Shown here in pieces: positions 1-64,000 of a stretch of 64,000 bases of DNA; positions within the stretch are counted from its first letter, which is position 1, and each line of letters starts with the position of its first letter. Location of the stretch: assembly GCA_014378525.1 (NCBI GenBank), contig JACMNL010000040.1:548-64547 (forward strand). Reading direction: 5' to 3'. Origin of the DNA: Bacteriovorax sp. GTDB taxonomy: Bacteria; Bdellovibrionota; Bacteriovoracia; Bacteriovoracales; Bacteriovoracaceae. Below the pieces are notes generated by a model. The model searched no databases. It was not told the origin of the DNA and worked only from the letters and a program-made list of their open reading frames with translations. The position numbers were made by a program, and so were the translations under genes.

Positions 1-1913
1 TTATCCCGCGTCTTACTGCCCTTTTCTGCTTTTTTGAAATCAACATCCAGTTCTGAGGAATGAACTCCTTCTGCATGCTCATCCTGCTCAGCTCGTCCAG
101 TTCGCCTTGATACTGAAGTAACTTCTGGAACACTTAAAATAAGCTCCTCTGCCTTTTGTCCAATCTTATTAGATTCTGTAAGGGAAATTCCAGGCTGACT
201 TAATAATCCGATCACTGCAGTCCCTTCATTAAACTTAGGTAAAAAATCTTTCCCTAAATGAGGAACAAGACTTAAAGAAAAAATAAAAAGAAGCCCAACA
301 ATTGAAAGTAACAAATAAGGTCGATCGAGAGTTTTCTCAAGAATTTTCTGGTCATATTTTTTTAAAAATCTTACTAAAAATCCATCCGGTTTCTCAAGAA
401 CTTCTGATTTCCCCAGAAGCAATGAACAAAGTACCGGTGTAACCGTAAGGGAAATAAATAAGGAAGCAATTAAAGAAACGATATATGAAATCCCCAACGG
501 GATAAATAATCGTCCTTCCAGGCCTCCAAGAAAAAATAATGGCAGGAAAACCAGTACAACTATGATGGTTGCAAATACAATTGAATTTCTCACTTCTGAG
601 GATGCTTCAAAAATAATTACCAGAGAAGATTTTTTCACTGGTGCATGACTATTTTCTTTAAGCCGTCTTAAAACATTTTCAACATCCACAATTGCATCAT
701 CTACAAGTTCTCCAATCGCAATGGCCAGACCCCCCAGAGTCATTGTGTTAATTGAAAGCCCAAACATTTTCAAAATGATAAATGTGGCCACAAATGAAAG
801 TGGGATCGCAGTCAAAGTAATCAAGGTCGTTCTAAAGTTCATTAAAAATAGAACCAGGACAATAATAATAAAAATACCGGCATCCCTTAACGCCTCTTCT
901 ACGTTGGAAATGGAATTTTTGATAAAATCGGCCTGCTTAAAAAGATGTCCATGAAGTTTCATTCCTTTCGGCAAAGTCGTTTCAATACTTTTTAAAACGA
1001 CATCAATCTTTTCTGTAAGCTCAATCGTGCTTGCCCCCGGCTGTTTCATAATACTCAGAATCACTCCAGGTTTAGCATTTATGCCTGCATCACCTCTTTT
1101 TATCTGGGAATCAACTTCAACTTTGGCAATATCTTTAACTAAAACAGGTTTTCCTAAATGTTTTCCAACGGCCGTATTTTCGATATCGCTGATATTTTCG
1201 GCCCTGGCCAGATTTCGTACCAGGTACTCCTGACCTTCTTTATCCAAATAACCACCGGTAGTATTCTGACTTAGTAGGTTTAAATTTTTTTCAACTTCTT
1301 CCAGATTCAATTGATAAAAATTCAACTTGCTCGCAGAAATTTTTATTTGATATTGTTTAACTCCACCACCAATTGAAATAACTTGTGAAACCCCGGAAAT
1401 ACTTAAAAGTCTCGGCCTGATAACCCAGTCTGCATAAGTTCTAAGGTCAATAGGATTTAATTCAGAATTATTTTCGAGCGATAATCCGATAAGCTGAATT
1501 TCTCCCATGATCGAAGAGATCGGACCCATTATAGGATTGGCCATTTTAGGTATTTGTTCTTTTGTTTCAATTAATTTTTCTGAAACCAACTGGCGATTTT
1601 TGAACACATCAGTTCCCCAGTCGAATTCAACATAGATAACAGAAAGTCCAACTCCAGATGTTGAGCGAACTCTATTAACACCAGGAAGTCCATTGAGAGC
1701 ATTTTCCAGTGGCAGTGTGATAAGTGTTTCTACTTCTTCAGGGGCCATTCCTTCAGCTTCAGTCATGATATTCACAGTCGGTCTGTTGAGATCAGGAAAT
1801 ACATCAACAGGAAGCTTCGTAAGAATGAAACCACCATAAATTAATATCACAACAGATAAAGCAACAACGAAAAGCCTGTTTTTCAAAGAAAATTTGATTA
1901 TATGATTGAGCAT
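1..1913 (-). CDS. CusA/CzcA-family heavy-metal efflux RND transporter (partial; runs off the window's left edge)
   Basis: Absent from the ORF track because no stop lies in the window. Manual translation from ATG 1913 gives MLNHIIKFSLKNRLFVV...LPVDVFPDLNRPTVNIMTEAEGMAPEEVE...GGLAIAIGELVDDAIVDVENV, the HME-RND signature. The frame is open to base 1. Confidence 0.93.
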   Translation of the reverse strand, partial: MLNHIIKFSLKNRLFVVALSVVILIYGGFILTKLPVDVFPDLNRPTVNIMTEAEGMAPEEVETLITLPLENALNGLPGVNRVRSTSGVGLSVIYVEFDWGTDVFKNRQLVSEKLIETKEQIPKMANPIMGPISSIMGEIQLIGLSLENNSELNPIDLRTYADWVIRPRLLSISGVSQVISIGGGVKQYQIKISASKLNFYQLNLEEVEKNLNLLSQNTTGGYLDKEGQEYLVRNLARAENISDIENTAVGKHLGKPVLVKDIAKVEVDSQIKRGDAGINAKPGVILSIMKQPGASTIELTEKIDVVLKSIETTLPKGMKLHGHLFKQADFIKNSISNVEEALRDAGIFIIIVLVLFLMNFRTTLITLTAIPLSFVATFIILKMFGLSINTMTLGGLAIAIGELVDDAIVDVENVLRRLKENSHAPVKKSSLVIIFEASSEVRNSIVFATIIVVLVFLPLFFLGGLEGRLFIPLGISYIVSLIASLFISLTVTPVLCSLLLGKSEVLEKPDGFLVRFLKKYDQKILEKTLDRPYLLLSIVGLLFIFSLSLVPHLGKDFLPKFNEGTAVIGLLSQPGISLTESNKIGQKAEELILSVPEVTSVSRRTGRAEQDEHAEGVHSSELDVDFKKAEKGSKTRD

Positions 1914-1926
1914 TTTGTCCTAAATG

Positions 1927-2262
1927 TTATTGATGTCTGCTTATTAATTTTATTAACTCTTCGACTTTTTCAGAAGCAAGTTTTTCATCTTTATGCTTAA
2001 CCGCTTCACTGACGCAACTATCAATATGTCTTTTGAGAATAGATTGCTCAACAGAGTACAAAGCAGATTTTGCAGCCCGTACCTGAATCAAAATATCCGG
2101 GCAATAAAGTCTTTGGTCGATCATACCAATAATCGCTCCAATTTGTCCTTTTGCCTTATTTAGTTTTATTTTTTCTTTCTTATGATCGGGATGTTGACCT
2201 TCTTCATGACAATGAAGTTTTGGGGGCATTTTCTTAACAATCTTTTTTTTATGAGTCGTCAC
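1927..2262 (-). CDS. csoR: CsoR/RcnR-family metal-sensing transcriptional repressor
   Basis: LNKAKGQIGAIIGMI..YCPDILIQVRAAKSAL..ILKRHIDSCV keeps the Cys-His-Cys ligand set. His-rich N-terminal extension. GTG start; alternative ATG at 2229. Confidence 0.88.
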   Translation of the reverse strand: MTTHKKKIVKKMPPKLHCHEEGQHPDHKKEKIKLNKAKGQIGAIIGMIDQRLYCPDILIQVRAAKSALYSVEQSILKRHIDSCVSEAVKHKDEKLASEKVEELIKLISRHQ

Positions 2263-2432
2263 AGATAACCCCTGTCATACGTATACCAAATTAAGGTATA
2301 AGATTATAAATTAACCTTACCCCACAGAGGTTTAACTTTTATATCGGGAATACGGTAATAAGGTGGTTATTGTGACATTGACGGGAACTTACCAGCTAGA
2401 ACATGTTCCCAGGAGATTAAGTCGCCGTTTTA

Positions 2433-2801
2433 CTACATTTTCATATCATTTGAATCTTTCATCATCTTATGGCAGTCATTTTCATCCATTTTCATCTGAC
2501 ATTTATCCAAAGTATTTTTGTTGCATAAGGTTTTATCTTTATGAATCTTCATGCAATCTTTCATCATGATATTCATTTTTTTCATTTCGCCCTTATCCAT
2601 TGTTCCGTCTTTACCTGTCACTTCCATCCCGTTCATTTCCTTGCTGTCCATTTTCATTTCATTATTTTTTTCACTCACAATTTTTGTTTCAGCATGGTGA
2701 ACTTCGTGGGAATCATTGATCGCTTGAGCATAAGAATAACTCAAGGTCATAGAACTAATTAATAAAGCAAAAGATATTTTTGATATAAATTTAGATTTCA
2801 T
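2433..2801 (-). CDS. Exported Met/His/Cys-rich protein, putative periplasmic copper-binding protein
   Basis: Start moved to ATG 2801 (AGAGGA RBS). Signal peptide MKSKFISKISFALLISSMTLSYSYA. Mature part has 16 Met, 5 His and 4 Cys. Divergent from copA. Confidence 0.65.
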   Translation of the reverse strand: MKSKFISKISFALLISSMTLSYSYAQAINDSHEVHHAETKIVSEKNNEMKMDSKEMNGMEVTGKDGTMDKGEMKKMNIMMKDCMKIHKDKTLCNKNTLDKCQMKMDENDCHKMMKDSNDMKM

Positions 2802-2950
2802 AATAATTCCTCTCTTCGTTAATAAATTATCAGACATGACATATGCAAATAATAAGAGCAAATTTAGACAAGCTCCATGATTCAGATCATGTTTCTATTG
2901 AATTAAAAAAATTAAAATTATTAATAGTTACTTATTCAAAAGGACGCCAA

Positions 2951-5071
2951 TTGGAAAAAAATATTGAGTACACTTGTCCAATGCACCCGAAAGTCAGACA
3001 ACTCGGTCCAGGCAATTGCCCTATATGTGGAATGAATCTAGAGCCGGTTGAGATTAATCTTAACGAAGAAGAAAATACTGAATATCATTTAATGTTTAAA
3101 CGATTTTTAATAAGTGCTGCCCTTTCCCTGCCACTTCTATTTATTACGATGGGTGGAAGAAACTTCATTCATCAAGAAAGTATTATTCCATATCTAAAGT
3201 GGATAGAGCTGCTTATTGCAACACCTGTCGTTCTATGGGGAGGCTGGCCATTCTTCTTGAAGTTTTGGCAATCATTAAAAAATAAAAATTTAAATATGTT
3301 CACATTAATCGGCCTTGGAACAGGGGTCGCATATGGATACAGTCTTGTGGCCGTACTTTTTCCACAACTTTTTCCAGACTCGTTTAAAGATTCAATGACT
3401 GGAGAAGTAGGTTTATATTTTGAAGCGTCTTCTGTTATCGTAACACTTATCTTACTTGGACAAGTATTGGAATTGAAGGCCCGTGGACAAACAAGTGCAG
3501 CAATCAAGGCCCTGCTCGGTCTTTCGCCAAAAACTGCGAAAAGAATTAATGCTGATAATACCGAAATAGATATACCTCTCGAACAGGTTGTCCAGAATGA
3601 TCGACTTCGTGTTAGACCGGGTGAAAAAATACCAGTTGATGGTGTTGTTATGGATGGCAATTCATCTGTTGATGAATCTATGATTTCCGGTGAATCCTTA
3701 CCAATTGAAAAAATTGTTGGCTCAAAAGTTATAGGGGCTACTATTAATGCCACCGGCACGTTTATCATGAAGGCCGAAAAAGTTGGTAAAGACACTTTAT
3801 TATCACAGATTGTTCAAATGGTTTCTGAAGCCCAAAGATCAAGAGCACCTATTCAAAAACTTGTGGATGTTGTTGCAGGATATTTTGTTCCCATAGTTAT
3901 TTTAATTTCAATCATCACAGCAATTACCTGGTCGATTTTTGGTCCCGATCCAAAACTTGCTCACGCTATCGTTAACGCCGTTGCCGTTTTAATTATCGCT
4001 TGCCCCTGCGCTCTTGGACTAGCTACCCCGATGTCTATTATGGTTGCGACTGGAAGGGCAGCGACGATCGGGATACTTTTTAAGAATGCTGAGGCCATTG
4101 AAGAAATGAGAAAAGTTAATACACTGGTTGTTGATAAAACCGGAACACTCACAGTTGGAAAACCAAAACTTGTCATTATAAAAAGTGCTGGGGTCATAAG
4201 TGAGAATGAACTTCTCTCTTTTGCTGCCAGTCTAGAAAAAGTGAGTGAGCATCCCCTCGCTCTTGCCATTGTCGATGGAGCGAAAGAAAGAAATATAAGC
4301 CTAGTTGAGGTTACAAATTTTTCATCTGTAACTGGTAAAGGTATTCAGGCAAATTATCAGACAAAAATAATTGCAATCGGAAATAGAGCGATGATGGATG
4401 ATCTATCTGTTGATTATAAAAACTTTGATAAAGAAATGGATATATTACGTGAGGATGGACTTACAGTTATGTTTGTGGCCGTAGATAATCAACTTGCGGG
4501 CTTTATTGGAGTCGCTGATCCAATTAAAGATACAGCGCCTGTCGCAATCAAAGCACTTCAAAATCTAGGAATAAAAGTTGTAATGATCACAGGCGATAAT
4601 ATTAAAACGGCTCAAGCTGTAGCAAAAAAAGTTGGTGTAGATGCATTCCATGCAGATGTTTTACCTCAAATGAAAGCAGAATTAGTAAAAGAGATGCAAA
4701 AAGAAGGAAGATTTGTTGCGATGGCCGGAGATGGTATCAACGATGCTCCTGCTCTGGCCCAGGCACAAGTAGGCATTGCAATGGGAACCGGTACAGATGT
4801 CGCCATGAATAGTGCAGGTATTACTCTCGTAAAGGGTGATCTTATGGGAATTCTAAAAGCACGAGCTTTGAGTGAAAAAACGCTTACAAACATCAAGCAA
4901 AATCTTTTTTTTGCTTTTATCTACAATATCGTCGGAGTTCCACTGGCCGCTGGTGTTTTATATCCATTTTTTGGAATACTCTTAAGTCCAATCATTGCTG
5001 CTGCAGCAATGAGTTTGAGTTCAATATCTGTTGTCTTCAATGCTCTACGATTAAAACATTTAAAAATATGA
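2951..5071 (+). CDS. copA: Copper-translocating P1B-type ATPase
   Basis: YTCPMHP..CPICGM metal-binding domain, TGES-like [31 protein letters not shown] and MSLSS motifs. Likely start is TTG 2951 after AGGA; the ORF track starts at 2843. Confidence 0.95.
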
Positions 5072-5240
5072 AAGTTGTCGCATATCTAATATGTTAACTA
5101 AAAACGAATAATGCACACATGGGAAAAATTATTTTTCCACTTTAAATTTAAATTTCATATAGATGATCTATATCATTCAATTTAATTCATTATTAAACTA
5201 TCCTGTTAAAAGTTCTCTTATAATTTACGAAGGAGTTTTA

Positions 5241-5597
5241 ATGAATTCGATCTATAAAGTGTTTGCATTTCTTTTAATCACAAATCTTGTCAGCTGTGCT
5301 TCACATTCAACAATGAGAGGAAGTGTAGCAATGAAAATCAGTGATACAGAAGCACATGTATGTTTAGGAAATACTGAAGTTAAGGTTGGGGACATAATCA
5401 ATGCATATAAAAATGTTTGCTCAAATTTAAGTTCAAATGTGATTAATAAGAATAGCAGAGCTTCGGAATTAGCTCCTTGTAAAAAAGTAAAAATTGGTTC
5501 TGGCAAAATTACTAGTTTAATTAATGATCATTATTCAGTTGTAAAATTCGATAATGTTGTAGATTTTAATGAAGGTACAATTATCGAGAAGCAATAA
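5241..5597 (+). CDS. Hypothetical lipoprotein
   Basis: ATG 5241 after AGGAG; lipobox LVSC; beta-rich, with 3 further Cys; directly downstream of copA. Confidence 0.7.
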   Translation: MNSIYKVFAFLLITNLVSCASHSTMRGSVAMKISDTEAHVCLGNTEVKVGDIINAYKNVCSNLSSNVINKNSRASELAPCKKVKIGSGKITSLINDHYSVVKFDNVVDFNEGTIIEKQ

Positions 5598-5688
5598 TTT
5601 TAAACTAACAGATTCTAACAGGTTCCAATAGACTTTTAATGTACCTAACGCGCATTCGCACTGTGGCCATTTAGTACTTTAAATATCT

Positions 5689-5704
5689 TGGTGCATACTT
5701 TGCA
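5689..5704 (+). promoter_or_regulatory. Candidate sigma54 -24/-12 promoter
   Basis: TGGTGCATACTTTGCA has GG-N10-GC spacing with TTGCA and lies 55 nt before ATG 5760. Confidence 0.4.
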
Positions 5705-5759
5705 TAGTTAAGTTTCTAAACGAAGATTAAATTCATACATTCGTGTTAGGGACTTAAAA

Positions 5760-7436
5760 ATGATCGAAAACAAAAAAAAGACTGTTGCTATTTTTGGTGC
5801 TGGAATATCAGGTTTAACTGTGGCCCATGAATTTTCAAAACGGGGCTATTTAGTAAAAGTTTTTGAAAGTAATTCAGAGGCCGGTGGTTTTTTCAGAAGT
5901 GCCAGAAGAAAAAAAGATAACAATATGCCTTCTGAATATTCATGGCATGGAATGGGCCCCTGGTATCACAATGTTTATTCACTGTTAAAAGAAATTCCCT
6001 TTGATAATGAATCAAGTCTCTATGATCAAATTCTTTCACGTCCAATTGATTTTGGGCTTGCCGGCAACTCCGGTCGCACAGAGTTTGATGATTTAAAAGG
6101 TTTGTCAGTTGATGTAAAAAAAATGTTCCGTTTAACGACTAAAGATACCTGGCTCTGGTATTGGATCATGTTTAAGGCCTGGTGTTCAAACAAACGTAGT
6201 TATCAACACTACTCGACTCTTAATGCAAAAAAAGTCTGGGGCAATTTTTTAAGCCCACTAGGTATTAATACCTGGAGTTCGACGTTTGGCCCCTGGGTTG
6301 GTTCGGATTGGTGTAATGTTTCATTTCATCAGGTAGCAAAATTTTTCAAAGCACAATTGACTTCAAAACCATCTCACTTTCACAAGGCTGACGAAGAAGG
6401 TGGCCCCTGGGAACACAAGGCCCGTTCTGGCTGGCTTTTACTTAAAGGCCCAAGTAGCGAAATGTGGTTTGATAAATGGGTTTCATACTTAAAAAAATTA
6501 AATGTCGAATTTAACTGGGATGAAGAATTAATAAAATTGGACTTCGATGGAGTAAATATTCAATCTGCAACCACAGCAACCAATAAAAAAGTAGAAGCAG
6601 ATATTTATGTTATGGCCATTAATCCATTTTTTTTAGCTAATATAATTGATCGCACTAAGGCCTTAGCAAAACTCCCCGAACTCAATTTATTCCGCGGATT
6701 AGTTCAAGATGGCCCTCATGTACAAGTGTCTTTCAGAATAGGTTTCAGTGAACAAATCAAATGGCCACGCAAAAGATGTGGTTTAGTGATTGAAGACTCG
6801 GCCTTTAATCTGACTTTATTTTCTGAAGAGCAAGTTTGGAATAAATCTGTCTTTTTAGGAAAAAATATAAAATCACTTTGGACAGTTACTGCCTGTGTTT
6901 CAAAGATACCAGGACCTGTTCACAAGACTCCGCTTAATAATTGCACCAAGGAGCAATTTATAGATGAAGTTATGTTTCAACTTAAAGAATGTTCAGGTCT
7001 GGATAAATTAATCAAAGAGGCCAATAACGGTAAGAGCTGGACAGAGTATAGAATAGAAGAAGTTGAGGTTTGGCATGAGTGGGTTTTTTCTCCAGAAGGA
7101 ATAAGTTCTCCCCAGCCAAAATGGGTCAATACCACCAATACTCAAAAGTACATGCCGTCCCAGAAAACGACAATTCCAAATCTGGTTTTGGCGGGTGCTC
7201 ATACGAAGACCTCTGTAGATGTCTGGAGTATTGAAGCGGCAGTGGAAAGCGGCAAACTTGCTGCTAAAGTATATGAACCCGAGGTAGAAGTTATTGGCCA
7301 ACACAATCCAGTTTTCTTTAGAGTCATTTCCAGGATTGATGATTTACTTTTTTCATTGATGCTGCCAAATGTCTTAGATCTAATGCTAGTTATTATTTTT
7401 TTAGGATCGTTAATACTTTTATATCACTTACTATAA
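5760..7436 (+). CDS. FAD-dependent oxidoreductase (amine oxidase/carotenoid desaturase-like) with C-terminal TM helix
   Basis: VAIFGAGISGLTVAHE..GYLVKVFE..AGG dinucleotide fold; C-terminal NLVLAGAH..SIEAAVESG motif. Confidence 0.8.
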   Translation: MIENKKKTVAIFGAGISGLTVAHEFSKRGYLVKVFESNSEAGGFFRSARRKKDNNMPSEYSWHGMGPWYHNVYSLLKEIPFDNESSLYDQILSRPIDFGLAGNSGRTEFDDLKGLSVDVKKMFRLTTKDTWLWYWIMFKAWCSNKRSYQHYSTLNAKKVWGNFLSPLGINTWSSTFGPWVGSDWCNVSFHQVAKFFKAQLTSKPSHFHKADEEGGPWEHKARSGWLLLKGPSSEMWFDKWVSYLKKLNVEFNWDEELIKLDFDGVNIQSATTATNKKVEADIYVMAINPFFLANIIDRTKALAKLPELNLFRGLVQDGPHVQVSFRIGFSEQIKWPRKRCGLVIEDSAFNLTLFSEEQVWNKSVFLGKNIKSLWTVTACVSKIPGPVHKTPLNNCTKEQFIDEVMFQLKECSGLDKLIKEANNGKSWTEYRIEEVEVWHEWVFSPEGISSPQPKWVNTTNTQKYMPSQKTTIPNLVLAGAHTKTSVDVWSIEAAVESGKLAAKVYEPEVEVIGQHNPVFFRVISRIDDLLFSLMLPNVLDLMLVIIFLGSLILLYHLL

Positions 7437-7480
7437 TCTTGATTGAATGAGAGTGTTTAATAGACAATCAAAATGCTTCA

Positions 7481-7496
7481 TGGACCTCTTTTTGCA
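7481..7496 (+). promoter_or_regulatory. Candidate sigma54 -24/-12 promoter
   Basis: TGGACCTCTTTTTGCA has the correct spacing and lies 32 nt before ATG 7529. Confidence 0.45.
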
Positions 7497-7528
7497 TTAT
7501 TTATAATAATAAAACCAAGGAGAATATT

Positions 7529-7900
7529 ATGTTAAATCAAGAATCCTCAGCAGAAAAAGATCCTAACCAAAATATAACCATGGATCAATGCATACAGAAC
7601 TGTTTAACTTGTTTTAAAGTGTGTGAGGAATCAATTGCAAAATATATATACCGACCTCAGATCCTGGATACGACCTTATTGGGTCATTTAAAGGCCTGCT
7701 CTGAGATATGTCAGACCTCTGTTAAGTTTATGATTATGGAATCACAATTCCACCCACTCACATGCGGCGTATGCGCGGATGTTTGTAAAGTATGTGCAGA
7801 CAGTTGCGAAGACTTTGATGCGAAAGAATTAAAAGAATGCATTGATGCCTGCAGACGTTGTGCTGAGACTTGTGGAGAAATGTCTAAAATGTCCCACTAA
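7529..7900 (+). CDS. Cysteine-rich four-helix-bundle copper-storage protein (Csp3/DUF326-like)
   Basis: 15 Cys in CxxxC/CxxC repeats (CIQNCLTCFKVC, CGVCADVCKVCADSC, CIDACRRCAETC); no signal peptide; AGGAG RBS. Confidence 0.88.
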   Translation: MLNQESSAEKDPNQNITMDQCIQNCLTCFKVCEESIAKYIYRPQILDTTLLGHLKACSEICQTSVKFMIMESQFHPLTCGVCADVCKVCADSCEDFDAKELKECIDACRRCAETCGEMSKMSH

Positions 7901-8049
7901 TCCCTTATTAGGTTCCACTAGTATAATAATTACCTTTATGACGAATCTTTTCGTGGTATTTTGATCAACAACATTAATCACTTGGATTTTCAGAAAATCC
8001 TGACCGATTCTTAACAATTAACTATTTATAAATTTAGTAAACTATAGCA

Positions 8050-10149
8050 ATGAAATCTACTCCACTAAACTTTAAGCATACGACTTCTAATTTCATCAAT
8101 CGCGAATTGTCCTGGCTGGAATTTAACAGACGAGTCATGTCTCTGGCCCTCGAAGAAAATACACCGATTTTAGAGCGCCTGAAATTTTGTGAAATTTATG
8201 CTTCGAACTTAGATGAATTTTTTATGAAAAGAGTCGGCGGCTTAAAAAACCAGGTTGAATCGAGGCATAAATTTATTTCAGTCGATGGACAGCATCCCCT
8301 TGAACAGTTAGAAAAAATAAAAGATGTTGTTTATGAGTCAAATCTGGAAATGGCAGAAATTTTTCATCAGAAGATTCTACCAGATCTCAAAAATAACGGA
8401 ATCCATTTAATTAAATGGGAAGACCTGAATCAAACTGAAAAAAATGGTCTGAGCCATTATTTTGATAAAAACATATTCCCTATTCTTACTCCGCTTGGAA
8501 TCGATCATAGTCACCCGTTTCCTTTCATATCGAATCTTTCAAAATCACTAGGGATAAGTTTAGTCAAAAAGAAAAAATCCAAATCAGGCCCTGCAAATTT
8601 ATTCGTAAGAATAAAAATCCCTGCCAACATACCTGCCTGGATAAAAGTGACTTCAAAAAATAAAAAGATTGAAAGATTCATTAATGTTGATGAAATTATA
8701 ATTAACAATATAAACCGAATGTTTCCTGACATGAAAATTGTAGACACTGTTATTTTCAGAGTTACACGAAATTCTGACTGGGAAAAGGATGATGAAGATA
8801 CTGAAGATCTAATGGAGCACATTGAAGAAACCATTAAAGAAAGACAATTCGCTCCAGTAGTTCGTCTCGAATACACTGCACAGAAATATGAATGGATTTT
8901 GAAATTTTTGTGTGAACAATTAGAGATTAGCGAAGATGATATGTACCCTATGCCTAGCCTGGTTCATTTAATTAAATTTTCCACAATTCTAAAACTTGAT
9001 CGCCCTGAACTAAAGTATAGTAAATTTACTCCGCCAGCTCCCGAGAGTTTTAGCACAGGTAAAAAGAATCTGTTCAACTCTATAAAAAAAGCAGACCGGT
9101 TATTTCATCATCCCTATGAGAGTTTTACCGACACCGTTGAAAAGTTTATTCGTGCTGCTGCAAATGATCCAAAAGTAGTGGGTATTAAGCTGGCACTTTA
9201 TAGAACAGATTCCCAGAGTAAAATTATCGATGCATTAGTTCATGCAGCAAGGAAAGGTAAACAAGTCGCCTGTGTTATTGAATTACAGGCCAGGTTTGAT
9301 GAACAAAATAATATTCTCATGGCACAGAAACTTGAGAAGGTTGGTATTTATGTCGTTTACGGGATGGAAGATTTAAAAACTCATTCAAAGATGGCACTGG
9401 TAGTAAGGCAGGAAAAGGCCGGACTGAAATCTTATGTTCATATTGGAACTGGAAATTACAACTCCGAAACTTCATTGTTTTATTCTGATCTAAGTTTTTT
9501 TACGGCCAATAAAAAAATTACTTCTGAAGTTATCGAAGTCTTTAATGCACTGACAGGAATCCATACCAACAAAAAAATCAAACATCTTTTATTAGCACCG
9601 ATAAATATGAGAAAAGACTTTTTGAAAATGATCAAAAGAGAAATTGCTCATCAAAGCGCAGGACTTCCTGCAAAAATTATTGCCAAGATGAACAGTCTCG
9701 AAGATGTGGAGATCATCGAACATCTTTATAAGGCCAGTCAGGCAGGTGTTTCGATTCTTCTTATCGTCAGAGGTTTTTGCTGTCTTAAACCAGGCATAAA
9801 AGGTCTGAGTGAAAATATAAAAGTTATTTCGATTGTGGGAAGATTTTTAGAACATTCGAGAATCTACTTCTTTCAAAATGGAAAGTTGAACCCGGAAGAT
9901 GGAGATTACTTTATTGGTTCAGCAGACTGGATGTACCGAAACCTTAATAATCGTTTTGAAGTTATTACTCCAATTGATTCAGCTAAATTAAAGAAGAAGC
10001 TTCATCATATTCTGCAAGTGAACATTGAGGATTTATCAACCTGCTGGGAGTTGAAGAAAAATGGTAAATACATCAGGAAAAAATCCAGACTGGCCCCTGC
10101 AAATATCCTGCTTACGGCCACTCATACAAAATTTATGATGGAAGTTTAA
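8050..10149 (+). CDS. ppk1: Polyphosphate kinase 1
   Basis: FINRELSWLEFNRRV, SNLDEFFMKRV, HPFPFISN, HHPYESF, THSKMALVVR, GRFLEHSRIY, SADWMYRNL. Confidence 0.97.
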   Translation: MKSTPLNFKHTTSNFINRELSWLEFNRRVMSLALEENTPILERLKFCEIYASNLDEFFMKRVGGLKNQVESRHKFISVDGQHPLEQLEKIKDVVYESNLEMAEIFHQKILPDLKNNGIHLIKWEDLNQTEKNGLSHYFDKNIFPILTPLGIDHSHPFPFISNLSKSLGISLVKKKKSKSGPANLFVRIKIPANIPAWIKVTSKNKKIERFINVDEIIINNINRMFPDMKIVDTVIFRVTRNSDWEKDDEDTEDLMEHIEETIKERQFAPVVRLEYTAQKYEWILKFLCEQLEISEDDMYPMPSLVHLIKFSTILKLDRPELKYSKFTPPAPESFSTGKKNLFNSIKKADRLFHHPYESFTDTVEKFIRAAANDPKVVGIKLALYRTDSQSKIIDALVHAARKGKQVACVIELQARFDEQNNILMAQKLEKVGIYVVYGMEDLKTHSKMALVVRQEKAGLKSYVHIGTGNYNSETSLFYSDLSFFTANKKITSEVIEVFNALTGIHTNKKIKHLLLAPINMRKDFLKMIKREIAHQSAGLPAKIIAKMNSLEDVEIIEHLYKASQAGVSILLIVRGFCCLKPGIKGLSENIKVISIVGRFLEHSRIYFFQNGKLNPEDGDYFIGSADWMYRNLNNRFEVITPIDSAKLKKKLHHILQVNIEDLSTCWELKKNGKYIRKKSRLAPANILLTATHTKFMMEV

Positions 10150-11018
10150 ACTTCGTTTGCTAGTTTACTTAACAGAGAGTCGGAAAGCCCTATTTTGGGC
10201 AGGTAGATGGTCTCAGGGTCAACTTCTTCCACAAGAGCAGAAAATATTTTTAAGGCAGGAGTAATCACTTCTGCGCGATCGAGTTTCAAATCAAATTTAG
10301 CTACAGCTTGGACCGGAGTGAGATCTTTTAATTCATTATATATGTAGATAACTTCATTTTTTTTAATCACTCCACTACTTCCAGCATCAAAAAACTTTTT
10401 GCGTAATTTTCCCAAGCGGCGCAGGTTTCCTCCAGTGCCAACCATCGTAATTTTTTCTCCGGCGGGAATATTAGATTGAATAAAACTTTTCATATCAGCG
10501 AGAATTTTTTCTCCCTCTTTTACTGGACGAAGGGTTCCATTGTTAAAACTTTCGAGCTTAACCACTACACCAGCTTTTAAAAAAATCAGTTCAGTACTAC
10601 CGCCACCGATATCCACTAATAACGTCGTACCACTTAATGTCGGAAGTTCAAGTGCCAGAACTTTACTAATGAGCTCTGCTTCTTCCATTCCTGTAATAAG
10701 CCTGACTTTTATCCCTGAAACTTCTTCAATATGCTTAATTACTATTGCTGAATTCTTAGCATCTCTTAGGGCACTGGTAGCAACGGCTTCAGTCTCTTCG
10801 GAATGGTAATATCTTATGTGACTTCCGAATTTTCTAAAGACCTCATAGATCTCGTCCTGTTTGGAACTTCCGATCTCTCCATTGGTGAAAACATCACTTC
10901 CAATACGCACTGGAAAGCGAAACTTCTCAACGACTTTATACTTACCCGTTGAGATGACGTCAGCGATAGTCAGTCTAATTGCGTTTGAACCAAAATCTAT
11001 TGCGGCCACTCTTTTCAT
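10146..11018 (-). CDS. ppx: Ppx/GppA-family exopolyphosphatase (ASKHA domains only)
   Basis: AAIDFGSNAIRL, ATSALRDAKN, GMEEA, VDIGGGSTEL, DRAEVI; 4-nt convergent overlap with ppk1. Confidence 0.88.
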   Translation of the reverse strand: MKRVAAIDFGSNAIRLTIADVISTGKYKVVEKFRFPVRIGSDVFTNGEIGSSKQDEIYEVFRKFGSHIRYYHSEETEAVATSALRDAKNSAIVIKHIEEVSGIKVRLITGMEEAELISKVLALELPTLSGTTLLVDIGGGSTELIFLKAGVVVKLESFNNGTLRPVKEGEKILADMKSFIQSNIPAGEKITMVGTGGNLRRLGKLRKKFFDAGSSGVIKKNEVIYIYNELKDLTPVQAVAKFDLKLDRAEVITPALKIFSALVEEVDPETIYLPKIGLSDSLLSKLANEV

Positions 11019-11137
11019 GTTTTTCCTAGAGATAGATCACTTCATACATCATACTGGAGAAGAATGTTTTCGCAAAGATATTGATAATTTTGAGTAAAAA
11101 CTAATACAATCCTGAAAATAAACCCGGAAAGTCGTCA

Positions 11138-11167
11138 TTGCCAAGGTGTACACCTCGGTGCTAGGCT
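11138..11167 (+). promoter_or_regulatory. sigma70-type promoter containing a palindromic Phd/YefM-type operator
   Basis: TTGCCA-N18-TAGGCT, with the perfect palindrome AGGTGTACACCT (11144-11155) in the spacer. Confidence 0.55.
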
Positions 11168-11185
11168 TTTATCCAAGAGGTGCAT

Positions 11186-11449
11186 ATGAAAACGACAACG
11201 CCAAAAGAATTGAGAAGTGAATTAAAGACTTTTTTAGATCACGCTTCAAAAGGACCTGTAAAAATTAAACGCCGTTCCGGTAAAAACTACATTCTAATCA
11301 GTGAAGAGAGATATTTAGAATTAGCAGATATCCCGCCAATGGTTTTGAAAAAACAACTCGCTCCTCTTAAGGGTGAGAAAAAAACCTCTAAAAAAGTTGC
11401 GACGACTAAAAAAGTAGCAAAAACGACTAAAAAAGAATCTAAAAAATAA
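11186..11449 (+). CDS. Phd/YefM-family antitoxin-like DNA-binding protein with Lys-rich tail (no adjacent toxin)
   Basis: TTTPKELRSELKTFLDHASKGPVKIKRRSGKNYILISEERY matches the Phd/YefM N-terminal fold; tail KKTSKKVATTKKVAKTTKKESKK. ATG 11186 after GAGG. Confidence 0.7.
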   Translation: MKTTTPKELRSELKTFLDHASKGPVKIKRRSGKNYILISEERYLELADIPPMVLKKQLAPLKGEKKTSKKVATTKKVAKTTKKESKK

Positions 11450-11458
11450 GTATTATAG

Positions 11459-11491
11459 AACCAGGTTTTGATTAAAATTTAAAACCTGGTT
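11459..11491 (+). terminator. Inverted repeat / probable terminator
   Basis: AACCAGGTTTT...AAAACCTGGTT immediately after the Phd-like gene. Confidence 0.5.
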
Positions 11492-11503
11492 TATTAAAAT
11501 TTT

Positions 11504-12001
11504 ATGCACATTATAATCATGAGGCATGCTGAAAAACCTTTCTCAGGAAACAGCTTAAGTGAAGCAGGCCATCTTCGTGCCACTCTACTCCCTGAATATT
11601 TTGAATCTAATAAAACGATTGCTGAACTTGGACCGCCTGCTGCAATGTATGCGATAGCTCCTGTAAGCGTCGGACGTTCAGTCAGGTCAATTCAAACTCT
11701 TCTCCCCATGGCGAATCACTTTAAAATTACTCTTAATCAAAAATACACAAAGTATCAGCTTGAAGAGTTAGCAGAAGCTGTGAAGACAGATAACCAATCA
11801 GCTGATGCTACCGTTATCATCTGCTGTAATCGTGGAAGTATTCCAGTACTGGCGAGATTGTTTGGAGTCAAAAATGCTCCAGAAATATGGAGCAGCGAGA
11901 TTTATAATAAATTATGGATTGTGAACTTTAAAGAAAATGAAAATGAAAATGTAAGCTTAGATGAGTTATCACTCAACATACTGCCAAGTGACATCAGCTA
12001 G
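11504..12001 (+). CDS. Histidine phosphatase superfamily protein
   Basis: IIIMRHAEKP..LSEAGHLRA..RSIQT; the second His position is not obvious (CCNRG). Confidence 0.7.
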   Translation: MHIIIMRHAEKPFSGNSLSEAGHLRATLLPEYFESNKTIAELGPPAAMYAIAPVSVGRSVRSIQTLLPMANHFKITLNQKYTKYQLEELAEAVKTDNQSADATVIICCNRGSIPVLARLFGVKNAPEIWSSEIYNKLWIVNFKENENENVSLDELSLNILPSDIS

Positions 12002-12582
12002 AATAAATTCAGCGGACAACTTACACTCAACACAACTTCATTACTACCAATCTCATTACTCCCCGATAAAGTCGTCGTCGTTGATCCCGAAATAAGTTTA
12101 TCCTGCGAAATAATACGATAAAGAAAATTCACACTTACAAGCGGATGAAATCCATTGTAGCCAAATCCTAATTCAATAGTATGCCCTTCATATTCGCTTC
12201 CAGTGGCAATCAAAGTAGATCCGCTGTTGGCAGTTTGAGTGTTCTTGAAAAAATAAGTTAACCAAGTTCTCACTATTCCGGGAAAATTGTACCCCACAAA
12301 AAGTCCAAACTCATTACGGCCAAAATCATTTCTATAACCACTCGTTAATTGCTCAAACGAAGAATGATTAAAATCCAGGCCGGCCATAGCATTCATATAA
12401 TTCGCACCCAGCTTTAAACCGTATTGAGCTCCGTTGTGCTTAATCATTGTTGCGGGTGTGCCATCACTCTGCCCGGTTCCGACCAGGACGTAACCGAGAT
12501 GCGGTTCAACTAATAAAATTGCATGTGCTTTGAAGGTAAATAAAAGGATTAGAGAGAGAATAATAATTTTAGTACTTTTCAT
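11998..12582 (-). CDS. Outer-membrane beta-barrel protein
   Basis: Signal peptide, alternating aromatic/Gly beta-strands, C-terminal Phe. Confidence 0.7.
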   Translation of the reverse strand: MKSTKIIILSLILLFTFKAHAILLVEPHLGYVLVGTGQSDGTPATMIKHNGAQYGLKLGANYMNAMAGLDFNHSSFEQLTSGYRNDFGRNEFGLFVGYNFPGIVRTWLTYFFKNTQTANSGSTLIATGSEYEGHTIELGFGYNGFHPLVSVNFLYRIISQDKLISGSTTTTLSGSNEIGSNEVVLSVSCPLNLF

Positions 12583-12617
12583 TCTTAAATATTATCGTGA
12601 ATTTGTTTAAAGGCAAG

Positions 12618-12650
12618 GGCCCATCGCATTGCTTTCGCAAACGATGGGTC
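12618..12650 (-). terminator. Hairpin terminator after the SWIB gene
   Basis: GGCCCATCG...CGATGGGTC stem with inner TTGC-TTTC-GCAA. Confidence 0.5.
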
Positions 12651-12660
12651 TGATAAAAAT

Positions 12661-12987
12661 TTATTCGATGTTCGCGCCAACAACAGATGCTAATTGAAGC
12701 ATGTTGATTGTCTGTCCTAGTTTAAGCCCTGTGAAGTCTGTCACTTTACCAGAAGATTTACTTGTTACTTTGGTTGCATTGAAAAGTTTAAGAAGAGTTT
12801 CGTCAGCCACGATATATTTTCCTGCACCTTCAGCTTTTCCGTTTTCTGTTTTTGCCTGAAGATTATTTGCTTTGATATAATCCCAGAACTTTTGTGTGAT
12901 CGCAGTTCTTGGAAGTTCTTTACTCCCGCAAAATACTGCTAAATCTGCTTTTAACACTACTGGTTTATTTAATCCTACTTCTGCCAT
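12661..12987 (-). CDS. Stand-alone SWIB/MDM2-domain protein
   Basis: GLNKPVVLKADLAVFCGSKELPRTAITQKFWDYIKANNLQ...YIVADETLLKLF...INMLQLASVV matches the SWIB pattern. ATG 12987 after AAGGA. Confidence 0.8.
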   Translation of the reverse strand: MAEVGLNKPVVLKADLAVFCGSKELPRTAITQKFWDYIKANNLQAKTENGKAEGAGKYIVADETLLKLFNATKVTSKSSGKVTDFTGLKLGQTINMLQLASVVGANIE

Positions 12988-13129
12988 TTTTATGTCCTTC
13001 GTTATATTTAAAAATATATTATTGAACAATTTTTTTTAACTAGCGAGGAAAAATACATTTTAATACTCATATTTACCCCAAACAGGGTTAGTTCGACACT
13101 GCGAAGAGCAAATTCTATAAAAAAGTTAT

Positions 13130-14272
13130 TTATTTTTGTCTTGAATCTATAGGTATTTTGATGAAAAAAGTCGTTCCTTTCCCCGGGGAACTTTCAACTC
13201 TCACTTTCCCCTTATGAGCTTCAGTTAATCCCTTAACAATGGCCAGTCCGATCCCCCAGCCAACTTGTTTGTCACTATTAGATTGTTTAAACCGGCTGTA
13301 TTGATCAAAAAGATATTTCTGTTCTTCTATTGGTATGTGTTGACCTTCATTGTGAATACTAATCTCTACAAAATGATGATCAGTATTCAAGCTGATATTT
13401 ATTGGTATGTGTTGGTCACCATACTTAACTGCATTGATTAACAAATTTTCAAGCAGACGGTAAATTGCAATGTTATCCCAATATCCACTAATTTCACCGC
13501 AATGATTTTTAAAACAAAATCTTGGGCCATAAATATCTTTCAAATCACTAATGACGTTTTCAATGACCAAATCGAGTCTGCACTCATTCAATAATACTTG
13601 TATTCCGGCACCGGCACGAATTCTGCTGGCATCCAGTAAGTCATAAATTAATCTGTCGGCCCGATCTATACTATTAGAAACTTTCTCGGCCATTTCCTTA
13701 ACTGTTTTTGGATCATCAAATTCCCGTTTTAAAATTTCAGTACATAGTTTTGCAATGGCCAGTGGACTTCTAAGATCATGCGTAAGTGCTGAAACAAATC
13801 TATCGCGCAACTCTCTTTCCTGTTCCAGATTTTTAAGACTTTCTTCGAGTTGAATTCTTGTACGAACCCTATCAGTCACTTCTCTAGGTGTCGCCAGGAT
13901 TCGAATAGGCTCATTTTCTCCAAAATGGAGGCAGGAAAATGTCGAATCAAAATACCGGTCTTCCAGCTTCCCGCTTTCTTTATTTAAAATTTGTGCGAGC
14001 CTTTCATGAGAGACATAATGTTTACCCGTATCATGTACTTTTTTAAGAATTTCAGGAAAAGGAGTATTTTTTAATTCAGGGATAGCATCAAATAATGATT
14101 GTCCGATGTGGACGCGTCCCTGATAAATGTCCTGATATTTTGAATTGAACATTTCAAGGATCATATCCGGGCCTTGAAAAATAACCATTGGTGTTTCAGA
14201 GCCATAAAAAATGGCGTTCAGTTTTTGTTGCAAATTATTAAATTTTAGCTCGAAATCTTTATTTTCAGACAT
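13130..14272 (-). CDS. PAS-domain sensor histidine kinase
   Basis: N-terminal PAS-like segment; H-box LTHDLRSPL; N-box NLLINAVKY; G-boxes GWGIGL and GKGTTF. Start moved to ATG 14272. Confidence 0.9.
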   Translation of the reverse strand: MSENKDFELKFNNLQQKLNAIFYGSETPMVIFQGPDMILEMFNSKYQDIYQGRVHIGQSLFDAIPELKNTPFPEILKKVHDTGKHYVSHERLAQILNKESGKLEDRYFDSTFSCLHFGENEPIRILATPREVTDRVRTRIQLEESLKNLEQERELRDRFVSALTHDLRSPLAIAKLCTEILKREFDDPKTVKEMAEKVSNSIDRADRLIYDLLDASRIRAGAGIQVLLNECRLDLVIENVISDLKDIYGPRFCFKNHCGEISGYWDNIAIYRLLENLLINAVKYGDQHIPINISLNTDHHFVEISIHNEGQHIPIEEQKYLFDQYSRFKQSNSDKQVGWGIGLAIVKGLTEAHKGKVRVESSPGKGTTFFIKIPIDSRQK

Positions 14273-14421
14273 ACTTAATTCCTTATTGCTCAATAATGAT
14301 AATAACAATTTACACACATTGTAATTACGCTTGATAGTAATTCTTAAAAAATAAAATATTCGACTTGATTAGTGACTATATCAGTTAGATATTTTAATAT
14401 GTTTACAATTGAGGATTAAGA

Positions 14422-14643
14422 ATGAATAAAGATTTATATAAAGACGAATTTGGCAATTATCACGAAGTTGAAGACGAAAAAGTCGATACTCTCGACGGAC
14501 TTGAAGATGATGAGCAAGACATAACTGACGAAGATGAAGATTCAGATGATCTTTTTGATTCAGCAGAAGAAGACAGCGAATATGACGAGGACGAAGAATA
14601 CGCGAGTGAGCGTCGTCCCGAATTTGATTCTGAAGACGAGTAA
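14422..14643 (+). CDS. Small, extremely acidic protein
   Basis: 37 of 73 residues are D/E; GAGG RBS; fills the intergenic gap. Confidence 0.65.
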   Translation: MNKDLYKDEFGNYHEVEDEKVDTLDGLEDDEQDITDEDEDSDDLFDSAEEDSEYDEDEEYASERRPEFDSEDE

Positions 14644-14651
14644 GGTCCTGC

Positions 14652-15671
14652 CTATTTTTCCGCCACCCAATACTTTGAAAGTAATTTAAATTGCGATTGA
14701 ATATTCTTAAATCCAATTTCATGAAGTGTGGAATTCAGTTTCCAGATTGTATATCCTTTATAAAACGGCTCATGATAATCAATGGGAAAATTTTCCAGAA
14801 CGCAATTCAATCTGGGGACATCATCTTTTTGGAGTGAATCACAGATCCCTAATACTCCCCCCTTCTTTAAAACTCTTTGCGATTCCAAAAGAACTTTTTC
14901 CCGGACGGCCTGTGGCAGCTCGTGAAATAAATAAACAGAAAAAACCACATCGAATTCTTCATCCGCAAACGGAAGTGATTCTGCTGCCGTCTGAACAAAT
15001 TTTAATTTAGGATTACTAAATCTTGCTTTTGCTGCATTCAAATAATGTTCAGATACATCTGTGACCGTATATGAACTAAAATTAAAAGCTTTCGCATAAT
15101 CAAGAGTGGCAGAGCCAACTCCTGCTCCAAGCTCCAGGATTTTGAGTGGCCTGTCACTGGAGATCTTTTCTTTGATCATTTTAATCAGCATTCGTCTCAT
15201 CGGACCTGCCGTGCCTGAAAAAAGAACTTCAACCTGATGCTCGTAGAGTCTGGCAGACTGCTCGGAAAAATAACCGTCAGTTTGAAAATGATAATTACGC
15301 TTTAAATAATCCGGGGCATCCTCGGGCTCAATATCAAAATCTTTTTTAATATTAAATTTTCTCCGGCGGGATATCTTTAAGGAATCGAGTAAAAGATGAG
15401 GCAAATTTTTTAAATGTTCTTTAGGGCCTTTGGGTTTGATCACTTCAATGGGATAAAATCCATCGGCAATATTTTTTGCGTCTTCCTGATGAAGCTTCAA
15501 TACTCCGTCTCTAAGATATTTTATAAGTTCTTTATCCTTTTCCTGATAAGGCGGCTTCACGAAAAATGAAAAGCTTTTTGAGAGCTGATTCATTATTCTA
15601 TACTCAGTCGAGTACAAAATAGTTTTTGCAAGATTAGAGGCCACGATTGAGTTTTCTATGAAATTTTTCAT
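14652..15671 (-). CDS. Class I SAM-dependent methyltransferase
   Basis: ILELGAGVG, DVSEHYL, AAESLPFADEEFDVV, LKKGG; N-terminal NYHFQTDGY region. Confidence 0.88.
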   Translation of the reverse strand: MKNFIENSIVASNLAKTILYSTEYRIMNQLSKSFSFFVKPPYQEKDKELIKYLRDGVLKLHQEDAKNIADGFYPIEVIKPKGPKEHLKNLPHLLLDSLKISRRRKFNIKKDFDIEPEDAPDYLKRNYHFQTDGYFSEQSARLYEHQVEVLFSGTAGPMRRMLIKMIKEKISSDRPLKILELGAGVGSATLDYAKAFNFSSYTVTDVSEHYLNAAKARFSNPKLKFVQTAAESLPFADEEFDVVFSVYLFHELPQAVREKVLLESQRVLKKGGVLGICDSLQKDDVPRLNCVLENFPIDYHEPFYKGYTIWKLNSTLHEIGFKNIQSQFKLLSKYWVAEK

Positions 15672-15804
15672 GAGATTATTATAGGACTTTTCATAGTCAT
15701 GAAAAAGCCCGTAGAAGCGTTGTCTACTCTATACCCGACTGTATAAGTATAAACAGCATCAGATGATATAATTTATTCTTAAAATGATTTTCATATTGTG
15801 GCCA

Positions 15805-15820
15805 TGGCCTTTCAATTGCA
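15805..15820 (+). promoter_or_regulatory. Candidate sigma54 -24/-12 promoter
   Basis: TGGCCTTTCAATTGCA lies 28 nt before ATG 15849. Confidence 0.55.
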
Positions 15821-15848
15821 ATTGCTTCTGAAAAAACATGGAGGTCAT

Positions 15849-16583
15849 ATGAAAGTTTTTTTATCTGTATTATTAACATTAAATTTAAGCACTGCTCTTG
15901 CTCATGAAGTAACCTATTGGGGAAAGAGTGTCATTGTCGGAAATGGTTACGCCAAATCTTATGTCAAAATGGATCATGCGAACAAACCTTTAGAAATTGG
16001 AGTTGCAATTACAGAAGATGGGCTGGTCAATCTTCCTCAAAATGAAATGGAAGAGTACATTCTACCTATGCCTGTTGAAACAAATGTAATGCCCTATAAG
16101 CACATTACACTCGACTGGAATCCCCATGGCCATGAGCCGGATGGAGTTTATAATACACCTCATTTTGATTTCCATTTTTATTTTATTACAAATGAACAAC
16201 GTCAGGCCATTACTTGCATGGGTAGTGATGAAGCACCTTGTTTACAAATGCCGGTATCAGATAATTTAGTGGCAAATTATGCTCCGGGACCATCCGGTGT
16301 TCCAAAAATGGGTTGGCATTGGGTAGATCTCCTCTCTCCTGAATTTAATGGAGGCATTTTTACCCGTACACTAATCTATGGCTACTACGGAGGAAAACCG
16401 ATTTTTTTAGAGCCGATGATAACTTTAGAATTTCTTCAGTCTAAGGAAAAAAGCTGCAAAGAAATCAGAATGCCAAACGTTTTTCCAGACAGTGGTTATT
16501 ATCCTAAGAACTATGAAATTTCTTTTGATCAAAAATTAAAAGTTCATACAGTCGTACTAAAAAGTTTTAATACTCAGGAATAA
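15849..16583 (+). CDS. Exported His-rich protein (DUF5602-like)
   Basis: Signal peptide; DWNPHGHEP..PHFDFHFY and MGWHW motifs; GGAGG RBS. The family name is from recall. Confidence 0.65.
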   Translation: MKVFLSVLLTLNLSTALAHEVTYWGKSVIVGNGYAKSYVKMDHANKPLEIGVAITEDGLVNLPQNEMEEYILPMPVETNVMPYKHITLDWNPHGHEPDGVYNTPHFDFHFYFITNEQRQAITCMGSDEAPCLQMPVSDNLVANYAPGPSGVPKMGWHWVDLLSPEFNGGIFTRTLIYGYYGGKPIFLEPMITLEFLQSKEKSCKEIRMPNVFPDSGYYPKNYEISFDQKLKVHTVVLKSFNTQE

Positions 16584-16590
16584 AAAACAG

Positions 16591-16619
16591 AGGTGCCACC
16601 TTTGGAGTTGCACCTTTTT
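16591..16619 (+). terminator. Rho-independent terminator
   Basis: AGGTGC...GCACCT followed by a T-run. Confidence 0.5.
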
Positions 16620-16710
16620 GAAAAATATTTTTGCCCCAAATGACTCAACTGTCATTATCTATTGTCTTACTTTAGTCATTACAACTATCTCATAACACAT
16701 TAAACAGATG

Positions 16711-16726
16711 TGGCACTATGATTGCT
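16711..16726 (+). promoter_or_regulatory. sigma54 -24/-12 promoter
   Basis: TGGCACTATGATTGCT matches TGGCAC-N5-TTGCW exactly and lies 37 nt before ATG 16764. Confidence 0.7.
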
Positions 16727-16763
16727 CTTTATATAAGGTGCAAACTACTTCAAAGGAAGCTTT

Positions 16764-17918
16764 ATGCTTTACGATTTTTTAGAAAAAAACCAAAAAGAAA
16801 TTTTAGATTTGACCGAAAAAAAATCGCTTGTTCTCGCCGGAAATCTTCAGAGCTCAGAGCAACTGAAACGAGGACTTCCTATTTTTTATAATCAACTAAA
16901 AGAGGTACTACTTCTTAAAGGTGCAGAAAATTCAAATACAAAAAACGACGCAGATAAAGAAAAAGCTGCAGGTGATAATGATGAACCCGCCATGGCAAAA
17001 GCAGAAGGACGTCCAAGTGAAATTGTCTTGGCAAAATCTGCAGGTGATCACGGAATTGAACTGTTGAAATTAGGTTACACGCTCTCGCACGTAGTACATG
17101 CCTATGGGGCCATGTGCCAGTCAATCACAGAACTGGCCATCAAAAAAAATGAAAATATCACAGCTTCTGAATTTCATGATCTTAACAGATGTTTAGATAC
17201 GGCCATTGCAGGAGCAGTGACGAGTTACGAAGAATATCAAAATCTGGATACTAATAAACAGGAAGTAGAACATCTCGGTTTTCTTGCTCATGAACTTAGA
17301 AATGCACTCACAAGTGTAAATTTCGCACTTCAAATTATAAAACTCGGAACCGTTGGTTTCGCTGGAAGCACGGGAAAAGTTTTAGACAGAGGTTTAAAGC
17401 GAATAGAAAATCTTATCGACCGCTCTCTGACAGAGGTCCGATTAAATGCAAGTCCTAAAATTATTCCGACAAAAGAGTTTTTATTTCAACAGGTAGAGCA
17501 AATTCTTATAACTGCTAACATTGAAGCAAAATATAAAGATCAAAAACTTAAAACAGATATTGATTCAAGTCTGGTTATCGAAGCTGATCAGCAGCTTTTT
17601 CATTCTGCACTTTCTAACATCATTCAAAATGCTATTAAGTATACTCCTAATGGAGGAACAATCCAGATCAGAGGTTTTCATGAGAAAGAAAATATTGTCA
17701 TAGAAGTTGAAGATGAATGTGGTGGATTAAAAAATCCAAACACTGATTTATTTAAACCTTACGTTCAACAGAATGAAAACCGCAAAGGTCTGGGGCTGGG
17801 ATTGACCATTGCTCAGAAAGCAATGTCGTTAAATCATGGCGCGATCAATGTGAAAAATCTTCCAGAAAAAGGTTGTATCTTCAAAATCACCTTACCTCAA
17901 GAGGCACAACTACAATGA
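16764..17918 (+). CDS. Cytoplasmic sensor histidine kinase with helical (RsbRD_N-like) input domain
   Basis: FLAHELRNAL, NIIQNAIKYT, DECGG, GLGLGL; no TM segments. Confidence 0.88.
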   Translation: MLYDFLEKNQKEILDLTEKKSLVLAGNLQSSEQLKRGLPIFYNQLKEVLLLKGAENSNTKNDADKEKAAGDNDEPAMAKAEGRPSEIVLAKSAGDHGIELLKLGYTLSHVVHAYGAMCQSITELAIKKNENITASEFHDLNRCLDTAIAGAVTSYEEYQNLDTNKQEVEHLGFLAHELRNALTSVNFALQIIKLGTVGFAGSTGKVLDRGLKRIENLIDRSLTEVRLNASPKIIPTKEFLFQQVEQILITANIEAKYKDQKLKTDIDSSLVIEADQQLFHSALSNIIQNAIKYTPNGGTIQIRGFHEKENIVIEVEDECGGLKNPNTDLFKPYVQQNENRKGLGLGLTIAQKAMSLNHGAINVKNLPEKGCIFKITLPQEAQLQ

Positions 17919-17944
17919 TCTAAGAATAATATAAATAATTTATT

Positions 17945-18352
17945 TTAATTTTCTTCTTTGATCTTGCATTCCAGTTGATGATTTCTTTCTTTGGCATCTT
18001 CAACAGCTTTTAATATTTCTTCCAGCTCCATTGGTTTTTTAATAACGGCCGTACAGCAGTCATTGAGATTCACCAGAACTTCTGGAAGTTGATTCACATT
18101 TGCTGTCATGATGATCACAGGAAAATGCTTTTTATTTTCTCTACACCAATCCAGAAGCTCTACCCCATTCATATTTGGCATTTTAAAATCAGTTATTAAA
18201 AGATCGAAGTCTTTTTTTGCAAGAAGTGCTGTGGCCTGTATGCCATCAAACACCTGTGTACAGGAATATCCTTCAGATATTAAAATATCATAAATAACAT
18301 TATTGATATCCTGGCAGTCATCGACTAGAAGAATTTTATATTGTTCAGTCAT
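17945..18352 (-). CDS. Single-domain response regulator
   Basis: ILLVDD, LITDFKMPNMNG, IIMTA, IKKP: all catalytic positions are intact. Confidence 0.92.
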   Translation of the reverse strand: MTEQYKILLVDDCQDINNVIYDILISEGYSCTQVFDGIQATALLAKKDFDLLITDFKMPNMNGVELLDWCRENKKHFPVIIMTANVNQLPEVLVNLNDCCTAVIKKPMELEEILKAVEDAKERNHQLECKIKEEN

Positions 18353-18460
18353 TTTTGTTCCATTTTATTTTAGAGTTTAAGAACCACATTCTTAGTATTT
18401 AACACATAAAAGCAAATGTTTCCAGACCCAAACGGAGTAGTGAAAATTGGTATAAATAGT

Positions 18461-18871
18461 TTAAAGTACGATAGTACATTCGTAAGTTTTAGAATCATAA
18501 ATCATTGAGCAGTTTATCGCATTAACCGTCATGTAACGTGAACCAGCAGCTGGTTCAAATTCAACTAATTTTTCCAATGATTTTGCGAGACCTAACGATT
18601 CATTTAAGTAAGGAGGATTTGTATATTCACCTTCGCTGCATTTAACATTTGCCATCATCTCATCCGGAAATATTGCTGAATATCTGCAAGAAATGTCCTT
18701 CGTCTTTACTTTTAATGTTTGTCCTGACCACTCACCTTCAGCACTTTCTAATGGAAAACCATTTGCAATCAGTGCTTCCATGACAGAGCGGGCATCATTA
18801 CCTTTTACTATGACATTTGCGAAAGCGGCCTGAGCAAAAAGAGAAATAAAAACCATTGATAGAACTTTCAT
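18461..18871 (-). CDS. Hypothetical exported protein
   Basis: Start moved to ATG 18871 (GGAG RBS); signal peptide ending AQAAFA; 4 Cys. Confidence 0.7.
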   Translation of the reverse strand: MKVLSMVFISLFAQAAFANVIVKGNDARSVMEALIANGFPLESAEGEWSGQTLKVKTKDISCRYSAIFPDEMMANVKCSEGEYTNPPYLNESLGLAKSLEKLVEFEPAAGSRYMTVNAINCSMIYDSKTYECTIVL

Positions 18872-19181
18872 ATAGACTCCTTTGTAGTATTGAGCAGAAA
18901 CTACAACAGGCCTATACTCTTGAAAATTAGAATTAATGGCATGAATTCTTCCAATAAATGGAAGGATAATACACCATAAAAGTAAAATAATGTTCGTCTG
19001 AAAACCTTCTAAAAAAATCTTTTTTGATACCATTGCTGAACAAATTGTTTAAATCCTAGTCCCAATAACCAATCTTGCCAGGACATATTACTGCAAACAT
19101 ATATGGGCACCGGTTAACAAGTTAAATAGGCATAATGCCTTCGACAGTATGATGAATTCTGCTTGTAACATATAATAAGCT

Positions 19182-19664
19182 ATGTATTTTTATGATTACA
19201 TACTAGTAATGCTGGGATTCAAAAAGCGGAGTGCTCCTTCCAGAGAAAACTGGATTGAGTACGCCAATTTTCAAAAAGGCCTTCCTTACCGCTTATTCTC
19301 TGATTCAAATTTCTTTTTATTTTTTATGATTTTTATGACTTATTTTATACATGCTTTTGCATTCATCGTTTTTCTTTGCTGCTACTATAGATTTTTATAC
19401 CGGTTTGGAAGAGAGATTGACCGTCATTGCGATAAAGATTTTAATTCACAGACAATGGTCTACGCCATTCAACGACACCACAATCAAATTTTAAAAGAGA
19501 GATTAATGGAAGAGCCCGGCCTCATCGATTGTGTCTATAAGAAGAAATCACTTTTGTACTGGTCCATACACTACAAAAATATTGAAGCACACAGGATCAT
19601 TATACAGCTGATTAAAGAGCGCGTTTTACAAAGAGAAAATAACAAAGGTACAGCTGTACTCTGA
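19182..19664 (+). CDS. Hypothetical membrane protein, possible single ankyrin-like motif
   Basis: Hydrophobic segment at aa 44-68; C-terminal SLLYWSIHYKNIEAHRII. Confidence 0.5.
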   Translation: MYFYDYILVMLGFKKRSAPSRENWIEYANFQKGLPYRLFSDSNFFLFFMIFMTYFIHAFAFIVFLCCYYRFLYRFGREIDRHCDKDFNSQTMVYAIQRHHNQILKERLMEEPGLIDCVYKKKSLLYWSIHYKNIEAHRIIIQLIKERVLQRENNKGTAVL

Positions 19665-19678
19665 AATAATTTTTTTAT

Positions 19679-19708
19679 TAACCTGTGATCTTGCTAGATC
19701 ACAGGTTA
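19679..19708. repeat. Perfect 12-bp inverted repeat
   Basis: TAACCTGTGATC-ttgcta-GATCACAGGTTA, 19 nt before the CLC start. Confidence 0.85.
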
Positions 19709-19727
19709 CTCCAATATACTTAGTCTC

Positions 19728-20954
19728 ATGAACAAATTCCTGAAATTCTTCTTCCTCAGTGTCTTAACAGGAATTTTCGCCGGCATTACTTCATCCATCT
19801 TTCTTCATCTTTTAAAATGGGCCACTGATTTCAGAATCCAGTACATGTCCATCATATGGTGCCTGCCGGTTGCAGGTCTAGCTGTAGGAATACTTTATCA
19901 TTTATACGGTAGAGAAGCTTCCCGTGGAAATAATCTTATTCTCGAGGAAATCCACGATCCGAAAAAAATTCTTCCGCTGGCCATGGCACCGCTAGTATTG
20001 CTGGGAACACTACTCACTCACCTCTTTGGTGGATCTGCAGGTCGGGAAGGTACGGCAGTTCAAATGTCTGCCTCAATCGCAGACAATCTCGGAAAGTTTT
20101 TTAAAGTTGATGCCGATGAAAGAAAAATTTTACTCATGGCCGGGGCGGGGGCAGGTTTTAGCTCTGCTATTGGCGCTCCCATAGCAGGATTTATTTTTGG
20201 TATGGAAGTTATTACAATTGGAAAAATTCGTTTTAATTCCTGGCCGCAATGCCTGGTGGCCGCATTCACAGGTTACTACACCAGTCTGTTTTTAAAAATT
20301 CCGCACTCGCAATATCCGGAAGTAGAAATCCCGGGATTAAAAATAAATATTTTATTCGCTGTTATGATTGCCGGATTAATTTTCGGACTGACTGCTCTGC
20401 TCTTCAGCCGCTTCACTCATTTAATAGAGCACACAACTAAAAGATTTATTAAAACTCCCTACTTCATTCCTTTCGTTGCCGGTTTTGTGATCGTGGGCCT
20501 TTATTATCTGGAAGGAAGCTACAGGTACGCGGGCCTTGGAATTGAATACATCCAGGAATCTCTAACGACTGTTTCATCATTTAAAGATCCTCTTTATAAA
20601 ACATTTTTTAGCGCACTGACTGTTGGCTCTGGTTTTAAAGGTGGGGAATTTGTCCCGTTGGTTTTTATCGGCGCCACTTTAGGAAGTGCACTATCACTCA
20701 TTCTCCCGGCCGCATTTCCTTTTTTAAGTGCTCTGGGTTTTGCTTCAGTTTTTGCGGGAGCATCGAACACTCCACTTGCCTGCGCCTTCATGGCCGCAGA
20801 AATTTTTGGATGGAAAATCTTACCTTATAGTCTACTTGCTTGTTACCTGAGTTATTACTCTTCGGGGCATTCCGGTATTTATCATGCGCAGAATATTTAT
20901 CGCCCTAAACATCATCTGCTGTTCTCACTTCGAGATTTTCTCCAGCGAAAATAA
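19728..20954 (+). CDS. CLC-family anion transporter, CLC-F (fluoride exporter) type
   Basis: GNNLI and GREGT motifs of CLC-F; the third motif reads GEFVP (GEVTP in canonical CLC-F). Confidence 0.85.
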   Translation: MNKFLKFFFLSVLTGIFAGITSSIFLHLLKWATDFRIQYMSIIWCLPVAGLAVGILYHLYGREASRGNNLILEEIHDPKKILPLAMAPLVLLGTLLTHLFGGSAGREGTAVQMSASIADNLGKFFKVDADERKILLMAGAGAGFSSAIGAPIAGFIFGMEVITIGKIRFNSWPQCLVAAFTGYYTSLFLKIPHSQYPEVEIPGLKINILFAVMIAGLIFGLTALLFSRFTHLIEHTTKRFIKTPYFIPFVAGFVIVGLYYLEGSYRYAGLGIEYIQESLTTVSSFKDPLYKTFFSALTVGSGFKGGEFVPLVFIGATLGSALSLILPAAFPFLSALGFASVFAGASNTPLACAFMAAEIFGWKILPYSLLACYLSYYSSGHSGIYHAQNIYRPKHHLLFSLRDFLQRK

Positions 20955-20999
20955 CCAATTAATTCTCTCCGAACTATTTAATGCATATTCCTAAAAATT

Positions 21000-21015
21000 G
21001 GGCGTGCCGTTTGCA
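21000..21015 (+). promoter_or_regulatory. Candidate sigma54 -24/-12 promoter
   Basis: GGGCGTGCCGTTTGCA has GGC...TTGCA at the correct spacing, 51 nt before ATG 21067. Confidence 0.5.
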
Positions 21016-21066
21016 TTAAATTAGTTGCTTGCCGATGTCGCAAACTTTTAACTTAAGGAGACAAAA

Positions 21067-22008
21067 ATGCCCACAACAAAAACAACGACAAATTTAGAGC
21101 CCGTACATGGGCACTCACACCTTTTATGCTGGAGATCAGTCTTCGCAGGAATTTTAATTTCACTTATGTCATACATGCTTCTTTCATCATTAGGTGCAGG
21201 AATTTTAGGACTTGCTTCTCAAGCAGCAATTGAAAATGAATCCGGTGGAATGGCCTTAGCAACTGGAACAGGATTGTGGATGGGAATTTCTGCAGTAGTT
21301 TCCTTATTTGCAGGAAGCTACTTCGCAGTGAGAATTTCTAAAAATATTACTAACAAAGTTGGAACAGCTCACGGACTAGTTGTTGCTTCATCATTCTTCA
21401 TCATCGTAACAGTGATGGCATCGAGTGCAGTTGGTTCCCTTTCAATGGGACTAGGTCACTTAGTTTCTGGAATGGGTCAAGGTGCCGCATCAGTGGGAGC
21501 AAATCCACGTGTGCAGGATACAATTAACAATGTTCTAGGAACATCTGCTTCTTTAAAACAAGATCCAAAAATTGTTTCTGAAGGAATCGCCACAAGACTT
21601 CTTGCAGGTGACGTAGAGTCTGCTAAAGCCTACTACGCCTACCAGTCAGGACAAACAGTTCCTGCAGTTTCAGCAAAAATCGACCGTCTACAAGCTGAGT
21701 TCACAAGAGTAGCTAAAGAAGTTGGTGAAAAAGCTGCAGCAGTTATAGCTGGAACAGGTCTGTCATTATTCGTAACTTTTTTAGTTGGATTTATCGCAGC
21801 TGGAATCGGTGGTCGTGTTGGAGCTCACTCAAATGCAGAAAAACCATTAACAGCAGAAGATGCATACATGGCACCTGTAATGGGGACAACTCATACAACA
21901 ATGTTTGCTAACCAAAGAGGGAGTGCTCTTCCATACGTATTCGGATGGCTTTTAGGTGTACCTGCTTCAATTCTTTTCTTAATCTTCGCTCTTAGAACTG
22001 TATTCTAG
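21067..22008 (+). CDS. Multi-pass membrane protein of unknown function
   Basis: AAGGAG RBS; at least 5 hydrophobic Gly/Ala-rich segments; codon bias typical of highly expressed genes. Confidence 0.8.
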   Translation: MPTTKTTTNLEPVHGHSHLLCWRSVFAGILISLMSYMLLSSLGAGILGLASQAAIENESGGMALATGTGLWMGISAVVSLFAGSYFAVRISKNITNKVGTAHGLVVASSFFIIVTVMASSAVGSLSMGLGHLVSGMGQGAASVGANPRVQDTINNVLGTSASLKQDPKIVSEGIATRLLAGDVESAKAYYAYQSGQTVPAVSAKIDRLQAEFTRVAKEVGEKAAAVIAGTGLSLFVTFLVGFIAAGIGGRVGAHSNAEKPLTAEDAYMAPVMGTTHTTMFANQRGSALPYVFGWLLGVPASILFLIFALRTVF

Positions 22009-22016
22009 ATAAAAAT

Positions 22017-22050
22017 ATCCAGCAGGGTTACCGCCTGCTGGATTTTATTT
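22017..22050 (+). terminator. Rho-independent (probably bidirectional) terminator
   Basis: ATCCAGCAGG-gttaccg-CCTGCTGGAT followed by TTTATTT. Confidence 0.75.
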
Positions 22051-22922
22051 TAAAATTGAAAAAATTGAAAAGGTTCAAAATCCTTAGCGTAATTTCTTAA
22101 CCAAGGACTGTACATTTGAGTGTGATATTTATTTATCGCATGAAGTTTTTTTCTACGATCAAGTACACGAAAACGTAAAAAATCTTTTTGCCATATTTCA
22201 GGATCTTTTCTAAAAATTTTTGGCATCTTTATCTGATCATTGTCCAGATAAGGCCAGAACATTTGCCCAGGTGAATGAACAATTGCTTCATATAATTTCG
22301 GATGAAAAAAACTATCAGCGATAGACACATCTGTAATCGCTTTTTCTACAAATGCCTGAACCGCAGTATGATCGGGATGATTATCGAAACGGCTGGTTGT
22401 GAAAACAGCATCAGGTTTATACTCCTGTAGTATATGTTGAAAATCATCAGTGACATTTTTTTGAGTGTAAGCAGCTTTGTTTCCGGTCCAGCATTCATGA
22501 TAACTTTTTTGGCAGATACCACGATGAGCATAAGTACTGCTGTTTTTTGCATGAGATTTAAAAATTTCTGAAGAATTTTTTGCTTTCAACAAGGAGGTCA
22601 TTAGTTTATCGCCATAACCTAGAAAAATAACATCTTCTTCCTTCAGACCAAGAAATTCCATTGCTCTTACTGTTTCATTTTCACGGATACTTCCATATGT
22701 ACTCCCTAAAATATCACCGTTAGTGACAACAACAACCTTCACCTGAATATTATTTTCAACTGCAGACTCAATTACACCTGCGGCCATTAAAGTTTCATCA
22801 TCAGGATGAGGTGCAAAGATAACTATCGAATGCAGGCCCGGGACTTCCTGAATACGTAAATCTGCAACTGCAGTACCAGAAAGTAATATGAATAACGGAA
22901 GTGATTTTATTAAAACATTCAT
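22050..22922 (-). CDS. Exported PIG-L/LmbE-family deacetylase
   Basis: FAPHPDDE, VVTNGD, RENE, LGYGD, HPDH; signal peptide. Confidence 0.88.
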   Translation of the reverse strand: MNVLIKSLPLFILLSGTAVADLRIQEVPGLHSIVIFAPHPDDETLMAAGVIESAVENNIQVKVVVVTNGDILGSTYGSIRENETVRAMEFLGLKEEDVIFLGYGDKLMTSLLKAKNSSEIFKSHAKNSSTYAHRGICQKSYHECWTGNKAAYTQKNVTDDFQHILQEYKPDAVFTTSRFDNHPDHTAVQAFVEKAITDVSIADSFFHPKLYEAIVHSPGQMFWPYLDNDQIKMPKIFRKDPEIWQKDFLRFRVLDRRKKLHAINKYHTQMYSPWLRNYAKDFEPFQFFQF

Positions 22923-22992
22923 TCGCAGTTCTTATCATGAGAACAACACCACTTCAGTCACACGCCAATGAAACCTGTATTTTTTTCATACA

Positions 22993-23298
22993 CTATCTGT
23001 CTTTTTTTCCAGCTTCACAGGCGGTATAACTTCCAGCGCCACCGGCAAGGTTGTCAGCACAGTTGGCCGAGGCACTTGCAGGCGCAGGGGCAATAACCGC
23101 TGGTAAAATTTGTTTTTTTCTATATTTCGTCGAATGTACGTTTATTGAAACATCTTTCGGGTTTGAACTGTTGCTGTTTTCTTCTTTCTCATTCACATCT
23201 TTCGTGACGCTGGAAGATTTCACATTTGTTTGAGCAAATGATGAAGCTGGCAAAACTAAAGCAGATAATAAAATAAAGTTGAGCGAAAGATTTTTCAT
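22993..23298 (-). CDS. Small exported hypothetical protein
   Basis: Signal peptide ending ASSFA; low-complexity body; 2 Cys. Confidence 0.55.
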   Translation of the reverse strand: MKNLSLNFILLSALVLPASSFAQTNVKSSSVTKDVNEKEENSNSSNPKDVSINVHSTKYRKKQILPAVIAPAPASASANCADNLAGGAGSYTACEAGKKDR

Positions 23299-23400
23299 AG
23301 CTTAATTCCTGTTGTTAAGTTCCTTAAAAACTGAAACTCTTAATCCAGTGTACGCCTCTCCAATCAGAAGTCGATCTGTAAAATTTAACAAACTGAGTCT

Positions 23401-23416
23401 TGGCCCGACTCATGCA
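23401..23416 (+). promoter_or_regulatory. Candidate sigma54 -24/-12 promoter
   Basis: TGGCCCGACTCATGCA lies 42 nt before ATG 23459. Confidence 0.45.
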
Positions 23417-23458
23417 CCTAAAAATTGCTTCGAATATTTTGGGGCAATTGAGGAGTCC

Positions 23459-24739
23459 ATGGCCTTTACACGAAAATCAAAAATTATTCTTGCGACAAGT
23501 CTGATTACGGTTTTTCTATGTGTTCTCATCTTAAATTTAAAATCACCCGGCAAAAGAATTGAACATGTCATTTCTTCCGAAGGCGCACTCGACTCACCTG
23601 TTGTTATGAAATCAATCGGTGAACTTTTAGGTCCGCCTCTTATCCCGGGAAATAAAGTCACCCATCTCGAAAACGGAGATGAAATATTTTCATCGATGCT
23701 CTCTGCGATCAAGTCAGCAAAACAAACGATTACCTTTGAAACTTTTATTTACTGGGAAGGAATCATCGGTGAAAATTTTTCCCATGCCTTAAGTGAAAAA
23801 GCTAAATCAGGTGTAAAAGTTCACATAATCCTGGACTGGATCGGAAGCCGGCGGATGGAGCAGAAATCAATCAATGAAATGATAGAAAGTGGTGTCCAGG
23901 TAAAATATTATCATCAGCTTCGCTGGTACAATGTAACCAGAATTAATAACCGCACTCACAGAAAAATTCTCGTCATCGACGGCCGCATTGGCTTCACTGG
24001 TGGTGTTGGCATCGCTGACGAATGGAGTGGAAATGCCCAGGATAAAAATCACTGGCGCGATTCTCACTTTAAAATACAAGGCCCTGTAGTGAATCAGATG
24101 CAGGCAGCTTTCATGGATAACTGGAACAAGATCAGTGAACAGGTTCTTGACGGAGATAAATATTTTCCGGTCATTTCTAAATCAGGTAATTCAACGGCAC
24201 AGGTTTTTAAAAGTTCACCTGAAGAAGGAAGTGGTAGTGTGAGGCTCATGTACCTCTACTCCATCGTTCACGCGAAAAAAAGTATCCTTATCGCCAACGC
24301 TTACTTTGTCCCCGATTCTTACGTTATAAAACTTTTAATTGAGGCCGCACGTCGTGGAGTTAAAATCGAAGTGATTGTTCCGGGAACTAAAATTGATACG
24401 GCCATCACACGCATGGCCTCAATGGCCACCTGGGGTGAATTACTGGAAGCAGGAATTAATATCTATCAGTATCAACCTACAATGTATCACTGCAAATATA
24501 TGATCGTGGATGATTTGTGGGTCTCAGTGGGTTCTACAAATATGGACAATAGATCTTTCCGTTTAAATGACGAGGCCAACTTAAATATCATCGATAATAA
24601 ATGGGCACATGAAATGGTTGAAACGTTCAGCAAAGATAGGAGTTTATCGGAACAAATGACTCTTGCAGAATGGAATAAGAGGCCATTGTTAAGTAAATTA
24701 CTGGAGCACTTGTCATTTTTATTCAGTAGTCAGATGTAG
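23459..24739 (+). CDS. cls: Cardiolipin synthase (PLD family)
   Basis: Two HKD motifs (RTHRKILVIDG and MYHCKYMIVDD), GSTNMDNRSF; ATG 23459 after GAGGAG. Confidence 0.9.
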   Translation: MAFTRKSKIILATSLITVFLCVLILNLKSPGKRIEHVISSEGALDSPVVMKSIGELLGPPLIPGNKVTHLENGDEIFSSMLSAIKSAKQTITFETFIYWEGIIGENFSHALSEKAKSGVKVHIILDWIGSRRMEQKSINEMIESGVQVKYYHQLRWYNVTRINNRTHRKILVIDGRIGFTGGVGIADEWSGNAQDKNHWRDSHFKIQGPVVNQMQAAFMDNWNKISEQVLDGDKYFPVISKSGNSTAQVFKSSPEEGSGSVRLMYLYSIVHAKKSILIANAYFVPDSYVIKLLIEAARRGVKIEVIVPGTKIDTAITRMASMATWGELLEAGINIYQYQPTMYHCKYMIVDDLWVSVGSTNMDNRSFRLNDEANLNIIDNKWAHEMVETFSKDRSLSEQMTLAEWNKRPLLSKLLEHLSFLFSSQM

Positions 24740-24760
24740 GATTTTCTATTACAAAATACT

Positions 24761-25291
24761 ATGCTTAAGTTTTATATTTTTGTTCTATTTTGTTCATTTG
24801 CACCGCTATGCTCTGCTGCGAACAATCCCAACAATTTTGTTTTTAACAGAGGTTCATGGATTGTCGTTGCCCCTCCTTATGTGAATAAAGATTATTATGA
24901 TCTGGAAATTGGTTTTATCACTGAAAAAATTTTTGAGCGCTGGAACTATAACTACAATGCTTATGTTACAGGGACTGTCTTTGAAGACTGGAAAGATAAG
25001 ACGGACAGATACCGCGCAGGAGCTCTGGGATTTAAAGCAGGAATTATAGTTCCGACTAATCCATGGGTACCACTGCTTTTTTCAATTTCGGCCGGATATG
25101 CGAAGGCCGTCTTAAATAGAAATCCATTGATAGGAAATGAAAGCCAGAATGCCGCAAAAAATACTATGCTGCTTGCTGAAGCAGGCCTTATGTACAAGGT
25201 TGATAAATATTTTCTGCGTTTTGCTTATCAACAGTCAAATGTAAAATACTTCACAAGACATACTCTCCTTGCCCTGGGAGTAAGTTATTAA
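24761..25291 (+). CDS. Probable outer-membrane beta-barrel protein
   Basis: Signal peptide, aromatic-rich beta-strands, ends LGVSY. Confidence 0.6.
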   Translation: MLKFYIFVLFCSFAPLCSAANNPNNFVFNRGSWIVVAPPYVNKDYYDLEIGFITEKIFERWNYNYNAYVTGTVFEDWKDKTDRYRAGALGFKAGIIVPTNPWVPLLFSISAGYAKAVLNRNPLIGNESQNAAKNTMLLAEAGLMYKVDKYFLRFAYQQSNVKYFTRHTLLALGVSY

Positions 25292-25295
25292 TAAA

Positions 25296-26288
25296 ATGTT
25301 TTTGCCATTTTTATTTTTAGTCTCATTCAATGCTTTTTCTCAGACAGAAGCAGTAGATGTAACCTCTCCTCCCCTCGATGAGCAGTCAACGACATCTCAG
25401 GTTCTCACTAAAGAAGCTGACATGACCAATAAATTTATTGCGACGAAATGGGATCTAATAAACCGCTCCGTTGATACATTTTTTACCAACGAAGGAAATA
25501 TTTCCGAACAAAATAAAAGCAGTGTGTATGCTTACACCAGTTTTACCAAGAGTGAAGGAAATAAAATTTCTTCTGAATTCGACTTTCAGGTAAAATTTGA
25601 TTTTCCCAACACTACCAAAAATTTAAAAATCGTCATTGAAAAACAAAATGATGATATCGCCGATGCATTAAGTGATAATGCTGTTTCAAATAACAAGACC
25701 ATTACCCAGGACGGTAAAACCGTCACGACAAGAAACACTCACTACACAGCTGGTGCAAACTACTTTCTTAACCGTTCAAAATATTTTGTAAGTTTTATTC
25801 ATATTGGTTTCAGACTTGATCTTCCACTCAATCCCAATATGAAACTCGATCTGGAAAAAATTTACAAGTTTCGTTACATCGACATAGGCCTTTTACAAAA
25901 ATTCATTTTGTACCGCCAGGAAGGTTTTCAGGAAATCTCCCAGCTCTCACTTGGAAAAAAACTAAACTCATGGCTGCAGGCCGATTTTGTACACTCTCTG
26001 GTTTACACAGATGAGACGGACCATTTTGTTTTAAGACATAACCTGGTGGTCACTCAGGACCTTGGTAGAGAACGTACGTTAAGTTATTCAGTGGGTGCCA
26101 ACGCTCAGTTGTCTCCGGTTTATAATTATGACAGTTACGATGCTTCTATCAGTTACAGGCAGCTGGTCTATAATAAATGGCTTTATGGATCTCTGGCCGT
26201 AGGTGCTAACTTTGCAAAGTCCGATCATTTTGATGATGAAAAATTTGTACAAATACGATTTGACATCTTCTTCCAGAAAGAACATTAA
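25296..26288 (+). CDS. Probable outer-membrane beta-barrel protein
   Basis: Signal peptide; alternating beta-strand pattern in the C-terminal two-thirds; co-oriented with cls. Confidence 0.6.
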   Translation: MFLPFLFLVSFNAFSQTEAVDVTSPPLDEQSTTSQVLTKEADMTNKFIATKWDLINRSVDTFFTNEGNISEQNKSSVYAYTSFTKSEGNKISSEFDFQVKFDFPNTTKNLKIVIEKQNDDIADALSDNAVSNNKTITQDGKTVTTRNTHYTAGANYFLNRSKYFVSFIHIGFRLDLPLNPNMKLDLEKIYKFRYIDIGLLQKFILYRQEGFQEISQLSLGKKLNSWLQADFVHSLVYTDETDHFVLRHNLVVTQDLGRERTLSYSVGANAQLSPVYNYDSYDASISYRQLVYNKWLYGSLAVGANFAKSDHFDDEKFVQIRFDIFFQKEH

Positions 26289-26376
26289 AAAAAATTCATC
26301 TCAAATCTGTGGTTATCCCTAAATTTTTTTGATTATAATGAGAAATTATTATTTTTAATTTTTGCAGGATACACAT

Positions 26377-26916
26377 ATGGAAGAAATCGAAGTCCCCCTG
26401 GAATCAAGTCAGGAACACATTCACGGTCACGCTCACCACGAAGGCGGATGGGTTGCAAAGGTGGCCTTATCTACTGCGCTTATTGCCGTAATCGCGGCCA
26501 TCGCTGCTCTTATGGCCGGACATCATTCCAACGAAGCATTGATCTCACAGATCCAGTCTTCAGATTCATGGTCTCACTATCAATCTAAAAGCATCAAAGC
26601 GACGATTGTTAATATGAAAAATGATATTCTTCAGGAAATGGGAAAACCCGCTAAAGCTGAAGACCTGGAAAAATCCGGTGAGTATAAAAAAGAGCAGGCC
26701 GAGATTGCGGAAAAAGCAAAAGAGAAATCGGAAGAATCTGAATTGCATCTTCGCGCTCATGTAACGTTAGCAAAAGCAGTAACACTCTTTCAAATTTCAA
26801 TCGCCATCTCGGCCATTGCAGTTTTAACCCGCAGAAAACCATTCTGGTATGTTAGCCTCGGTTTTGCGGGATTCGGTGTGTACTTCTTCCTTTTTGGGTG
26901 GCTGTTCATAAAATAA
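26377..26916 (+). CDS. DUF4337-family membrane protein
   Basis: VALSTALIAVIAAIAAL, SDSWSHYQSKSIK, AVTLFQISIAISAIAVLTRRK. Confidence 0.8.
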   Translation: MEEIEVPLESSQEHIHGHAHHEGGWVAKVALSTALIAVIAAIAALMAGHHSNEALISQIQSSDSWSHYQSKSIKATIVNMKNDILQEMGKPAKAEDLEKSGEYKKEQAEIAEKAKEKSEESELHLRAHVTLAKAVTLFQISIAISAIAVLTRRKPFWYVSLGFAGFGVYFFLFGWLFIK

Positions 26917-27041
26917 ATACCTTAGCAAACCTTTCTTATGACTCACATAGGAAAAAATGATGTTTTTTACGCAGGATTAAATAAAAATTATTAACTATTT
27001 GTTGACCCATTATTTTTAATTCGTATAGCCTAATATAAACA

Positions 27042-27341
27042 ATGGGAAATGATATGGATAATAATCAGATGAAAGTTTTAGTAACAGACAGCGATGAAAA
27101 CTTTTTAAAAGTGGCCAATGCAAAACTTGCGGCAAGAGGATTTGATGTCCATACCAGCTCTAGTGCCGGAGAGACAATTGAAATACTAAAAGTTATAGGT
27201 TTCGATTCATTATTAATCAATATTGCCAAGGCCGATGAAAGAGAAAGTCTTATGGAATTTTTAGATACTCTGGAAGTAAAACCAGTAATTCTTTTTTCCA
27301 ATAAACATTTTGAGACTGAACATACATCAATGCTTAAATAA
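27042..27341 (+). CDS. Truncated, degenerate receiver-domain protein
   Basis: KVLVTDSD..LAARGFDV..LLINI: Asn sits at the phospho-Asp position, and beta5/alpha5 are missing. Confidence 0.6.
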   Translation: MGNDMDNNQMKVLVTDSDENFLKVANAKLAARGFDVHTSSSAGETIEILKVIGFDSLLINIAKADERESLMEFLDTLEVKPVILFSNKHFETEHTSMLK

Positions 27342-27346
27342 AAAAA

Positions 27347-27374
27347 TGCCCCTTCATCGCACAACGAAGGGGCA
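27347..27374. terminator. Bidirectional terminator
   Basis: TGCCCCTTC...GAAGGGGCA between convergent genes. Confidence 0.7.
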
Positions 27375-27383
27375 ATCAATTTA

Positions 27384-27653
27384 TTATGCCGGCCCGTGAG
27401 AATAGATTTTTTCCGGGTCGATTAAACTTTGAACTTTTTTATCTTTCTCATTAATGCGAAATTTTCCGCGTCCAATACTTAAGTTCTGCTGAACTCGTAC
27501 ATCGCGGTTGCTAAGCGTCCAGCATTCGCGTGATTCATCTATAAAAACAACCCAATATAAATCGTGTTCCATCCCGTAATCGATGAGAAAAGTTGCAAGT
27601 CCCGGTCCTTTCGGTGTGTCCATTGGTATCTGTGGATTTAATTGTGTAATCAT
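27384..27653 (-). CDS. Small conserved hypothetical protein (phage-like family)
   Basis: ATG 27653 after GGAGG; MITQLNPQIPMDTPKGPG..FLIDYG.EHDLYWVVF..ECWT..N..VR.Q.N..IGR. Confidence 0.65.
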   Translation of the reverse strand: MITQLNPQIPMDTPKGPGLATFLIDYGMEHDLYWVVFIDESRECWTLSNRDVRVQQNLSIGRGKFRINEKDKKVQSLIDPEKIYSHGPA

Positions 27654-27772
27654 ACGGCCTCCTGAAAAAGATATTGCAGGCCCGAGGCCGAAATATGGCA
27701 TTTCTTGCATATTATTATTTAGTAAATCGTGTTCTACTTATGTATTGCTATATCGGTTACGCCCGGAGAATT

Positions 27773-30370
27773 ATGTTGAATTTCCCAAACGGAATTGTGA
27801 GTTTCATTGGTGCCTTTATGGGTATCTGTCTTTTTTCATTTTCCGGCCATCCGGTTTTTGCAGCGGCCATTGGTATTTCCGTGCTCCTTTTGCTGCAAAC
27901 ATGCGAACGTTCCATAGTACGGTCAGTGTTTGGTGCTTCAGAGTTTTTCGAAAAATTTAAAAAGTATGACTGGTGCATTCATCTGGTATTTTTATTTTCC
28001 GGAGCCGTGTTCATCGGAATGCGATCTTCAATCCCCGTTTTTTATCTGCTCGCTGGCCTCCACCTTATTGCACTTTGCTTTTATATTTTCAAACTACTCA
28101 ACTCAACTTCAACTCCATTGCAGCTGGATACACAGGCCAGACTAGGTATACTCTTTTTCGTTTCAGGTTTCGCAGCACTTATCTATCAGATCGCCTGGCA
28201 GCGGGCCTTATTTCAGGTCTACGGAGTCAATCCTGAATCAGTCACTATAATCGTTTCTATTTTTATGCTCGGTCTCGGTGTAGGTTCAATGATTGGAGGT
28301 CTTCTTTCAAAAAAATATCCGGACCATTCAGTTCAACTATTTTTAGGGTTTGAAATTGGTGCGGCACTTTTTGGAATTTTTAGTTTAAAGCTTATTCATC
28401 TCGTAGGTAATCTGGTGGTCCTTTCAGGGCCAGTGACTTCTACCCTGTCGGTTTATCTGCTTTTATCCGTTCCGACTATTTTTATGGGAGCTACTCTCCC
28501 AGTACTTGTGTCATACCTGCACAAAATCACTCAAAACATCGGACGCTCAGTTTCTGTACTTTATTTTATCAACACACTTGGTTCAGCAGCTGCAAGTTTT
28601 GCTACTGTCGATTTGTTATTTGTTTTTCTGGGCCTTCAGCAAACAGTTTACCTGGCAGCATTCTGCAATTGCCTGGTCGCTTTATTAGTTTATTTTTTCT
28701 CAATAAGAATTGAAGGACTAACAAGTGCTGAAAATAAAATTACTGACATTGTAGAGACGAATGAAAAACATTATATCCCTTTCAAGGCAGCACTAGGAAT
28801 TGCATTTCTTACCGGATATATTTCCTTAAGCCAGGAAATTCTCTGGGTGCGCGCCATTGGATTTGCAGCGAGTGGAATGCCTCAGACCTTCGGACAGGTT
28901 TTAGGAGCAGTACTATTTGGAGTCGCTCTCGGTGCACTATTTGCGGATGCCTTATGCAAAAAAGACAAAATAAAACCGCTCATCTTAATCAGTGGAATGC
29001 TGCTTTTTTCTTCTATCGCTTACTATTTTGCAATGCCGCTAATTGCAAATGTCATGGTTCATTCATTCAATGTCGGATTAATTTTTTCATATTTTGTTGT
29101 GGCACTGATTGCGGCCTCGCTCGGTGGAGTTTTAATCGTCGTAAGCCATTATGGAATTCAAAAGGACCAGCAGGTAGGTTCGGCCCTCTCGTGGATTTAC
29201 ATGGCGAATATTTTAGGTTCTACATGCGGGCCACTTTTTACTGGATTTGTTCTTCTCGACTTATTTACACTTAACCAAAATATTATGGGCCTTGTACTTT
29301 TCAGTGTAATTGCCGCAGTCATTTTAACTTGCTGGTACGGCCATGAAAATAAAAAGCCCCGAAATAAAATCATTGCGTCTTCTACAGTATTTGTACTACT
29401 TTTATATTCAACTCAACATCATTTTTATGACAGTCTCCTGGTCAAATTACAATTCAAAAAAAAATATACCCCGGGAAAAATTCTCAATGTCGTTGTTGAA
29501 AACAGATCAGGAATAGCTTCAGCAGCTCCTGACATAACTCTCAACAAAAGCCCTGATGCTCACATCGTTTCCGGAGATGGAGTATTCGATGGAATCATTT
29601 ATACAAAAAAAGAAGTTGCAAAAAAATTGATGGCCGATGAAAACGACAGATTTTTTATTATCGGTGAACTTCATCCTCATCCACGCGAAGTTCTGCAAAT
29701 AGCGATGAGTGCTGGTTCCTGGACACAAATGCTTTCAGGTTATGAACAAATTGATCACCTCGACGTTGTTGAACTCAATTCAGGATATCTAGACATTGCC
29801 AAACATTACCCCGGATATGATCTCATCGCACGAAATCCAAAAGTTTCTATTCACATTGATGACGGAAGAAGATGGCTACGAAGAAACCCCGATAGAAAAT
29901 TTGACATGATTGTCTTCAATACTCCACATCACTTCAGAAGTCAGATCAGCAGTTTATTGTCGATGGAGTTCATAGAATTATGTAAGGCCCATCTTAAACC
30001 CGGCGGAGTTTACTACCAGACAGTGACAGGCTCTGAAGATGCCATCTATACCGGTGCTCAAAACTTCAAGTATGTCATCCCTTTTGAAAATATGTACGCC
30101 GCAAGTGATGAACCATTTGCAATGACCCGCGAACAAAAAGTAGAAAACTTTTCGAAGTTTAAATATTACGGCGATCAGATTTTTCCGCTCGATAGATCAG
30201 TAAATGTCACTGCTCTAGATAATCTTTTGAATAACAAACTCACTGATCGCGCAGAAGAATACCGTGCTAATAAAAAACTCATGGCCGTCACTGACGACAA
30301 CATGCTTACCGAATATAAGAGACCGGTTAGCAGGTTGACTCAATTTTATAAATGGTGGAGCTCGGACTAA
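27773..30370 (+). CDS. Fused multi-TM membrane protein / spermidine-synthase-like methyltransferase-fold domain
   Basis: SGFAALIYQIAWQR, MGATLP, NTLGSAA repeats; C-terminal DVVELN, DDGRRWL, FDMI, LKPGG, TDDN. ATG 27773 after GGAG. Confidence 0.85.
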   Translation: MLNFPNGIVSFIGAFMGICLFSFSGHPVFAAAIGISVLLLLQTCERSIVRSVFGASEFFEKFKKYDWCIHLVFLFSGAVFIGMRSSIPVFYLLAGLHLIALCFYIFKLLNSTSTPLQLDTQARLGILFFVSGFAALIYQIAWQRALFQVYGVNPESVTIIVSIFMLGLGVGSMIGGLLSKKYPDHSVQLFLGFEIGAALFGIFSLKLIHLVGNLVVLSGPVTSTLSVYLLLSVPTIFMGATLPVLVSYLHKITQNIGRSVSVLYFINTLGSAAASFATVDLLFVFLGLQQTVYLAAFCNCLVALLVYFFSIRIEGLTSAENKITDIVETNEKHYIPFKAALGIAFLTGYISLSQEILWVRAIGFAASGMPQTFGQVLGAVLFGVALGALFADALCKKDKIKPLILISGMLLFSSIAYYFAMPLIANVMVHSFNVGLIFSYFVVALIAASLGGVLIVVSHYGIQKDQQVGSALSWIYMANILGSTCGPLFTGFVLLDLFTLNQNIMGLVLFSVIAAVILTCWYGHENKKPRNKIIASSTVFVLLLYSTQHHFYDSLLVKLQFKKKYTPGKILNVVVENRSGIASAAPDITLNKSPDAHIVSGDGVFDGIIYTKKEVAKKLMADENDRFFIIGELHPHPREVLQIAMSAGSWTQMLSGYEQIDHLDVVELNSGYLDIAKHYPGYDLIARNPKVSIHIDDGRRWLRRNPDRKFDMIVFNTPHHFRSQISSLLSMEFIELCKAHLKPGGVYYQTVTGSEDAIYTGAQNFKYVIPFENMYAASDEPFAMTREQKVENFSKFKYYGDQIFPLDRSVNVTALDNLLNNKLTDRAEEYRANKKLMAVTDDNMLTEYKRPVSRLTQFYKWWSSD

Positions 30371-30375
30371 GAACT

Positions 30376-31662
30376 TTATTTATCAGTACTTCTTCTTTTC
30401 GTAGTATTTTCAATATTTGTAAGAAGCATCGGATATCGTTTTACGATGTCATTGAAACTTTTCTTGGTAAGCTTATAAAGATCACAATAGGTCAATGACT
30501 GGACATCCGCGATTCTTTTAGTTTCTTTTAATAAGGCCAGTTCTCCGAAAATCTGTCCGTCATGTAGAGTCGCGACTCTCTCACCGTTCTCTAAAATGAC
30601 TTCCACACTCCCGTGAGAGATAATAAACATCTCTTCGCCGATATCACCTATTTTGATAACCATGTCACCTGGAGAAGAAAAAACCTGCTCCATGTGATTT
30701 GATATTTCTTTTAAACACTCATGAGGGCAGTCATGAAAAATATGAATATTGCTGATGAGTTTAATCTTCATATAAATCTGCATCTCCTGTTGAAGGGCAT
30801 GCGGTAGATCGGCAATAATTTTTTCATCATCTTCGCTCAGGCGTTTTGAATAAATGTGATTGTAATGATTGATCGCTGCCTTTTGAAGCTGGTCGGGAAT
30901 TTTATAATGTTTCATGAACATCAATAGTCCCGTAATTTTTTCACGCGTCTGTTCCTTATATCTATCGGCACTCGCAAGGATACGTGAAATATTTCCGATG
31001 ACGATCCCGTACATACCCACTCCGATGATCATAATGAGACAGGTATAAATTCTTCCGCCGTTGGTGTGGGGAACAATATCTCCATATCCAATTGTCGTTA
31101 AAGTAGCGAGGGCCCAGTAAAACGATCTGATGTAATAACTCGTGATGTCCGTTTCAACGCTCATCGGATAAATAATAATCCATCCACAGGCAATCCAGTT
31201 CACGACCATCAAACAGCCAACGGCAATTGACTGGATCTTAAAAATTCGCGGGACGATTGTGATATTTTCGATCAGGTAATAAACCTTGATGATCCTCACC
31301 ATTCTCATCAGCCTGAATGCCATGAATAAATCTTCGTGACCTAAGTAATACGAAAGAAGGTCAAAAGGTATGCAGGCCAGAACATCCACCGTCAGCATTA
31401 ACGGAAAAAACCATTTTTTATGATTAATTGTGATGTCTGTTTTTACTTTTGATTTTTTTAATTCATTGAGATGATAAATCAGGTCGGCCACAAAAAGGAT
31501 TGAGATGACGGCATCAATCACCAGCTGCCATGGATGTATGGATGTTTTAAAAACAAAACTAAAGGGTGCTTCCATCGCAGTAAAACTGGCCGCCCAAAAG
31601 ATGATGGCCACCCAAAGAAACTCTTTAGTGCTCAAATGTTTTTTGTCAGATTTTTGAAACAT
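30376..31662 (-). CDS. Cyclic-nucleotide-gated K+ channel (SthK/LliK type)
   Basis: Six TM segments, filter TTIGYGD, C-linker, CNBD with FGELAL..RIADV. Confidence 0.92.
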   Translation of the reverse strand: MFQKSDKKHLSTKEFLWVAIIFWAASFTAMEAPFSFVFKTSIHPWQLVIDAVISILFVADLIYHLNELKKSKVKTDITINHKKWFFPLMLTVDVLACIPFDLLSYYLGHEDLFMAFRLMRMVRIIKVYYLIENITIVPRIFKIQSIAVGCLMVVNWIACGWIIIYPMSVETDITSYYIRSFYWALATLTTIGYGDIVPHTNGGRIYTCLIMIIGVGMYGIVIGNISRILASADRYKEQTREKITGLLMFMKHYKIPDQLQKAAINHYNHIYSKRLSEDDEKIIADLPHALQQEMQIYMKIKLISNIHIFHDCPHECLKEISNHMEQVFSSPGDMVIKIGDIGEEMFIISHGSVEVILENGERVATLHDGQIFGELALLKETKRIADVQSLTYCDLYKLTKKSFNDIVKRYPMLLTNIENTTKRRSTDK

Positions 31663-31774
31663 TGGATTCCTTAAAAAATATGTTTATGCATTATATTATC
31701 CATATAAATTAATTTAATAAAAGGTAATACTGATCGTGGCTTGCCAACTCATTTTTAAGGAATAATATCTTTGT

Positions 31775-32299
31775 ATGAAAACATTAAAACTCATCCCTTT
31801 CGTTCTACTATTATCCCTATCTGCATTCGCTGCGACAGATCTCAAAGTCGGCGATCCTGCTATTCCCTTCAAGTTAAAAACTCAGGAAGGAAAAGAGTTT
31901 GATTTGAACTCAAGAAAAGGAAACTGGACTGTTCTTTATTTTTTTCCAAAGGCAGAAACACCGGGATGTACAAAACAGGCATGCAGCTTTCGCGATAACA
32001 TAAAAAAAATTCGCGACATGAAAACTGAAGTTTACGGCATCAGTACAAACAATGTTAAAGACCAGGCCGACTTTGCCAAAGCTCACGCTCTGAATTTTAT
32101 CCTGCTTGCCGATGAAAAAGCTCAAGTCGCCAACGACTACGGATCAAAAATGCCTGTACTGAATATGTCAAAGAGATGGACTTTCATCATCGACCCGAAT
32201 CTTGTCATTCGAGATATCGCAAAAGATGTTGACCCGATCACAGACGCACAAAGAGTGGCCACTAGAATTGGTGAACTTCAAAAGACAGCGATAAAATAA
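31775..32299 (+). CDS. bcp: Exported peroxiredoxin, BCP/PrxQ subfamily
   Basis: YFFPKAETPGCTKQAC, RWTFIID; signal peptide. Confidence 0.9.
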   Translation: MKTLKLIPFVLLLSLSAFAATDLKVGDPAIPFKLKTQEGKEFDLNSRKGNWTVLYFFPKAETPGCTKQACSFRDNIKKIRDMKTEVYGISTNNVKDQADFAKAHALNFILLADEKAQVANDYGSKMPVLNMSKRWTFIIDPNLVIRDIAKDVDPITDAQRVATRIGELQKTAIK

Positions 32300-32300
32300 T

Positions 32301-32963
32301 ATAAAAGCTCAAATAGACCTCGATAAGCTCTGTCTTGAAGTCTGCTCTGAATTTAAGGCGCAGGGTTTTTCAATAGACATTGACCCCCGTACTCAAAAAG
32401 AAAGTTACAACATAATCAAGCAGCAGAGCGGCCAGTGGTTGAAAATTACGAAGCTCTCGCTTCATGATAATCCAGTGCAGACTCCACTCGACTTTACTCT
32501 CATGCCGGTTTTAAAAAAACTCACTGACCTGATTGATGAACTCGATTCAGAAATTAAGAAAAAAGGCGGCAGGATTTTTATCACTGAAAGTGTCGTCACA
32601 AAAATAAAAAAAGGAACAGAAACATCAGTGCTGGTAGAAGAGAAAAAAACCAAATTAGCGGTCTATCAAAAATTATGTGATGAAATAACAAGTAAGGGTC
32701 TCGAGAGAGACAGGTATCGTACAGAAGAAACTTATATGCTCACGAAGGCAGCTAATGGCGAATGGTCGATGAGCACCAGTCACGAAAATCATAGCGGTAC
32801 AAAAACTATTCTGGATCTTGCAAAAATGCCTCTGTTAAAAGCACTTGCCATCAAAATCAACCGCGCCGATCCACAGTTTCAATCCAATGGCGGAAGGATC
32901 TTCATCACTCCCGCCAGAATTTACAAGCTGAAAAATAAAATAGAACAGGATTTTAAATTCTGA
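32301..32963 (+). CDS. Hypothetical protein of two ~108-aa tandem repeats, apparent ATA start
   Basis: The frame is open from 32295. Repeat homology (CSE/CDE, ESY/ETY, GQW/GEW, MPVLK/MPLLK, GGRIFIT x2) extends about 30 codons upstream of the first canonical start (TTG 32439). Confidence 0.6.
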   Translation: MKAQIDLDKLCLEVCSEFKAQGFSIDIDPRTQKESYNIIKQQSGQWLKITKLSLHDNPVQTPLDFTLMPVLKKLTDLIDELDSEIKKKGGRIFITESVVTKIKKGTETSVLVEEKKTKLAVYQKLCDEITSKGLERDRYRTEETYMLTKAANGEWSMSTSHENHSGTKTILDLAKMPLLKALAIKINRADPQFQSNGGRIFITPARIYKLKNKIEQDFKF

Positions 32964-33305
32964 TTATTTTCCCAGAAATTTAATCAGGTCATCAGCACCA
33001 CCGATAAGTTTTCCATCGATGAAAACCTGAGGGTATGTAGGCCACCCGCTCCAGAGTTTAATCGCAAGACGCTGCTTCCATTTAGAAAAATAGTTACCGT
33101 AAGATAAATATTTATATTCCATGTTTGATTCTTCAAGAACCTTGCGCGCTTTTTTAACGACAGGGTTTTGTCCCATGCCGACCACAACAATTTTATTTTT
33201 TTCAACAGCACTGATAACTTCAGAAACAACATCTGAATTATTTTGGGCCATAAATTTTAAAGCGTCCGGGTGAATTTGAGTTTCTGGTAAAATTTTGCGA
33301 TTCAT
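32964..33305 (-). CDS. Glutaredoxin-fold protein with no cysteine
   Basis: WPTYPQVFIDGKLIGGADDL glutathione-site motif; the active-site position reads GQNPVV; there is no Cys in the 113 aa. Confidence 0.85.
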   Translation of the reverse strand: MNRKILPETQIHPDALKFMAQNNSDVVSEVISAVEKNKIVVVGMGQNPVVKKARKVLEESNMEYKYLSYGNYFSKWKQRLAIKLWSGWPTYPQVFIDGKLIGGADDLIKFLGK

Positions 33306-33316
33306 AAAATCTCCAT

Positions 33317-35062
33317 TTAGTTATTAAATTGTTTCTCAATTAATTTTTTGTAAAATCCGTCATTGTTTAAAATAAGTTCACCGTGGGATCCGGCCTGCAC
33401 AATCTGTCCGTGGTCCATGACGAATATTTTATCTGCCTTTTTCACAGTAGAAAGCCTGTGGGCAATGATAAGAGTCGTACGGCTTTTTTGCAGGTTTTCC
33501 AGTGCGGCCTGAACCAGAGCTTCACTCTCGCTATCAAGAGCACTCGTCGCTTCATCAAGAATCAGAATTTTTGGATCTTTTAAAACGGCACGGGCAATTG
33601 CCACTCTTTGCTTTTGTCCCCCTGATAACTGTACACCTTTTTCTCCTACCAGTGTCTGATATCCGTCAGGAAAAGCTGTGATGAAATCATGAGCATAAGC
33701 AAGTCTTGCTGCTGACTGGACTTCTTCCAGAGTTGCATTCGGTTTTCCATATCTAATATTGTCTTCGATAGACTCTGAAATAAGAATCGGCTCCTGAGAA
33801 ACAATCCCCACCTGATTTCTTAGTGCATACAAATCGTAATCTTTGATATCAAGTCCATCGATTAATATCTTTCCGCTGTTTAAATCATAAAAACGCATCA
33901 ACAGCTGGGCGATTGTTGACTTCCCCGCTCCTGATGAACCTACGATAGCAATGGTTTCATTCGCCTCTATCTTCATCGAAAGTTTTTTCAAAACTAGCAC
34001 ATCACTTCTGGCCGGATATGAAAATTCTGCATTTTCAATTTCAATTAACCCGCGCGAAATATTTTTAAGTGGTTTATGAAAATTTTCTTCATTCACTGTT
34101 GCTGTATCTAATAGTTCAAAGATCCTGTGACCTGCACCAAATGCCGACATAAAATCAGTATATAAACTGCCTAGAAGACCAGCTGAAAAGGCCACTGTCA
34201 TGACATATAAAATGTACGAAGTCAGAGTTCCGATACTCATCTCACCACTTATTACAAATCGCCCGCCTAACCAGACTATAAAGACAACTGCAACAAATCC
34301 GAGTATAGAAACTGCCCCGGTAAATTTTGAAACGACAGAAATTCTCGCCACAGATAAATTAAATGATTTTTGCAGTTGATTATCGTATCTATCGCTTTCC
34401 CATTTTTCCTGGGCAAAGGCCTTTACGGTGCGAACACCGGAAATGCTTTCTTCAGCAACTCCTGAAGAAACAGCAAGTGCATCCTGAGTGGATTTTGAGA
34501 TCGACTTAACTTTTTTTCCGAAGACCGCCACCAGATAAGCGATCGGTGGAACAATCAGTAAAATAAAAATGGTCAATTTTGTCGATGTGATGAAAAGTAG
34601 AATGACTCCTCCGATGGTCTGTACAAGATTTCTGATCAACATCGAAATATTTACACTCAATGCATTTTGCAAAACCGCTGTATCAGAAGAAAGCCTGCCT
34701 AAAAGTTCACCAGTTTTTGAAAAATCAAAAAAAGGCATCTCCTGGGAAATAATTTGTGAAAATAATTTTGCTCTTAAACGTTTAACTGTTTTTTCACCGG
34801 CCAGTGTGAAATAGTAATAACGAAAACTGGAAGAAATTCCCTGGATAACAAATACTCCTAAAGCAATAAGGGCAGCGTAGTTCAGTGAATTGATATCCTT
34901 CGTTTTAAGCGCATTATCAATGATCGCCTTGATGTATTGAGGATAAACCATCAGCGCAGCACTACTGATTAAAAGAAAAATCATTCCCTTTATAAGAAGA
35001 GGCCATTCTTCGCGGCTTAAACTAAGCAGTTTTAAAAAGAAAGCTTTATTATTATTTTTCAT
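33317..35062 (-). CDS. Type IV ABC exporter, fused TMD-NBD (MsbA-related/ABCB-like)
   Basis: Six TM segments, GSSGAGKST, LSGGQKQR, ILDEATSALD, IAHRLST. Confidence 0.95.
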   Translation of the reverse strand: MKNNNKAFFLKLLSLSREEWPLLIKGMIFLLISSAALMVYPQYIKAIIDNALKTKDINSLNYAALIALGVFVIQGISSSFRYYYFTLAGEKTVKRLRAKLFSQIISQEMPFFDFSKTGELLGRLSSDTAVLQNALSVNISMLIRNLVQTIGGVILLFITSTKLTIFILLIVPPIAYLVAVFGKKVKSISKSTQDALAVSSGVAEESISGVRTVKAFAQEKWESDRYDNQLQKSFNLSVARISVVSKFTGAVSILGFVAVVFIVWLGGRFVISGEMSIGTLTSYILYVMTVAFSAGLLGSLYTDFMSAFGAGHRIFELLDTATVNEENFHKPLKNISRGLIEIENAEFSYPARSDVLVLKKLSMKIEANETIAIVGSSGAGKSTIAQLLMRFYDLNSGKILIDGLDIKDYDLYALRNQVGIVSQEPILISESIEDNIRYGKPNATLEEVQSAARLAYAHDFITAFPDGYQTLVGEKGVQLSGGQKQRVAIARAVLKDPKILILDEATSALDSESEALVQAALENLQKSRTTLIIAHRLSTVKKADKIFVMDHGQIVQAGSHGELILNNDGFYKKLIEKQFNN

Positions 35063-35468
35063 ATTTTATATCTTTAGTTAGATGAGATAGTTTAATCCTG
35101 CTCAGGATTAATAAATGAGCAGACTCAAGTCTCGAGGACAATTTTAAGAGTATTCCCTGCGCCGTACAGCTGACGTCACAGTTTGATTTTATTTTCTTTT
35201 CAACGTTTCCGGCCACGCGGTCATTGGCCACCAGATATATTTCCTTAAGACTGATGTCCTTGGGATTTTTTAGCAGACTGACTCCACCGGCCTGGCCTCT
35301 TTTGGTTTGGATCAGACCTGCACGAGCGAGTTTGGCCATGATCTTTCTGATAAAAGCAGGATTGGTTCCCAGGCTTTTTGCCAGTGATTCAGAACTCTGC
35401 TCCTCTTCCTTTTTTACAGCAAGATTGATCATGATCTTTAATGTGGTATCGAAATGTGAATCGAGCAT
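35052..35468 (-). CDS. Rrf2-family transcriptional regulator
   Basis: SSESLAKSLGTNPAFIRKIMAKLARAGLIQTKRGQAGGVSLLKNPKDISLKEIY; CDVSC motif. Confidence 0.9.
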   Translation of the reverse strand: MLDSHFDTTLKIMINLAVKKEEEQSSESLAKSLGTNPAFIRKIMAKLARAGLIQTKRGQAGGVSLLKNPKDISLKEIYLVANDRVAGNVEKKIKSNCDVSCTAQGILLKLSSRLESAHLLILSRIKLSHLTKDIKYEK

Positions 35469-35470
35469 TT

Positions 35471-35527
35471 TGTAACTTCCATAATTACATTAGAAATTCA
35501 GGTTATAATGTAACTTTTAAAATTACA
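35471..35527. promoter_or_regulatory. Twin palindromic operator, probable Rrf2 autoregulatory sites
   Basis: TGTAAC-N7-ATTACA occurs at 35471-35489 and again at 35509-35527, directly upstream of the Rrf2 start. Confidence 0.65.
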
Positions 35528-35610
35528 ATAGTTTTTTTACACTAACCAATTCCTGACTTTGAAAGTATGAAGAATGATGTTATTAAATACAAAAATCAAA
35601 AGGAGTCATT

Positions 35611-36099
35611 ATGAAATCAATTATCGTAGCTGTTTTTCTTTTAGGATTATCTTCAGTATCTGTTAAAGCTGCAGACCATGACTATCAATGTATTGCTGAC
35701 TCTCTTCAAGCTATCAACAACGACATCTACTACAACCTTTCTTCAACAGACATCGATATTATGTTAACAATTCCGGAAATGATGGGACATATCGATGCCA
35801 TCAATGCAGCTAAGAGATGTGACGCTCCAAAAGCTTGTAATGGAAACTTCGAAGCGCAATTTATAGGTAAAGCTCAGAACGTAGATCTTTCATATGCTGA
35901 AGCGGGAAACGTTGAACACACAACTTTTGGTGTTGGTGAATTCACTCATTACCAGGCTAACCAGCTTTGCCCTCTAGATGAGGCCACTGCTTTAAAAGCA
36001 AGAATCTGGGTTCAGGGAATTTTAACTCTTCAAAACGGTGATGCAGTTTCTGGTGTACTTGTTTACAATCCAAAATTTAACATGTTCTCAATCGAATAA
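35611..36099 (+). CDS. Hypothetical exported protein
   Basis: AAGGAG RBS, signal peptide, 4 Cys, high-expression codon bias. Confidence 0.75.
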   Translation: MKSIIVAVFLLGLSSVSVKAADHDYQCIADSLQAINNDIYYNLSSTDIDIMLTIPEMMGHIDAINAAKRCDAPKACNGNFEAQFIGKAQNVDLSYAEAGNVEHTTFGVGEFTHYQANQLCPLDEATALKARIWVQGILTLQNGDAVSGVLVYNPKFNMFSIE

Positions 36100-36122
36100 T
36101 TCATCAGGCGTAGTCCTAAATA

Positions 36123-36146
36123 GCTCCGTGACAAATGTCACGGAGC
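36123..36146 (+). terminator. Hairpin / probable terminator
   Basis: GCTCCGTGACA-aa-TGTCACGGAGC. Confidence 0.55.
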
Positions 36147-36250
36147 ACAAGTATAAAATTATGATAACTCTTCACCAAATCCTGACAACAATATCTTGCC
36201 TTTGAACCTTCTCCCCCATATAAACGCCCTTCACAAAAAAGGGAAAAAAT

Positions 36251-37153
36251 ATGCGTAATTTACTGATCTGCTTAACTCTTATTTCTGTTGTTTCATGTGC
36301 ACCAAAAAATACATCACCAACTAACAATGTTAAAAATTCTTCAATCATCAACGGATCAAACGTAAAAGAAAACGATGCCATCAATAAAAGTATTGTGGCC
36401 GTTTTAAATACTAAATCACAATACCTGTGCACAGGATCCCTGATTGCACCAAACATTATTCTGACTGCTGCTCACTGTGCTCCAGACCGCATCTCAAATG
36501 TAAAAATTATTTTTGGAACTGACATCGATAACATCATGGGCTCACTTGAACCAGATGTGAAAGATGAGCATATTCTTCAGGCAGTAGATTTTAAAGTTAG
36601 CTCATCATGGAATCCAAAAGACGAAACACGTGAAATCGACACTGGCGATATCATGCTTATTAAATTCAAAGGAAATGTGCCTGAGGGGTACGCTCCAGCT
36701 ACATTTTTAGCTGATGACAGCTCTCTTAAAATTGGTACGGTGGTTACTGTAGCAGGTTATGGTGTAGACGATGTTGATACATCTAAAGAAGTAAATATTA
36801 AAAAATTTCCAAACCTGGAAGATGCAATTCAATCTGGTGAAGTAACTTGCCAAGATGAGGCCAATGGAAAACACGCACATTGTTTTAAAGTTCAAATGAG
36901 TGGAGATGGAATTCTTCGCACGACTAAAGCTCCGATCAACTTTATTCATGAAACAGAGATCAACCTGAATGAGACGAAGTCCGGCACATGCAGCGGTGAC
37001 TCCGGAGGTCCTGCTTATATCGAGAAAAACGGCGATTTTTTTCTGTTTGGTGTAACCAGCAGAGGTTCAGGACTTTGCAATGAAGTCGGTGTGTATACCA
37101 ACGCTCTATTCTATAAAGACTGGATTGCGGCAACAATCAAGGCATTTAACTAA
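36251..37153 (+). CDS. Trypsin-like (S1) serine protease, lipoprotein
   Basis: Lipobox VVSC; LTAAHC, GDIML and GDSGGP carry the catalytic triad. Confidence 0.93.
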   Translation: MRNLLICLTLISVVSCAPKNTSPTNNVKNSSIINGSNVKENDAINKSIVAVLNTKSQYLCTGSLIAPNIILTAAHCAPDRISNVKIIFGTDIDNIMGSLEPDVKDEHILQAVDFKVSSSWNPKDETREIDTGDIMLIKFKGNVPEGYAPATFLADDSSLKIGTVVTVAGYGVDDVDTSKEVNIKKFPNLEDAIQSGEVTCQDEANGKHAHCFKVQMSGDGILRTTKAPINFIHETEINLNETKSGTCSGDSGGPAYIEKNGDFFLFGVTSRGSGLCNEVGVYTNALFYKDWIAATIKAFN

Positions 37154-37167
37154 TTTTTTTGACATAG

Positions 37168-37199
37168 GATCATAGGTTATCGATCATTAACCTATGATC
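37168..37199. repeat. Perfect 12-bp inverted repeat overlapping the mgtE start
   Basis: GATCATAGGTTA-tcgatcat-TAACCTATGATC; the ATG at 37194 is inside the right arm. Confidence 0.85.
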
Positions 37200-38576
37200 A
37201 ATTTAAAAGAAATTACGAAAAAAGTTTTGCATGGAGATTTCAGCGCGCTGATTTCTTACGGGCACACAAAAAAAAATGTTCACCCTAACGATGTGGCGAA
37301 AGTCCTTGAGTCTGTTCCCAAGACTAATGCAGCTCAGGCATTTTGTTCATTACCTCATCATACACAGATAAAAGTTCTTCCCTATCTGGACCTGATTCTT
37401 CAAAAAGAAATTGTTCATACGCTGGAAAAGCAGAAAGCAGGAATTATTTTAAATGAAATGACATCCGATGACCGTGTGGCCTTACTGTCAACGTTCAGTG
37501 GTGTTGACCGCTCGACTTTCGTTGCGATGTTAAACCCGGAAAATAAAGATGAAGTTCATGACATTTTTGGTTACCCGGAAAATAGTGTTGCAAGATTACT
37601 TAACACAGACTTTGCGACGATTAGTCCCGATGTTACGATTGCAGAGGCCATGGTTCACCTGAGAAAAAACCATAAAGACTCTGAAGCCGCAAACGTTATT
37701 TACGTTGTCAGCGAAGATGAAAAACTTCTCGATGACATTCCTGTAAGAAGATTTGTTTTAAATGATCCTGAGAAAAAAGTTTCGGAAATCTTAGACGGGC
37801 ATTTTATCTCACTTAAAATGTCGGATACAAAAGATATTGCGATAGCAAAATTCAAGGAATACGACCGCACGGTATTACCGGTGACAAATGAAGAAAGAGT
37901 TCTACTAGGCGTTTTAACGATCGATGACGTGCTGGATATCGCGGAACAAAAAGATACAAAAGAAATTCAAAACTTCGGGGGGGTTGAAGGACTCGACTTT
38001 CCATACGTGAAGACCGGTTTTTTCTCCCTGATTAAAAAAAGAGCTACGTGGCTTATCGTTTTATTTGTCGGTGAAATGCTGACGGCCACAGCGATGGGGT
38101 ATTTTGATGCTGAAATTTCAAAGGCCGTTGTTCTCGCGCTTTTTGTCCCGCTAATTATCTCCAGTGGAGGTAATAGTGGTTCTCAGGCGGCAACTTTAAT
38201 CATCAGAGCGATGGCCTTGAACGAACTCACGATTAAAGACTGGTGGTTTGTTATGAGAAGGGAAATTTTATCAGGTCTGACGTTAGGACTTCTTCTCGGG
38301 ACTATTGGATTCATCAGAATTTCAATCTGGCAAAACATGCACTGGTTTAATTACGGCCCACACTGGTTTTTAATTGCACTGACAATTTTCTTTTCGCTGA
38401 TTGGAATTGTTATGTGGGGAACATTGAGTGGATCAATGATTCCTATATTGCTTAAAAAATTAAAACTGGACCCTGCGACTTCATCAGCACCACTGGTGGC
38501 GACGATTGTCGACGTTACCGGATTGATTATTTATTTTTCAATTGCTGCATTTATTCTGAAGGGAACTGTTTTATAA
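37194..38576 (+). CDS. mgtE: Magnesium transporter MgtE
   Basis: MgtE_N domain, CBS pair, TIDDVLD, PLIISSGGNSGSQA, DPATSSAPLVATIVDV. Confidence 0.95.
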   Translation: MINLKEITKKVLHGDFSALISYGHTKKNVHPNDVAKVLESVPKTNAAQAFCSLPHHTQIKVLPYLDLILQKEIVHTLEKQKAGIILNEMTSDDRVALLSTFSGVDRSTFVAMLNPENKDEVHDIFGYPENSVARLLNTDFATISPDVTIAEAMVHLRKNHKDSEAANVIYVVSEDEKLLDDIPVRRFVLNDPEKKVSEILDGHFISLKMSDTKDIAIAKFKEYDRTVLPVTNEERVLLGVLTIDDVLDIAEQKDTKEIQNFGGVEGLDFPYVKTGFFSLIKKRATWLIVLFVGEMLTATAMGYFDAEISKAVVLALFVPLIISSGGNSGSQAATLIIRAMALNELTIKDWWFVMRREILSGLTLGLLLGTIGFIRISIWQNMHWFNYGPHWFLIALTIFFSLIGIVMWGTLSGSMIPILLKKLKLDPATSSAPLVATIVDVTGLIIYFSIAAFILKGTVL

Positions 38577-38593
38577 AAAATGAGCATAAACTT

Positions 38594-38620
38594 AAAAGGC
38601 GGCTTTATAAGGCCGCCTTT
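38594..38620. terminator. Bidirectional terminator
   Basis: AAAGGCGGC-tttataag-GCCGCCTTT. Confidence 0.75.
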
Positions 38621-38624
38621 ATTG

Positions 38625-39581
38625 CTACATCAATTCATCACAAGCATTGAGATCCTGCTCAACGAAGTCCTGAACACTCTGTAACATTTGATTACATACT
38701 GGTACTACTTCTGCTTCCTGTCTGTTGATAGGACCGTAGTGATTGCGGCGTACACGCAACATAAGCATCGCGTACTCTGCAGCGAAAGCGGGACACGATT
38801 TATTCATCGCCTGATAAGTAGCACCTTCGCCGGAGCCATAGATGGTCGATGAACTGCAAGAGACACCAGCAGAAAAAACATCGAGAGAGCATTTTAATGG
38901 ATTCGCTTTGTATTCAGCATAAAGATTGCTTAATTCAGCATTGGCACCCATGGAGTCATAACTTGTCTGGAACATTCCCGCTTCAGCAGTACTTGCAGAA
39001 GTATTTGAGGCCGACATATCACGTCCTTCACAGTATTTTCCTGAACTCTCTCTCATACCGAGACCAATTCCCAGTGTGTAAAGTGAACGCAGTGGATTTT
39101 CTCCTGCATTAATCACATCCATTGATAAACCAGAAAATTTTGATGAGTACAATCCGAGAGCATCAGTTGATGAACTTCCGGCCGCACCACTTAACAGCAC
39201 AACAAGATTAGTCGGCGCTGCTGCTGTTGTTTTTAATCTGCAGAAACTGCGTGCAAATGTCAGGGCCATTCCTTTAATGTAAGCAGCTGGAGCTCGACCT
39301 CTGCTGGAAAAAGAATAACTCGCACACGTTGATGATGCTGCAATAGATTTTACCTGGTCTGTATAATAACCGGCCGCCTGAGAAGATCCACCACTTGCAC
39401 CAGATGATGAATCAGTTGATGATCCTGAGGTTGTATCCTGTTCTCCAGTTTGTGAGACTTCACTACTAGCAGCTGTGCCTGATGCAGAAGTAGAAGTAGA
39501 ATCACAAGAAGTTAGAGTTAATATTAAAAGTAAAAGTAAAAATGCAAGCACAGAACGTGCAGGTTTTTTAGTAAGCTCCAT
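38625..39581 (-). CDS. Lipoprotein with Ser-rich linker and lysozyme-like C-terminal domain
   Basis: Lipobox LTSC, S/T/G linker, GLGMRESSG..TAEAGMFQTSY resembling the lysozyme/SLT catalytic Glu and GxxQ motifs. Confidence 0.6.
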   Translation of the reverse strand: MELTKKPARSVLAFLLLLLILTLTSCDSTSTSASGTAASSEVSQTGEQDTTSGSSTDSSSGASGGSSQAAGYYTDQVKSIAASSTCASYSFSSRGRAPAAYIKGMALTFARSFCRLKTTAAAPTNLVVLLSGAAGSSSTDALGLYSSKFSGLSMDVINAGENPLRSLYTLGIGLGMRESSGKYCEGRDMSASNTSASTAEAGMFQTSYDSMGANAELSNLYAEYKANPLKCSLDVFSAGVSCSSSTIYGSGEGATYQAMNKSCPAFAAEYAMLMLRVRRNHYGPINRQEAEVVPVCNQMLQSVQDFVEQDLNACDELM

Positions 39582-39646
39582 CCGTGGACCCCTTGTAAAA
39601 AATGTTTATGATCATATTGATCATATTGAACTTGTACTTTTCTAAG

Positions 39647-39662
39647 AGCAGTTAACGTGCCA
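39647..39662 (-). promoter_or_regulatory. sigma54 -24/-12 promoter
   Basis: The minus strand reads TGGCACGTTAACTGCT, 65 nt before ATG 39581. Confidence 0.6.
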
Positions 39663-39890
39663 ATAACTATAAAGAGCGTTAAGAAACCCAAAATACATAG
39701 AGTCTAAATTTAAAAAATAGAATGATCAGTTACATTTTGATTCTTATAAATATAAATTCAAAAAAAATTATTTTGTAAAAGTGGAGTTTAAATGTCACCG
39801 AGGGCACCAGCAAAAAAAGTCACAATACTTTTTTTCCACACTCTCTAAAAATTCTTCAATAAAATTCAAGGAAAAAATTGCCGGTCGTGG

Positions 39891-40742
39891 CTACTTAGAT
39901 TCAGATTGAAATGCTTCAAGATCCGTTTGCGGCTGAACAATAACGAGTCCGTCACTACTCGTAGTCTTCTCACATTTTGCAATCAACTGGGCAGTACATG
40001 TTTTTGTAGATGTTCCGAACATTGAATAATCTTTTGTACATTCTGTTTTGATCTTTTTTGTTTCGATATCAGCAACAACTCTCCCGTTTCCGTGACGGAA
40101 AACATCGCAGACCTGATCCATTTTTTTAATCAGCTCTTTTTTTGCACATTTAATCAGACCGTTGTCTGTCTTTACCAGAAGTGATTCACGACATGAGGCC
40201 ACATCTTCAATCATTCCAGTCTTCGTTGCTGTGATTGAAGAAAAAACATCCCACGTCGTTTCTGCGCGTATTGTATTGTCGATTGTACTAACTGTGAATG
40301 CATTGATGTATTGATCTGAAATTGTCGACATTGAAAAGCCCAGCACAAATCTATTATTTCCATCATTAAGTGCATTGAACCTGTCACCGACGCAAAGATC
40401 TTCTTCTTCTTCAGGATTGCTCAGACACAGTCCTTTTTTATTCAGAATAATATCTTTACCCGTCATTCTGATTTTATGTCCGGCCTTATCCTGAACCAGG
40501 AAAAATATAGTTTCTGCTTTATCGTCTTCCATTCCTGAAATATCGATCTCAATGATTTTTCCGCTTGTCTTGGTTTTACTGATGTATGAGCTCTCACCAA
40601 CGCAGACATTTTGAATATTAAATCCACTGGCCGGAGGCAATGCGACACATTGATTTTCTGCAGAGGCCGTAGATCTCGCCCCGGAGAAAAAAGAGCAACT
40701 GCTGCTTAATGTAAGTGCTACTAATAGAATAATAAATTTCAT
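39891..40742 (-). CDS. Cys-rich hypothetical lipoprotein
   Basis: Lipobox SSSC; multiple paired Cys. Confidence 0.7.
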   Translation of the reverse strand: MKFIILLVALTLSSSCSFFSGARSTASAENQCVALPPASGFNIQNVCVGESSYISKTKTSGKIIEIDISGMEDDKAETIFFLVQDKAGHKIRMTGKDIILNKKGLCLSNPEEEEDLCVGDRFNALNDGNNRFVLGFSMSTISDQYINAFTVSTIDNTIRAETTWDVFSSITATKTGMIEDVASCRESLLVKTDNGLIKCAKKELIKKMDQVCDVFRHGNGRVVADIETKKIKTECTKDYSMFGTSTKTCTAQLIAKCEKTTSSDGLVIVQPQTDLEAFQSESK

Positions 40743-40938
40743 GCACAAACCCTCAATATACCTATGCAGTCCTATCGTCAGTTAGGGGCACTTACATTAT
40801 TAAATAACTGACTCAACGGCCGACTGCGAGCATCGGTCAATTTTATCTTTTAAAAGACTTGCGTATACGTATAAATTTTATTTAACATTAAACAAGTAAA
40901 TGTATTTAAACTGCATTATTTGAACACAGGATTGTTTA

Positions 40939-41232
40939 ATGAATGAATCTAAAAATCTAAAAATTTTGGTAGCGGATGATGATCTGACTTTTTTAGAAAT
41001 AGCTGATGAAAAGCTATCTCAAAGAGGCTTTGATGTTCTGGTTGCAACTCTAAGTGAAGCAGTCAATATTTTAAAGCGTGAAGTCGTGGGTACTGTCTTC
41101 ATTGACTTCAATAAATCTAAAACAGATGGTGCAAAAGTTTTGAGACTTGTGGACTCACTTGAAGTTAAACCACTTGTTCAATATTTCGGACAGCTTTCAG
41201 AAATAGAAGAGTCTCATCAGTTGTACTGCTAA
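40939..41232 (+). CDS. Truncated receiver-domain protein
   Basis: KILVADDD..LSQRGFDV..VFIDF; ends after LEVKP without the beta5 Lys. Confidence 0.65.
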   Translation: MNESKNLKILVADDDLTFLEIADEKLSQRGFDVLVATLSEAVNILKREVVGTVFIDFNKSKTDGAKVLRLVDSLEVKPLVQYFGQLSEIEESHQLYC

Positions 41233-41235
41233 AAA

Positions 41236-41424
41236 CTATTTTTGAGTGCTTGTATCTGCTCCAGCAGGGTTTTCACTTCCAAGTGATCCAGTACTGCCTG
41301 TGCCTGCGGAGCCCCCTTCTTTTTCACTTGTCGTCGCAGGTGTGCCATCAGCTGTTGGTGTCTCATGTTTTGTACATGCTGCAGTTAAAACTAAAGTCAT
41401 TAGTAACATTGATCTAAATTTCAT
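41236..41424 (-). CDS. Small low-complexity lipoprotein
   Basis: ATG 41424 after GGAGG; lipobox TAAC; T/S/G-rich disordered body. Confidence 0.7.
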   Translation of the reverse strand: MKFRSMLLMTLVLTAACTKHETPTADGTPATTSEKEGGSAGTGSTGSLGSENPAGADTSTQK

Positions 41425-41452
41425 TTCAAACCTCCAGGTTCTTAATAAACTT

Positions 41453-41468
41453 TGCAAACCATAGGCCT
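41453..41468 (-). promoter_or_regulatory. Candidate sigma54 -24/-12 promoter
   Basis: The minus strand reads AGGCCTATGGTTTGCA, 28 nt before ATG 41424. Confidence 0.45.
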
Positions 41469-41516
41469 GAATTTAATTGTTAAATAACGCGATTTTTCTA
41501 GATTGCTGAGGCAATT

Positions 41517-42530
41517 TTACTCAGCTGTTTTAATCGCTCGTTCTCTCTGATAGTTTCCGAAACCTAATTTTACAGCATCAAGAATTCTTGGAAGTAGTTC
41601 AGGATCAAACTGCTTACCTTTATCGTACTCTAAAACTTTAATGGCCGTTTTATACATCTTCGCTTTATCGCGGCGGTTTTCCATACAAACATTATCAAAA
41701 ATGTTGGCGATTGAAACAATTTTAGTAAGTCCGTAAATCGCATCTCGCGTCATCCCTTTCGGGAATCCTACACCGGCATACTGCTCATGGTGTTCAGCTA
41801 CGATTGATAAAACCTGCTTGTTGATCTGCGGATTTTTTTTCAGCATTTCAACACCGGCCTGTGGATGCTCGGTAATGGCCTTAGTATAAGCAACGGATTT
41901 TGGTTTATCCATAATTGCAGCAGGTATTTTTGCTTTTCCGTAATCATGAAAGAGAGCGCCCATGTATAAATTTTCCAGAACCAGCTGGTGCGTCTGACCT
42001 GTCGCCATTCCAAACAGCAGCGAAAGATTTGCTACATTCATCGAATGCTCGGCAATCGTGTTATTAATGCTGGAAATTTTTGCGAAAATATCTGCGGATG
42101 GATTTTTATCTTTAATTATTTCAATGAAAGACTGTACCTGCTCTTTTAGTATATCAACAGTCTCGCTCGAAAGTTCTTCGTCCATGAATACTTCATAGAC
42201 CGTCTCTTTAATCTCTGCCTGTTGAACAACCATATCGCGATTTTCTTCGCCTACTTCAGCAACAACTGAATCTATCTCTGCTTGTTTTTGTGCTTCTACA
42301 AATTCATCAAAAGCAGAAAGTTCTTCTTTGGCAACGAAAAGTTCTTTAACGTTCATCGAGATAAAGTAGTTGTATTTTTCTTCGGGAATGACATCCCCTT
42401 TTTCCTTGAACTTGATAAACTTGTCGCCGATCTTAACGTATACGTCCGCACTCAACTCACCATTACAGGGGATTTTCGAGAGTGGCGTACCTAAAAATTG
42501 ATCGGAATTCAGACTGACATTTTCTACCAT
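41517..42530 (-). CDS. HD-GYP-domain protein (c-di-GMP phosphodiesterase-like)
   Basis: EHSMNVA, LFHDYGK, EHHEQYAGVGFP (GYP to GFP), IANIFD (D to N), QFDP. Confidence 0.85.
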   Translation of the reverse strand: MVENVSLNSDQFLGTPLSKIPCNGELSADVYVKIGDKFIKFKEKGDVIPEEKYNYFISMNVKELFVAKEELSAFDEFVEAQKQAEIDSVVAEVGEENRDMVVQQAEIKETVYEVFMDEELSSETVDILKEQVQSFIEIIKDKNPSADIFAKISSINNTIAEHSMNVANLSLLFGMATGQTHQLVLENLYMGALFHDYGKAKIPAAIMDKPKSVAYTKAITEHPQAGVEMLKKNPQINKQVLSIVAEHHEQYAGVGFPKGMTRDAIYGLTKIVSIANIFDNVCMENRRDKAKMYKTAIKVLEYDKGKQFDPELLPRILDAVKLGFGNYQRERAIKTAE

Positions 42531-42682
42531 GAAATAAGCTTATAAGATTTATCGGAAAAATCAAGGCTTATACATAGGTAAACTGTCCGGTTTTTAAACA
42601 CCTCCCTATAAAAAAGTAAAGGTTCCATCAAAGTGCCCCTATGAACGATATGATTATGAAAATTAATTCTCAGGAGCACTCA

Positions 42683-43090
42683 ATGAAAGTATTAATGACA
42701 ACTGCAATGTTACTTCTTTCTGTAAATGCATTTTCCGCAACTATTCAAGATTGTATTGTTGAAGGAAAATTAGTTCCCAATGTTGTTCTTCTAAACTCAG
42801 CAGGAACTGAAGGCATCCAGAAAATCCTTGATTCAAAAGACAGTGTTGAAATGAAAAAAAATCTTATTAAAAGAATTCTTTATATCGAAACACTTTCAAT
42901 CGGTGATGGAAATAGTGTGTGTGAAATCGCAACTAAACGTTACAACGTTAGCGAAGAAAAATGTTTAAAAGTTATGAAGTCGAGTGACTTAATGTCAGCG
43001 ATTCTTGAAGAATCAGATCCATCAGAAGCTCCAACACTTGAATGTAAAATTGGTGTAACAGCGATGCTTTCAATGCAATTTAATATGTAA
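42683..43090 (+). CDS. Hypothetical exported protein
   Basis: ATG 42683 after AGGAG; signal peptide ending VNAFS; 4 Cys. Confidence 0.7.
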   Translation: MKVLMTTAMLLLSVNAFSATIQDCIVEGKLVPNVVLLNSAGTEGIQKILDSKDSVEMKKNLIKRILYIETLSIGDGNSVCEIATKRYNVSEEKCLKVMKSSDLMSAILEESDPSEAPTLECKIGVTAMLSMQFNM

Positions 43091-43100
43091 TTCAACTTCA

Positions 43101-43124
43101 GGTGCAGTACCTTAAGACTGCACC
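43101..43124 (+). terminator. Hairpin / probable terminator
   Basis: GGTGCAGT-accttaag-ACTGCACC. Confidence 0.5.
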
Positions 43125-43255
43125 GAGGTTTTCTAAAATTAGATGTAATCCTAACTAGTTAAGAAATATCATAACCTTAGATCGACTCAAACATGTAAAA
43201 TTTTTTTATTGCCAAAATCTGTAGACGCACCAATGTAAAGCATTTAGATTCTCCC

Positions 43256-44347
43256 ATGTTTAAAACCAGTGATGAAAAACAGTCATTAATGATTCCGGCC
43301 GCTATGCCTTGGCTCCGGCTTTTTGCTGTTTTCATGGTGTACACTGGCCACAGTAAACTCGGTTTAGCTAGTGGACATGGCTCTGTATTTTTTCTAGTCC
43401 TGACAGGTTTCACTTTCACTAGATTTTTTATCATGGAGTGGACAAAATCCAGATCTCTTCAGATAAAAATGTTTTTAAAAAAACGATTAACAAAAATTAT
43501 TCCTGCTTTTTATACTGCCATTTTCATCAACGTTTTTATTAAATGGATTTTTAACAGCTCAATTAATTATTCTCAAGTCATTTCAAACTTATTTTTTGCT
43601 GGAAATTACTACAACGCTTTTAATGGCCATCCCAATACGGGCTTCTCACATTTCTGGACCGTCTCAATGATGATCCAGTTTTATCTTTTCTGGCCTCTGC
43701 TTTTTGTATTCCTTGCAAGAAGAACAAAAACTGTTTTTAACATGAGCTTATCTCTTTCACTTATAATAGCAGCCGTAATTTTTTATAGAACCTTCCTGGT
43801 ATTCACGCATCCTGAAGCAAATGCATACATTTACAATTCACTTGAAACAAGACTGGATTCTTTTTTAATAGGTGCCATCTTCGCGATTAACATCAATCAC
43901 CGGATTTTCCAGAAGGTAAGAGAGACAGTTAGAAAGCACAAATGGACTTTTATTCCAGTGATTGTCGCCATAGCTTCGATGAGCGAGTTATCCTTACCTG
44001 TGCGCAACACTTTTGGCTTTGCCTTGCATTCAACTTTAATCGGACTTCTGATTGTTCAACTAGGGGCCTTCGGTCAGAGTTATATCGCGACCTCAAAATT
44101 TCATTTTCAGACGGAATTTCTTGGTGAAGTTACATATTGGTTCTACCTGCTCCACCCGTGGGGATTTTATATTGGTAAATTACTTCATACCAACGCCTAC
44201 ATAGAAATGTTCTTTGGTGGATTTTTCGTTTTGGGTTCACTAACGATTCTCTGCGTGATAAAAAAACGCGGATTCAACTCTCTGCTTCGTCTGCCAAAGC
44301 TTATTAGAAAACCTTTTGGATTTATCAGACAAAACATTCTATATTAA
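43256..44347 (+). CDS. Acyltransferase family 3 (OafA-like) membrane O-acyltransferase
   Basis: LRLFAVFMVYTGH, FLVLTGF, KRLTKIIPAFY, HFWTVS, YWFYLLH. Confidence 0.85.
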   Translation: MFKTSDEKQSLMIPAAMPWLRLFAVFMVYTGHSKLGLASGHGSVFFLVLTGFTFTRFFIMEWTKSRSLQIKMFLKKRLTKIIPAFYTAIFINVFIKWIFNSSINYSQVISNLFFAGNYYNAFNGHPNTGFSHFWTVSMMIQFYLFWPLLFVFLARRTKTVFNMSLSLSLIIAAVIFYRTFLVFTHPEANAYIYNSLETRLDSFLIGAIFAININHRIFQKVRETVRKHKWTFIPVIVAIASMSELSLPVRNTFGFALHSTLIGLLIVQLGAFGQSYIATSKFHFQTEFLGEVTYWFYLLHPWGFYIGKLLHTNAYIEMFFGGFFVLGSLTILCVIKKRGFNSLLRLPKLIRKPFGFIRQNILY

Positions 44348-44352
44348 TCTCC

Positions 44353-45189
44353 ATGAATTCTCACCACTCTGAAATTAATGACGTCACTGATACGGCCTTA
44401 TGGGTTGCTGCTTATCGTGCAGAAGAAGCAGAAAGAAAAGATGCTCTCTTCAAGGATTCATTTGCATCTCTGCTTATCGGCGATCACGGTCACTCAATTG
44501 CAGCGAGAACTCAGGGCTCAAGGTACACGGCATGGTCGGTAGTCATCCGAACTTATATCATTGACAATTTTTTTAAGAATCTCATTCCAAAAGACATTGA
44601 TACTGTTTTAAATCTGGGCGCCGGCCTCGACACTCGTCCTTATCGCCTCGATCTGCCGGAAAATCTCAGATGGATTGAAGTGGATTTTCAGAAAATCATT
44701 GAGCATAAAAACGAAAAATTAAAAAATGAAAAACCTAAATGCAAACTGGAAAGAATAAGTCTTGATCTATCAGTGGCAGAAGATCGGGATAATTTTTTGA
44801 AAAAGATTTCATACGAATCAAAAAATGTATTGGTACTCACTGAAGGAGTTATTCCCTATTTATCAAACACTGATGCAAAGTCACTCGCTGGCTCACTTCA
44901 CTCTTATAAAAATTTTCGCTACTGGATTACGGAATACTATTCTCCAGAAATCCTCGAATTTCTAAGGACACCTAAAAGATTAAAACAAATGGAGAATGCT
45001 CCTTTTTTATTTTATCCTTCAAACTGGTTTGAATTTTTCAAAGAAGCAGGCTGGAAAAACATTGAAACAAAATATTTTGGTGAAGAGTCCGAGCGACTGG
45101 GAAGAACGCAACCTACGATGGGAAAACTTTCCAATGAGAAAGTTAAACGCTATCTTGGTTATTCAATATATGAGCGGGATTTAATCTAG
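44353..45189 (+). CDS. SAM-dependent methyltransferase, leucine-carboxyl-methyltransferase-like family
   Basis: TALWVAAYRAEE, LNLGAGLDTRPYRL, WIEVD, LTEGVIPYL. Confidence 0.9.
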   Translation: MNSHHSEINDVTDTALWVAAYRAEEAERKDALFKDSFASLLIGDHGHSIAARTQGSRYTAWSVVIRTYIIDNFFKNLIPKDIDTVLNLGAGLDTRPYRLDLPENLRWIEVDFQKIIEHKNEKLKNEKPKCKLERISLDLSVAEDRDNFLKKISYESKNVLVLTEGVIPYLSNTDAKSLAGSLHSYKNFRYWITEYYSPEILEFLRTPKRLKQMENAPFLFYPSNWFEFFKEAGWKNIETKYFGEESERLGRTQPTMGKLSNEKVKRYLGYSIYERDLI

Positions 45190-45716
45190 ATAAATTTCAC
45201 GGCATCGATAAGAAATTCTGCTCTGTAATCTGGTGTGGGATGCTCTCCCTGCTGATCCCCCTCGCCTACAAGAATCGTTTTACATCCAGCTTTAACTCCG
45301 GCAGCAACGTCACCGTATCTATCGCCAATCATGAAGGACTGAGCGAGATCGATGTCCCACTGCCCGGCCGCTTCTGTCAGCATTCCCGGCATTGGTTTTC
45401 TACAAAGACAATTATCACTGTTGGTGTGGTAACAAATTTTAATATCATCAACTGGAAGCAGTTCTTTAATTTTGAAGTTGATCATCTCAACACTTTCTTT
45501 TTTTACCCATCCACGGGCAACGTCAGGCTGGTTCGTCACAACTATGGCCAGAAATCCTTTTTCCTTGATGACTTTAAGTGCTTCAGCAACACCTGGATAA
45601 AGAGCGAATTCTTCAATCGTATATGGCGCCTGAGCTTTTCCGTCTCTGATTATCAGTTTATTTAAAACACCGTCGCGGTCAAGAAAGATTGCTTTTTTCA
45701 TTGATCCATTATGCAT
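45186..45716 (-). CDS. gmhB: D-glycero-D-manno-heptose-1,7-bisphosphate phosphatase (HAD-IIIA)
   Basis: FLDRDGVLN, VVTNQ, CYH..C.CRKP.PGM, MIGDR..DV.AG. Confidence 0.85.
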   Translation of the reverse strand: MHNGSMKKAIFLDRDGVLNKLIIRDGKAQAPYTIEEFALYPGVAEALKVIKEKGFLAIVVTNQPDVARGWVKKESVEMINFKIKELLPVDDIKICYHTNSDNCLCRKPMPGMLTEAAGQWDIDLAQSFMIGDRYGDVAAGVKAGCKTILVGEGDQQGEHPTPDYRAEFLIDAVKFI

Positions 45717-45764
45717 CTTTATCTCCACCTTGAATAGCCACTTTTAAGAGTCTTAGCAGTAAAC

Positions 45765-46991
45765 TCAGGCATCAAATGAAAAGTATTCTTTTTTGTAAAA
45801 TTCGCCTTGAAGATTAATCGAGAATACTTCTGTTTTTTCCAGTGCGGCCGCAAGCTCAGCACTGATATCAAAATCCTTATCCCAGTTCTGCCAGTATTCC
45901 ATGTTGGGATTGATGATGGGATTTTTTGAAGCAAATAATGAGCAGGCATCGTCGTGTGGAATAATGGAAATATCATGAGTGCCTATCGCAGTTGCAGTGT
46001 TCAAAATTTCGAGTTTATTGTAACCCACCAGCGGTCTCAGAATCATTCTTTTAGACACCAGGTCCATCAGGTGCAGGTTATGCATGGTCTGGCTTGAAAC
46101 CTGTCCTATGCAGTCTCCGGTGATGACTGAGTCGGCCTTCACTTTGTCGCATATCAGGTTGGAAATCTCAATCATGTAACGGCGGAAAACAAGTGTCCTG
46201 TATTCTTCCCTGCACTGTTTGCTGATCAGATTTTGAATGTCACCAAATGGAACTATATACAGATGAGTCTGACGCTGGAATTTTGCCAGTTCTTTAGTCA
46301 GGTTTTTTATTTTTGTGACGACTTCCCTTCCGACAAATGGATAAGCGTGGAAAAAAACAAATGACTGTTTTACCCCTCTCTTCGCCATCAAAAAACTAGC
46401 GACAGGAGAATCAAATCCACCAGAGAGCATTGTGACAGCACTGCCAGTGCTTCCCCATGGAAGTCCGCCCATTCCCTTTCGGGTTTCAGTAGAGATAGAA
46501 ATATGTTTAGGAAGAATACGTACATCAATAACAAGCTCGGCGTGTTTCAAATCAACTTTTGCCAATGGGTATCTTGTAATAACTCTGTGACCGATTTCAC
46601 GTCCGATGAATACAGAGGTCTGAGAAAAATTTTTATCAACCCGTTTAACCATCGCGCGAAAGACGATAGATTTTTTGTCCATGATTGAAAGACCATTAAC
46701 AATTTCTTCGTAAACATTTTCCAGGTTTTCATCAGGAAGTCGCTCGAGCATTTTACAGGGAGAGATGTATGCAAGCCCTGGAACACAGGTAAGGGCCTTG
46801 ATAAGCTCTTCACTGAATAGTGTTTTAGAACTGTAGTACAACCTTTCAGACTGAATTTTAAAGGTGAACTTGTCAGGGTGATAAACTTTAAAAACCGCGG
46901 CGACATGATCGACAGCTGAGCGCAGATAATCCTTGCGGTTTTTTCCCTTGAGCCAGAGTTCATCAATAGATATTACAAGATGAGAGAACAT
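45765..46991 (-). CDS. thiI: tRNA 4-thiouridine synthase (THUMP + PP-loop, no rhodanese domain)
   Basis: ELWLKGKNR, THUMP domain, LSGGFDSPVA, GQVSSQT, RPLVG..K.EI. Confidence 0.92.
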   Translation of the reverse strand: MFSHLVISIDELWLKGKNRKDYLRSAVDHVAAVFKVYHPDKFTFKIQSERLYYSSKTLFSEELIKALTCVPGLAYISPCKMLERLPDENLENVYEEIVNGLSIMDKKSIVFRAMVKRVDKNFSQTSVFIGREIGHRVITRYPLAKVDLKHAELVIDVRILPKHISISTETRKGMGGLPWGSTGSAVTMLSGGFDSPVASFLMAKRGVKQSFVFFHAYPFVGREVVTKIKNLTKELAKFQRQTHLYIVPFGDIQNLISKQCREEYRTLVFRRYMIEISNLICDKVKADSVITGDCIGQVSSQTMHNLHLMDLVSKRMILRPLVGYNKLEILNTATAIGTHDISIIPHDDACSLFASKNPIINPNMEYWQNWDKDFDISAELAAALEKTEVFSINLQGEFYKKEYFSFDA

Positions 46992-46992
46992 T

Positions 46993-48129
46993 CTATCTGC
47001 CTCTCATGTGTTTTAAGTTATCCCAGACATCGAGGAATTCCCTGATCAGAGCTTCCACTTCTTTTTCAGTTGTAAGACTTCCAAGAGAAATACGCAGAAA
47101 ATTTTTATGAAACTTTTCCGGAATATTCATAGCAAATAAAGATGGATTGAATCCGGGTATTTTTGAAGAACAGGCAGAACTGGAAGCAATATAAACTTCT
47201 TTGGTTTCGAGATGACGTAAAATAATATCAGATGAAATACCGGGAAGAACGAATGAAACGATAAAGGGAGATGTCGATTTAAAAGGAAACTGGATCGTTG
47301 AAATCATCTGAGAAAGTTTCGCCATAATCATTTCGCTTAACTGTGATGCCTTTGAAAAACTTTGTGTAGAATTCTCCATAGTGATTTTCATGGCCTTATG
47401 AAAACCCGCAATCAAAGGGTATGACAAAGTACTCGAGCGCATTCCATTTTCATGGGACCCACCAAGCAGCAACGGCTGCACTTTATGATTATGCTTTAGA
47501 AATAATCCTGCAATCCCCTTAGGTCCACCGATTTTATGAGATGTGAAACTCATTGAATCAATATCTGAACTAAGTTTAAAATTTATTTTAGTAAAAGACT
47601 GAACAGCATCGACATGAACATGGGCCTTCGTTTTTTCCTTAACTATTTTTGCAAGCGCTTCAATGTCTGAAACAACACCACTTTGATTATTTACATGTGT
47701 AAGGACAACCAGTTTTACATTTTCGTTAAGAAATGAAGAAAATTTTTCAATATCAATGGTCGCATTTGTATCAAGTATAATTTCTTTTAAAGTGACGTTA
47801 AACTGCTCTGCCAGAAATTCAACCGGCACAGTTACACTAGGGTGGTCTGCTTTTGAATAAAGAACCACATCACCTGCGATTAAAGAAAGTCCGCGGATAA
47901 CAGTGTTGTTGGATTCTGTGGCAGAAGAAGTAAAAATAAACGAATCATTTTTGTTTGCGCCGATGGCCTTTAAAAAATCTTCACGAAAGATTTCGATTAT
48001 CTCCTGAAGATTTTGTCCCAGAATGTGTTGTGCACTTGGATTGGCAAAATCGTCCTTCATCGTCTGTGTTAAGACGTCGAGGACTTCCGGATAAATGGTT
48101 GAAGAGGCGGCATGATCGAAATAGTTCAT
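46993..48129 (-). CDS. iscS: Cysteine desulfurase (IscS/NifZ type), partner of ThiI
   Basis: YFDHAAS, HVNNQSG, HVDAVQS, SHKIGGPKG, SACSS. Confidence 0.9.
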   Translation of the reverse strand: MNYFDHAASSTIYPEVLDVLTQTMKDDFANPSAQHILGQNLQEIIEIFREDFLKAIGANKNDSFIFTSSATESNNTVIRGLSLIAGDVVLYSKADHPSVTVPVEFLAEQFNVTLKEIILDTNATIDIEKFSSFLNENVKLVVLTHVNNQSGVVSDIEALAKIVKEKTKAHVHVDAVQSFTKINFKLSSDIDSMSFTSHKIGGPKGIAGLFLKHNHKVQPLLLGGSHENGMRSSTLSYPLIAGFHKAMKITMENSTQSFSKASQLSEMIMAKLSQMISTIQFPFKSTSPFIVSFVLPGISSDIILRHLETKEVYIASSSACSSKIPGFNPSLFAMNIPEKFHKNFLRISLGSLTTEKEVEALIREFLDVWDNLKHMRGR

Positions 48130-48162
48130 GCCGTATTATTATCACGAAGATTATTGATCTGA

Positions 48163-49770
48163 CTAATAACTTAAAGCGTCTTCAATGGAGATCTGCTCAT
48201 CTTTTAGTTTAGCAAAAGGAGTCGTGGGTAATTCTTTCAGTGAGTAGTCCATTTTTGCAGAATAATCGCGATCGATCAGATTTCTAAGCCCTTGTTCTGC
48301 CTGATACCATTCCATTTTTTCTTTAGATGAGTTGCACGATTTTAAACTTTCCAGGTCCATCATTCCCCAGCGAAGTTCTGCACAGTGATATGGATCGAAT
48401 GAAAGTTTATAAATACTTTTTAAGACTGTATCAAGTGTTAATGACTGTATCTGGCCGTTTGATTTTTTTACATCGACTGCACATTTCGTTGAAGACTCTG
48501 CATAAGTAGCTTTCAAATCACTGACGATATCAAGTCCTTCATAAACTATGGCAGGATTTTTAGTCTTCTCTCCCTGAATCATTTTTGTCATCAAAGCGCG
48601 TCCTTCACGGATCGAAGCTTTTAGTCTTGCATCTCTTGATGGAGTTGAGAAATTTTCCCAGTCTCCGTCTGTTCCATAGATGTTGGCCGGAAGTTTATCA
48701 GGATGATTTTGTCCCGCGATTCCTGCATTTATGGCAAGTGCAACTGACATCCCTCTTTCTTTAACATCATGGCAAAGCTCGCTCATCAATTCAGTTAACT
48801 CTTCAACCGGATGATAAGTAAGAGTCCCTAGTGATAATTTATTTCTTACGTATTCGTGAAAATCCATAGTCGCACCATTCACAACAAAATCTTTTTTCCT
48901 GTCGAACTGCTCAAGACCGTAATCAGGAAGTTGTGAGTTGGGAGTCGCAACGATAGAACCGTCTGCGGTGAAAGGTCTCCAGTTAGAAAAACCACCGCCA
49001 ATTTCAACATTGGTCTGTGTGAATTTTTCTCCGTATGTAATTGAGGTTAAGCTGTTGTCAGGATGTGCATCAATTAGATGTACTTTTCCATTGGGAGTTA
49101 CTTCAAAAACTACAGCGACGTGTCCGTTTGGATCGTATAAAACTGTTCCGGGCTTAATTGAGGCACGTGAAATTGTCACCGGGTATGTATCTCTGAATAA
49201 TTTATCTGTTGAAGTCAGTGAAGCGTCAGTACGAAAAGTTGCAGTCGAGATGGCCTCAACAACTGAAACTAAAACTTCATTAATATTATCGCCGTTTTTA
49301 ATATATCTTTTTTCTGCGATGATATTTCCATAACGGTTGTATCTGATGTCAGGAGCTTTTTTTCCGAAGTGCCATTTTTTAGTTACAACAGGAATTGCTC
49401 CTGCTGATATTTCAGGTGCCGCAATCATATTGACTGGAAAAGTAAATGGTAAATCATTCATCCAGCTGAAGTACGCTTTAAAAACGTAAGGAAGATCCGC
49501 GCAGTCCGAGTATACATCCATCAAATTTTCTGGATTTAAATTATAATATTTTGGATTGGCCACTGGGCTTTTAATACACTCACTGACTGTATTACAAACT
49601 CCGGCCTGTTTTGCTTTACCGATTCCAGCAATAAATTCTTCGTAAGATTTATCGATGGATTTTGTCCATTCCGTGTTCTTGATCTGCCACGCCAGTGGTT
49701 TTTTAGTACTCGCCTGTGCATTCATTGAAAAAGATAAAACTAGCGAAACCACTAAGGGTAACGTTTTCAT
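48163..49770 (-). CDS. Exported hypothetical protein with papain/NlpC-P60-like Cys-His-Asp pattern
   Basis: Signal peptide; DCADLPY, PNGHVAVV, LIDAHPD. Confidence 0.6.
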   Translation of the reverse strand: MKTLPLVVSLVLSFSMNAQASTKKPLAWQIKNTEWTKSIDKSYEEFIAGIGKAKQAGVCNTVSECIKSPVANPKYYNLNPENLMDVYSDCADLPYVFKAYFSWMNDLPFTFPVNMIAAPEISAGAIPVVTKKWHFGKKAPDIRYNRYGNIIAEKRYIKNGDNINEVLVSVVEAISTATFRTDASLTSTDKLFRDTYPVTISRASIKPGTVLYDPNGHVAVVFEVTPNGKVHLIDAHPDNSLTSITYGEKFTQTNVEIGGGFSNWRPFTADGSIVATPNSQLPDYGLEQFDRKKDFVVNGATMDFHEYVRNKLSLGTLTYHPVEELTELMSELCHDVKERGMSVALAINAGIAGQNHPDKLPANIYGTDGDWENFSTPSRDARLKASIREGRALMTKMIQGEKTKNPAIVYEGLDIVSDLKATYAESSTKCAVDVKKSNGQIQSLTLDTVLKSIYKLSFDPYHCAELRWGMMDLESLKSCNSSKEKMEWYQAEQGLRNLIDRDYSAKMDYSLKELPTTPFAKLKDEQISIEDALSY

Positions 49771-49898
49771 AGGTATTCCTGGAAATAAATTTTAGGTAGG
49801 TTTGATCTATCGCAGTCGAAATGGTTTGAAATCCACTGTGTGCCTCACCTGTAATTTTTACAATATACAGATGCTAGGAAAGCTGGATTTGTGGGTGT

Positions 49899-50147
49899 AT
49901 GATGAGTTTCAGAGGGAATTTTATGATAAAAGATCCTGATAAAAATGAAAGTGATGAACCGGTAGAAATCTATCCCGACTGGTCACAAATGGATGCCATG
50001 TCCATTTATAGATCCAGTGGCGGTACTCCCGTTAAAGCAAAGCAGCAAGATTTAGGAATTGTGGAAAAAAAGAATATTAGTTTCTTTAAAATCTTTATTT
50101 CTTTTCTGGTTATCATTTGTTTGATCGCCTTTATTTCCGGACGCTAA
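49899..50147 (+). CDS. Small protein with C-terminal TM helix
   Basis: Acidic N-terminus and one C-terminal hydrophobic helix; alternative start at 49923. Confidence 0.55.
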   Translation: MMSFRGNFMIKDPDKNESDEPVEIYPDWSQMDAMSIYRSSGGTPVKAKQQDLGIVEKKNISFFKIFISFLVIICLIAFISGR

Positions 50148-50192
50148 GCAAAATGCTTAACAATCGGGTTTTCAATCGCAACTGCAAAATAA

Positions 50193-51572
50193 TCAGGCTT
50201 CGCCCACTTTAAATCTTCTTCCTTTTATTTTACCTTCGAGAAGTTTTGCAACAGCTCCTTCAAGAAGGTTTGCTTTAATTGCTACATAACTTTGTTTTTC
50301 AAAAATATTAATATTGCCAACATCCGCAGCTGCGATCCCCGCTTCATTAACCAGAGCGCCCAGAATATCTCCGGCCCTCATTTTTTCTTTTTTTCCGCCA
50401 TTGATATACATAGTTTTCATGGGAGCTTTTAGATTGAATTGAGCAGAAGTCGATAAGGAATCTACGCTTAAAAATTCATTTTTATTTCCGGTGTAAATTT
50501 CGATGTCATGAAGTTTATGTTTTTCTGTAGATACAAAAAATGAAAATGCCAGACCTATCTTCCCGGCCCTCGCTGTTCTTCCGATTCTATGAGTGTAAAC
50601 TTCTGCATCTGCCGGCAAATCGAAATTCACTACGGCCTCCAGATCTTTTACATCCAATCCTCGTGCGGCCACATCAGTTGCCACTAATACCAGACAACTT
50701 TTATTTGAAAATTTTGTGAAGACGACTGTGCGCTCGTTCTGATCAAGGTCACCATGGAATGCGAGAGCAGCGATTCCCTGCCTTACAAGCACTTTTGCAA
50801 CGTCAGCGCATAGTTGCTTTGTTTTACAGAAAATAATCGTCGATTCAGGTTTATAATGGCCTAATAAACGATTGAGAGTATCAAGCTTCTCTCTATGTTC
50901 ATCCACTTCGATAAAAATTTGTTTGATGACATTTTTTTCATGTTTTGAATCAACTGATAAACGTTTTGGATTTTTCTGGAATACGCGACTCAAGTCTTCA
51001 ATCTCATCCGGAAAAGTTGCAGAAAAAAGCAGAGATTGTTTTACTCTTGGAGCAAACGATGCAATAGCTTCCATTTCTTCACGAAATCCCATATCCAGCA
51101 TTCTATCGGCTTCATCGAGAACCAGAAATTCAATCGAACTTAAATTGATTGCACCTTTTTTTAAAAATTTTAAAACTCGTCCCGGAGTTCCGACGATGAT
51201 GTGTACACCGTGTTCCAGCGAACTCAGTTGCTGATACTCTGAAGTACCGCCACAGATGACGAGCACTTTGCAATTTGGGATATTGCGGGCCAGCCTGCGA
51301 ATCTCTTCAGCAACCTGTTCTGCTAATTCATGAGTTGGACATAACACGAGTGATTGAAGAGATTTATTTTCAATGTTTAATTTATTGAGAATTCCCAAAC
51401 CAAATGCCGCGGTTTTTCCGCTTCCTGTTTTGGCCTGTGCAATCAGGTCAACGCCTTCGAGAATAAGAGGCAGTGCCTGTTCCTGGACTGGTGTCATGGC
51501 GTGAAAGCCAAGAGTTTCAAGGTTAGAGAGGATCTTTGGATCTAGAGGAAGTTTATTAAATGAATTTGTCAT
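50193..51572 (-). CDS. dbpA: ATP-dependent RNA helicase DbpA
   Basis: Q motif, AKTGSGKT, GTPGR, DEAD, SAT, HRIGRTAR, C-terminal GGKKEKMRAGDILGAL RNA-binding domain. Confidence 0.95.
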   Translation of the reverse strand: MTNSFNKLPLDPKILSNLETLGFHAMTPVQEQALPLILEGVDLIAQAKTGSGKTAAFGLGILNKLNIENKSLQSLVLCPTHELAEQVAEEIRRLARNIPNCKVLVICGGTSEYQQLSSLEHGVHIIVGTPGRVLKFLKKGAINLSSIEFLVLDEADRMLDMGFREEMEAIASFAPRVKQSLLFSATFPDEIEDLSRVFQKNPKRLSVDSKHEKNVIKQIFIEVDEHREKLDTLNRLLGHYKPESTIIFCKTKQLCADVAKVLVRQGIAALAFHGDLDQNERTVVFTKFSNKSCLVLVATDVAARGLDVKDLEAVVNFDLPADAEVYTHRIGRTARAGKIGLAFSFFVSTEKHKLHDIEIYTGNKNEFLSVDSLSTSAQFNLKAPMKTMYINGGKKEKMRAGDILGALVNEAGIAAADVGNINIFEKQSYVAIKANLLEGAVAKLLEGKIKGRRFKVGEA

Positions 51573-51640
51573 GCATCAGTGTTTACCATTTTATTACGAG
51601 TGAGTATATTAGAAGCACCTTTATAAGCAGGAGATATCAC

Positions 51641-52384
51641 ATGATCATTTTTATTACTGGAGCGACAGCGGGATTTGGAGCGGCAATGGTTAAGCGATTT
51701 ATCAATAATGGTCATAAAGTTATCGCGACAGGAAGAAGAATGGATCGCCTGGAAAAACTGAAAGCTGATTACGGCGCAAACCTTTTTCCGCTTCAGCTCG
51801 ATATCCAGGATAGAGGAAATGTAGCGACGGCGATTGATAATCTTCCCGATGAATGGAAAAATATTGATGTACTTATCAACAATGCAGGACTCGCTTTAGG
51901 AATTAATCCTGCACAATCAGCTTCGATAGAAGACTGGGATACAATGGTTCAGACCAACATCAATGGTCTTCTTTACTGCACACAAAAAATTCTTCCATCA
52001 ATGGTTAAAAAAAATAGCGGACAGATTATCAATCTAGGTTCTGTGGCCGGAGAATTTCCCTATGCCGGTGGAAATGTTTACGGAGCAACTAAAGCTTTCG
52101 TTCACCAGTTCAGCATGAATTTGCGGGTTGATTTACTGGGAACAAAAATCCGCGTGACTAATGTCGAGCCGGGAATGTGTCAGACAGAATTTTCTGAAGT
52201 GAGATTTTTGGGTGACAAAAAAAAGGCCGATGCTGTCTATAAAGGCATTCATGCGCTTTCTGCTGACGATATTGCAGAAACAATTGAGTGGATTGTATCA
52301 AGACCTGCGCACGTGAACGTGAATAATATTTCAGTCATGCCCGTCCAGCAGGCCTTCGGTGGATTTGCTGTTCACCGCGATTAA
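51641..52384 (+). CDS. ydfG: SDR oxidoreductase, YdfG-like NADP-dependent 3-hydroxy-acid dehydrogenase
   Basis: TGATAGFG, NNAGLALG, YGATK, TNVEPG, PAHVNVN; ATG 51641 after AGGAG. Confidence 0.85.
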   Translation: MIIFITGATAGFGAAMVKRFINNGHKVIATGRRMDRLEKLKADYGANLFPLQLDIQDRGNVATAIDNLPDEWKNIDVLINNAGLALGINPAQSASIEDWDTMVQTNINGLLYCTQKILPSMVKKNSGQIINLGSVAGEFPYAGGNVYGATKAFVHQFSMNLRVDLLGTKIRVTNVEPGMCQTEFSEVRFLGDKKKADAVYKGIHALSADDIAETIEWIVSRPAHVNVNNISVMPVQQAFGGFAVHRD

Positions 52385-52562
52385 ATTTTGTCAGGGTCTA
52401 TTGCCAAGGTCTCAAATGAGTAAGGAATAGAGCAGTTATTTATGACCCGAGTATTTCTGCTGCCGGCTGGGCGAATATGACGATCACATTTATCAGTAGA
52501 ATTCCAATTTTCAACGGCTATCAGGTCATCATTGATATCAACCAGAAGTAGAAGAATTAATT

Positions 52563-52865
52563 ATGAAAAATGAAAATCAGACTCCGCTTACTCATCATAT
52601 CCTTCCGACTTCGGCCAACCTGCTGGGGATATGTTTTTTCGTTTTAAGTTATGTAAAGATGGGAGATAAAGCTGACAGTACACTGCTGGATGAATGTATT
52701 CTTCTTCCAATTATACTGTTTTTTGTTGCGAGTGTATTTTCCTATATAGCAATGCGCTCATATGACAACAGACCTCGCATAGAAAGAATGGCCGATTATT
52801 TTTTTATGACCGGACTTTTGTCTCTTTCAGTCATTGCAGTCATCTTGATTCTCAAATTTATCTAA
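52563..52865 (+). CDS. Small 3-TM membrane protein
   Basis: HILPTSANLLG; three hydrophobic segments. Confidence 0.7.
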   Translation: MKNENQTPLTHHILPTSANLLGICFFVLSYVKMGDKADSTLLDECILLPIILFFVASVFSYIAMRSYDNRPRIERMADYFFMTGLLSLSVIAVILILKFI

Positions 52866-52950
52866 CTGAATCTTACATTCCCTTATAAAATGATTGTATT
52901 TATCCCGGATATTTATCAAAATAAGCCTTTATTTAACTAGGATTTTACCT

Positions 52951-53742
52951 ATGCTAAAGGCCATTGTTTTTTGCACATTGCTGCTGGTGATAGACTCAAC
53001 CGGTTTTGCAAAAACTACAGGACTTACTATTTGCTCCCTGGATAATGGCTTTGGAATTTATACCAAACCTGATGGAAACGGAATCTGGCAAAAAATTGTA
53101 AAAAACTCAGTTAAAGACCTGGATATAAGTCTTAAATTTATCTATGCACCCAGAGCAAGATGCCTGTTGAAAATCAAAAAAGGCGGGGCCGATGCTGTTT
53201 ATGCAGGAGTCACTGAAGATAAAAAAACTTATATGGTTTTTCCCCAAACTAAGGCGCACGTAGAAGATATTTCCCGTTCGATTGGCCAGATTCAGTACAA
53301 AATCTATAAAATGAAGGGCAACAACGTCCTCTGGAATGGTAAAATTTTCACAAATCTTGGAACAAATACTATTGGAGTGCAAAGAGGTTTGCAAATTGAA
53401 CAGAGTTTAAGGGATAATCATGTGAAGGTCGAAGGTGACCTCGTCGCATCTCCCGAGCAAAATTTAAAAAAGCTCATTCTCGGAAGAATCGTCGCTGCGG
53501 CCATTGAAGAACAGCAGGCCGATGAAGTGATCACTAAAAACGGGTATGATGGAATCATGAAATTTCCGAAAAGTTATTCCAATTCAGAAGTTCATCTAGC
53601 TTTTTCCTACAGGTTTTATCAGGAGCACCACGACCTGGTAGAAAAAATCTGGGACAACATCAGGATTTCAATAAAAGCATTTCCTAAATACAATCCTGCG
53701 GCCATTCATATCAATAAACATTTGCAGACGGCTTCAATATAA
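52951..53742 (+). CDS. Periplasmic substrate-binding protein (family-3-like)
   Basis: APRARCL..IKKGGAD, IGVQRG, NLKKLILGRI, VHLAFS; signal peptide from ATG 52951. Confidence 0.75.
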   Translation: MLKAIVFCTLLLVIDSTGFAKTTGLTICSLDNGFGIYTKPDGNGIWQKIVKNSVKDLDISLKFIYAPRARCLLKIKKGGADAVYAGVTEDKKTYMVFPQTKAHVEDISRSIGQIQYKIYKMKGNNVLWNGKIFTNLGTNTIGVQRGLQIEQSLRDNHVKVEGDLVASPEQNLKKLILGRIVAAAIEEQQADEVITKNGYDGIMKFPKSYSNSEVHLAFSYRFYQEHHDLVEKIWDNIRISIKAFPKYNPAAIHINKHLQTASI

Positions 53743-54893
53743 AAATAAAATATTTCCTGTTCACTATTTTTTTCCTGAACTCTTCAAGTCTTTTTGCTGA
53801 AGATCTGGGTATTTCTGTCGGTGGAAAAAATGAGCTGATTATTACTGGAAGCAGCTGTGAAAAACTACTTAAGCAGGAAGCTGCGCTTTGCACGTGGAAA
53901 AAAAAAGCAGAACCTGAATTTATCTTTCCCAAAAATCTTTCAACAAAATGCCTGGCCGATAAAAGAGGAAAAGTGAAACTCATCATTTCCACTTGCCTCC
54001 CTGAGTTTGCAAAAAATTTTCAAGATAAAAAACTAGTACATGACGGACCAAACTGCTGGGGAACAGCGATGAGTTTTAACAAACTCGATCCAAAGCCCCG
54101 CTTTATCTGGCCTGAAGAAATGATGTACTGGATGAACAACTCACCTCTTTGCAGGAAACTTAACGTTGGAGAAAAGGCCATTCCCGGAGACGTGATCAAC
54201 GTTTACGCTCCTGAAAAAATGGACAAATTTGAGAGAATTGAAAATGATGCCGGAACAAAATTCTGGAACTCCTTATATCCAAAACGCTATACTCCCGTCA
54301 TTCCTGATCCAAGCGGCAGCGACTATACGGGCTTTCACAGGTTACTTCACTCCGTAACATATATTTCAGACGATCTGGCCTTTGGAAAAGATTCTCCAGC
54401 TAAGGATGACCGTTTTTATTTTCATCCGCTCAATCAGGTCTATGGACGTCCTCGTGGAGATGCAGAAATTGATTGCCAGGAAAATCAGTCTCTCGAACCC
54501 TATATTCGTGAATACCAGAAAGCGCCGCTAAAAATCCGTGGTTCAAAATGCAGTTACTTTTCGCTCGCCTACCGTTGTGAAAACTTTGCTGAATACTTTT
54601 TAAAATTAAAACTGAAAGATGAGGATGCCATTATCTGGAAAAGTGTCCAGTCACTTCAGGGTCTTCAGGAAAAACTTTTTCCGCTTTTAACAAGTCATCA
54701 TAAAATACTGGAAGACTGTGAAGTGACTTTGATCACTGCACTTGCTGACATGACTGCAAAAACGGCAGTTATTGAATTGCAAAAACCAAAACTCGACAAG
54801 AACCGCGAGATGCTTCTGACAATGCAGTACTTCGCTGCTTCAGGTATTAGACAGACACTCGAGCAGGTTGAATTGATCAAGATGCAGAAGTAA
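53739..54893 (+). CDS. Exported papain/NlpC-P60-like protein, apparent ATA start
   Basis: The frame is open from 53718. ATA 53739 gives (M)KIKYFLFTIFFLNSSSLFA-EDLG, a clean signal peptide. GPNCWG..GDVI..LLHSVTY. The ORF track's GTG 53973 start lacks the signal. Confidence 0.6.
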   Translation: MKIKYFLFTIFFLNSSSLFAEDLGISVGGKNELIITGSSCEKLLKQEAALCTWKKKAEPEFIFPKNLSTKCLADKRGKVKLIISTCLPEFAKNFQDKKLVHDGPNCWGTAMSFNKLDPKPRFIWPEEMMYWMNNSPLCRKLNVGEKAIPGDVINVYAPEKMDKFERIENDAGTKFWNSLYPKRYTPVIPDPSGSDYTGFHRLLHSVTYISDDLAFGKDSPAKDDRFYFHPLNQVYGRPRGDAEIDCQENQSLEPYIREYQKAPLKIRGSKCSYFSLAYRCENFAEYFLKLKLKDEDAIIWKSVQSLQGLQEKLFPLLTSHHKILEDCEVTLITALADMTAKTAVIELQKPKLDKNREMLLTMQYFAASGIRQTLEQVELIKMQK

Positions 54894-55024
54894 CTTCTTG
54901 TGAAGTTTTATACTAAAGCGTAATGCTAGGGATTCACTCAGTCATTGTACTTTTTTGTCTCATTCACTAATCAAGATTGATATATTCGCATCGCAAATCC
55001 ATTGAAACATGAGAGTCACAATAG

Positions 55025-55040
55025 TGGCATATGACTTGCT
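55025..55040 (+). promoter_or_regulatory. sigma54 -24/-12 promoter
   Basis: TGGCATATGACTTGCT lies 51 nt before ATG 55092. Confidence 0.65.
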
Positions 55041-55091
55041 CTTTAATACTTACAAATCCAGGCAATTGAGCCTGATCATTAAGGAGTATTT

Positions 55092-55331
55092 ATGGCCATG
55101 CAAGATAAAAATTCACAAGGACAAAAACCTGTTTCTAATCAAACACAAACACCACAGGCAGATCAACAACAAGGACAAAGCTGGCAACAACAAGGGCAAA
55201 ATAGACCTTCACAACAGGCCAATGAAGCACCTAAAACAGGACAGTCATCTCAATCTCAAAATCAATCACAATCTAATACAAATAAAACATCTTCCTCATC
55301 AATGGATAACAATAACACCAGTAAAAAATAA
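55092..55331 (+). CDS. Small Gln/Asn/Ser-rich disordered (hydrophilin-like) protein
   Basis: AAGGAG RBS; almost no hydrophobic residues; followed by a hairpin. Confidence 0.7.
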   Translation: MAMQDKNSQGQKPVSNQTQTPQADQQQGQSWQQQGQNRPSQQANEAPKTGQSSQSQNQSQSNTNKTSSSSMDNNNTSKK

Positions 55332-55358
55332 GGATAGAAATAAAATGGTATCCATTAT

Positions 55359-55395
55359 CAGGCCTGGAGAAATCCGGGCCTGCTATTTTTATTTT
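55359..55395 (+). terminator. Rho-independent terminator
   Basis: CAGGCCTGGA-gaaa-TCCGGGCCTG followed by a T-rich tract. Confidence 0.65.
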
Positions 55396-55419
55396 TCAAC
55401 ATTACAGATAATAATTAAT

Positions 55420-56130
55420 TTATTTATTAAACCAACACTCTGATCTTTTTAATGGATTCCTGAAAGCTTCATAGCGACACTGAATATTTGGATATTGATT
55501 GATTAATGTATTCGGAACAATTTGTTTTGTTTGCATAAAACGGATGAGTGTTGCATTAGGCTCATTTGAATCATAATCCTTTAAAGCATTCAGCATTTCA
55601 AATCCGGCCTGTTCAACTCTTGCTGGAATTTTTTGAAGTAACTCACCTTGCGACTGAAATAATTTCGGAAGACATACACTCGCCGCAAAAAGATCTGCCT
55701 GTCCTTCAGACGAAGACCATTCGGCCCCTGGAATTGTCTGGAAAGGAAATCCTCCAATCATGTGACCAATCTCATGGCAGACGATGGCCGCATAAGCATC
55801 GGGAGTCATTTTATCAATTCTCGCCATCCCTCCAAGAATCATCAGATGAAAATTATCTTTGTAAAGTGAAACACCGGCACCGAAATATGGGCTTTCCCAG
55901 TTTACTTCCAGTAAAATTGGAGCGCTTAGTTTAGAGAGTTCCGGTGAAAAAAGTGAAATGATTCTCGCTGGAGTGAAATAAAAATCTGCAACTTTGATGA
56001 TGGAATCTGGTGCCATCTCTGGAGTCAGGCAGAAGTAATCGGCCCTGTCCGTAGGGCACGAGAAGGCAGCATGTGCTGTCGACATACACATCAGGTAACC
56101 CAAAACCATGAATTTAAACATGCTTTTCAT
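55420..56130 (-). CDS. Exported HEXXH zinc metalloprotease-like protein (M48-like)
   Basis: Signal peptide; IVCHEIGH and SSEGQAD motifs. Confidence 0.75.
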   Translation of the reverse strand: MKSMFKFMVLGYLMCMSTAHAAFSCPTDRADYFCLTPEMAPDSIIKVADFYFTPARIISLFSPELSKLSAPILLEVNWESPYFGAGVSLYKDNFHLMILGGMARIDKMTPDAYAAIVCHEIGHMIGGFPFQTIPGAEWSSSEGQADLFAASVCLPKLFQSQGELLQKIPARVEQAGFEMLNALKDYDSNEPNATLIRFMQTKQIVPNTLINQYPNIQCRYEAFRNPLKRSECWFNK

Positions 56131-56253
56131 TAGAGGCTTATAGCAAATTTTTTATGAGTAACTTTTTAAATGTAAATTTTCCATACTTTCAGTTTCGGCC
56201 GCGAAATGCGGCTATAATGCCCTTCCAAACGTATAGGATTTCAGGAGTATAAT

Positions 56254-56832
56254 ATGAAAGTTGCAAAACTATTAACAGCTGTACTACTTATGTCACAAGT
56301 AATGGCACAGACTGCGATGAGTTCTGAAAAGATTGAAAGAAAACTTTTTACTCTTGAAAAAAGTTTGAATTCAGAAAACATTCTCTTGATTCATACTCAA
56401 ACAGATGAAAACTGTAAGTTTGTTGAAAACCAGAATGGATATGTAGATTTTTACTGGTTGATGGACGGAAATACAAAAAAAGAAGTTCACCCAATGATCA
56501 GATCTAAAGTGGCAGACCGAGTGAAGTTTTCCGGTATAAATGATGATAAAAATTCTTTCCAGGTAAAGCTTAATGATCTGAGTGAATTAAAGACTGATCT
56601 TGAAGATAACAAGATTACTGTTCAGAGTGCTATCGTAAACGGTGCATGCCAGATTCAGTCAGTCATTAAACTTGGTGCTACTGCAAAATATAAAAAATTA
56701 AATTTGAAGCGCACTTACTGTTCAGTAGAAAAAAACTTTTTAGGCGTTCCTAAAGGATGCAAGTATCTTGACCTGGAAGGAACAGACGTTGACACAAATG
56801 AAGCTCTAAAAGTTCGTTTCATGGGAAAATAA
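56254..56832 (+). CDS. Exported protein, DUF4833-like
   Basis: LFTLEKSLNSENIL, VDFYWLM; AGGAG RBS. The family name is from recall. Confidence 0.6.
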   Translation: MKVAKLLTAVLLMSQVMAQTAMSSEKIERKLFTLEKSLNSENILLIHTQTDENCKFVENQNGYVDFYWLMDGNTKKEVHPMIRSKVADRVKFSGINDDKNSFQVKLNDLSELKTDLEDNKITVQSAIVNGACQIQSVIKLGATAKYKKLNLKRTYCSVEKNFLGVPKGCKYLDLEGTDVDTNEALKVRFMGK

Positions 56833-58263
56833 TTAAAACTGAATGCTTGCCGCGATATCATCTACCGGAGTGAATTGAGCATTATCCTTTTTTAATTTCT
56901 CATCAGTCTTTCTCAAATTATTCTTAAATTCTGTCACAAATTTTTGCAGAATATGATTTCGTTTTCCGAAATCATACTCTGTTTCGATCAATCTGGTTTT
57001 AGTCGTCTCTTGAAAAAACAACCTTCTCGCCATTTCATACTTTCCGAAGTCCCAGAATTTTGTAAGTTTGCTGCGGTCGAGTTTTATTTTGTGGCCGGCC
57101 TTCGGAGGAGCATGACGAATCCTCATCGGGATTTTTCTAATATCCATCTTTCCAAAGTTATAGTGATCAACAGTATGGCCGACACTCACATCAAAAAGAA
57201 AATAAGCAACGGTTGAAATGAGTAGTTCACGGTCGCGAATGAGTTCAGGCCCCTTTGGAAACCCCGGAACCCAGGCAGATGCATAATCGGCCCATTTTGA
57301 AAGATAAAAAACTTCTGTGCCGGTCAGGTCAACTAAAACTTCCGTTACAAATTTTTTGAACACCGGATAGTAGGCCTGATGAAACTCTCCATATTTTCCT
57401 ACGATAAACTCCGGTTCAAACTGGTATGCAAAAGGCGGGTAACTAAAGTTTGTTCCGATTCCTTCATACCCTTCAACCAGTAAATCGCGAAGACCAATGT
57501 ATGGCCCGGGGTAAGGAGCGTACGGCATCCACCATTTAGACATGAGCAGTGAAGTCTTGAAAGTCAGTACTGCTTTTTCAAGATATAAAGTAAATCTCAA
57601 ATGCGGATACAGTAGCTGGAAGAGAATATGGTTTTTTGGCAGGGCCGTTTTAGTAATGGCATTTACTGAATCCATTGGAAAATGCAGCAGTGGATGAATG
57701 ACCAGAGTTGAACAAAGTGCACCCCCTTGAAGGACAAAATATTTTGCCAGCTCCCAGTTATCTTCATCATGTGGATAAAAAATGGATTTCGTTTCATCAA
57801 TATAAATTTCAATGACTGAAAAAATATCACCTTTTTTCAGCAAAAGAACTTTTGAAGCAGAAGCATAAATTCCTTTAAAAGTTTTAACGACTCTCACCGG
57901 TTCAAAGTCACATATCCAGATATTTTCTTTATCAAGTTTACTCCCGAAAATTTCACGGTCTTTATTATCAAAAACATTTTTTACAAACTTCGATAGCATT
58001 GAATTGGTAAGCATCGAAACGAATTCATCATTGGAAACTTCTGCCAGTCCAGGTTTTAAGATCCCTCTCAAATACGCTACTGGAGTATATAATAAAGTTG
58101 TGACGTAACGTGAACCGACTCTCAACCACCAGTCGAGTGCTTCTGAGACTGGAACATGAATAACGCCTGCTGATTCACCAAAAGGATGTTCAGGACAAGG
58201 CTGAGGCCATGGCCCTTGTCTTGAGTAAAGAAAGTCAGATGGAGACTGATGATCAACAGACAT
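56833..58263 (-). CDS. Divergent, short lipoxygenase-family protein
   Basis: WELAK..HPLLH..LPKNHILFQLLYPH aligns with the LOX WxxAK..HxxxxH..LxxxHPxxxLLxPH core. HTVDH matches HAAVN/H, and C-terminal SIQF matches SISI. Confidence 0.8.
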   Translation of the reverse strand: MSVDHQSPSDFLYSRQGPWPQPCPEHPFGESAGVIHVPVSEALDWWLRVGSRYVTTLLYTPVAYLRGILKPGLAEVSNDEFVSMLTNSMLSKFVKNVFDNKDREIFGSKLDKENIWICDFEPVRVVKTFKGIYASASKVLLLKKGDIFSVIEIYIDETKSIFYPHDEDNWELAKYFVLQGGALCSTLVIHPLLHFPMDSVNAITKTALPKNHILFQLLYPHLRFTLYLEKAVLTFKTSLLMSKWWMPYAPYPGPYIGLRDLLVEGYEGIGTNFSYPPFAYQFEPEFIVGKYGEFHQAYYPVFKKFVTEVLVDLTGTEVFYLSKWADYASAWVPGFPKGPELIRDRELLISTVAYFLFDVSVGHTVDHYNFGKMDIRKIPMRIRHAPPKAGHKIKLDRSKLTKFWDFGKYEMARRLFFQETTKTRLIETEYDFGKRNHILQKFVTEFKNNLRKTDEKLKKDNAQFTPVDDIAASIQF

Positions 58264-58478
58264 ATTAGACCGCCGGAAAAAATAACAATTAATATTTTCC
58301 TATTTTATTAGAATTTTATTTTTTGTGAGAATTTTTTCATTTATTACCCGAGCGATGCATTTTACTTGATCCGCAATATACAAATCATGGGAAATACCTT
58401 CAACTTCTTTTTGCTAGCTCTAGAGGAAAGATTATCCCCGGCTTGAAAATAAGCTGATCTCCTCTATGATCGTTACTT

Positions 58479-59234
58479 ATGCAAAATTCAATTTCTTCTT
58501 TTTTAATACTTAGTTGTATATTGTTTCTCACGTCTTGTTTTCAAAAGTCTGAGTCAATTACTCCTATCGCTCCCATACAGACACTAGCACAATTACAGCG
58601 CGAGGCCATGATGGCAACGGCGCTTTCTGCAGGTAACTCAGAGCTCTCGGAAGCTGCAAAAGCAACAATTGAACAAAGCACAGACCCGGAAGTATTTTAT
58701 TTAAACCTTAAATACAATATTAAAGATATGGATCTTTATGAGACGGCCGATATACCAAATAGTTTTGAAAAACTAAGCAACGTTTTTTTAAAAACACTTG
58801 CAAAGTTATTTTTAAAAATTAAAGGGTCGCAGACTATAAATATTGATCCGATTGAACTTGAACTTCCAGACATGAACCTGGATTTTGATGTGGTAAAATC
58901 CGTCAGAGTAAAAAGAGTTTATCTCGAATACAACAAAGACTTTGATGCTTCTGTAAATAATAAAGCTAGTTTTACTTTTCTTGGAAATATCACAATGAAT
59001 CGAGTGGGGAAAAATAAGTCCCTGCTGGTGAGTTATAAAAAAATTAACAATAACTGCAATTATAAATGTATTGATTTTAGTATTGATGATGGAAATGTTT
59101 TTGATTTACTAAAAAATAACAGCGAATCCATTATCCTGAAACCTGCACTTTCAATTGTCAGCATTCCCAAGGTCACAGAGTTGAGACTGGACGGGCAGAT
59201 TGAACTGCAGATCGGACTTAAACTTCCCTTCTAA
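58479..59234 (+). CDS. Hypothetical lipoprotein
   Basis: Lipobox LTSC; beta-rich C-terminus ending in Phe. Confidence 0.7.
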   Translation: MQNSISSFLILSCILFLTSCFQKSESITPIAPIQTLAQLQREAMMATALSAGNSELSEAAKATIEQSTDPEVFYLNLKYNIKDMDLYETADIPNSFEKLSNVFLKTLAKLFLKIKGSQTINIDPIELELPDMNLDFDVVKSVRVKRVYLEYNKDFDASVNNKASFTFLGNITMNRVGKNKSLLVSYKKINNNCNYKCIDFSIDDGNVFDLLKNNSESIILKPALSIVSIPKVTELRLDGQIELQIGLKLPF

Positions 59235-59241
59235 AACTGCC

Positions 59242-59688
59242 CTATTCTTTCTCTCTCATAGATAATACAGGCCTCAAGTCGAAAACATAACAGACCATAC
59301 TCATCAGTAAAAAAAGTAGTAGTGCAATCACTGCTAATCCAAATTCTTTAATCGCTACGAACAAAATAATCAGGAATAAATACGGCAATAAAAAATTCAC
59401 AATCAGTGATTTATAGAATGTGACCTTAATTTTTTTGATTTCGGCCAGTGTACATTTTTCATCGATAGACTGAAAACTTTTGAATGCAAAAAATCCGTGA
59501 ATTAAATTTCCAACGATGAGACAGCCTAAAACTATCGCCATCCAGGGATAACCTAAAATCTTCACGTAAAGATCATTCAATAACAATTTATAAAAAATCA
59601 TAAGTGCAGCAGTGGCACTACAAAGAGCAGCGAAAAGATAGCCTCTTCTCTCTCTGACAATGAGCTTGCTCAACTTGATATTTTTCAT
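59242..59688 (-). CDS. Hypothetical 4-TM membrane protein
   Basis: Four hydrophobic segments. Confidence 0.6.
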   Translation of the reverse strand: MKNIKLSKLIVRERRGYLFAALCSATAALMIFYKLLLNDLYVKILGYPWMAIVLGCLIVGNLIHGFFAFKSFQSIDEKCTLAEIKKIKVTFYKSLIVNFLLPYLFLIILFVAIKEFGLAVIALLLFLLMSMVCYVFDLRPVLSMREKE

Positions 59689-59978
59689 CTTTTAACTTCA
59701 TTGGTAAATTCGAATGCTAAATAATACTTTCGAATTCATAAGACCGAATCAAACGGTATCTAAATAATCCTCCTTTCGACAATTTCTCTAACTACCTTGA
59801 ATTTTATTTTCCAAACATTTTAGTCTTACAAAGTTTTCCCCCCTCAAGAAAAATTCCCTTAGTTCGATAGGCTTTTAACTACTGAAATTATTTTCACGGC
59901 ACTTATTTTTTTAAAAAACGTTTAATCGTTTTCAATTTTCGACTCTCTTTTTTATTAATTTCTAACAAGGACTAGCAA

Positions 59979-62900
59979 TTGAAAAACAAAATTTTAATGG
60001 GACTATGCCTGTTCTCCACCGTCTCTGCTTTTGCGCAGGACAACCTGATAAACAACCCTGGATTTGAATCCTCGCTTAACGGCTGGACAAAATCAGGATC
60101 ATTCTCGGCAGTAAAAAATGCCCAGAGTGGACTCTATTCAGCTCGCGGAGGTACAGGCCAGGGGACTATCACTCAGAATGTAATGAGCAAGCTTACGATT
60201 GGAGGGAAATACTCTCTTAGTATGTATGCAAAGCTCGACTCAATGGGTGTCTCATCAATGATGTCGATCAGGTTTAAAAATGCACTTGGTGGAATACTAC
60301 AGGAAAACAGACTGGTAGTAGGCACGACTTACTGGAAACAGTATTCAACAACCTTCACTGTACCAACAGGGTCAACTATTGCAGAAATTTATGCAATTAA
60401 AGAAACTGGTACCGCTTCATTTATGTATCTTGATGCATTATCGTTAATCAGCCTGGACCCGCAAACTACACCTACTAACGTTGCTCCTGCTGTTGTAGGC
60501 TCGCAAGTTGTTGGTGGTGTTGAAGACACGGCCCTGACATTCAATGTAGGCGCAGGAACCGATTCTAACGGCGACGCACTTACGTACACAAAATTAACAA
60601 ATCCTTCTTCAGGTACATTAACTTGTGATGGTGGTGCTTCACGTACTTGTGTTTATACACCAGTAGCGAACTTTAATGGTACAGTATCTTTCACATATAA
60701 AGCGAACGATGGAGCACTTGATTCAAACATCGGAACAGTAGCTATTAACGTAGCAGCTGTTAACGATGCTCCGGTACTTCCGACAACTGCTCAGTCATTT
60801 TCGACAGGGGTAAATACAGCTGTTAATTTCACTTTAAATTCTGCGACAGATATCGATAGTTCTACACTTGGTTATTTTGTTTCAACAAAACCTGCAACAG
60901 GAACTCTTTCATGTACAGGAACTGCGTGTACTTATACACCAGCGACTGGATACTCTGGAACAACAAGCTTCACATATGTCGCTAACGACGGGGCCCTTGA
61001 TTCAAATGCAGCGACTGTTTCAATTTCTGTTCTTTCGGTTTCTAACAATGCTCCTGTGATCGGTTCTGCAGTTCAAAGTTATTTAGTTCCATACAACACA
61101 GCAGTGAGTTTAAATCTTCTTGCTGCGACAGATGCTAATAATGATCCACTTACTTATAGTGTAGTGACTCAACCATCATCAGGAACAATTTCATGTAACG
61201 TTATGGCCTGTACATATACTCCTGCTACAGGTTTTTCAGGATCGACAAGCTTTACATATAACGCTAACGACGGAAAAGCAGATTCAAACGTAGCCACCGT
61301 ATCACTTGCAGTTTCAGCAGGAGTTCCGACAACAACTGTTGCTTACTCACCTCGCGGTGTTGGTGGTGGTGGTGCGATGTCAGGAGTTTCACTTTCTCCA
61401 TACGCCAATCTTTGGTTCGTAGGAACAGACATGGGAACTTTATTCAAGTCAACTGACTTGGGATTAAGCTGGAATGCTGTTAACCACAACCAGGCAACAT
61501 ACGATTCTGATTTAACAAAAGCAGTGAGCGTTGGTTTCTCTGCTGATGGTGTAACAGTTTTCCACGCAGCTGCTGGTATCAATCCGAAGAGATCTGTAGA
61601 CTCAGGTAATACATTTACTGCGATCTCAATGGGTCTTGCTTCAGGTGAATTAATTAAGTACTGGCTTGGTGATACTTCGAATGCGAACATCATGTATGCA
61701 GGTACTACAAAAGGATTATTAAGATCAGTAAACAAAGGGTCATCGTGGACAAGAGTAAACTCTGAAGAAGCGATCGGAACTTTCATCGATCAAAATACAG
61801 CAGGAAAAGTTTATCACGCTACAAAAACAAAAGTTCTTGTATCAAGTGACTCTGGTGCGACATACTCAACATACTACGCTCCTGCTTCTGGTGTAAGACT
61901 TTTCACAGGTGGATCTGATGCTTCAGGCGTAACACTTGCGATCTCTGACTATGATGGTGTGAACGCCTGTTCATGGGCCGTTCAATATACAAATGACTGG
62001 GGACAAACTTCAATCGACCAGACAACTACAGCTTGTGGTTACGTTTGGACAAATAAAAACGGTGCGGGATTTACAAAAACTTCTCAAGCTGTTGGTGACC
62101 ATTTAAAAATGGCAGAAAACGATTCGACAACAATCTACACGACAGGATCAACTGCATGGATCCGTCAGTACGGTACAAAAGTTTACGTGTCTCACGACAA
62201 AGGTCAGACTTGGGGATTAAAATTAAATCAGATCAACTACGATGTTGTTCCATATGCTCCATGGCCTTCAACTAAACTTGAATGGTCTGCCGTTGCTCTT
62301 GATATTGGATGGTGGGACTCTGGATATGAATCTTTCGAAGTAAACCAGAGAAATTCTACAATGGCAGCTGGAACAGGATACTTCTTCATGCACTCAACAC
62401 TGAATGCCGGAGAAAACTGGAAAGCACCGTTCACAGAATACGCTGACTCAGGCACACCTGCTGCCGGTAAAAACTGGAAGACAAGAGGACTGGAAGTTAT
62501 CTCTGTTTACAAAATGAAATTTCACCCGACGAATACTAACATTATGTACGGAGCTTCTGCTGATATCGGTGGAGTTGTTTCGGAAGATCATGGTGTGAGT
62601 TTTAGAATTCCAAAATCAGGATACAACAGCTGGTATGACTTTGCTTTCAACCCTGCTGATGACATGGTTGCTTACGGTGCAAGTGGATCTCTTCACGATT
62701 TCCCGAACGACTGGCATGCGAACGCTGCGACAGCGAACGGTGGTATTTACAAAACTATTAATAGAGGTAGAAGCTGGACTCGTTTAACTCCAGTAGATAC
62801 TAACTACAACCGTCAGTTCTTATCTGTTGCTTACGATTCAAGAAACGCTGTTATCTATGCTGGTACACAAGAAGTTGGTATCGCAGTATCTAGAAATGAT

Positions 62901-63551
62901 GGAGCGACATGGACATACAACAATGCCGGTCTTCCTGCAGGAAACAAAATTATTCCTCAGATCGAAGTTGATCCGAACACTGGAAACGTTTACGCTCTTC
63001 TAACAGGTGACGCTCCAACTTTCTCTAACCAGGCCTCAACAGGGATTTATTTCTTAGACGTGGCCCACGGAGCGACAACATGGAAACTTTTAAGAGGAAC
63101 AGTTAATTATCCAACAGACGCTGATGCTGGATACAAACTTTGGTTCTTCCCTACAGCATTCGCAGTGGACTTCAATAACCCGGGAACTCTTTGGTTAGTT
63201 GACTATGAAAACCATGGCCAGTGGCTTACTACTGGTGCATGGAAATCAACTGATAACGGAACAACTTGGAACAGAGTAAAACAAATTACTCACCCGACTG
63301 ATATCAAGATCGATCCGTCGAACAATAATCAGGTTCACGTTGCTTCTTATCACCAGCTTGATGGACAATGGGGTAACGGTGGTCAGCTTTATACTACTGA
63401 TGGTGGTGTATCGTGGACAAAAAACACAGTTCCTCCGCTTCAACAAAATGCTCGTGGTGTAACGATTGACCCGACTGATTCTAGCAAGATTTTCTACTCT
63501 TATTTTGGTGGTGGTATGCTTTACGGGCGTAACCCTGCAAGTGCGAAGTAG
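59979..63551 (+). CDS. Large exported protein: CBM4/9-like domain, 3 Ig/cadherin-like repeats, GH74-like BNR double beta-propeller
   Basis: TTG start after AAGGA. NLINNPGFE..W CBM start; three NxAP..YTP..F.G..SFTY.ANDG repeats; Asp-boxes (STDLGLSW, SHDKGQTW, SRNDGATW, STDNGTTW, TTDGGVSW); GTDMG and ADIGG motifs. Confidence 0.85.
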   Translation: MKNKILMGLCLFSTVSAFAQDNLINNPGFESSLNGWTKSGSFSAVKNAQSGLYSARGGTGQGTITQNVMSKLTIGGKYSLSMYAKLDSMGVSSMMSIRFKNALGGILQENRLVVGTTYWKQYSTTFTVPTGSTIAEIYAIKETGTASFMYLDALSLISLDPQTTPTNVAPAVVGSQVVGGVEDTALTFNVGAGTDSNGDALTYTKLTNPSSGTLTCDGGASRTCVYTPVANFNGTVSFTYKANDGALDSNIGTVAINVAAVNDAPVLPTTAQSFSTGVNTAVNFTLNSATDIDSSTLGYFVSTKPATGTLSCTGTACTYTPATGYSGTTSFTYVANDGALDSNAATVSISVLSVSNNAPVIGSAVQSYLVPYNTAVSLNLLAATDANNDPLTYSVVTQPSSGTISCNVMACTYTPATGFSGSTSFTYNANDGKADSNVATVSLAVSAGVPTTTVAYSPRGVGGGGAMSGVSLSPYANLWFVGTDMGTLFKSTDLGLSWNAVNHNQATYDSDLTKAVSVGFSADGVTVFHAAAGINPKRSVDSGNTFTAISMGLASGELIKYWLGDTSNANIMYAGTTKGLLRSVNKGSSWTRVNSEEAIGTFIDQNTAGKVYHATKTKVLVSSDSGATYSTYYAPASGVRLFTGGSDASGVTLAISDYDGVNACSWAVQYTNDWGQTSIDQTTTACGYVWTNKNGAGFTKTSQAVGDHLKMAENDSTTIYTTGSTAWIRQYGTKVYVSHDKGQTWGLKLNQINYDVVPYAPWPSTKLEWSAVALDIGWWDSGYESFEVNQRNSTMAAGTGYFFMHSTLNAGENWKAPFTEYADSGTPAAGKNWKTRGLEVISVYKMKFHPTNTNIMYGASADIGGVVSEDHGVSFRIPKSGYNSWYDFAFNPADDMVAYGASGSLHDFPNDWHANAATANGGIYKTINRGRSWTRLTPVDTNYNRQFLSVAYDSRNAVIYAGTQEVGIAVSRNDGATWTYNNAGLPAGNKIIPQIEVDPNTGNVYALLTGDAPTFSNQASTGIYFLDVAHGATTWKLLRGTVNYPTDADAGYKLWFFPTAFAVDFNNPGTLWLVDYENHGQWLTTGAWKSTDNGTTWNRVKQITHPTDIKIDPSNNNQVHVASYHQLDGQWGNGGQLYTTDGGVSWTKNTVPPLQQNARGVTIDPTDSSKIFYSYFGGGMLYGRNPASAK

Positions 63552-63573
63552 ATTTAATATTAGTTTTCAAATG

Positions 63574-63600
63574 GGCCCTCTTCGGAGGGCCTTTTTTTTT
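63574..63600 (+). terminator. Rho-independent terminator
   Basis: GGCCCTC-TTCG-GAGGGCC followed by poly-T. Confidence 0.9.
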
Positions 63601-63689
63601 GAACCGAAGCCTAAATGCACTTGAGAACTGTCTGCGATTTAAGTAAGATGACTCCCGTATAACACGACGAAGATAACACAGGGGGCAAT

Positions 63690-64000
63690 ATGACAAGAAT
63701 CACTCTTCAGGGAAACTACATCAACACTCGCGGAACACTTCCGGATGATGGCGATCTAATACATGACTTCACAATGGTAGAAACAGATTTAACAGAAGTT
63801 AAACTTTCTTCATTCAAAGAAAAATACAAACTGCTTAACATTTTTCCAAGCATTGATACTCCGACATGTGCAATGAGTGTCCGCACTTTCAATAAAGATG
63901 CTGCTGATCTTGGCAACGTGGCCGTGATTAATTTATCACTCGATCTTCCATTCGCTCAAAAAAGATTTTGTGGAGCTGAAGGAATCAATAATGTTACAAC
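63690..64000 (+). CDS. tpx: Thiol peroxidase Tpx (partial; runs off the window's right edge)
   Basis: Absent from the ORF track. Manual translation gives MTRITLQGN...LNIFPSIDTPTCAMSVRTFN...SLDLPFAQKRFCGAEG. Confidence 0.93.
   Translation, partial: MTRITLQGNYINTRGTLPDDGDLIHDFTMVETDLTEVKLSSFKEKYKLLNIFPSIDTPTCAMSVRTFNKDAADLGNVAVINLSLDLPFAQKRFCGAEGINNVT

Follow-up and report, generated by a model that had tools for sequence, protein, structure and literature searches.

The window analysed here, i.e. the whole stretch of 64,000 nucleotides from a predatory bacterium of the Bacteriovoracaceae (Bacteriovorax sp.), carries on its minus strand a set of three genes for an Rrf2-family regulator, an ABC half-transporter and a glutaredoxin-like (Grx-like) protein devoid of cysteine. 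What a glutaredoxin fold without its thiol does beside an exporter, and which signal governs the set, is the question raised by this locus. Its features are, from upstream to downstream:

35509-35527, no strand assigned: distal box TGTAA-N9-TTACA, TGTAACTTTTAAAATTACA, abutting the candidate -10 hexamer
35471-35489, no strand assigned: proximal box TGTAA-N9-TTACA, TGTAACTTCCATAATTACA, 2 nt before the ATG of Rrf2
35052-35468, minus strand: Rrf2-family repressor of the HypR/SifR/YwnA-like class, 138 aa, Pfam Rrf2 92.9 bits
33317-35062, minus strand: ABC half-transporter, type IV exporter, 581 aa, Pfam ABC_membrane 209.6 bits and ABC_tran 115.5 bits
33306-33316, minus strand: intergenic spacer between the ABC and Grx-like genes, 11 nt, read from the sequence
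32964-33305, minus strand: Cys-less glutaredoxin-fold protein, 113 aa, Pfam Glutaredoxin 29.4 bits (cut-off 22.9)

The tight coupling of the three genes, claimed in the sequence-only reading of this DNA, is recovered from the coordinates: the Rrf2 and ABC genes share 11 nt (35052-35062), and the 11-nt gap between the ABC and Grx-like genes contains a GGAG Shine-Dalgarno motif (33311-33314 in plus-strand coordinates), an arrangement of spacer and ribosome-binding site that suggests coupled translation. The remaining descriptive claims of that reading are likewise borne out. Two palindromes (TGTAA-N9-TTACA) lie upstream of Rrf2, Rrf2 possesses a CxxxC pair and no further cysteine (exactly two, C97 and C101, in CDVSC), and the Grx-like protein lacks Cys altogether, with WPTYPQ and GGADD present.

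The conserved neighbourhood that the same reading proposed as a check exists for one part of the set. Adjacency of the ABC and Grx-like genes is widespread, with the Grx-like gene immediately 3' of the ABC gene in 20 loci of Bdellovibrionota (Bacteriovoracia and Bdellovibrionia); in most other ABC-Grx loci the two share 4 nt or are separated by no more than about 20 nt. Synteny of all three genes is confined to five species of one genus. Beyond that genus the pair stands without Rrf2 or with a divergent XRE regulator instead; a tblastn survey of 80 public-genome loci contains no Rrf2 beside the pair, and an Rrf2 in this position surfaced in close relatives only. The ABC-Grx unit is much older and wider than its regulator.

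Co-occurrence extends the tie beyond adjacency. Among 61 related genomes both genes are present in the same 14 and absent from the other 47 (uncorrected Fisher p = 4e-14). Of 121 sampled genomes of Burkholderiales, 54 possess a TIGR02204-type ABC gene: 10 of the 11 that have the Grx-like gene vs 44 of the 110 (40%) that lack it (p = 0.0013). For both comparisons the thresholds were chosen after the scores had been seen, and owing to shared ancestry among the genomes the Fisher p-values overstate independence. The ABC and Grx-like genes are unlinked in five of the 14 co-occurring genomes. The majority of ABC-bearing Burkholderiales genomes lack the Grx-like gene, and therefore the pump can work without the Grx-like protein.

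Outside Bdellovibrionota no constant neighbour of the Grx-like gene is found: 30 same-strand neighbours fall into 48 Pfam families, each at three loci at most. The sole repeated neighbour there is an upstream MFP-RND gene in three Oxalobacteraceae, in which the Grx-like gene closes MFP-RND operons. At one further locus (L023) it is the last gene of an RND-ABC-Grx cluster. No ABC-Grx fusion occurs among the best 150 matches of a profile search against 1.84 billion representatives, and fusions therefore provide no evidence of physical contact. The long matches of that search proved to be multi-Grx proteins of eukaryotes or else chimeric gene calls.

A functional tie of exporter and Cys-less Grx, assumed in the sequence-only reading, thus emerges from conserved adjacency, often with translational coupling, and from co-occurrence even where the genes are unlinked. 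At the level of genome comparison the tie is strongly supported, and synteny and co-occurrence together show the coupling of the two genes. Since the Grx-like protein is found only where the pump is, in the relatives checked, it probably serves the pump in a helper role not described so far. No published description of the Grx-like family or of the ABC/Grx pairing was found in the literature searched, nor did the papers searched report that TIGR02204 proteins or ABCB10 have a soluble partner with a Grx fold.

The Grx-like family comprises more than 1,300 homologues in Bdellovibrionota, Myxococcota and Beta- and Gammaproteobacteria. The AlphaFold model of the window protein (pLDDT 88) has a Grx fold and matches Grx2, GLRX3 and GLRX5 in Foldseek with TM 0.61-0.69 and a probability of 1.00, TM for solved glutaredoxins being 0.65-0.69; TIGR00365 (Grx4) scores 40.1 bits (cut-off 117.1). 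The active-site loop reads G43-M-G-Q-N47-P48-V-V-K-K-A, and 81 members have G-M-x-x-N-P-x-[VP]-[KR]-[KR]-A where CGFS would stand. The residue standing where the cysteine was is V50 according to HMMER and N47 according to MAFFT and the helix start of the model; N47 is tentatively favoured. Retained in the window protein are R79, K83, W88-P-T-Y-P-Q93, G102-G103 and D106, with R79, K83 and T90 aligned to the Arg, Lys and Thr of canonical class II Grxs. In the 81 sequences, from three phyla, 23 positions are conserved to at least 97%, R79 and K83 among them, T90 is present in 77 and D/E106 in 78; the Cys and the Lys preceding the site have disappeared, and position 105 varies. Roughly half of the canonical glutathione contacts persist in sequence, and a new invariant loop takes the place of the rest. 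Family-wide the proteins also possess invariant aromatics (Y66, Y72, W76, W85, W88) and a conserved N-terminal M-x-R-x-x-L, both without counterpart in canonical Grxs. Synonymous sites are saturated, whereas the proteins remain 57-81% identical, and a dN/dS conclusion is therefore qualitative only: the family appears to be under strong selection. Without any Cys the protein can neither ligate an Fe-S cluster nor form mixed disulfides, and with the pre-site Lys and Cys gone and position 105 variable, glutathione binding is not assured.

The ABC protein combines a 6-TM ABC_membrane domain (PF00664) with an NBD (PF00005), and its translation contains intact Walker A (GSSGAGKST), signature (LSGGQKQR), Walker B (ILILDEATS) and H-loop (IAHRLST) motifs. 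The sequence-only reading inferred an exporter of glutathione conjugates; the protein does not belong to the types known to move glutathione adducts, Atm1/ABCB7 and MRP. The MRP model scores 208 bits (cut-off 1470), and the 60 best-scoring PDB matches, each with at least 363 bits, include no Atm1 chain and consist of ABCB1/4/11/10/9/8, plant ABCB, yeast, parasite and algal ABCB-type proteins and MsbA. The best NCBIfam model is TIGR02204 (MsbA_rel) with 610.2 bits, under its cut-off of 780.4, and the best solved half-transporter is ABCB10 with 450 bits; by these scores the protein is a TIGR02204-like, ABCB10-like half-transporter. Its counterpart in Massilia, with 840.4 bits, exceeds the TIGR02204 cut-off (780.4), and identity of the window protein to proteobacterial members is 38-42%. 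CydD and CydC models match weaker, over the full length, with 275 and 223 bits.

Control of the operon leads to the two boxes. TGTAA-N9-TTACA is the operator core of HypR and SifR, validated by EMSA and anisotropy (PMC9218516, PMC6067689), and both boxes of the window are identical to this core. The motif occurs twice in the window vs 0.11 expected copies, and none of 100 shuffles gave two. Genome-wide the loose motif is found 11 times vs about 10 expected, and the strict form TGTAAC-N7-ATTACA three times, two of them at this operon and the third (contig C129) apparently within coding sequence, as judged by eye. Nowhere else in the genome do two perfect boxes lie close together, so that the search for further Rrf2 targets returned no other such pair; one pair of single-mismatch matches is located on contig C70. 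The spacer of the proximal box contains a GGAAG ribosome-binding site, and a candidate -10 hexamer, TATAAC (minus strand, 35502-35507), is proposed from a conserved TATA(A/T/G)N adjoining the distal box; the hexamer was not among the calls of a promoter scan. Four other orthologues of the genus have both boxes upstream, the proximal one conserved with its SD-like spacer, the distal one with conserved half-sites and a varying spacer.

HypR of Staphylococcus aureus and SifR of Streptococcus pneumoniae are thiol-based Rrf2 repressors of the YwnA-like class (PMC9218516, PMC6067689). The window protein passes PF02082 with 92.9 bits (cut-off 30) and remains slightly under the cut-off of TIGR00738 (71.0 bits, cut-off 73.3). 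HypR (NF041852) is its best specific NCBIfam model; orthology to HypR was rejected, as 47.5 bits fall short of the equivalog cut-off of 180 and Cys33 is absent. IscR and NsrR models reach 32 and 29.5 bits (cut-offs 207 and 182), and two Cys do not make up the three-Cys (plus His/Asp) ligand set of Fe-S regulators. In the PDB the window protein matches 1YLF and YwnA (1XD7) best, C97 aligning with the Cys of 1YLF (NPDCPIG). Orthologues of 75-87% identity lie directly upstream of the ABC gene in four other genomes of the genus. The CxVSC motif is invariant in orthologues and present in most paralogues. Within its own genome the window Rrf2 is the only clear one: tblastn found no second copy, and a profile search gave one weak extra match (contig C46, E = 6.6e-6). 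Paralogues elsewhere flank old-yellow-enzyme, quinone-reductase and MerA-like genes; those of ~40% identity with CxVSC have similar twin boxes and point away from Oxidored_FMN (4 loci) or Flavodoxin_2 genes, and a distant one (~30%, locus L096) without the second Cys is divergent to a Pyr_redox_2 gene. On its sequence the window Rrf2 is a new member of the known thiol/electrophile-sensing class and not of the Fe-S kind. The earlier assignment to that sensing kind agrees with the HypR/SifR operator, the YwnA-type relatives and the old-yellow-enzyme, quinone-reductase and MerA-like neighbours of the paralogues.

As to glutathione, the same genome (93% complete) encodes a GshB-like protein, a canonical pair of BolA and CGFS Grx and 8-9 GST-like proteins; glutamate-cysteine ligase was not found in it with PF04262, PF04107 or PF03074, the last used without a positive control. 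The best 80 genomic loci of the Grx-like family all derive from glutathione-using lineages (Pseudomonadota, Myxococcota, Bdellovibrionota). A secreted Bcp-type peroxiredoxin is encoded close to the operon (31775-32299).

We propose that the locus is an autoregulated stress operon of a thiol-switch Rrf2, an exporter and a non-catalytic Grx-fold accessory, an explanation that, taken as a whole, has about an even chance of being right. The Rrf2 dimer would bind both TGTAA-N9-TTACA boxes, one by the probable -10 and the other over the ribosome-binding site and leader. Oxidation or alkylation of the conserved Cys97, probably together with Cys101, by oxidants, quinones or other electrophiles would release it from DNA and switch on its own gene and the two downstream genes. 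Operator identity and regulator class are shown as far as comparison reaches, and the signal sensed is inferred. The homodimeric type IV ABC exporter and the cytosolic Grx-fold protein would form one functional unit. The latter, without a thiol for redox chemistry or Fe-S, appears to have kept that side of the glutathione groove which consists of Arg/Lys/Thr-cis-Pro/GG-x-x-Asp and to have gained an invariant, aromatic-rich loop, and would most likely assist the exporter as a soluble protein that binds a ligand or gates the pump. Its favoured ligand would be a molecule containing glutathione, i.e. a conjugate, GSSG or GSH, and a hand-off of glutathione conjugates to the pump would be plausible. 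More tentatively, the family as a whole may constitute a dedicated cytosolic subunit of TIGR02204/ABCB10-like exporters, an adaptor that recognises cargo, glutathione-tagged or other, or a gate.

The retained residues admit other readings as well. The Grx-like protein may be a pseudo-enzyme scaffold on the exporter (e.g. on its NBDs) or on another protein, an assembly factor or allosteric regulator that has nothing to do with glutathione and whose Grx motifs serve the fold only, the exporter carrying a lipid, a peptide, a porphyrin-like molecule or a drug. We regard this as possible though somewhat doubtful. Replacement of the catalytic Cys and the preceding Lys by the invariant G-M-x-x-N-P loop, the added Y66, Y72, W76, W85 and W88 and the N-terminal M-x-R-x-x-L would suit such a role, as would an exporter nearest to ABCB10, ABCB1, TAP-like transporters and MsbA rather than Atm1 or MRP; plant CC-type glutaredoxins are reported to show that a redox-inactive Grx can act purely by protein binding (PMC11887855). 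Invariance of R79 and K83, near-invariance of T90 and the kept GG-x-x-D/E are, however, beyond what the fold requires, and the restriction of the best 80 loci to glutathione-using lineages also argues against it. The same glutathione-side residues would serve a sensor of the GSH/GSSG pool that throttles an exporter of glutathione or another thiol to the periplasm, i.e. a device of redox poising, to which oxidant-sensing Rrf2 control, the full-length similarity to CydD/CydC thiol/heme exporters (275/223 bits) and the secreted peroxiredoxin at 31775-32299 would be suited. Sequence offers nothing to tell this apart from conjugate export. CydDC-type models score far below TIGR02204, and the association with RND drug-type pumps seen in other lineages suits detoxification better, so that we consider a pool sensor unlikely.

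Rrf2 proteins often bind Fe-S clusters, and RsrR does so with two Cys only, plus residues of the other subunit. The operon might accordingly belong to iron or Fe-S homeostasis, under an IscR/NsrR/RsrR-like regulator and with the Grx-like protein as a degenerate relative of Grx4/Grx5; the origin of the latter in the Fe-S-handling class II branch, a WPT[YF]PQ near-identical to that of the genome's CGFS Grx and the reported tie of ABCB10 relatives to mitochondrial iron and heme metabolism are in keeping with it. Yet the two Cys of the window Rrf2 are four residues apart, without a third Cys or a His motif, its operator is of the HypR/SifR and not of the IscR or NsrR type, its paralogues are partnered with flavin and quinone reductases, the Grx-like protein, devoid of Cys, could not ligate a cluster, and a normal BolA and CGFS Grx pair is present elsewhere in the genome. 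This role of the operon is highly improbable.

If the family is indeed a dedicated subunit of such exporters, it would be the first cytosolic partner described for substrate recognition or regulation in a type IV ABC exporter; a bacterial GS-X pump, long sought, would have come to light, and the disputed cargo of the ABCB10 branch would become approachable. TIGR02204-type exporters are common and the closest bacterial relatives of mitochondrial ABCB10, and a Grx-like protein with a recognisable ligand groove would open an experimental route to their cargo. The Cys-less Grx would be a clear bacterial case of pseudo-enzyme reuse, comparable so far to plant CC-type glutaredoxins. The HypR/SifR class would extend from Firmicutes to Bdellovibrionota with its operator unchanged, and recruitment of a thiol-switch Rrf2 to an efflux module would imply that the pump matters under oxidant or electrophile stress in these predators.

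Compared with known systems, the regulator resembles HypR and SifR in its Rrf2 winged helix without the three-Cys Fe-S set, in a conserved Cys near residue 100 (C97), in the operator core and its overlap with the probable promoter, in the proposed autoregulation within an operon together with the target gene, and in paralogues that repeat hypR-merA-like and ywnA/OYE-like pairings. It differs from HypR in the absence of Cys33 and in an additional Cys at a distance of four residues from the conserved one (CxVSC), and from both in having two boxes, 30-38 bp apart, and an ABC exporter plus Grx-like protein as target instead of a reductase or dioxygenase. The Grx-like protein shares with class II CGFS Grxs (Grx4/GrxD, Grx5, GLRX3 domains), its best PDB and NCBIfam sequence matches, the fold and the signature R-x-x-x-K-x-x-S-x-W-P-T-x-P-Q ... 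G-G towards the C-terminus, but possesses an invariant N-P-x-[VP]-[KR]-[KR]-A in place of CGFS, has lost the Lys before it, and adds invariant aromatics and a conserved N-terminal extension. The exporter is, like TIGR02204 proteins and mitochondrial ABCB10, a half-transporter of 6-TM ABC_membrane and NBD; it stays under the family cut-off, whereas its proteobacterial counterpart, found in genomes with the Grx-like gene, passes. With Atm1/ABCB7, MRP/ABCC and KefC/KefF the proposed operon would share the concept that electrophile stress yields glutathione adducts, which are exported or gate efflux, although the exporter is no relative of Atm1 or MRP. KefC/KefF is a K+ efflux system gated by glutathione adducts, in which KefF, a soluble subunit with an enzyme fold, serves a membrane efflux protein.

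By comparison with related loci, a repressor of the HypR/SifR type is predicted to autoregulate the operon through two operators that fit it, and the operon's other two products, judged from their distribution, form a conserved functional pair. It comprises three open reading frames (ORFs) on the minus strand (32964-35468), obtained by ORF translation, and two boxes:

35509-35527: perfect palindrome TGTAA-N9-TTACA, 5' of the Rrf2 start (distal box)
35471-35489: perfect palindrome TGTAA-N9-TTACA, 5' of the Rrf2 start (proximal box)
35052-35468, minus strand: Rrf2 protein, 138 aa
33317-35062, minus strand: ABC half-transporter, 581 aa
32964-33305, minus strand: glutaredoxin (Grx)-like protein, 113 aa

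The Rrf2 and ABC genes overlap by 11 nt, and a gap of 11 nt with a GGAG ribosome-binding site inside separates the ABC gene from the Grx-like gene. The gene coupling, palindromes and cysteine counts of the sequence-only reading are borne out as written; ORF geometry, box positions and counts were all re-found. The TGTAA-N9-TTACA motif has two matches in the window versus 0.11 expected, a number reached by no shuffle. Over the 3.6-Mb genome the loose motif occurs at chance level (11 seen, ~10 expected); the closely spaced pair of perfect boxes is the only one in that genome, and two of the three genome-wide matches to the strict form TGTAAC-N7-ATTACA are located at this operon. Another contig of the assembly, C70, carries one pair of single-mismatch box matches.

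On the coding strand the window boxes read ATTGTAAT-N7-AGTTACAT and AATGTAAT-N7-AGTTACAA. The SifR operator of S. pneumoniae is a 19-bp TGTAA-N9-TTACA, and the same source names this core as the motif that S. aureus HypR binds (PMC9218516); the HypR operator is TAATTGTAACTA-N3-CAGTTACAATTA, overlapping the -10 (PMC6067689). Since their half-sites are identical to those of the published operators, the palindromes are regarded as putative operators of the HypR/SifR type. In the orthologous loci compared, a hexamer TATAAC, TATAAT, TATAGC or similar directly follows the distal box, which we read as a candidate -10; the promoter scan made no call for it.

The identity of the Rrf2 protein is clear (Pfam, 92.9 bits), and C97 and C101 are its only cysteines. 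Of the specific NCBIfam models, that of the redox sensor HypR scores best, at 47.5 bits far under the cut-off of 180, with lower scores for the IscR and NsrR models. Among solved structures the best matches are 1YLF and 1XD7, both YwnA-type proteins, with whose single conserved cysteine C97 aligns. Among 28 further genomes from this genus, four contain an orthologue (75-87% identity). All four loci have the Rrf2 gene immediately 5' of the ABC gene and both boxes, with half-sites kept and variable spacers, except for the proximal-box spacer, which retains a GGAAG/GGGAG ribosome-binding site. The three-gene neighbourhood is limited to five species-level genomes. In the best 80 loci of the Grx-like gene, tblastn detected no neighbouring Rrf2.

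Paralogous Rrf2 loci were found in genomes of relatives within the Bdellovibrionota (L086-L100, e.g. L087:1498-3084, L094:1495-2603, L096:1447-2862). A C-x-V-S-C motif is common to most of the ~40%-identical paralogues. Their divergently transcribed neighbours are genes for old-yellow-enzyme NADH:flavin oxidoreductases (four loci) or for a Flavodoxin_2 quinone reductase; for a ~30%-identical paralogue that lacks the second cysteine, the divergent neighbour is a Pyr_redox_2 (MerA-like) gene. In 8 of 11 paralogue upstream regions, twin aATGyAA-N9-TTrCATt boxes were recognised by eye. The set resembles an electrophile regulon of the hypR-merA or ywnA kind, here in a phylum of Gram-negative predators. 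Such neighbours are typical of electrophile and oxidant sensors, and the signal sensed by the Rrf2 protein is presumed from this comparison. Half-sites of HypR/SifR type, YwnA-type relatives and the reductase neighbours of the paralogues uphold the earlier placement of the Rrf2 protein among thiol or electrophile sensors, and we consider a HypR/SifR-type repressor with twin operators to be probable.

The operon is flanked in the window by the following genes:

30376-31662, minus strand: K+-channel-like protein with TIGYGD filter and C-terminal cyclic-nucleotide-binding-like region (translation alone)
31775-32299, plus strand: Bcp/AhpC-TSA peroxiredoxin (Pfam, 119 bits) with N-terminal signal-like hydrophobic stretch, ~0.7 kb from the operon
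32439-32963, plus strand: 174-aa ORF, no Pfam/NCBIfam match, convergent to the Grx-like gene with abutting stop codons
35611-36099, plus strand: 162-aa ORF, apparent signal peptide, no family match, divergent from the operon
36251-37153, plus strand: secreted trypsin-like serine protease, TAAHC and GDSGGP motifs (translation alone)
37194-38576, plus strand: MgtE-type Mg2+ transporter (translation alone)

The peroxiredoxin could act as a thiol peroxidase in the periplasm or outside the cell. The 162-aa ORF and the operon have a common 142-bp intergenic region containing the operator boxes; co-regulation of this ORF is doubtful because the four orthologous loci have different upstream flanks.

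AlphaFold models the Grx-like protein with confidence (pLDDT 88), and the model can be superposed on Grx2, GLRX3 and GLRX5 (TM 0.61-0.69); nearest by sequence are class II CGFS glutaredoxins. On another contig the same genome encodes a genuine CGFS Grx beside a BolA-like gene; its SNWPTYPQ...GG signature matches that of the Grx-like protein in nearly every letter. One search returned 1,348 homologues at E <= 0.001 and a profile search 360 cluster representatives (E <= 1e-10); the genomic loci that code for a family member number at least 537, the best 80 belonging to Bdellovibrionota, Myxococcota, Betaproteobacteria and Gammaproteobacteria. In the 120 nearest members the active-site loop is always free of cysteine and 66 lack cysteine altogether, the remaining ones mostly possessing a single one at a non-catalytic GG-C position. 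Among 81 sequences drawn from different phyla, the loop consensus is G43-M44-x-x-N47-P48-x-[VP]-[KR]-[KR]-A and 23 positions reach a conservation of 97% or more. R79 and K83 are invariant, T90 is found in 77 and D/E106 in 78 sequences, and we take these four to align with the glutathione-contacting residues of canonical Grxs. Y66, Y72, W76, W85, W88 and the N-terminal R3, in contrast, are conserved in the family and absent from canonical Grxs. Orthologue pairs are saturated at synonymous sites, with proteins 57-81% identical. The protein is thus under selection and functional, yet incapable of thiol chemistry or Fe-S cluster ligation, as had been proposed from its lack of cysteine. The public annotation of such proteins as plain 'glutaredoxin' or 'monothiol glutaredoxin' is misleading for the cysteine-less forms.

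In 20 of the best 80 loci the Grx-like gene lies directly 3' of an ABC orthologue (50-84% identity), frequently overlapping it by 4 nt (ATGA). The 20 loci are all low in GC; most carry a Bdellovibrionota label (Bacteriovoracaceae, Halobacteriovoraceae, Bdellovibrionaceae, Pseudobdellovibrionaceae), two only a generic one. Five Bacteriovoracaceae-type loci (L004, L006, L019, L041 and L057; e.g. L006:3915-4208, minus strand) possess a divergent XRE-family HTH gene (84-97 aa, Pfam HTH_3) upstream of the pair. It occupies the place of Rrf2, and different regulators have therefore been recruited to the same ABC-Grx module.

Both proteins were searched in the same 61 related genomes (ABC E <= 1e-120, Grx-like E <= 1e-25, thresholds picked after inspection of the score distributions). 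The same 14 genomes hold both genes and the same 47 hold neither (uncorrected Fisher p 4e-14, which overstates independence, most genomes being of one genus). This co-occurrence is not merely one cassette counted twice, because in 5 of the 14 genomes the two genes lie on separate contigs or at a distance of 200 kb. In a Burkholderiales sample (n=121) the Grx-like gene occurs in 11 and the ABC orthologue, which clears the TIGR02204 cut-off, in 54; the latter is present in 10 of the 11 with the Grx-like gene versus 44 of the 110 without (p = 0.0013). From both profiles, the distribution of the pump encloses that of the small protein: the pump can exist without the Grx-like protein, the Grx-like protein almost never without the pump. 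That the two are functionally coupled is highly probable.

Other gene contexts were also observed. In three Oxalobacteraceae (L063, L076 and L077 from Oxalicibacterium and Herminiimonas, about 1600-6360), an MFP-RND (AcrB-type) efflux operon ends with the Grx-like gene, which there adjoins another type of efflux pump; at L023:1096-6348 the gene closes an RND-ABC-Grx cluster. In a Bacteriovorax locus with the ABC gene 200 kb off (L005:5998-8301), the Grx-like gene is immediately followed by genes for a PuuD-type membrane urate oxidase (Urate_ox_N) and a HIU hydrolase (transthyretin family).

The ABC protein combines ABC_membrane and nucleotide-binding domains; Walker A, Q-loop, signature, Walker B and H-loop of the latter are all intact. 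Among family models it scores best with TIGR02204 'MsbA-related' (610 bits, cut-off 780), and the nearest solved half-transporter is mitochondrial ABCB10 (450 bits). The suggested likeness to known glutathione-adduct pumps does not amount to a family relationship, because the protein is nearest to TIGR02204 and ABCB10, the MRP model reaches only 208 bits and the best 60 PDB matches include no Atm1/ABCB7 chain.

The organism clearly handles glutathione. Its genome possesses a full-length GshB-like protein with both synthetase domains (GSH-S_N and GSH-S_ATP), under the NCBIfam equivalog cut-off and encoded directly 3' of a 'putative aminopeptidase' gene (PF10023) on contig C144 (L101:5-2043), furthermore 8-9 GST-like proteins and the BolA/CGFS-Grx pair. 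Glutamate-cysteine ligase was not found with three models, each for a different type, in the 93%-complete genome; the predator may take gamma-Glu-Cys or glutathione from its prey.

In the mechanism we propose, oxidation or alkylation of C97, perhaps of C101 too, would release the repressor, and the exporter would then clear a harmful or surplus compound. The residual glutathione groove and the new aromatic loop of the Grx-like protein would bind this compound, either as such or with a glutathione tag, and the protein would present it to the pump or gate the pump. A ligand that contains glutathione is possible, though somewhat less likely than not. According to the main rival explanation, the small protein is a ligand-independent scaffold or regulator. 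No ABC-Grx fusion protein occurs among the best 150 profile matches from 1.84 billion representatives, and 30 same-strand neighbours outside Bdellovibrionota include no constant neighbour of the Grx-like gene, both of which count against a physical complex.

In the searchable literature there appears to be no description of the cysteine-less Grx family or of its nearly obligate link to the TIGR02204-type exporter family. The exporter is a divergent representative of a family that is known but uncharacterised, and the regulator, as far as its sequence indicates, is a further member of the HypR/SifR thiol-switch class, which is itself not new.

Follow-up and report, generated by a model that had tools for sequence, protein, structure and literature searches.

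Lipoxygenases (LOXs) are considered uncommon among bacteria, where what they do is largely obscure. Among those that have been described, the LOX of Pseudomonas aeruginosa acts on foreign lipids. LOX-type proteins can also serve other reactions; the epidermal protein eLOX3 is a hydroperoxide isomerase. Indeed, eLOX3 is a LOX that lacks dioxygenase activity (PMC13319228). LOX substrates are required to carry a 1Z,4Z-pentadiene, and Fe-LOX is inactive with Mn (PMC5437038).

Here, we describe a divergent LOX-like gene from Bacteriovorax sp., located in a 64,000-nucleotide stretch of DNA (“the window”; assembly GCA_014378525.1, contig JACMNL010000040.1, positions 548 to 64,547 of the forward strand). 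In the literature that we searched, we found no biochemistry of any member of the family to which it belongs, and no paper linking a lipoxygenase with Bacteriovorax, Halobacteriovorax or Peredibacter; the same three genera are unmentioned in a 2026 review of bacterial LOXs. In a bioinformatic LOX survey, only Pseudobacteriovorax appears, within a reference title. The new observation made here is that, in relatives, the LOX-like gene adjoins signaling genes.

A single-copy lipoxygenase-like gene

The gene encodes a protein of 476 amino acids (55.2 kDa, pI 8.4) that begins at an ATG start codon. Its features, and those of the region upstream, are as follows (coordinates are those of the window):

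56833–58263, minus strand: LOX-superfamily gene, from the ORF list and translation; stop codon at 56833–56835
58302–58403, minus strand: weak candidate sigma-70 promoter-like sites, upstream of the gene in the 215-bp divergent intergenic region
58183–58215, minus strand: GPWPQPCPEHP (aa 17–27), N-terminal family-specific motif, invariant in the 30-sequence alignment A1
57742–57756, minus strand: WELAK (aa 170–174), start of the LOX “WxxAK” ligand helix, aligned with WxxAK of canonical LOXs
57670–57696, minus strand: HPLLHFPMD (aa 190–198), with putative ligands H190 and H194; both His invariant in 72 representatives
57589–57606, minus strand: PHLRFT (aa 220–225), LOX “PH(F/Y)RxT” motif, aligned with PHFQFT of CspLOX2 and PHIRYT of 12-LOX
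57163–57177, minus strand: HTVDH (aa 363–367), with putative ligands H363 and H367, both His invariant
56836–56847, minus strand: SIQF (aa 473–476), C-terminus, its terminal carboxylate the putative fifth ligand (hhalign, 72 representatives)

The positions of WELAK, HPLLH (aa 190–194, 57682–57696, minus strand), HTVDH and SIQF agree to the base with those in a preliminary description of this DNA. A genome search showed the gene to be single-copy, with zero paralogues, and found no canonical LOX elsewhere in the genome. The sigma-70 scan upstream of the gene gave nine sites where 7.1 ± 2.5 were expected, i.e., no enrichment.

The ORF, Pfam, hydropathy and the structural model all uphold the earlier account of a 476-aa protein with neither a signal peptide nor a PLAT domain. 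No signal peptide or other recognizable export signal was found; there is no hydrophobic N-terminal stretch, and the top Kyte-Doolittle 19-residue window (1.5) lies in a core helix. There was no match to PF01477 (PLAT) or to any other Pfam domain above threshold, and the first 112 residues are modeled as coil and helices rather than as a beta-barrel. Homology to canonical bacterial LOXs begins only at aa 113 (hhalign). Within the N-terminal GPWPQPCPEHP motif, P20 alone keeps ≥90% conservation across the family alignment (A2), and the AlphaFold model has poor confidence at aa 21–40. The protein had also been called “minimal”; the length behind that term stands, but the term is only relative, since the mini-LOX domain of Anabaena PCC 7120 is smaller. 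There are 339 homologues of roughly equal length; the extensions of longer family members (575–752 aa) contain no informative Pfam domain.

Membership in the lipoxygenase superfamily

The AlphaFold2 model of the 476-aa protein has a pLDDT of 89.1 and a pTM of 0.90. A Foldseek search of this model against the PDB gave 113 matches at E ≤ 1e-3, and the best 50 listed were all LOXs, with TMq values of 0.73 for rabbit 15-LOX and 0.71 for a Cyanothece mini-LOX. A profile of the family matched LOXs in the PDB in two regions, at E of about 1e-6. Comparison of alignment A2 with four canonical bacterial LOXs using hhalign gave a probability of 98.9% (E 2e-17) over 341 columns, extending through the last residue. 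Taken from sequence and model, the protein is a highly divergent member of the LOX superfamily, in a distinct and uncharacterized bacterial clade of about 470–550 aa. The distinct LOX clade claimed previously is therefore borne out by the fold (Foldseek) and by profile homology (hhalign, 98.9%); the HMM and structure comparison upheld both, with Mn-LOXs absent from the profile matches at E ≤ 1.

Pfam and NCBIfam do not capture this relationship. The PF00305 score of the protein is 16 bits, under the 23.6 cut-off, and covers aa 160–228 only; no NCBIfam model exists for it. Of the 72 family representatives, just 4 come up to roughly the PF00305 threshold. Because about 94% score below it, LOX censuses based on Pfam models overlook the family, which falls into some 320 clusters at 50% identity across at least six phyla or classes.

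Geometry and conservation of the metal site

In the ligand helix, the spacing is WELAK-X15-H-X3-H-X3-D, compared with WxxAK-X15-H-X4-H-X3-E in canonical LOXs. Given the spacing WELAK-X15-H-X3-H, the first His lies where canonical LOXs have it, and the second comes one residue too soon. Both HMMER and hhalign place a one-residue gap here against the H-X4-H of Fe-LOXs, confirming the earlier report of three intervening residues rather than four. The HxxxH spacing is kept in all 72 representatives, down to 24% identity, and D198, at the canonical Glu position, is present in 68 of them. Since the helix ligands are at i and i+4, not i and i+5, this helix would probably have no need for the local pi-helical bulge of classical LOXs.

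The surrounding motifs are also well conserved among the 72 representatives: W170 is found in 67, A173 in 61, K or R at position 174 in 70, and H221 of PHLRFT in 70. In the alignments, the counterparts of HTVDH are HSSNH in pig 12-LOX and H-x3-N in canonical bacterial LOXs, placing H367 where most LOXs carry Asn; position 366 is always acidic (D in 64, E in 8). At the C-terminus, the chain ends at the SIQF column in every representative; hhalign matches this end without offset to the SIH-I/V terminus of canonical LOXs, and the last block of the AlphaFold model has a pLDDT of 86. S473 is present in 69 representatives and Q475 in 70. The last residue is Phe or Tyr in the family (Y in 41, F in 28 of 72), whereas in canonical LOXs it is usually Ile and rarely Val.

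Six columns are invariant across the 72 representatives, and no others: H190, H194, G268, F335, H363 and H367. This conservation of motifs is far beyond chance. As judged from the alignments, the probable metal ligands are the four His plus the carboxylate at the C-terminus (residue 476), and together they would bind one non-heme metal ion. Comparison with the four closest relatives gave pN values of 0.14–0.16 with synonymous sites saturated (pS 0.72–0.77); where dS was computable in the same comparison, dN/dS was <0.07, indicating purifying selection. At the Coffa-Brash/Sloane specificity region, the alignment contains a 3-residue insertion and the modeled loop at aa 234–238 has a pLDDT <50; for both reasons, neither the Coffa-Brash residue nor the other specificity positions can be assigned.

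Iron or manganese

The preliminary description raised a possible Mn dependence, with the HxxxH spacing as its sole basis. If correct, this would be the first Mn-dependent LOX in bacteria, with the shortened HxxxH helix giving rise to Mn-type coordination geometry. HxxxH is indeed common to this family and the Gaeumannomyces 13R-MnLOX (5FX8, HVLFH); His in place of Asn, the acidic residue 366, Q475 and the aromatic C-terminus could retune the redox potential, and the coordination geometry of MnLOX has been reported to be unlike that of FeLOX (PMC5437038). Probing the PDB with the MnLOX alpha-helix-9 region showed, however, that the two solved fungal Mn-LOXs differ in His spacing: 5FX8 has H290-VLF-H294, and 5FNO, the Magnaporthe 9S-MnLOX, has the ordinary H284-VAYP-H289 (its named active-site residues are His284, His289, Asn473 and Val605). 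With HVLFH in one and HVAYPH in the other, spacing and metal are not coupled; His spacing does not indicate Mn, the basis of the original suggestion fails, and we rejected H-X3-H as a MnLOX hallmark. More generally, the ligands of Fe- and Mn-LOXs are identical and the metal is set by the surrounding redox tuning, so that it cannot be read from the ligands (2026 review, PMC13059375). Other Mn-LOX traits (WLLAK-X14, an Asn ligand and a C-terminal Val) are missing here, and neither 5FX8 nor 5FNO is among the PDB matches of the family profile at E ≤ 1. Four His plus a carboxylate is the arrangement of the iron-containing mammalian 12/15-LOXs, and we know of Mn-LOXs from fungi only; for these reasons, iron appears to be the likelier metal, and Mn dependence is quite improbable.

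Kinase genes adjoin the family in other genomes

At this locus, the neighbors are a convergent gene for a secreted DUF4833 protein and a divergent gene for a lipoprotein. Both are kept solely in the four closest Bacteriovorax relatives and were rejected as operon partners; such genus-level synteny makes them uninformative. Across the family, 39 of 70 loci have a kinase gene next to the LOX-like gene. Two types of partner occur, and neither is an oxylipin-modifying enzyme. In Bacteriovoracaceae relatives, the neighbor is a polytopic-membrane histidine kinase, with HisKA and HATPase_c domains behind about six membrane helices (Pfam). The distant branch of the family, spread over five other bacterial groups, instead has a kinase-STAND-GAF protein of ~1,750 aa, with the Pfam architecture Pkinase-AAA_16-GAF-cyclase/PP2C. 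The adjacency is thus seen with varied outputs (histidine kinase, cyclase, PP2C), and also in varied orientations. Algoriphagus has a canonical LOX of 721 aa (H-X4-H, C-terminal Ile) transcribed divergently from the family gene, and the giant kinase is next.

The locus described here and those of its four closest relatives lack the kinase adjacency. This genome does encode a 431-aa orthologue of the membrane kinase (46% identity over the full length), unlinked, on contig C91. Within the GTDB family of the window, 15 of 19 genomes that carry the LOX-like gene also have the sensor domain of the membrane kinase, versus 5 of 20 that lack the gene (Fisher p = 0.0012, in a test that ignores shared ancestry). 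The exceptions are four gene-bearing genomes that have no kinase domain and five gene-lacking genomes that have one. The sensor domain has no Pfam or NCBIfam model, and Foldseek matches to the partner kinase are confined to its cytoplasmic kinase core. The link to signaling is one of guilt by association.

Possible functions

The host is a Bacteriovoracaceae predator, and the preliminary description suggested that the enzyme oxidizes prey or host lipids. As a predation weapon, the protein would be delivered into prey and would peroxidize prey membrane lipids, a role for which the P. aeruginosa LOX, whose structure (4G33) is among the fold matches and which acts on foreign lipids, offers a parallel. 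The results speak against this suggestion: the protein has no signal peptide or other recognizable export signal, and the relatives’ gene is linked to signaling genes, not to secreted hydrolases. Furthermore, roughly one in two genomes sampled from this predatory family has no such gene, and LOX-like proteins of this type are also present in Bacteroidota, Alphaproteobacteria and Cyanobacteria that are not predators. Typical Gram-negative prey have, to our knowledge, no bis-allylic fatty acids. LOXs need a 1Z,4Z-pentadiene in their substrate (PMC5437038). We regard a weapon as highly unlikely.

Instead, we favor, with moderate confidence, a cytoplasmic, single-domain LOX-superfamily enzyme, probably with Fe, that oxygenates lipid and feeds signaling. 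The enzyme would abstract hydrogen from an unsaturated lipid inside the predator cell and then oxygenate it. Its product, or the protein itself, would be read by signaling proteins, as the neighborhoods in relatives suggest; it is these neighborhoods that argue for a role in signaling and not in attacking the lipids of prey. In Bacteriovoracaceae, the reading would fall to a histidine kinase that has a polytopic membrane domain as its entire sensor, and in other phyla, to the giant Ser/Thr-kinase-STAND-GAF protein. Desaturase-family genes (PF00487) were considered as a clue to a bis-allylic substrate. There are seven in this genome and 0–13 across genomes, with no difference in counts between genomes with and without the LOX-like gene; this clue was dropped, as it gave no support either way.

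A different division of labor would make the LOX-fold protein something other than a primary dioxygenase, i.e., a hydroperoxide converter resembling eLOX3, or a stand-alone sensor of lipid, hydroperoxide or O2 that binds the neighboring kinase and regulates it, in the way that H-NOX proteins act on adjacent kinases and cyclases. The repeated adjacency to kinases, with varied outputs and orientations, is the pattern of a sensor-transducer pair, the metal site is altered across the whole family, and in Algoriphagus, the adjoining canonical LOX could be the source of a hydroperoxide to act on. That a LOX may lack dioxygenase activity has a precedent in eLOX3 (PMC13319228). On the other hand, the ligand positions and substrate-helix motifs are under strong selection, as expected of a working catalyst, and most gene-bearing genomes, including this one, have no canonical LOX as a source of hydroperoxide. 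A converter or sensor is therefore unlikely, and we retain the lipid-oxygenating enzyme as the preferred reading.

More tentatively, and perhaps doubtfully, the family may be the input module of an undescribed signaling route based on oxidized lipids. A LOX-fold metalloenzyme with a re-engineered center (H-X3-H, a fourth His, an acidic residue 366 and an aromatic C-terminus, maybe with another redox potential or metal) would make or sense a lipid hydroperoxide at the inner membrane. The reader of this signal would be a dedicated intramembrane-sensing histidine kinase in the predatory Bacteriovoracaceae, and in Bacteroidota, Proteobacteria and Cyanobacteria, the giant kinase-STAND-GAF proteins. 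If so, bacterial LOX-type proteins would be far commoner than Pfam-based censuses say, and would be primarily signaling devices.

The locus itself is of more modest interest, as one intact, well-conserved, stand-alone member of the family. The family as a whole keeps every LOX ligand position with a geometry changed throughout, making it a natural experiment on how a LOX metal center is built and tuned, including the question of what decides between Fe and Mn. The repeated adjacency to kinases provides a concrete handle on the purpose of bacterial LOX-type enzymes.

Comparison with characterized lipoxygenases

The mini-LOX of Anabaena/Nostoc sp. PCC 7120 is the C-terminal domain, of about 49 kDa, of a catalase-related AOS-LOX fusion. 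Like the present protein, it is bacterial, has no PLAT domain and is of similar or smaller size, and it has been shown to be fully active; unlike it, the mini-LOX has canonical motifs, is recognized by Pfam and is fused to a heme partner, where members of the present family stand alone or next to kinases.

The fungal MnLOXs 5FX8 and 5FNO likewise have no PLAT domain, and H-X3-H is common to 5FX8 only. Both have WLLAK-X14, compared with X15 here. They are secreted proteins in which Asn serves as a ligand and Val is the last residue, where the present protein has His and Phe.

The mammalian 12/15-LOXs (rabbit ALOX15, 2P0M/1LOX; pig 12-LOX, 3RDE) are the top Foldseek and profile matches, and share the ligand set of four His and a C-terminal carboxylate. 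They differ in having a PLAT domain, H-X4-H and a C-terminal Ile; they are eukaryotic proteins of about 660 aa, with 13–16% identity to the 476-aa protein.

CspLOX2 of Cyanothece sp. PCC 8801 (5MED/5MEE/5MEF/5MEG) is the best single-sequence match in the PDB (E 0.002; Foldseek TMq 0.71, TMt 0.61). It is bacterial, has the LOX catalytic fold with no PLAT domain, and its WxxAK and PHxxFT motifs align with those of the 476-aa protein. However, CspLOX2 is longer (569 aa), is only about 14% identical, and has H-X4-H, an Asn-type further ligand and iron, being inactive with Mn (PMC5437038). Set against it, the present family is marked by H-X3-H, a fourth His, the acidic residue 366 and a C-terminal Phe or Tyr. 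Most likely, the protein is an already known kind of enzyme, a LOX, and it is the variant of its metal site that is new.

Identity of the lipoxygenase-like protein

The lipoxygenase (LOX)-like gene occupies 56833-58263 on the minus strand and encodes a product of 476 aa (55.2 kDa, pI 8.4). In the translated ORF, all motifs fall exactly where a preliminary description had placed them:

aa 170-174, minus strand: WELAK
aa 190-194 (57682-57696, minus strand): HPLLH
aa 363-367 (57163-57177, minus strand): HTVDH
C-terminus: SIQF

The motif order, WELAK-X15-H-X3-H-X3-D, gives the first His its canonical LOX distance; the second comes one residue early. As that description also held, signal peptide and PLAT domain are absent: there is no hydrophobic N-terminal segment, and a Pfam search found neither PLAT nor any other domain. 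We consider it highly improbable that the protein is a secreted lipid oxidase directed against prey.

Single-model evidence for LOX identity is weak; deeper evidence is strong. The PF00305 match reaches 16 bits (cut-off 23.6) and spans only aa 160-228, no NCBIfam model was found, and the top PDB sequence match is the Cyanothece mini-LOX (E 0.002). A profile of 30 homologs matches many LOXs in the PDB (E down to 9e-7), aligning at the first ligand helix and at the HTVDH region, which pairs with HSSNH of pig 12-LOX. The AlphaFold2 model from the same alignment (pLDDT 89.1, pTM 0.90) has 113 Foldseek matches in the PDB at E<=1e-3, the best 50 of which are all lipoxygenases, with query-normalized TM scores of 0.73 to rabbit 15-LOX and 0.71 to CspLOX2, the Cyanothece sp. 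PCC 8801 mini-LOX. For comparison, we used four canonical bacterial LOXs whose source genomes, a Myxococcota genome (three LOXs) and Algoriphagus (one), also carry the H-X3-H family (the LOX-like protein and its homologs); all four have WxxAK-X15-H-X4-H and a C-terminal Ile or Val. With hhalign, a 72-sequence family profile matches them at 98.9% probability (E 2e-17) over 341 columns that begin at aa 113 and extend to the final residue, with the chain ends in register. Because profile, fold, and hhalign evidence agree, the protein is a true homolog of the whole LOX catalytic domain, trimmed and without PLAT. "Minimal," as it had been called, is no size record: the mini-LOX domain of Anabaena has a mass of ~49 kDa.

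Conservation and distribution

A word-indexed search returned 339 homologs, nearly all 469-510 aa, the named ones mostly from Bacteriovorax, Peredibacter, Halobacteriovorax, or unnamed Bacteriovoracia. A single nr entry, from Bacteriovorax sp. HI3, already carries the machine-given name "lipoxygenase"; the others are "hypothetical." When 50%-identity representatives were searched exhaustively, 318 clusters emerged. Alignment of 72 full-length members, with identity down to 24%, leaves H190, H194, G268, F335, H363, and H367 as the sole invariant columns. The second helix His comes exactly four positions after the first in every representative, residue 366 is acidic throughout (D in 64, E in 8), and all 72 stop at the same column, ending S-I-Q-[Y/F]. 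Conservation is at least 90% at W170, D198, H221 (the His of the LOX "PHxRxT" motif), R381, R383, S473, and Q475. Just 4 of the 72 come up to about the PF00305 threshold, and domain-based LOX surveys therefore miss the family. Together with the fold and hhalign results, this family-wide altered motif backs the earlier proposal of a new clade with a LOX fold, and the protein is very probably a LOX-superfamily metalloprotein of a distinct clade with a putative metal site. Against its four closest relatives, it shows 77-79% aa identity, with pN of 0.14-0.16, saturated synonymous sites, and dN/dS <0.07 where computable; judged from these substitution patterns, the gene is under purifying selection.

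Among 301 genomes drawn evenly from the phylum (169 genera), 19 carry the gene, all within the window's GTDB family; it occurs in 6 of the 169 genera and in 6 of 8 sampled genomes of the window's genus. Homologs outside the phylum, at 28-40% identity, come from Bacteroidota (Algoriphagus, Prolixibacteraceae), Myxococcota (Minicystis, Sandaracinus), Alpha-, Beta-, Gamma-, and Zetaproteobacteria, and Cyanobacteria; HPxxHFP and the S-I-Q-[Y/F] terminus are retained in all of them, the HxxDH pattern in most. Copies in Shewanella waksmanii HQB-86 (366-kb contig, locus L025) and a Flavobacteriaceae MAG (432-kb contig, locus L027) share 50-52% identity with the window protein, as is typical of copies from Bacteriovoracaceae, though the assemblies are named for unrelated taxa; they could stem from horizontal transfer or from predator DNA within the assembly or bin. 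Some genomes have two paralogs (Minicystis rosea, G142, and G249); the second M. rosea copy (locus L084, 937-2433, plus strand) reads WVLAK-...-HHPRTH and ends in SIQF.

A literature search found no publication on the H-X3-H family. The family does not amount to a new kind of protein; its novelty lies in being a LOX clade whose metal motif is consistently altered and whose signaling neighbors are characteristic.

Genomic context and linkage to kinases

The gene is monocistronic, single-copy in the 3.6-Mb, 144-contig genome, and has the same G+C as its flanks (0.36-0.40). Its start lies 215 bp from a divergent lipoprotein gene, and on its other side is a convergent gene:

56254-56832, plus strand: secreted DUF4833 protein

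The two stop codons abut directly, with 0 intergenic bases, so the 3' transcript ends must overlap. This synteny is confined to the four closest Bacteriovorax relatives. The window locus and the four nearest Bacteriovorax-type loci have no informative linked genes.

Across 70 loci of reference genomes, kinases are the recurrent neighbor class (39 loci). In Bacteriovoracaceae and Oligoflexia, the immediate neighbor of the LOX-like gene, on the upstream or the downstream side, encodes a histidine kinase of 430-460 aa (L007, L010, L011, L014, L020, L021, L026, L030, L033, and L068), in co-directional, convergent, or divergent orientation, with a gap of 0-160 bp or an overlap of 4-23 bp. Examples of the kinase, and the orthologue in the window's own genome, are:

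L007, 4623-6002
L011, 4679-5989
L026, 7423-8721
L014, 7545-8876
L033, 3188-4540
Own genome, contig C91, 11255-12556 (L071, 1504-2799), minus strand

Some six membrane helices, connected only by short loops, lead directly into HisKA and HATPase_c; the whole sensor part is thus a polytopic membrane domain, without a periplasmic domain, and has no Pfam, NCBIfam, or PDB match. Within the window's family, this membrane domain occurs in 15 of the 19 genomes that have the LOX-like gene and in 5 of the 20 that lack it (Fisher p = 0.0012, uncorrected for phylogeny); five of the 19, one of them from the window's genus, have the two genes side by side. The own-genome orthologue is full-length (431 aa, 46% identity) and lies on a separate contig, between genes for a TldD/PmbA-type peptidase and a branched-chain amino-acid permease. 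A signaling role for the window's own LOX-like gene, which is unlinked to this kinase, is a tentative proposal.

In a distant branch, the next gene downstream of the LOX-like gene encodes a 1,700-1,860-aa protein, Pkinase-AAA_16(STAND)-GAF-adenylate/guanylate cyclase or PP2C (L041-L044, L052, L054, L055, L057, L058, L060, L062, and L067). This giant STAND-kinase partner, found here beside the divergent H-X3-H family, occurs in Algoriphagus, Prolixibacteraceae, Rhodoferax, Cocleimonas, Tistlia, Paracoccaceae, and two cyanobacteria. The groups represented are Bacteroidota, Alpha-, Beta-, and Gammaproteobacteria, and Cyanobacteria. In Algoriphagus boseongensis, a canonical-type LOX diverges from the LOX-like gene:

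L042, 3511-5676, minus strand: 721-aa LOX (WxxAK-X15-H-X4-H, C-terminal Ile)

A single cluster thus holds two LOX-superfamily genes and the giant kinase. Similar upstream ORFs of 721-761 aa occur at L041, L043, L046, and L063. Peredibacter-type loci (L015, L018, L022-L024, L029, and L035) conserve, downstream of the LOX-like gene, a convergent 494-aa aldehyde-dehydrogenase-like ORF and a 399-aa thiolase-like ORF, readings made by eye from N-terminal sequence; this conservation may reflect only close relatedness.

Possible mechanism and substrate

One non-heme metal, probably Fe, would be held by H190, H194, H363, H367, and the F476 carboxylate. With i/i+4 spacing, both helix ligands could face the metal from a regular alpha-helix, and the pi-helical bulge of classical LOXs is therefore probably not needed. 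The enzyme would abstract H from an unsaturated lipid and add O2 inside the predator cell, and the product may be read by the membrane-embedded kinase sensor or, in other phyla, by the GAF domain.

LOX chemistry requires a 1Z,4Z-pentadiene (PMC5437038). Because such lipids are needed and none is on record for this organism, substrate is the weak point of every catalytic reading. The genome has seven membrane desaturase-family (PF00487) genes in 3.6 Mb, four clustered within 9 kb:

Contig C33, 21269-29785: cluster of four genes
Contig C98, 7363-8040: one gene
Contig C36, 133263-133925: one gene
Contig C103, 18605-19273: one gene

High PF00487 counts are general in the window's family (0-13 per genome), and among its genomes they do not track presence of the LOX-like gene. 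That the protein is an iron-dependent lipid dioxygenase is an evenly balanced proposition; a LOX-fold protein that converts hydroperoxides, or is purely sensory, is unlikely.

Metal dependence

Mn dependence had been proposed solely from the resemblance of HxxxH to fungal HVLFH. To test HxxxH as an Mn trait, we probed the PDB with the Mn-LOX ligand helix. Gaeumannomyces 13R-MnLOX (5FX8) has WLLAK-X14-H290-VLF-H294, whereas Magnaporthe 9S-MnLOX (5FNO) has the ordinary spacing, WLLAK-X14-H284-VAYP-H289; the latter reading agrees with a docking paper naming His284, His289, Asn473, and Val605 at the active site. Both spacings thus occur among Mn-LOXs, spacing is therefore uninformative on the metal, and the proposal loses its basis. 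Fe- and Mn-LOXs have the same ligands, either type loses activity on binding the other's metal, and selectivity is a matter of redox tuning by the surroundings (2026 review, PMC13059375); CspLOX2 with Mn keeps its geometry and lacks activity (PMC5437038). With spacing uninformative and ligands shared, the metal of the H-X3-H family is not inferable from sequence. The family-wide changes (His for Asn, acidic 366, Q475, and an aromatic C-terminus) leave room for unusual tuning.

We nevertheless regard a Mn-dependent LOX as improbable. No Mn-LOX is among the PDB matches of the 30-homologue profile at E<=1, and the fungal enzymes differ from the LOX-like protein: they are secreted, have X14 ahead of the first His, use Asn as a ligand, and end in Val. 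We know of no bacterial Mn-LOX, and the iron site of mammalian 12/15-LOX consists of four His and a carboxylate; for these reasons, iron is the prior for the H-X3-H family, whose ligand set resembles that of the mammalian enzymes.
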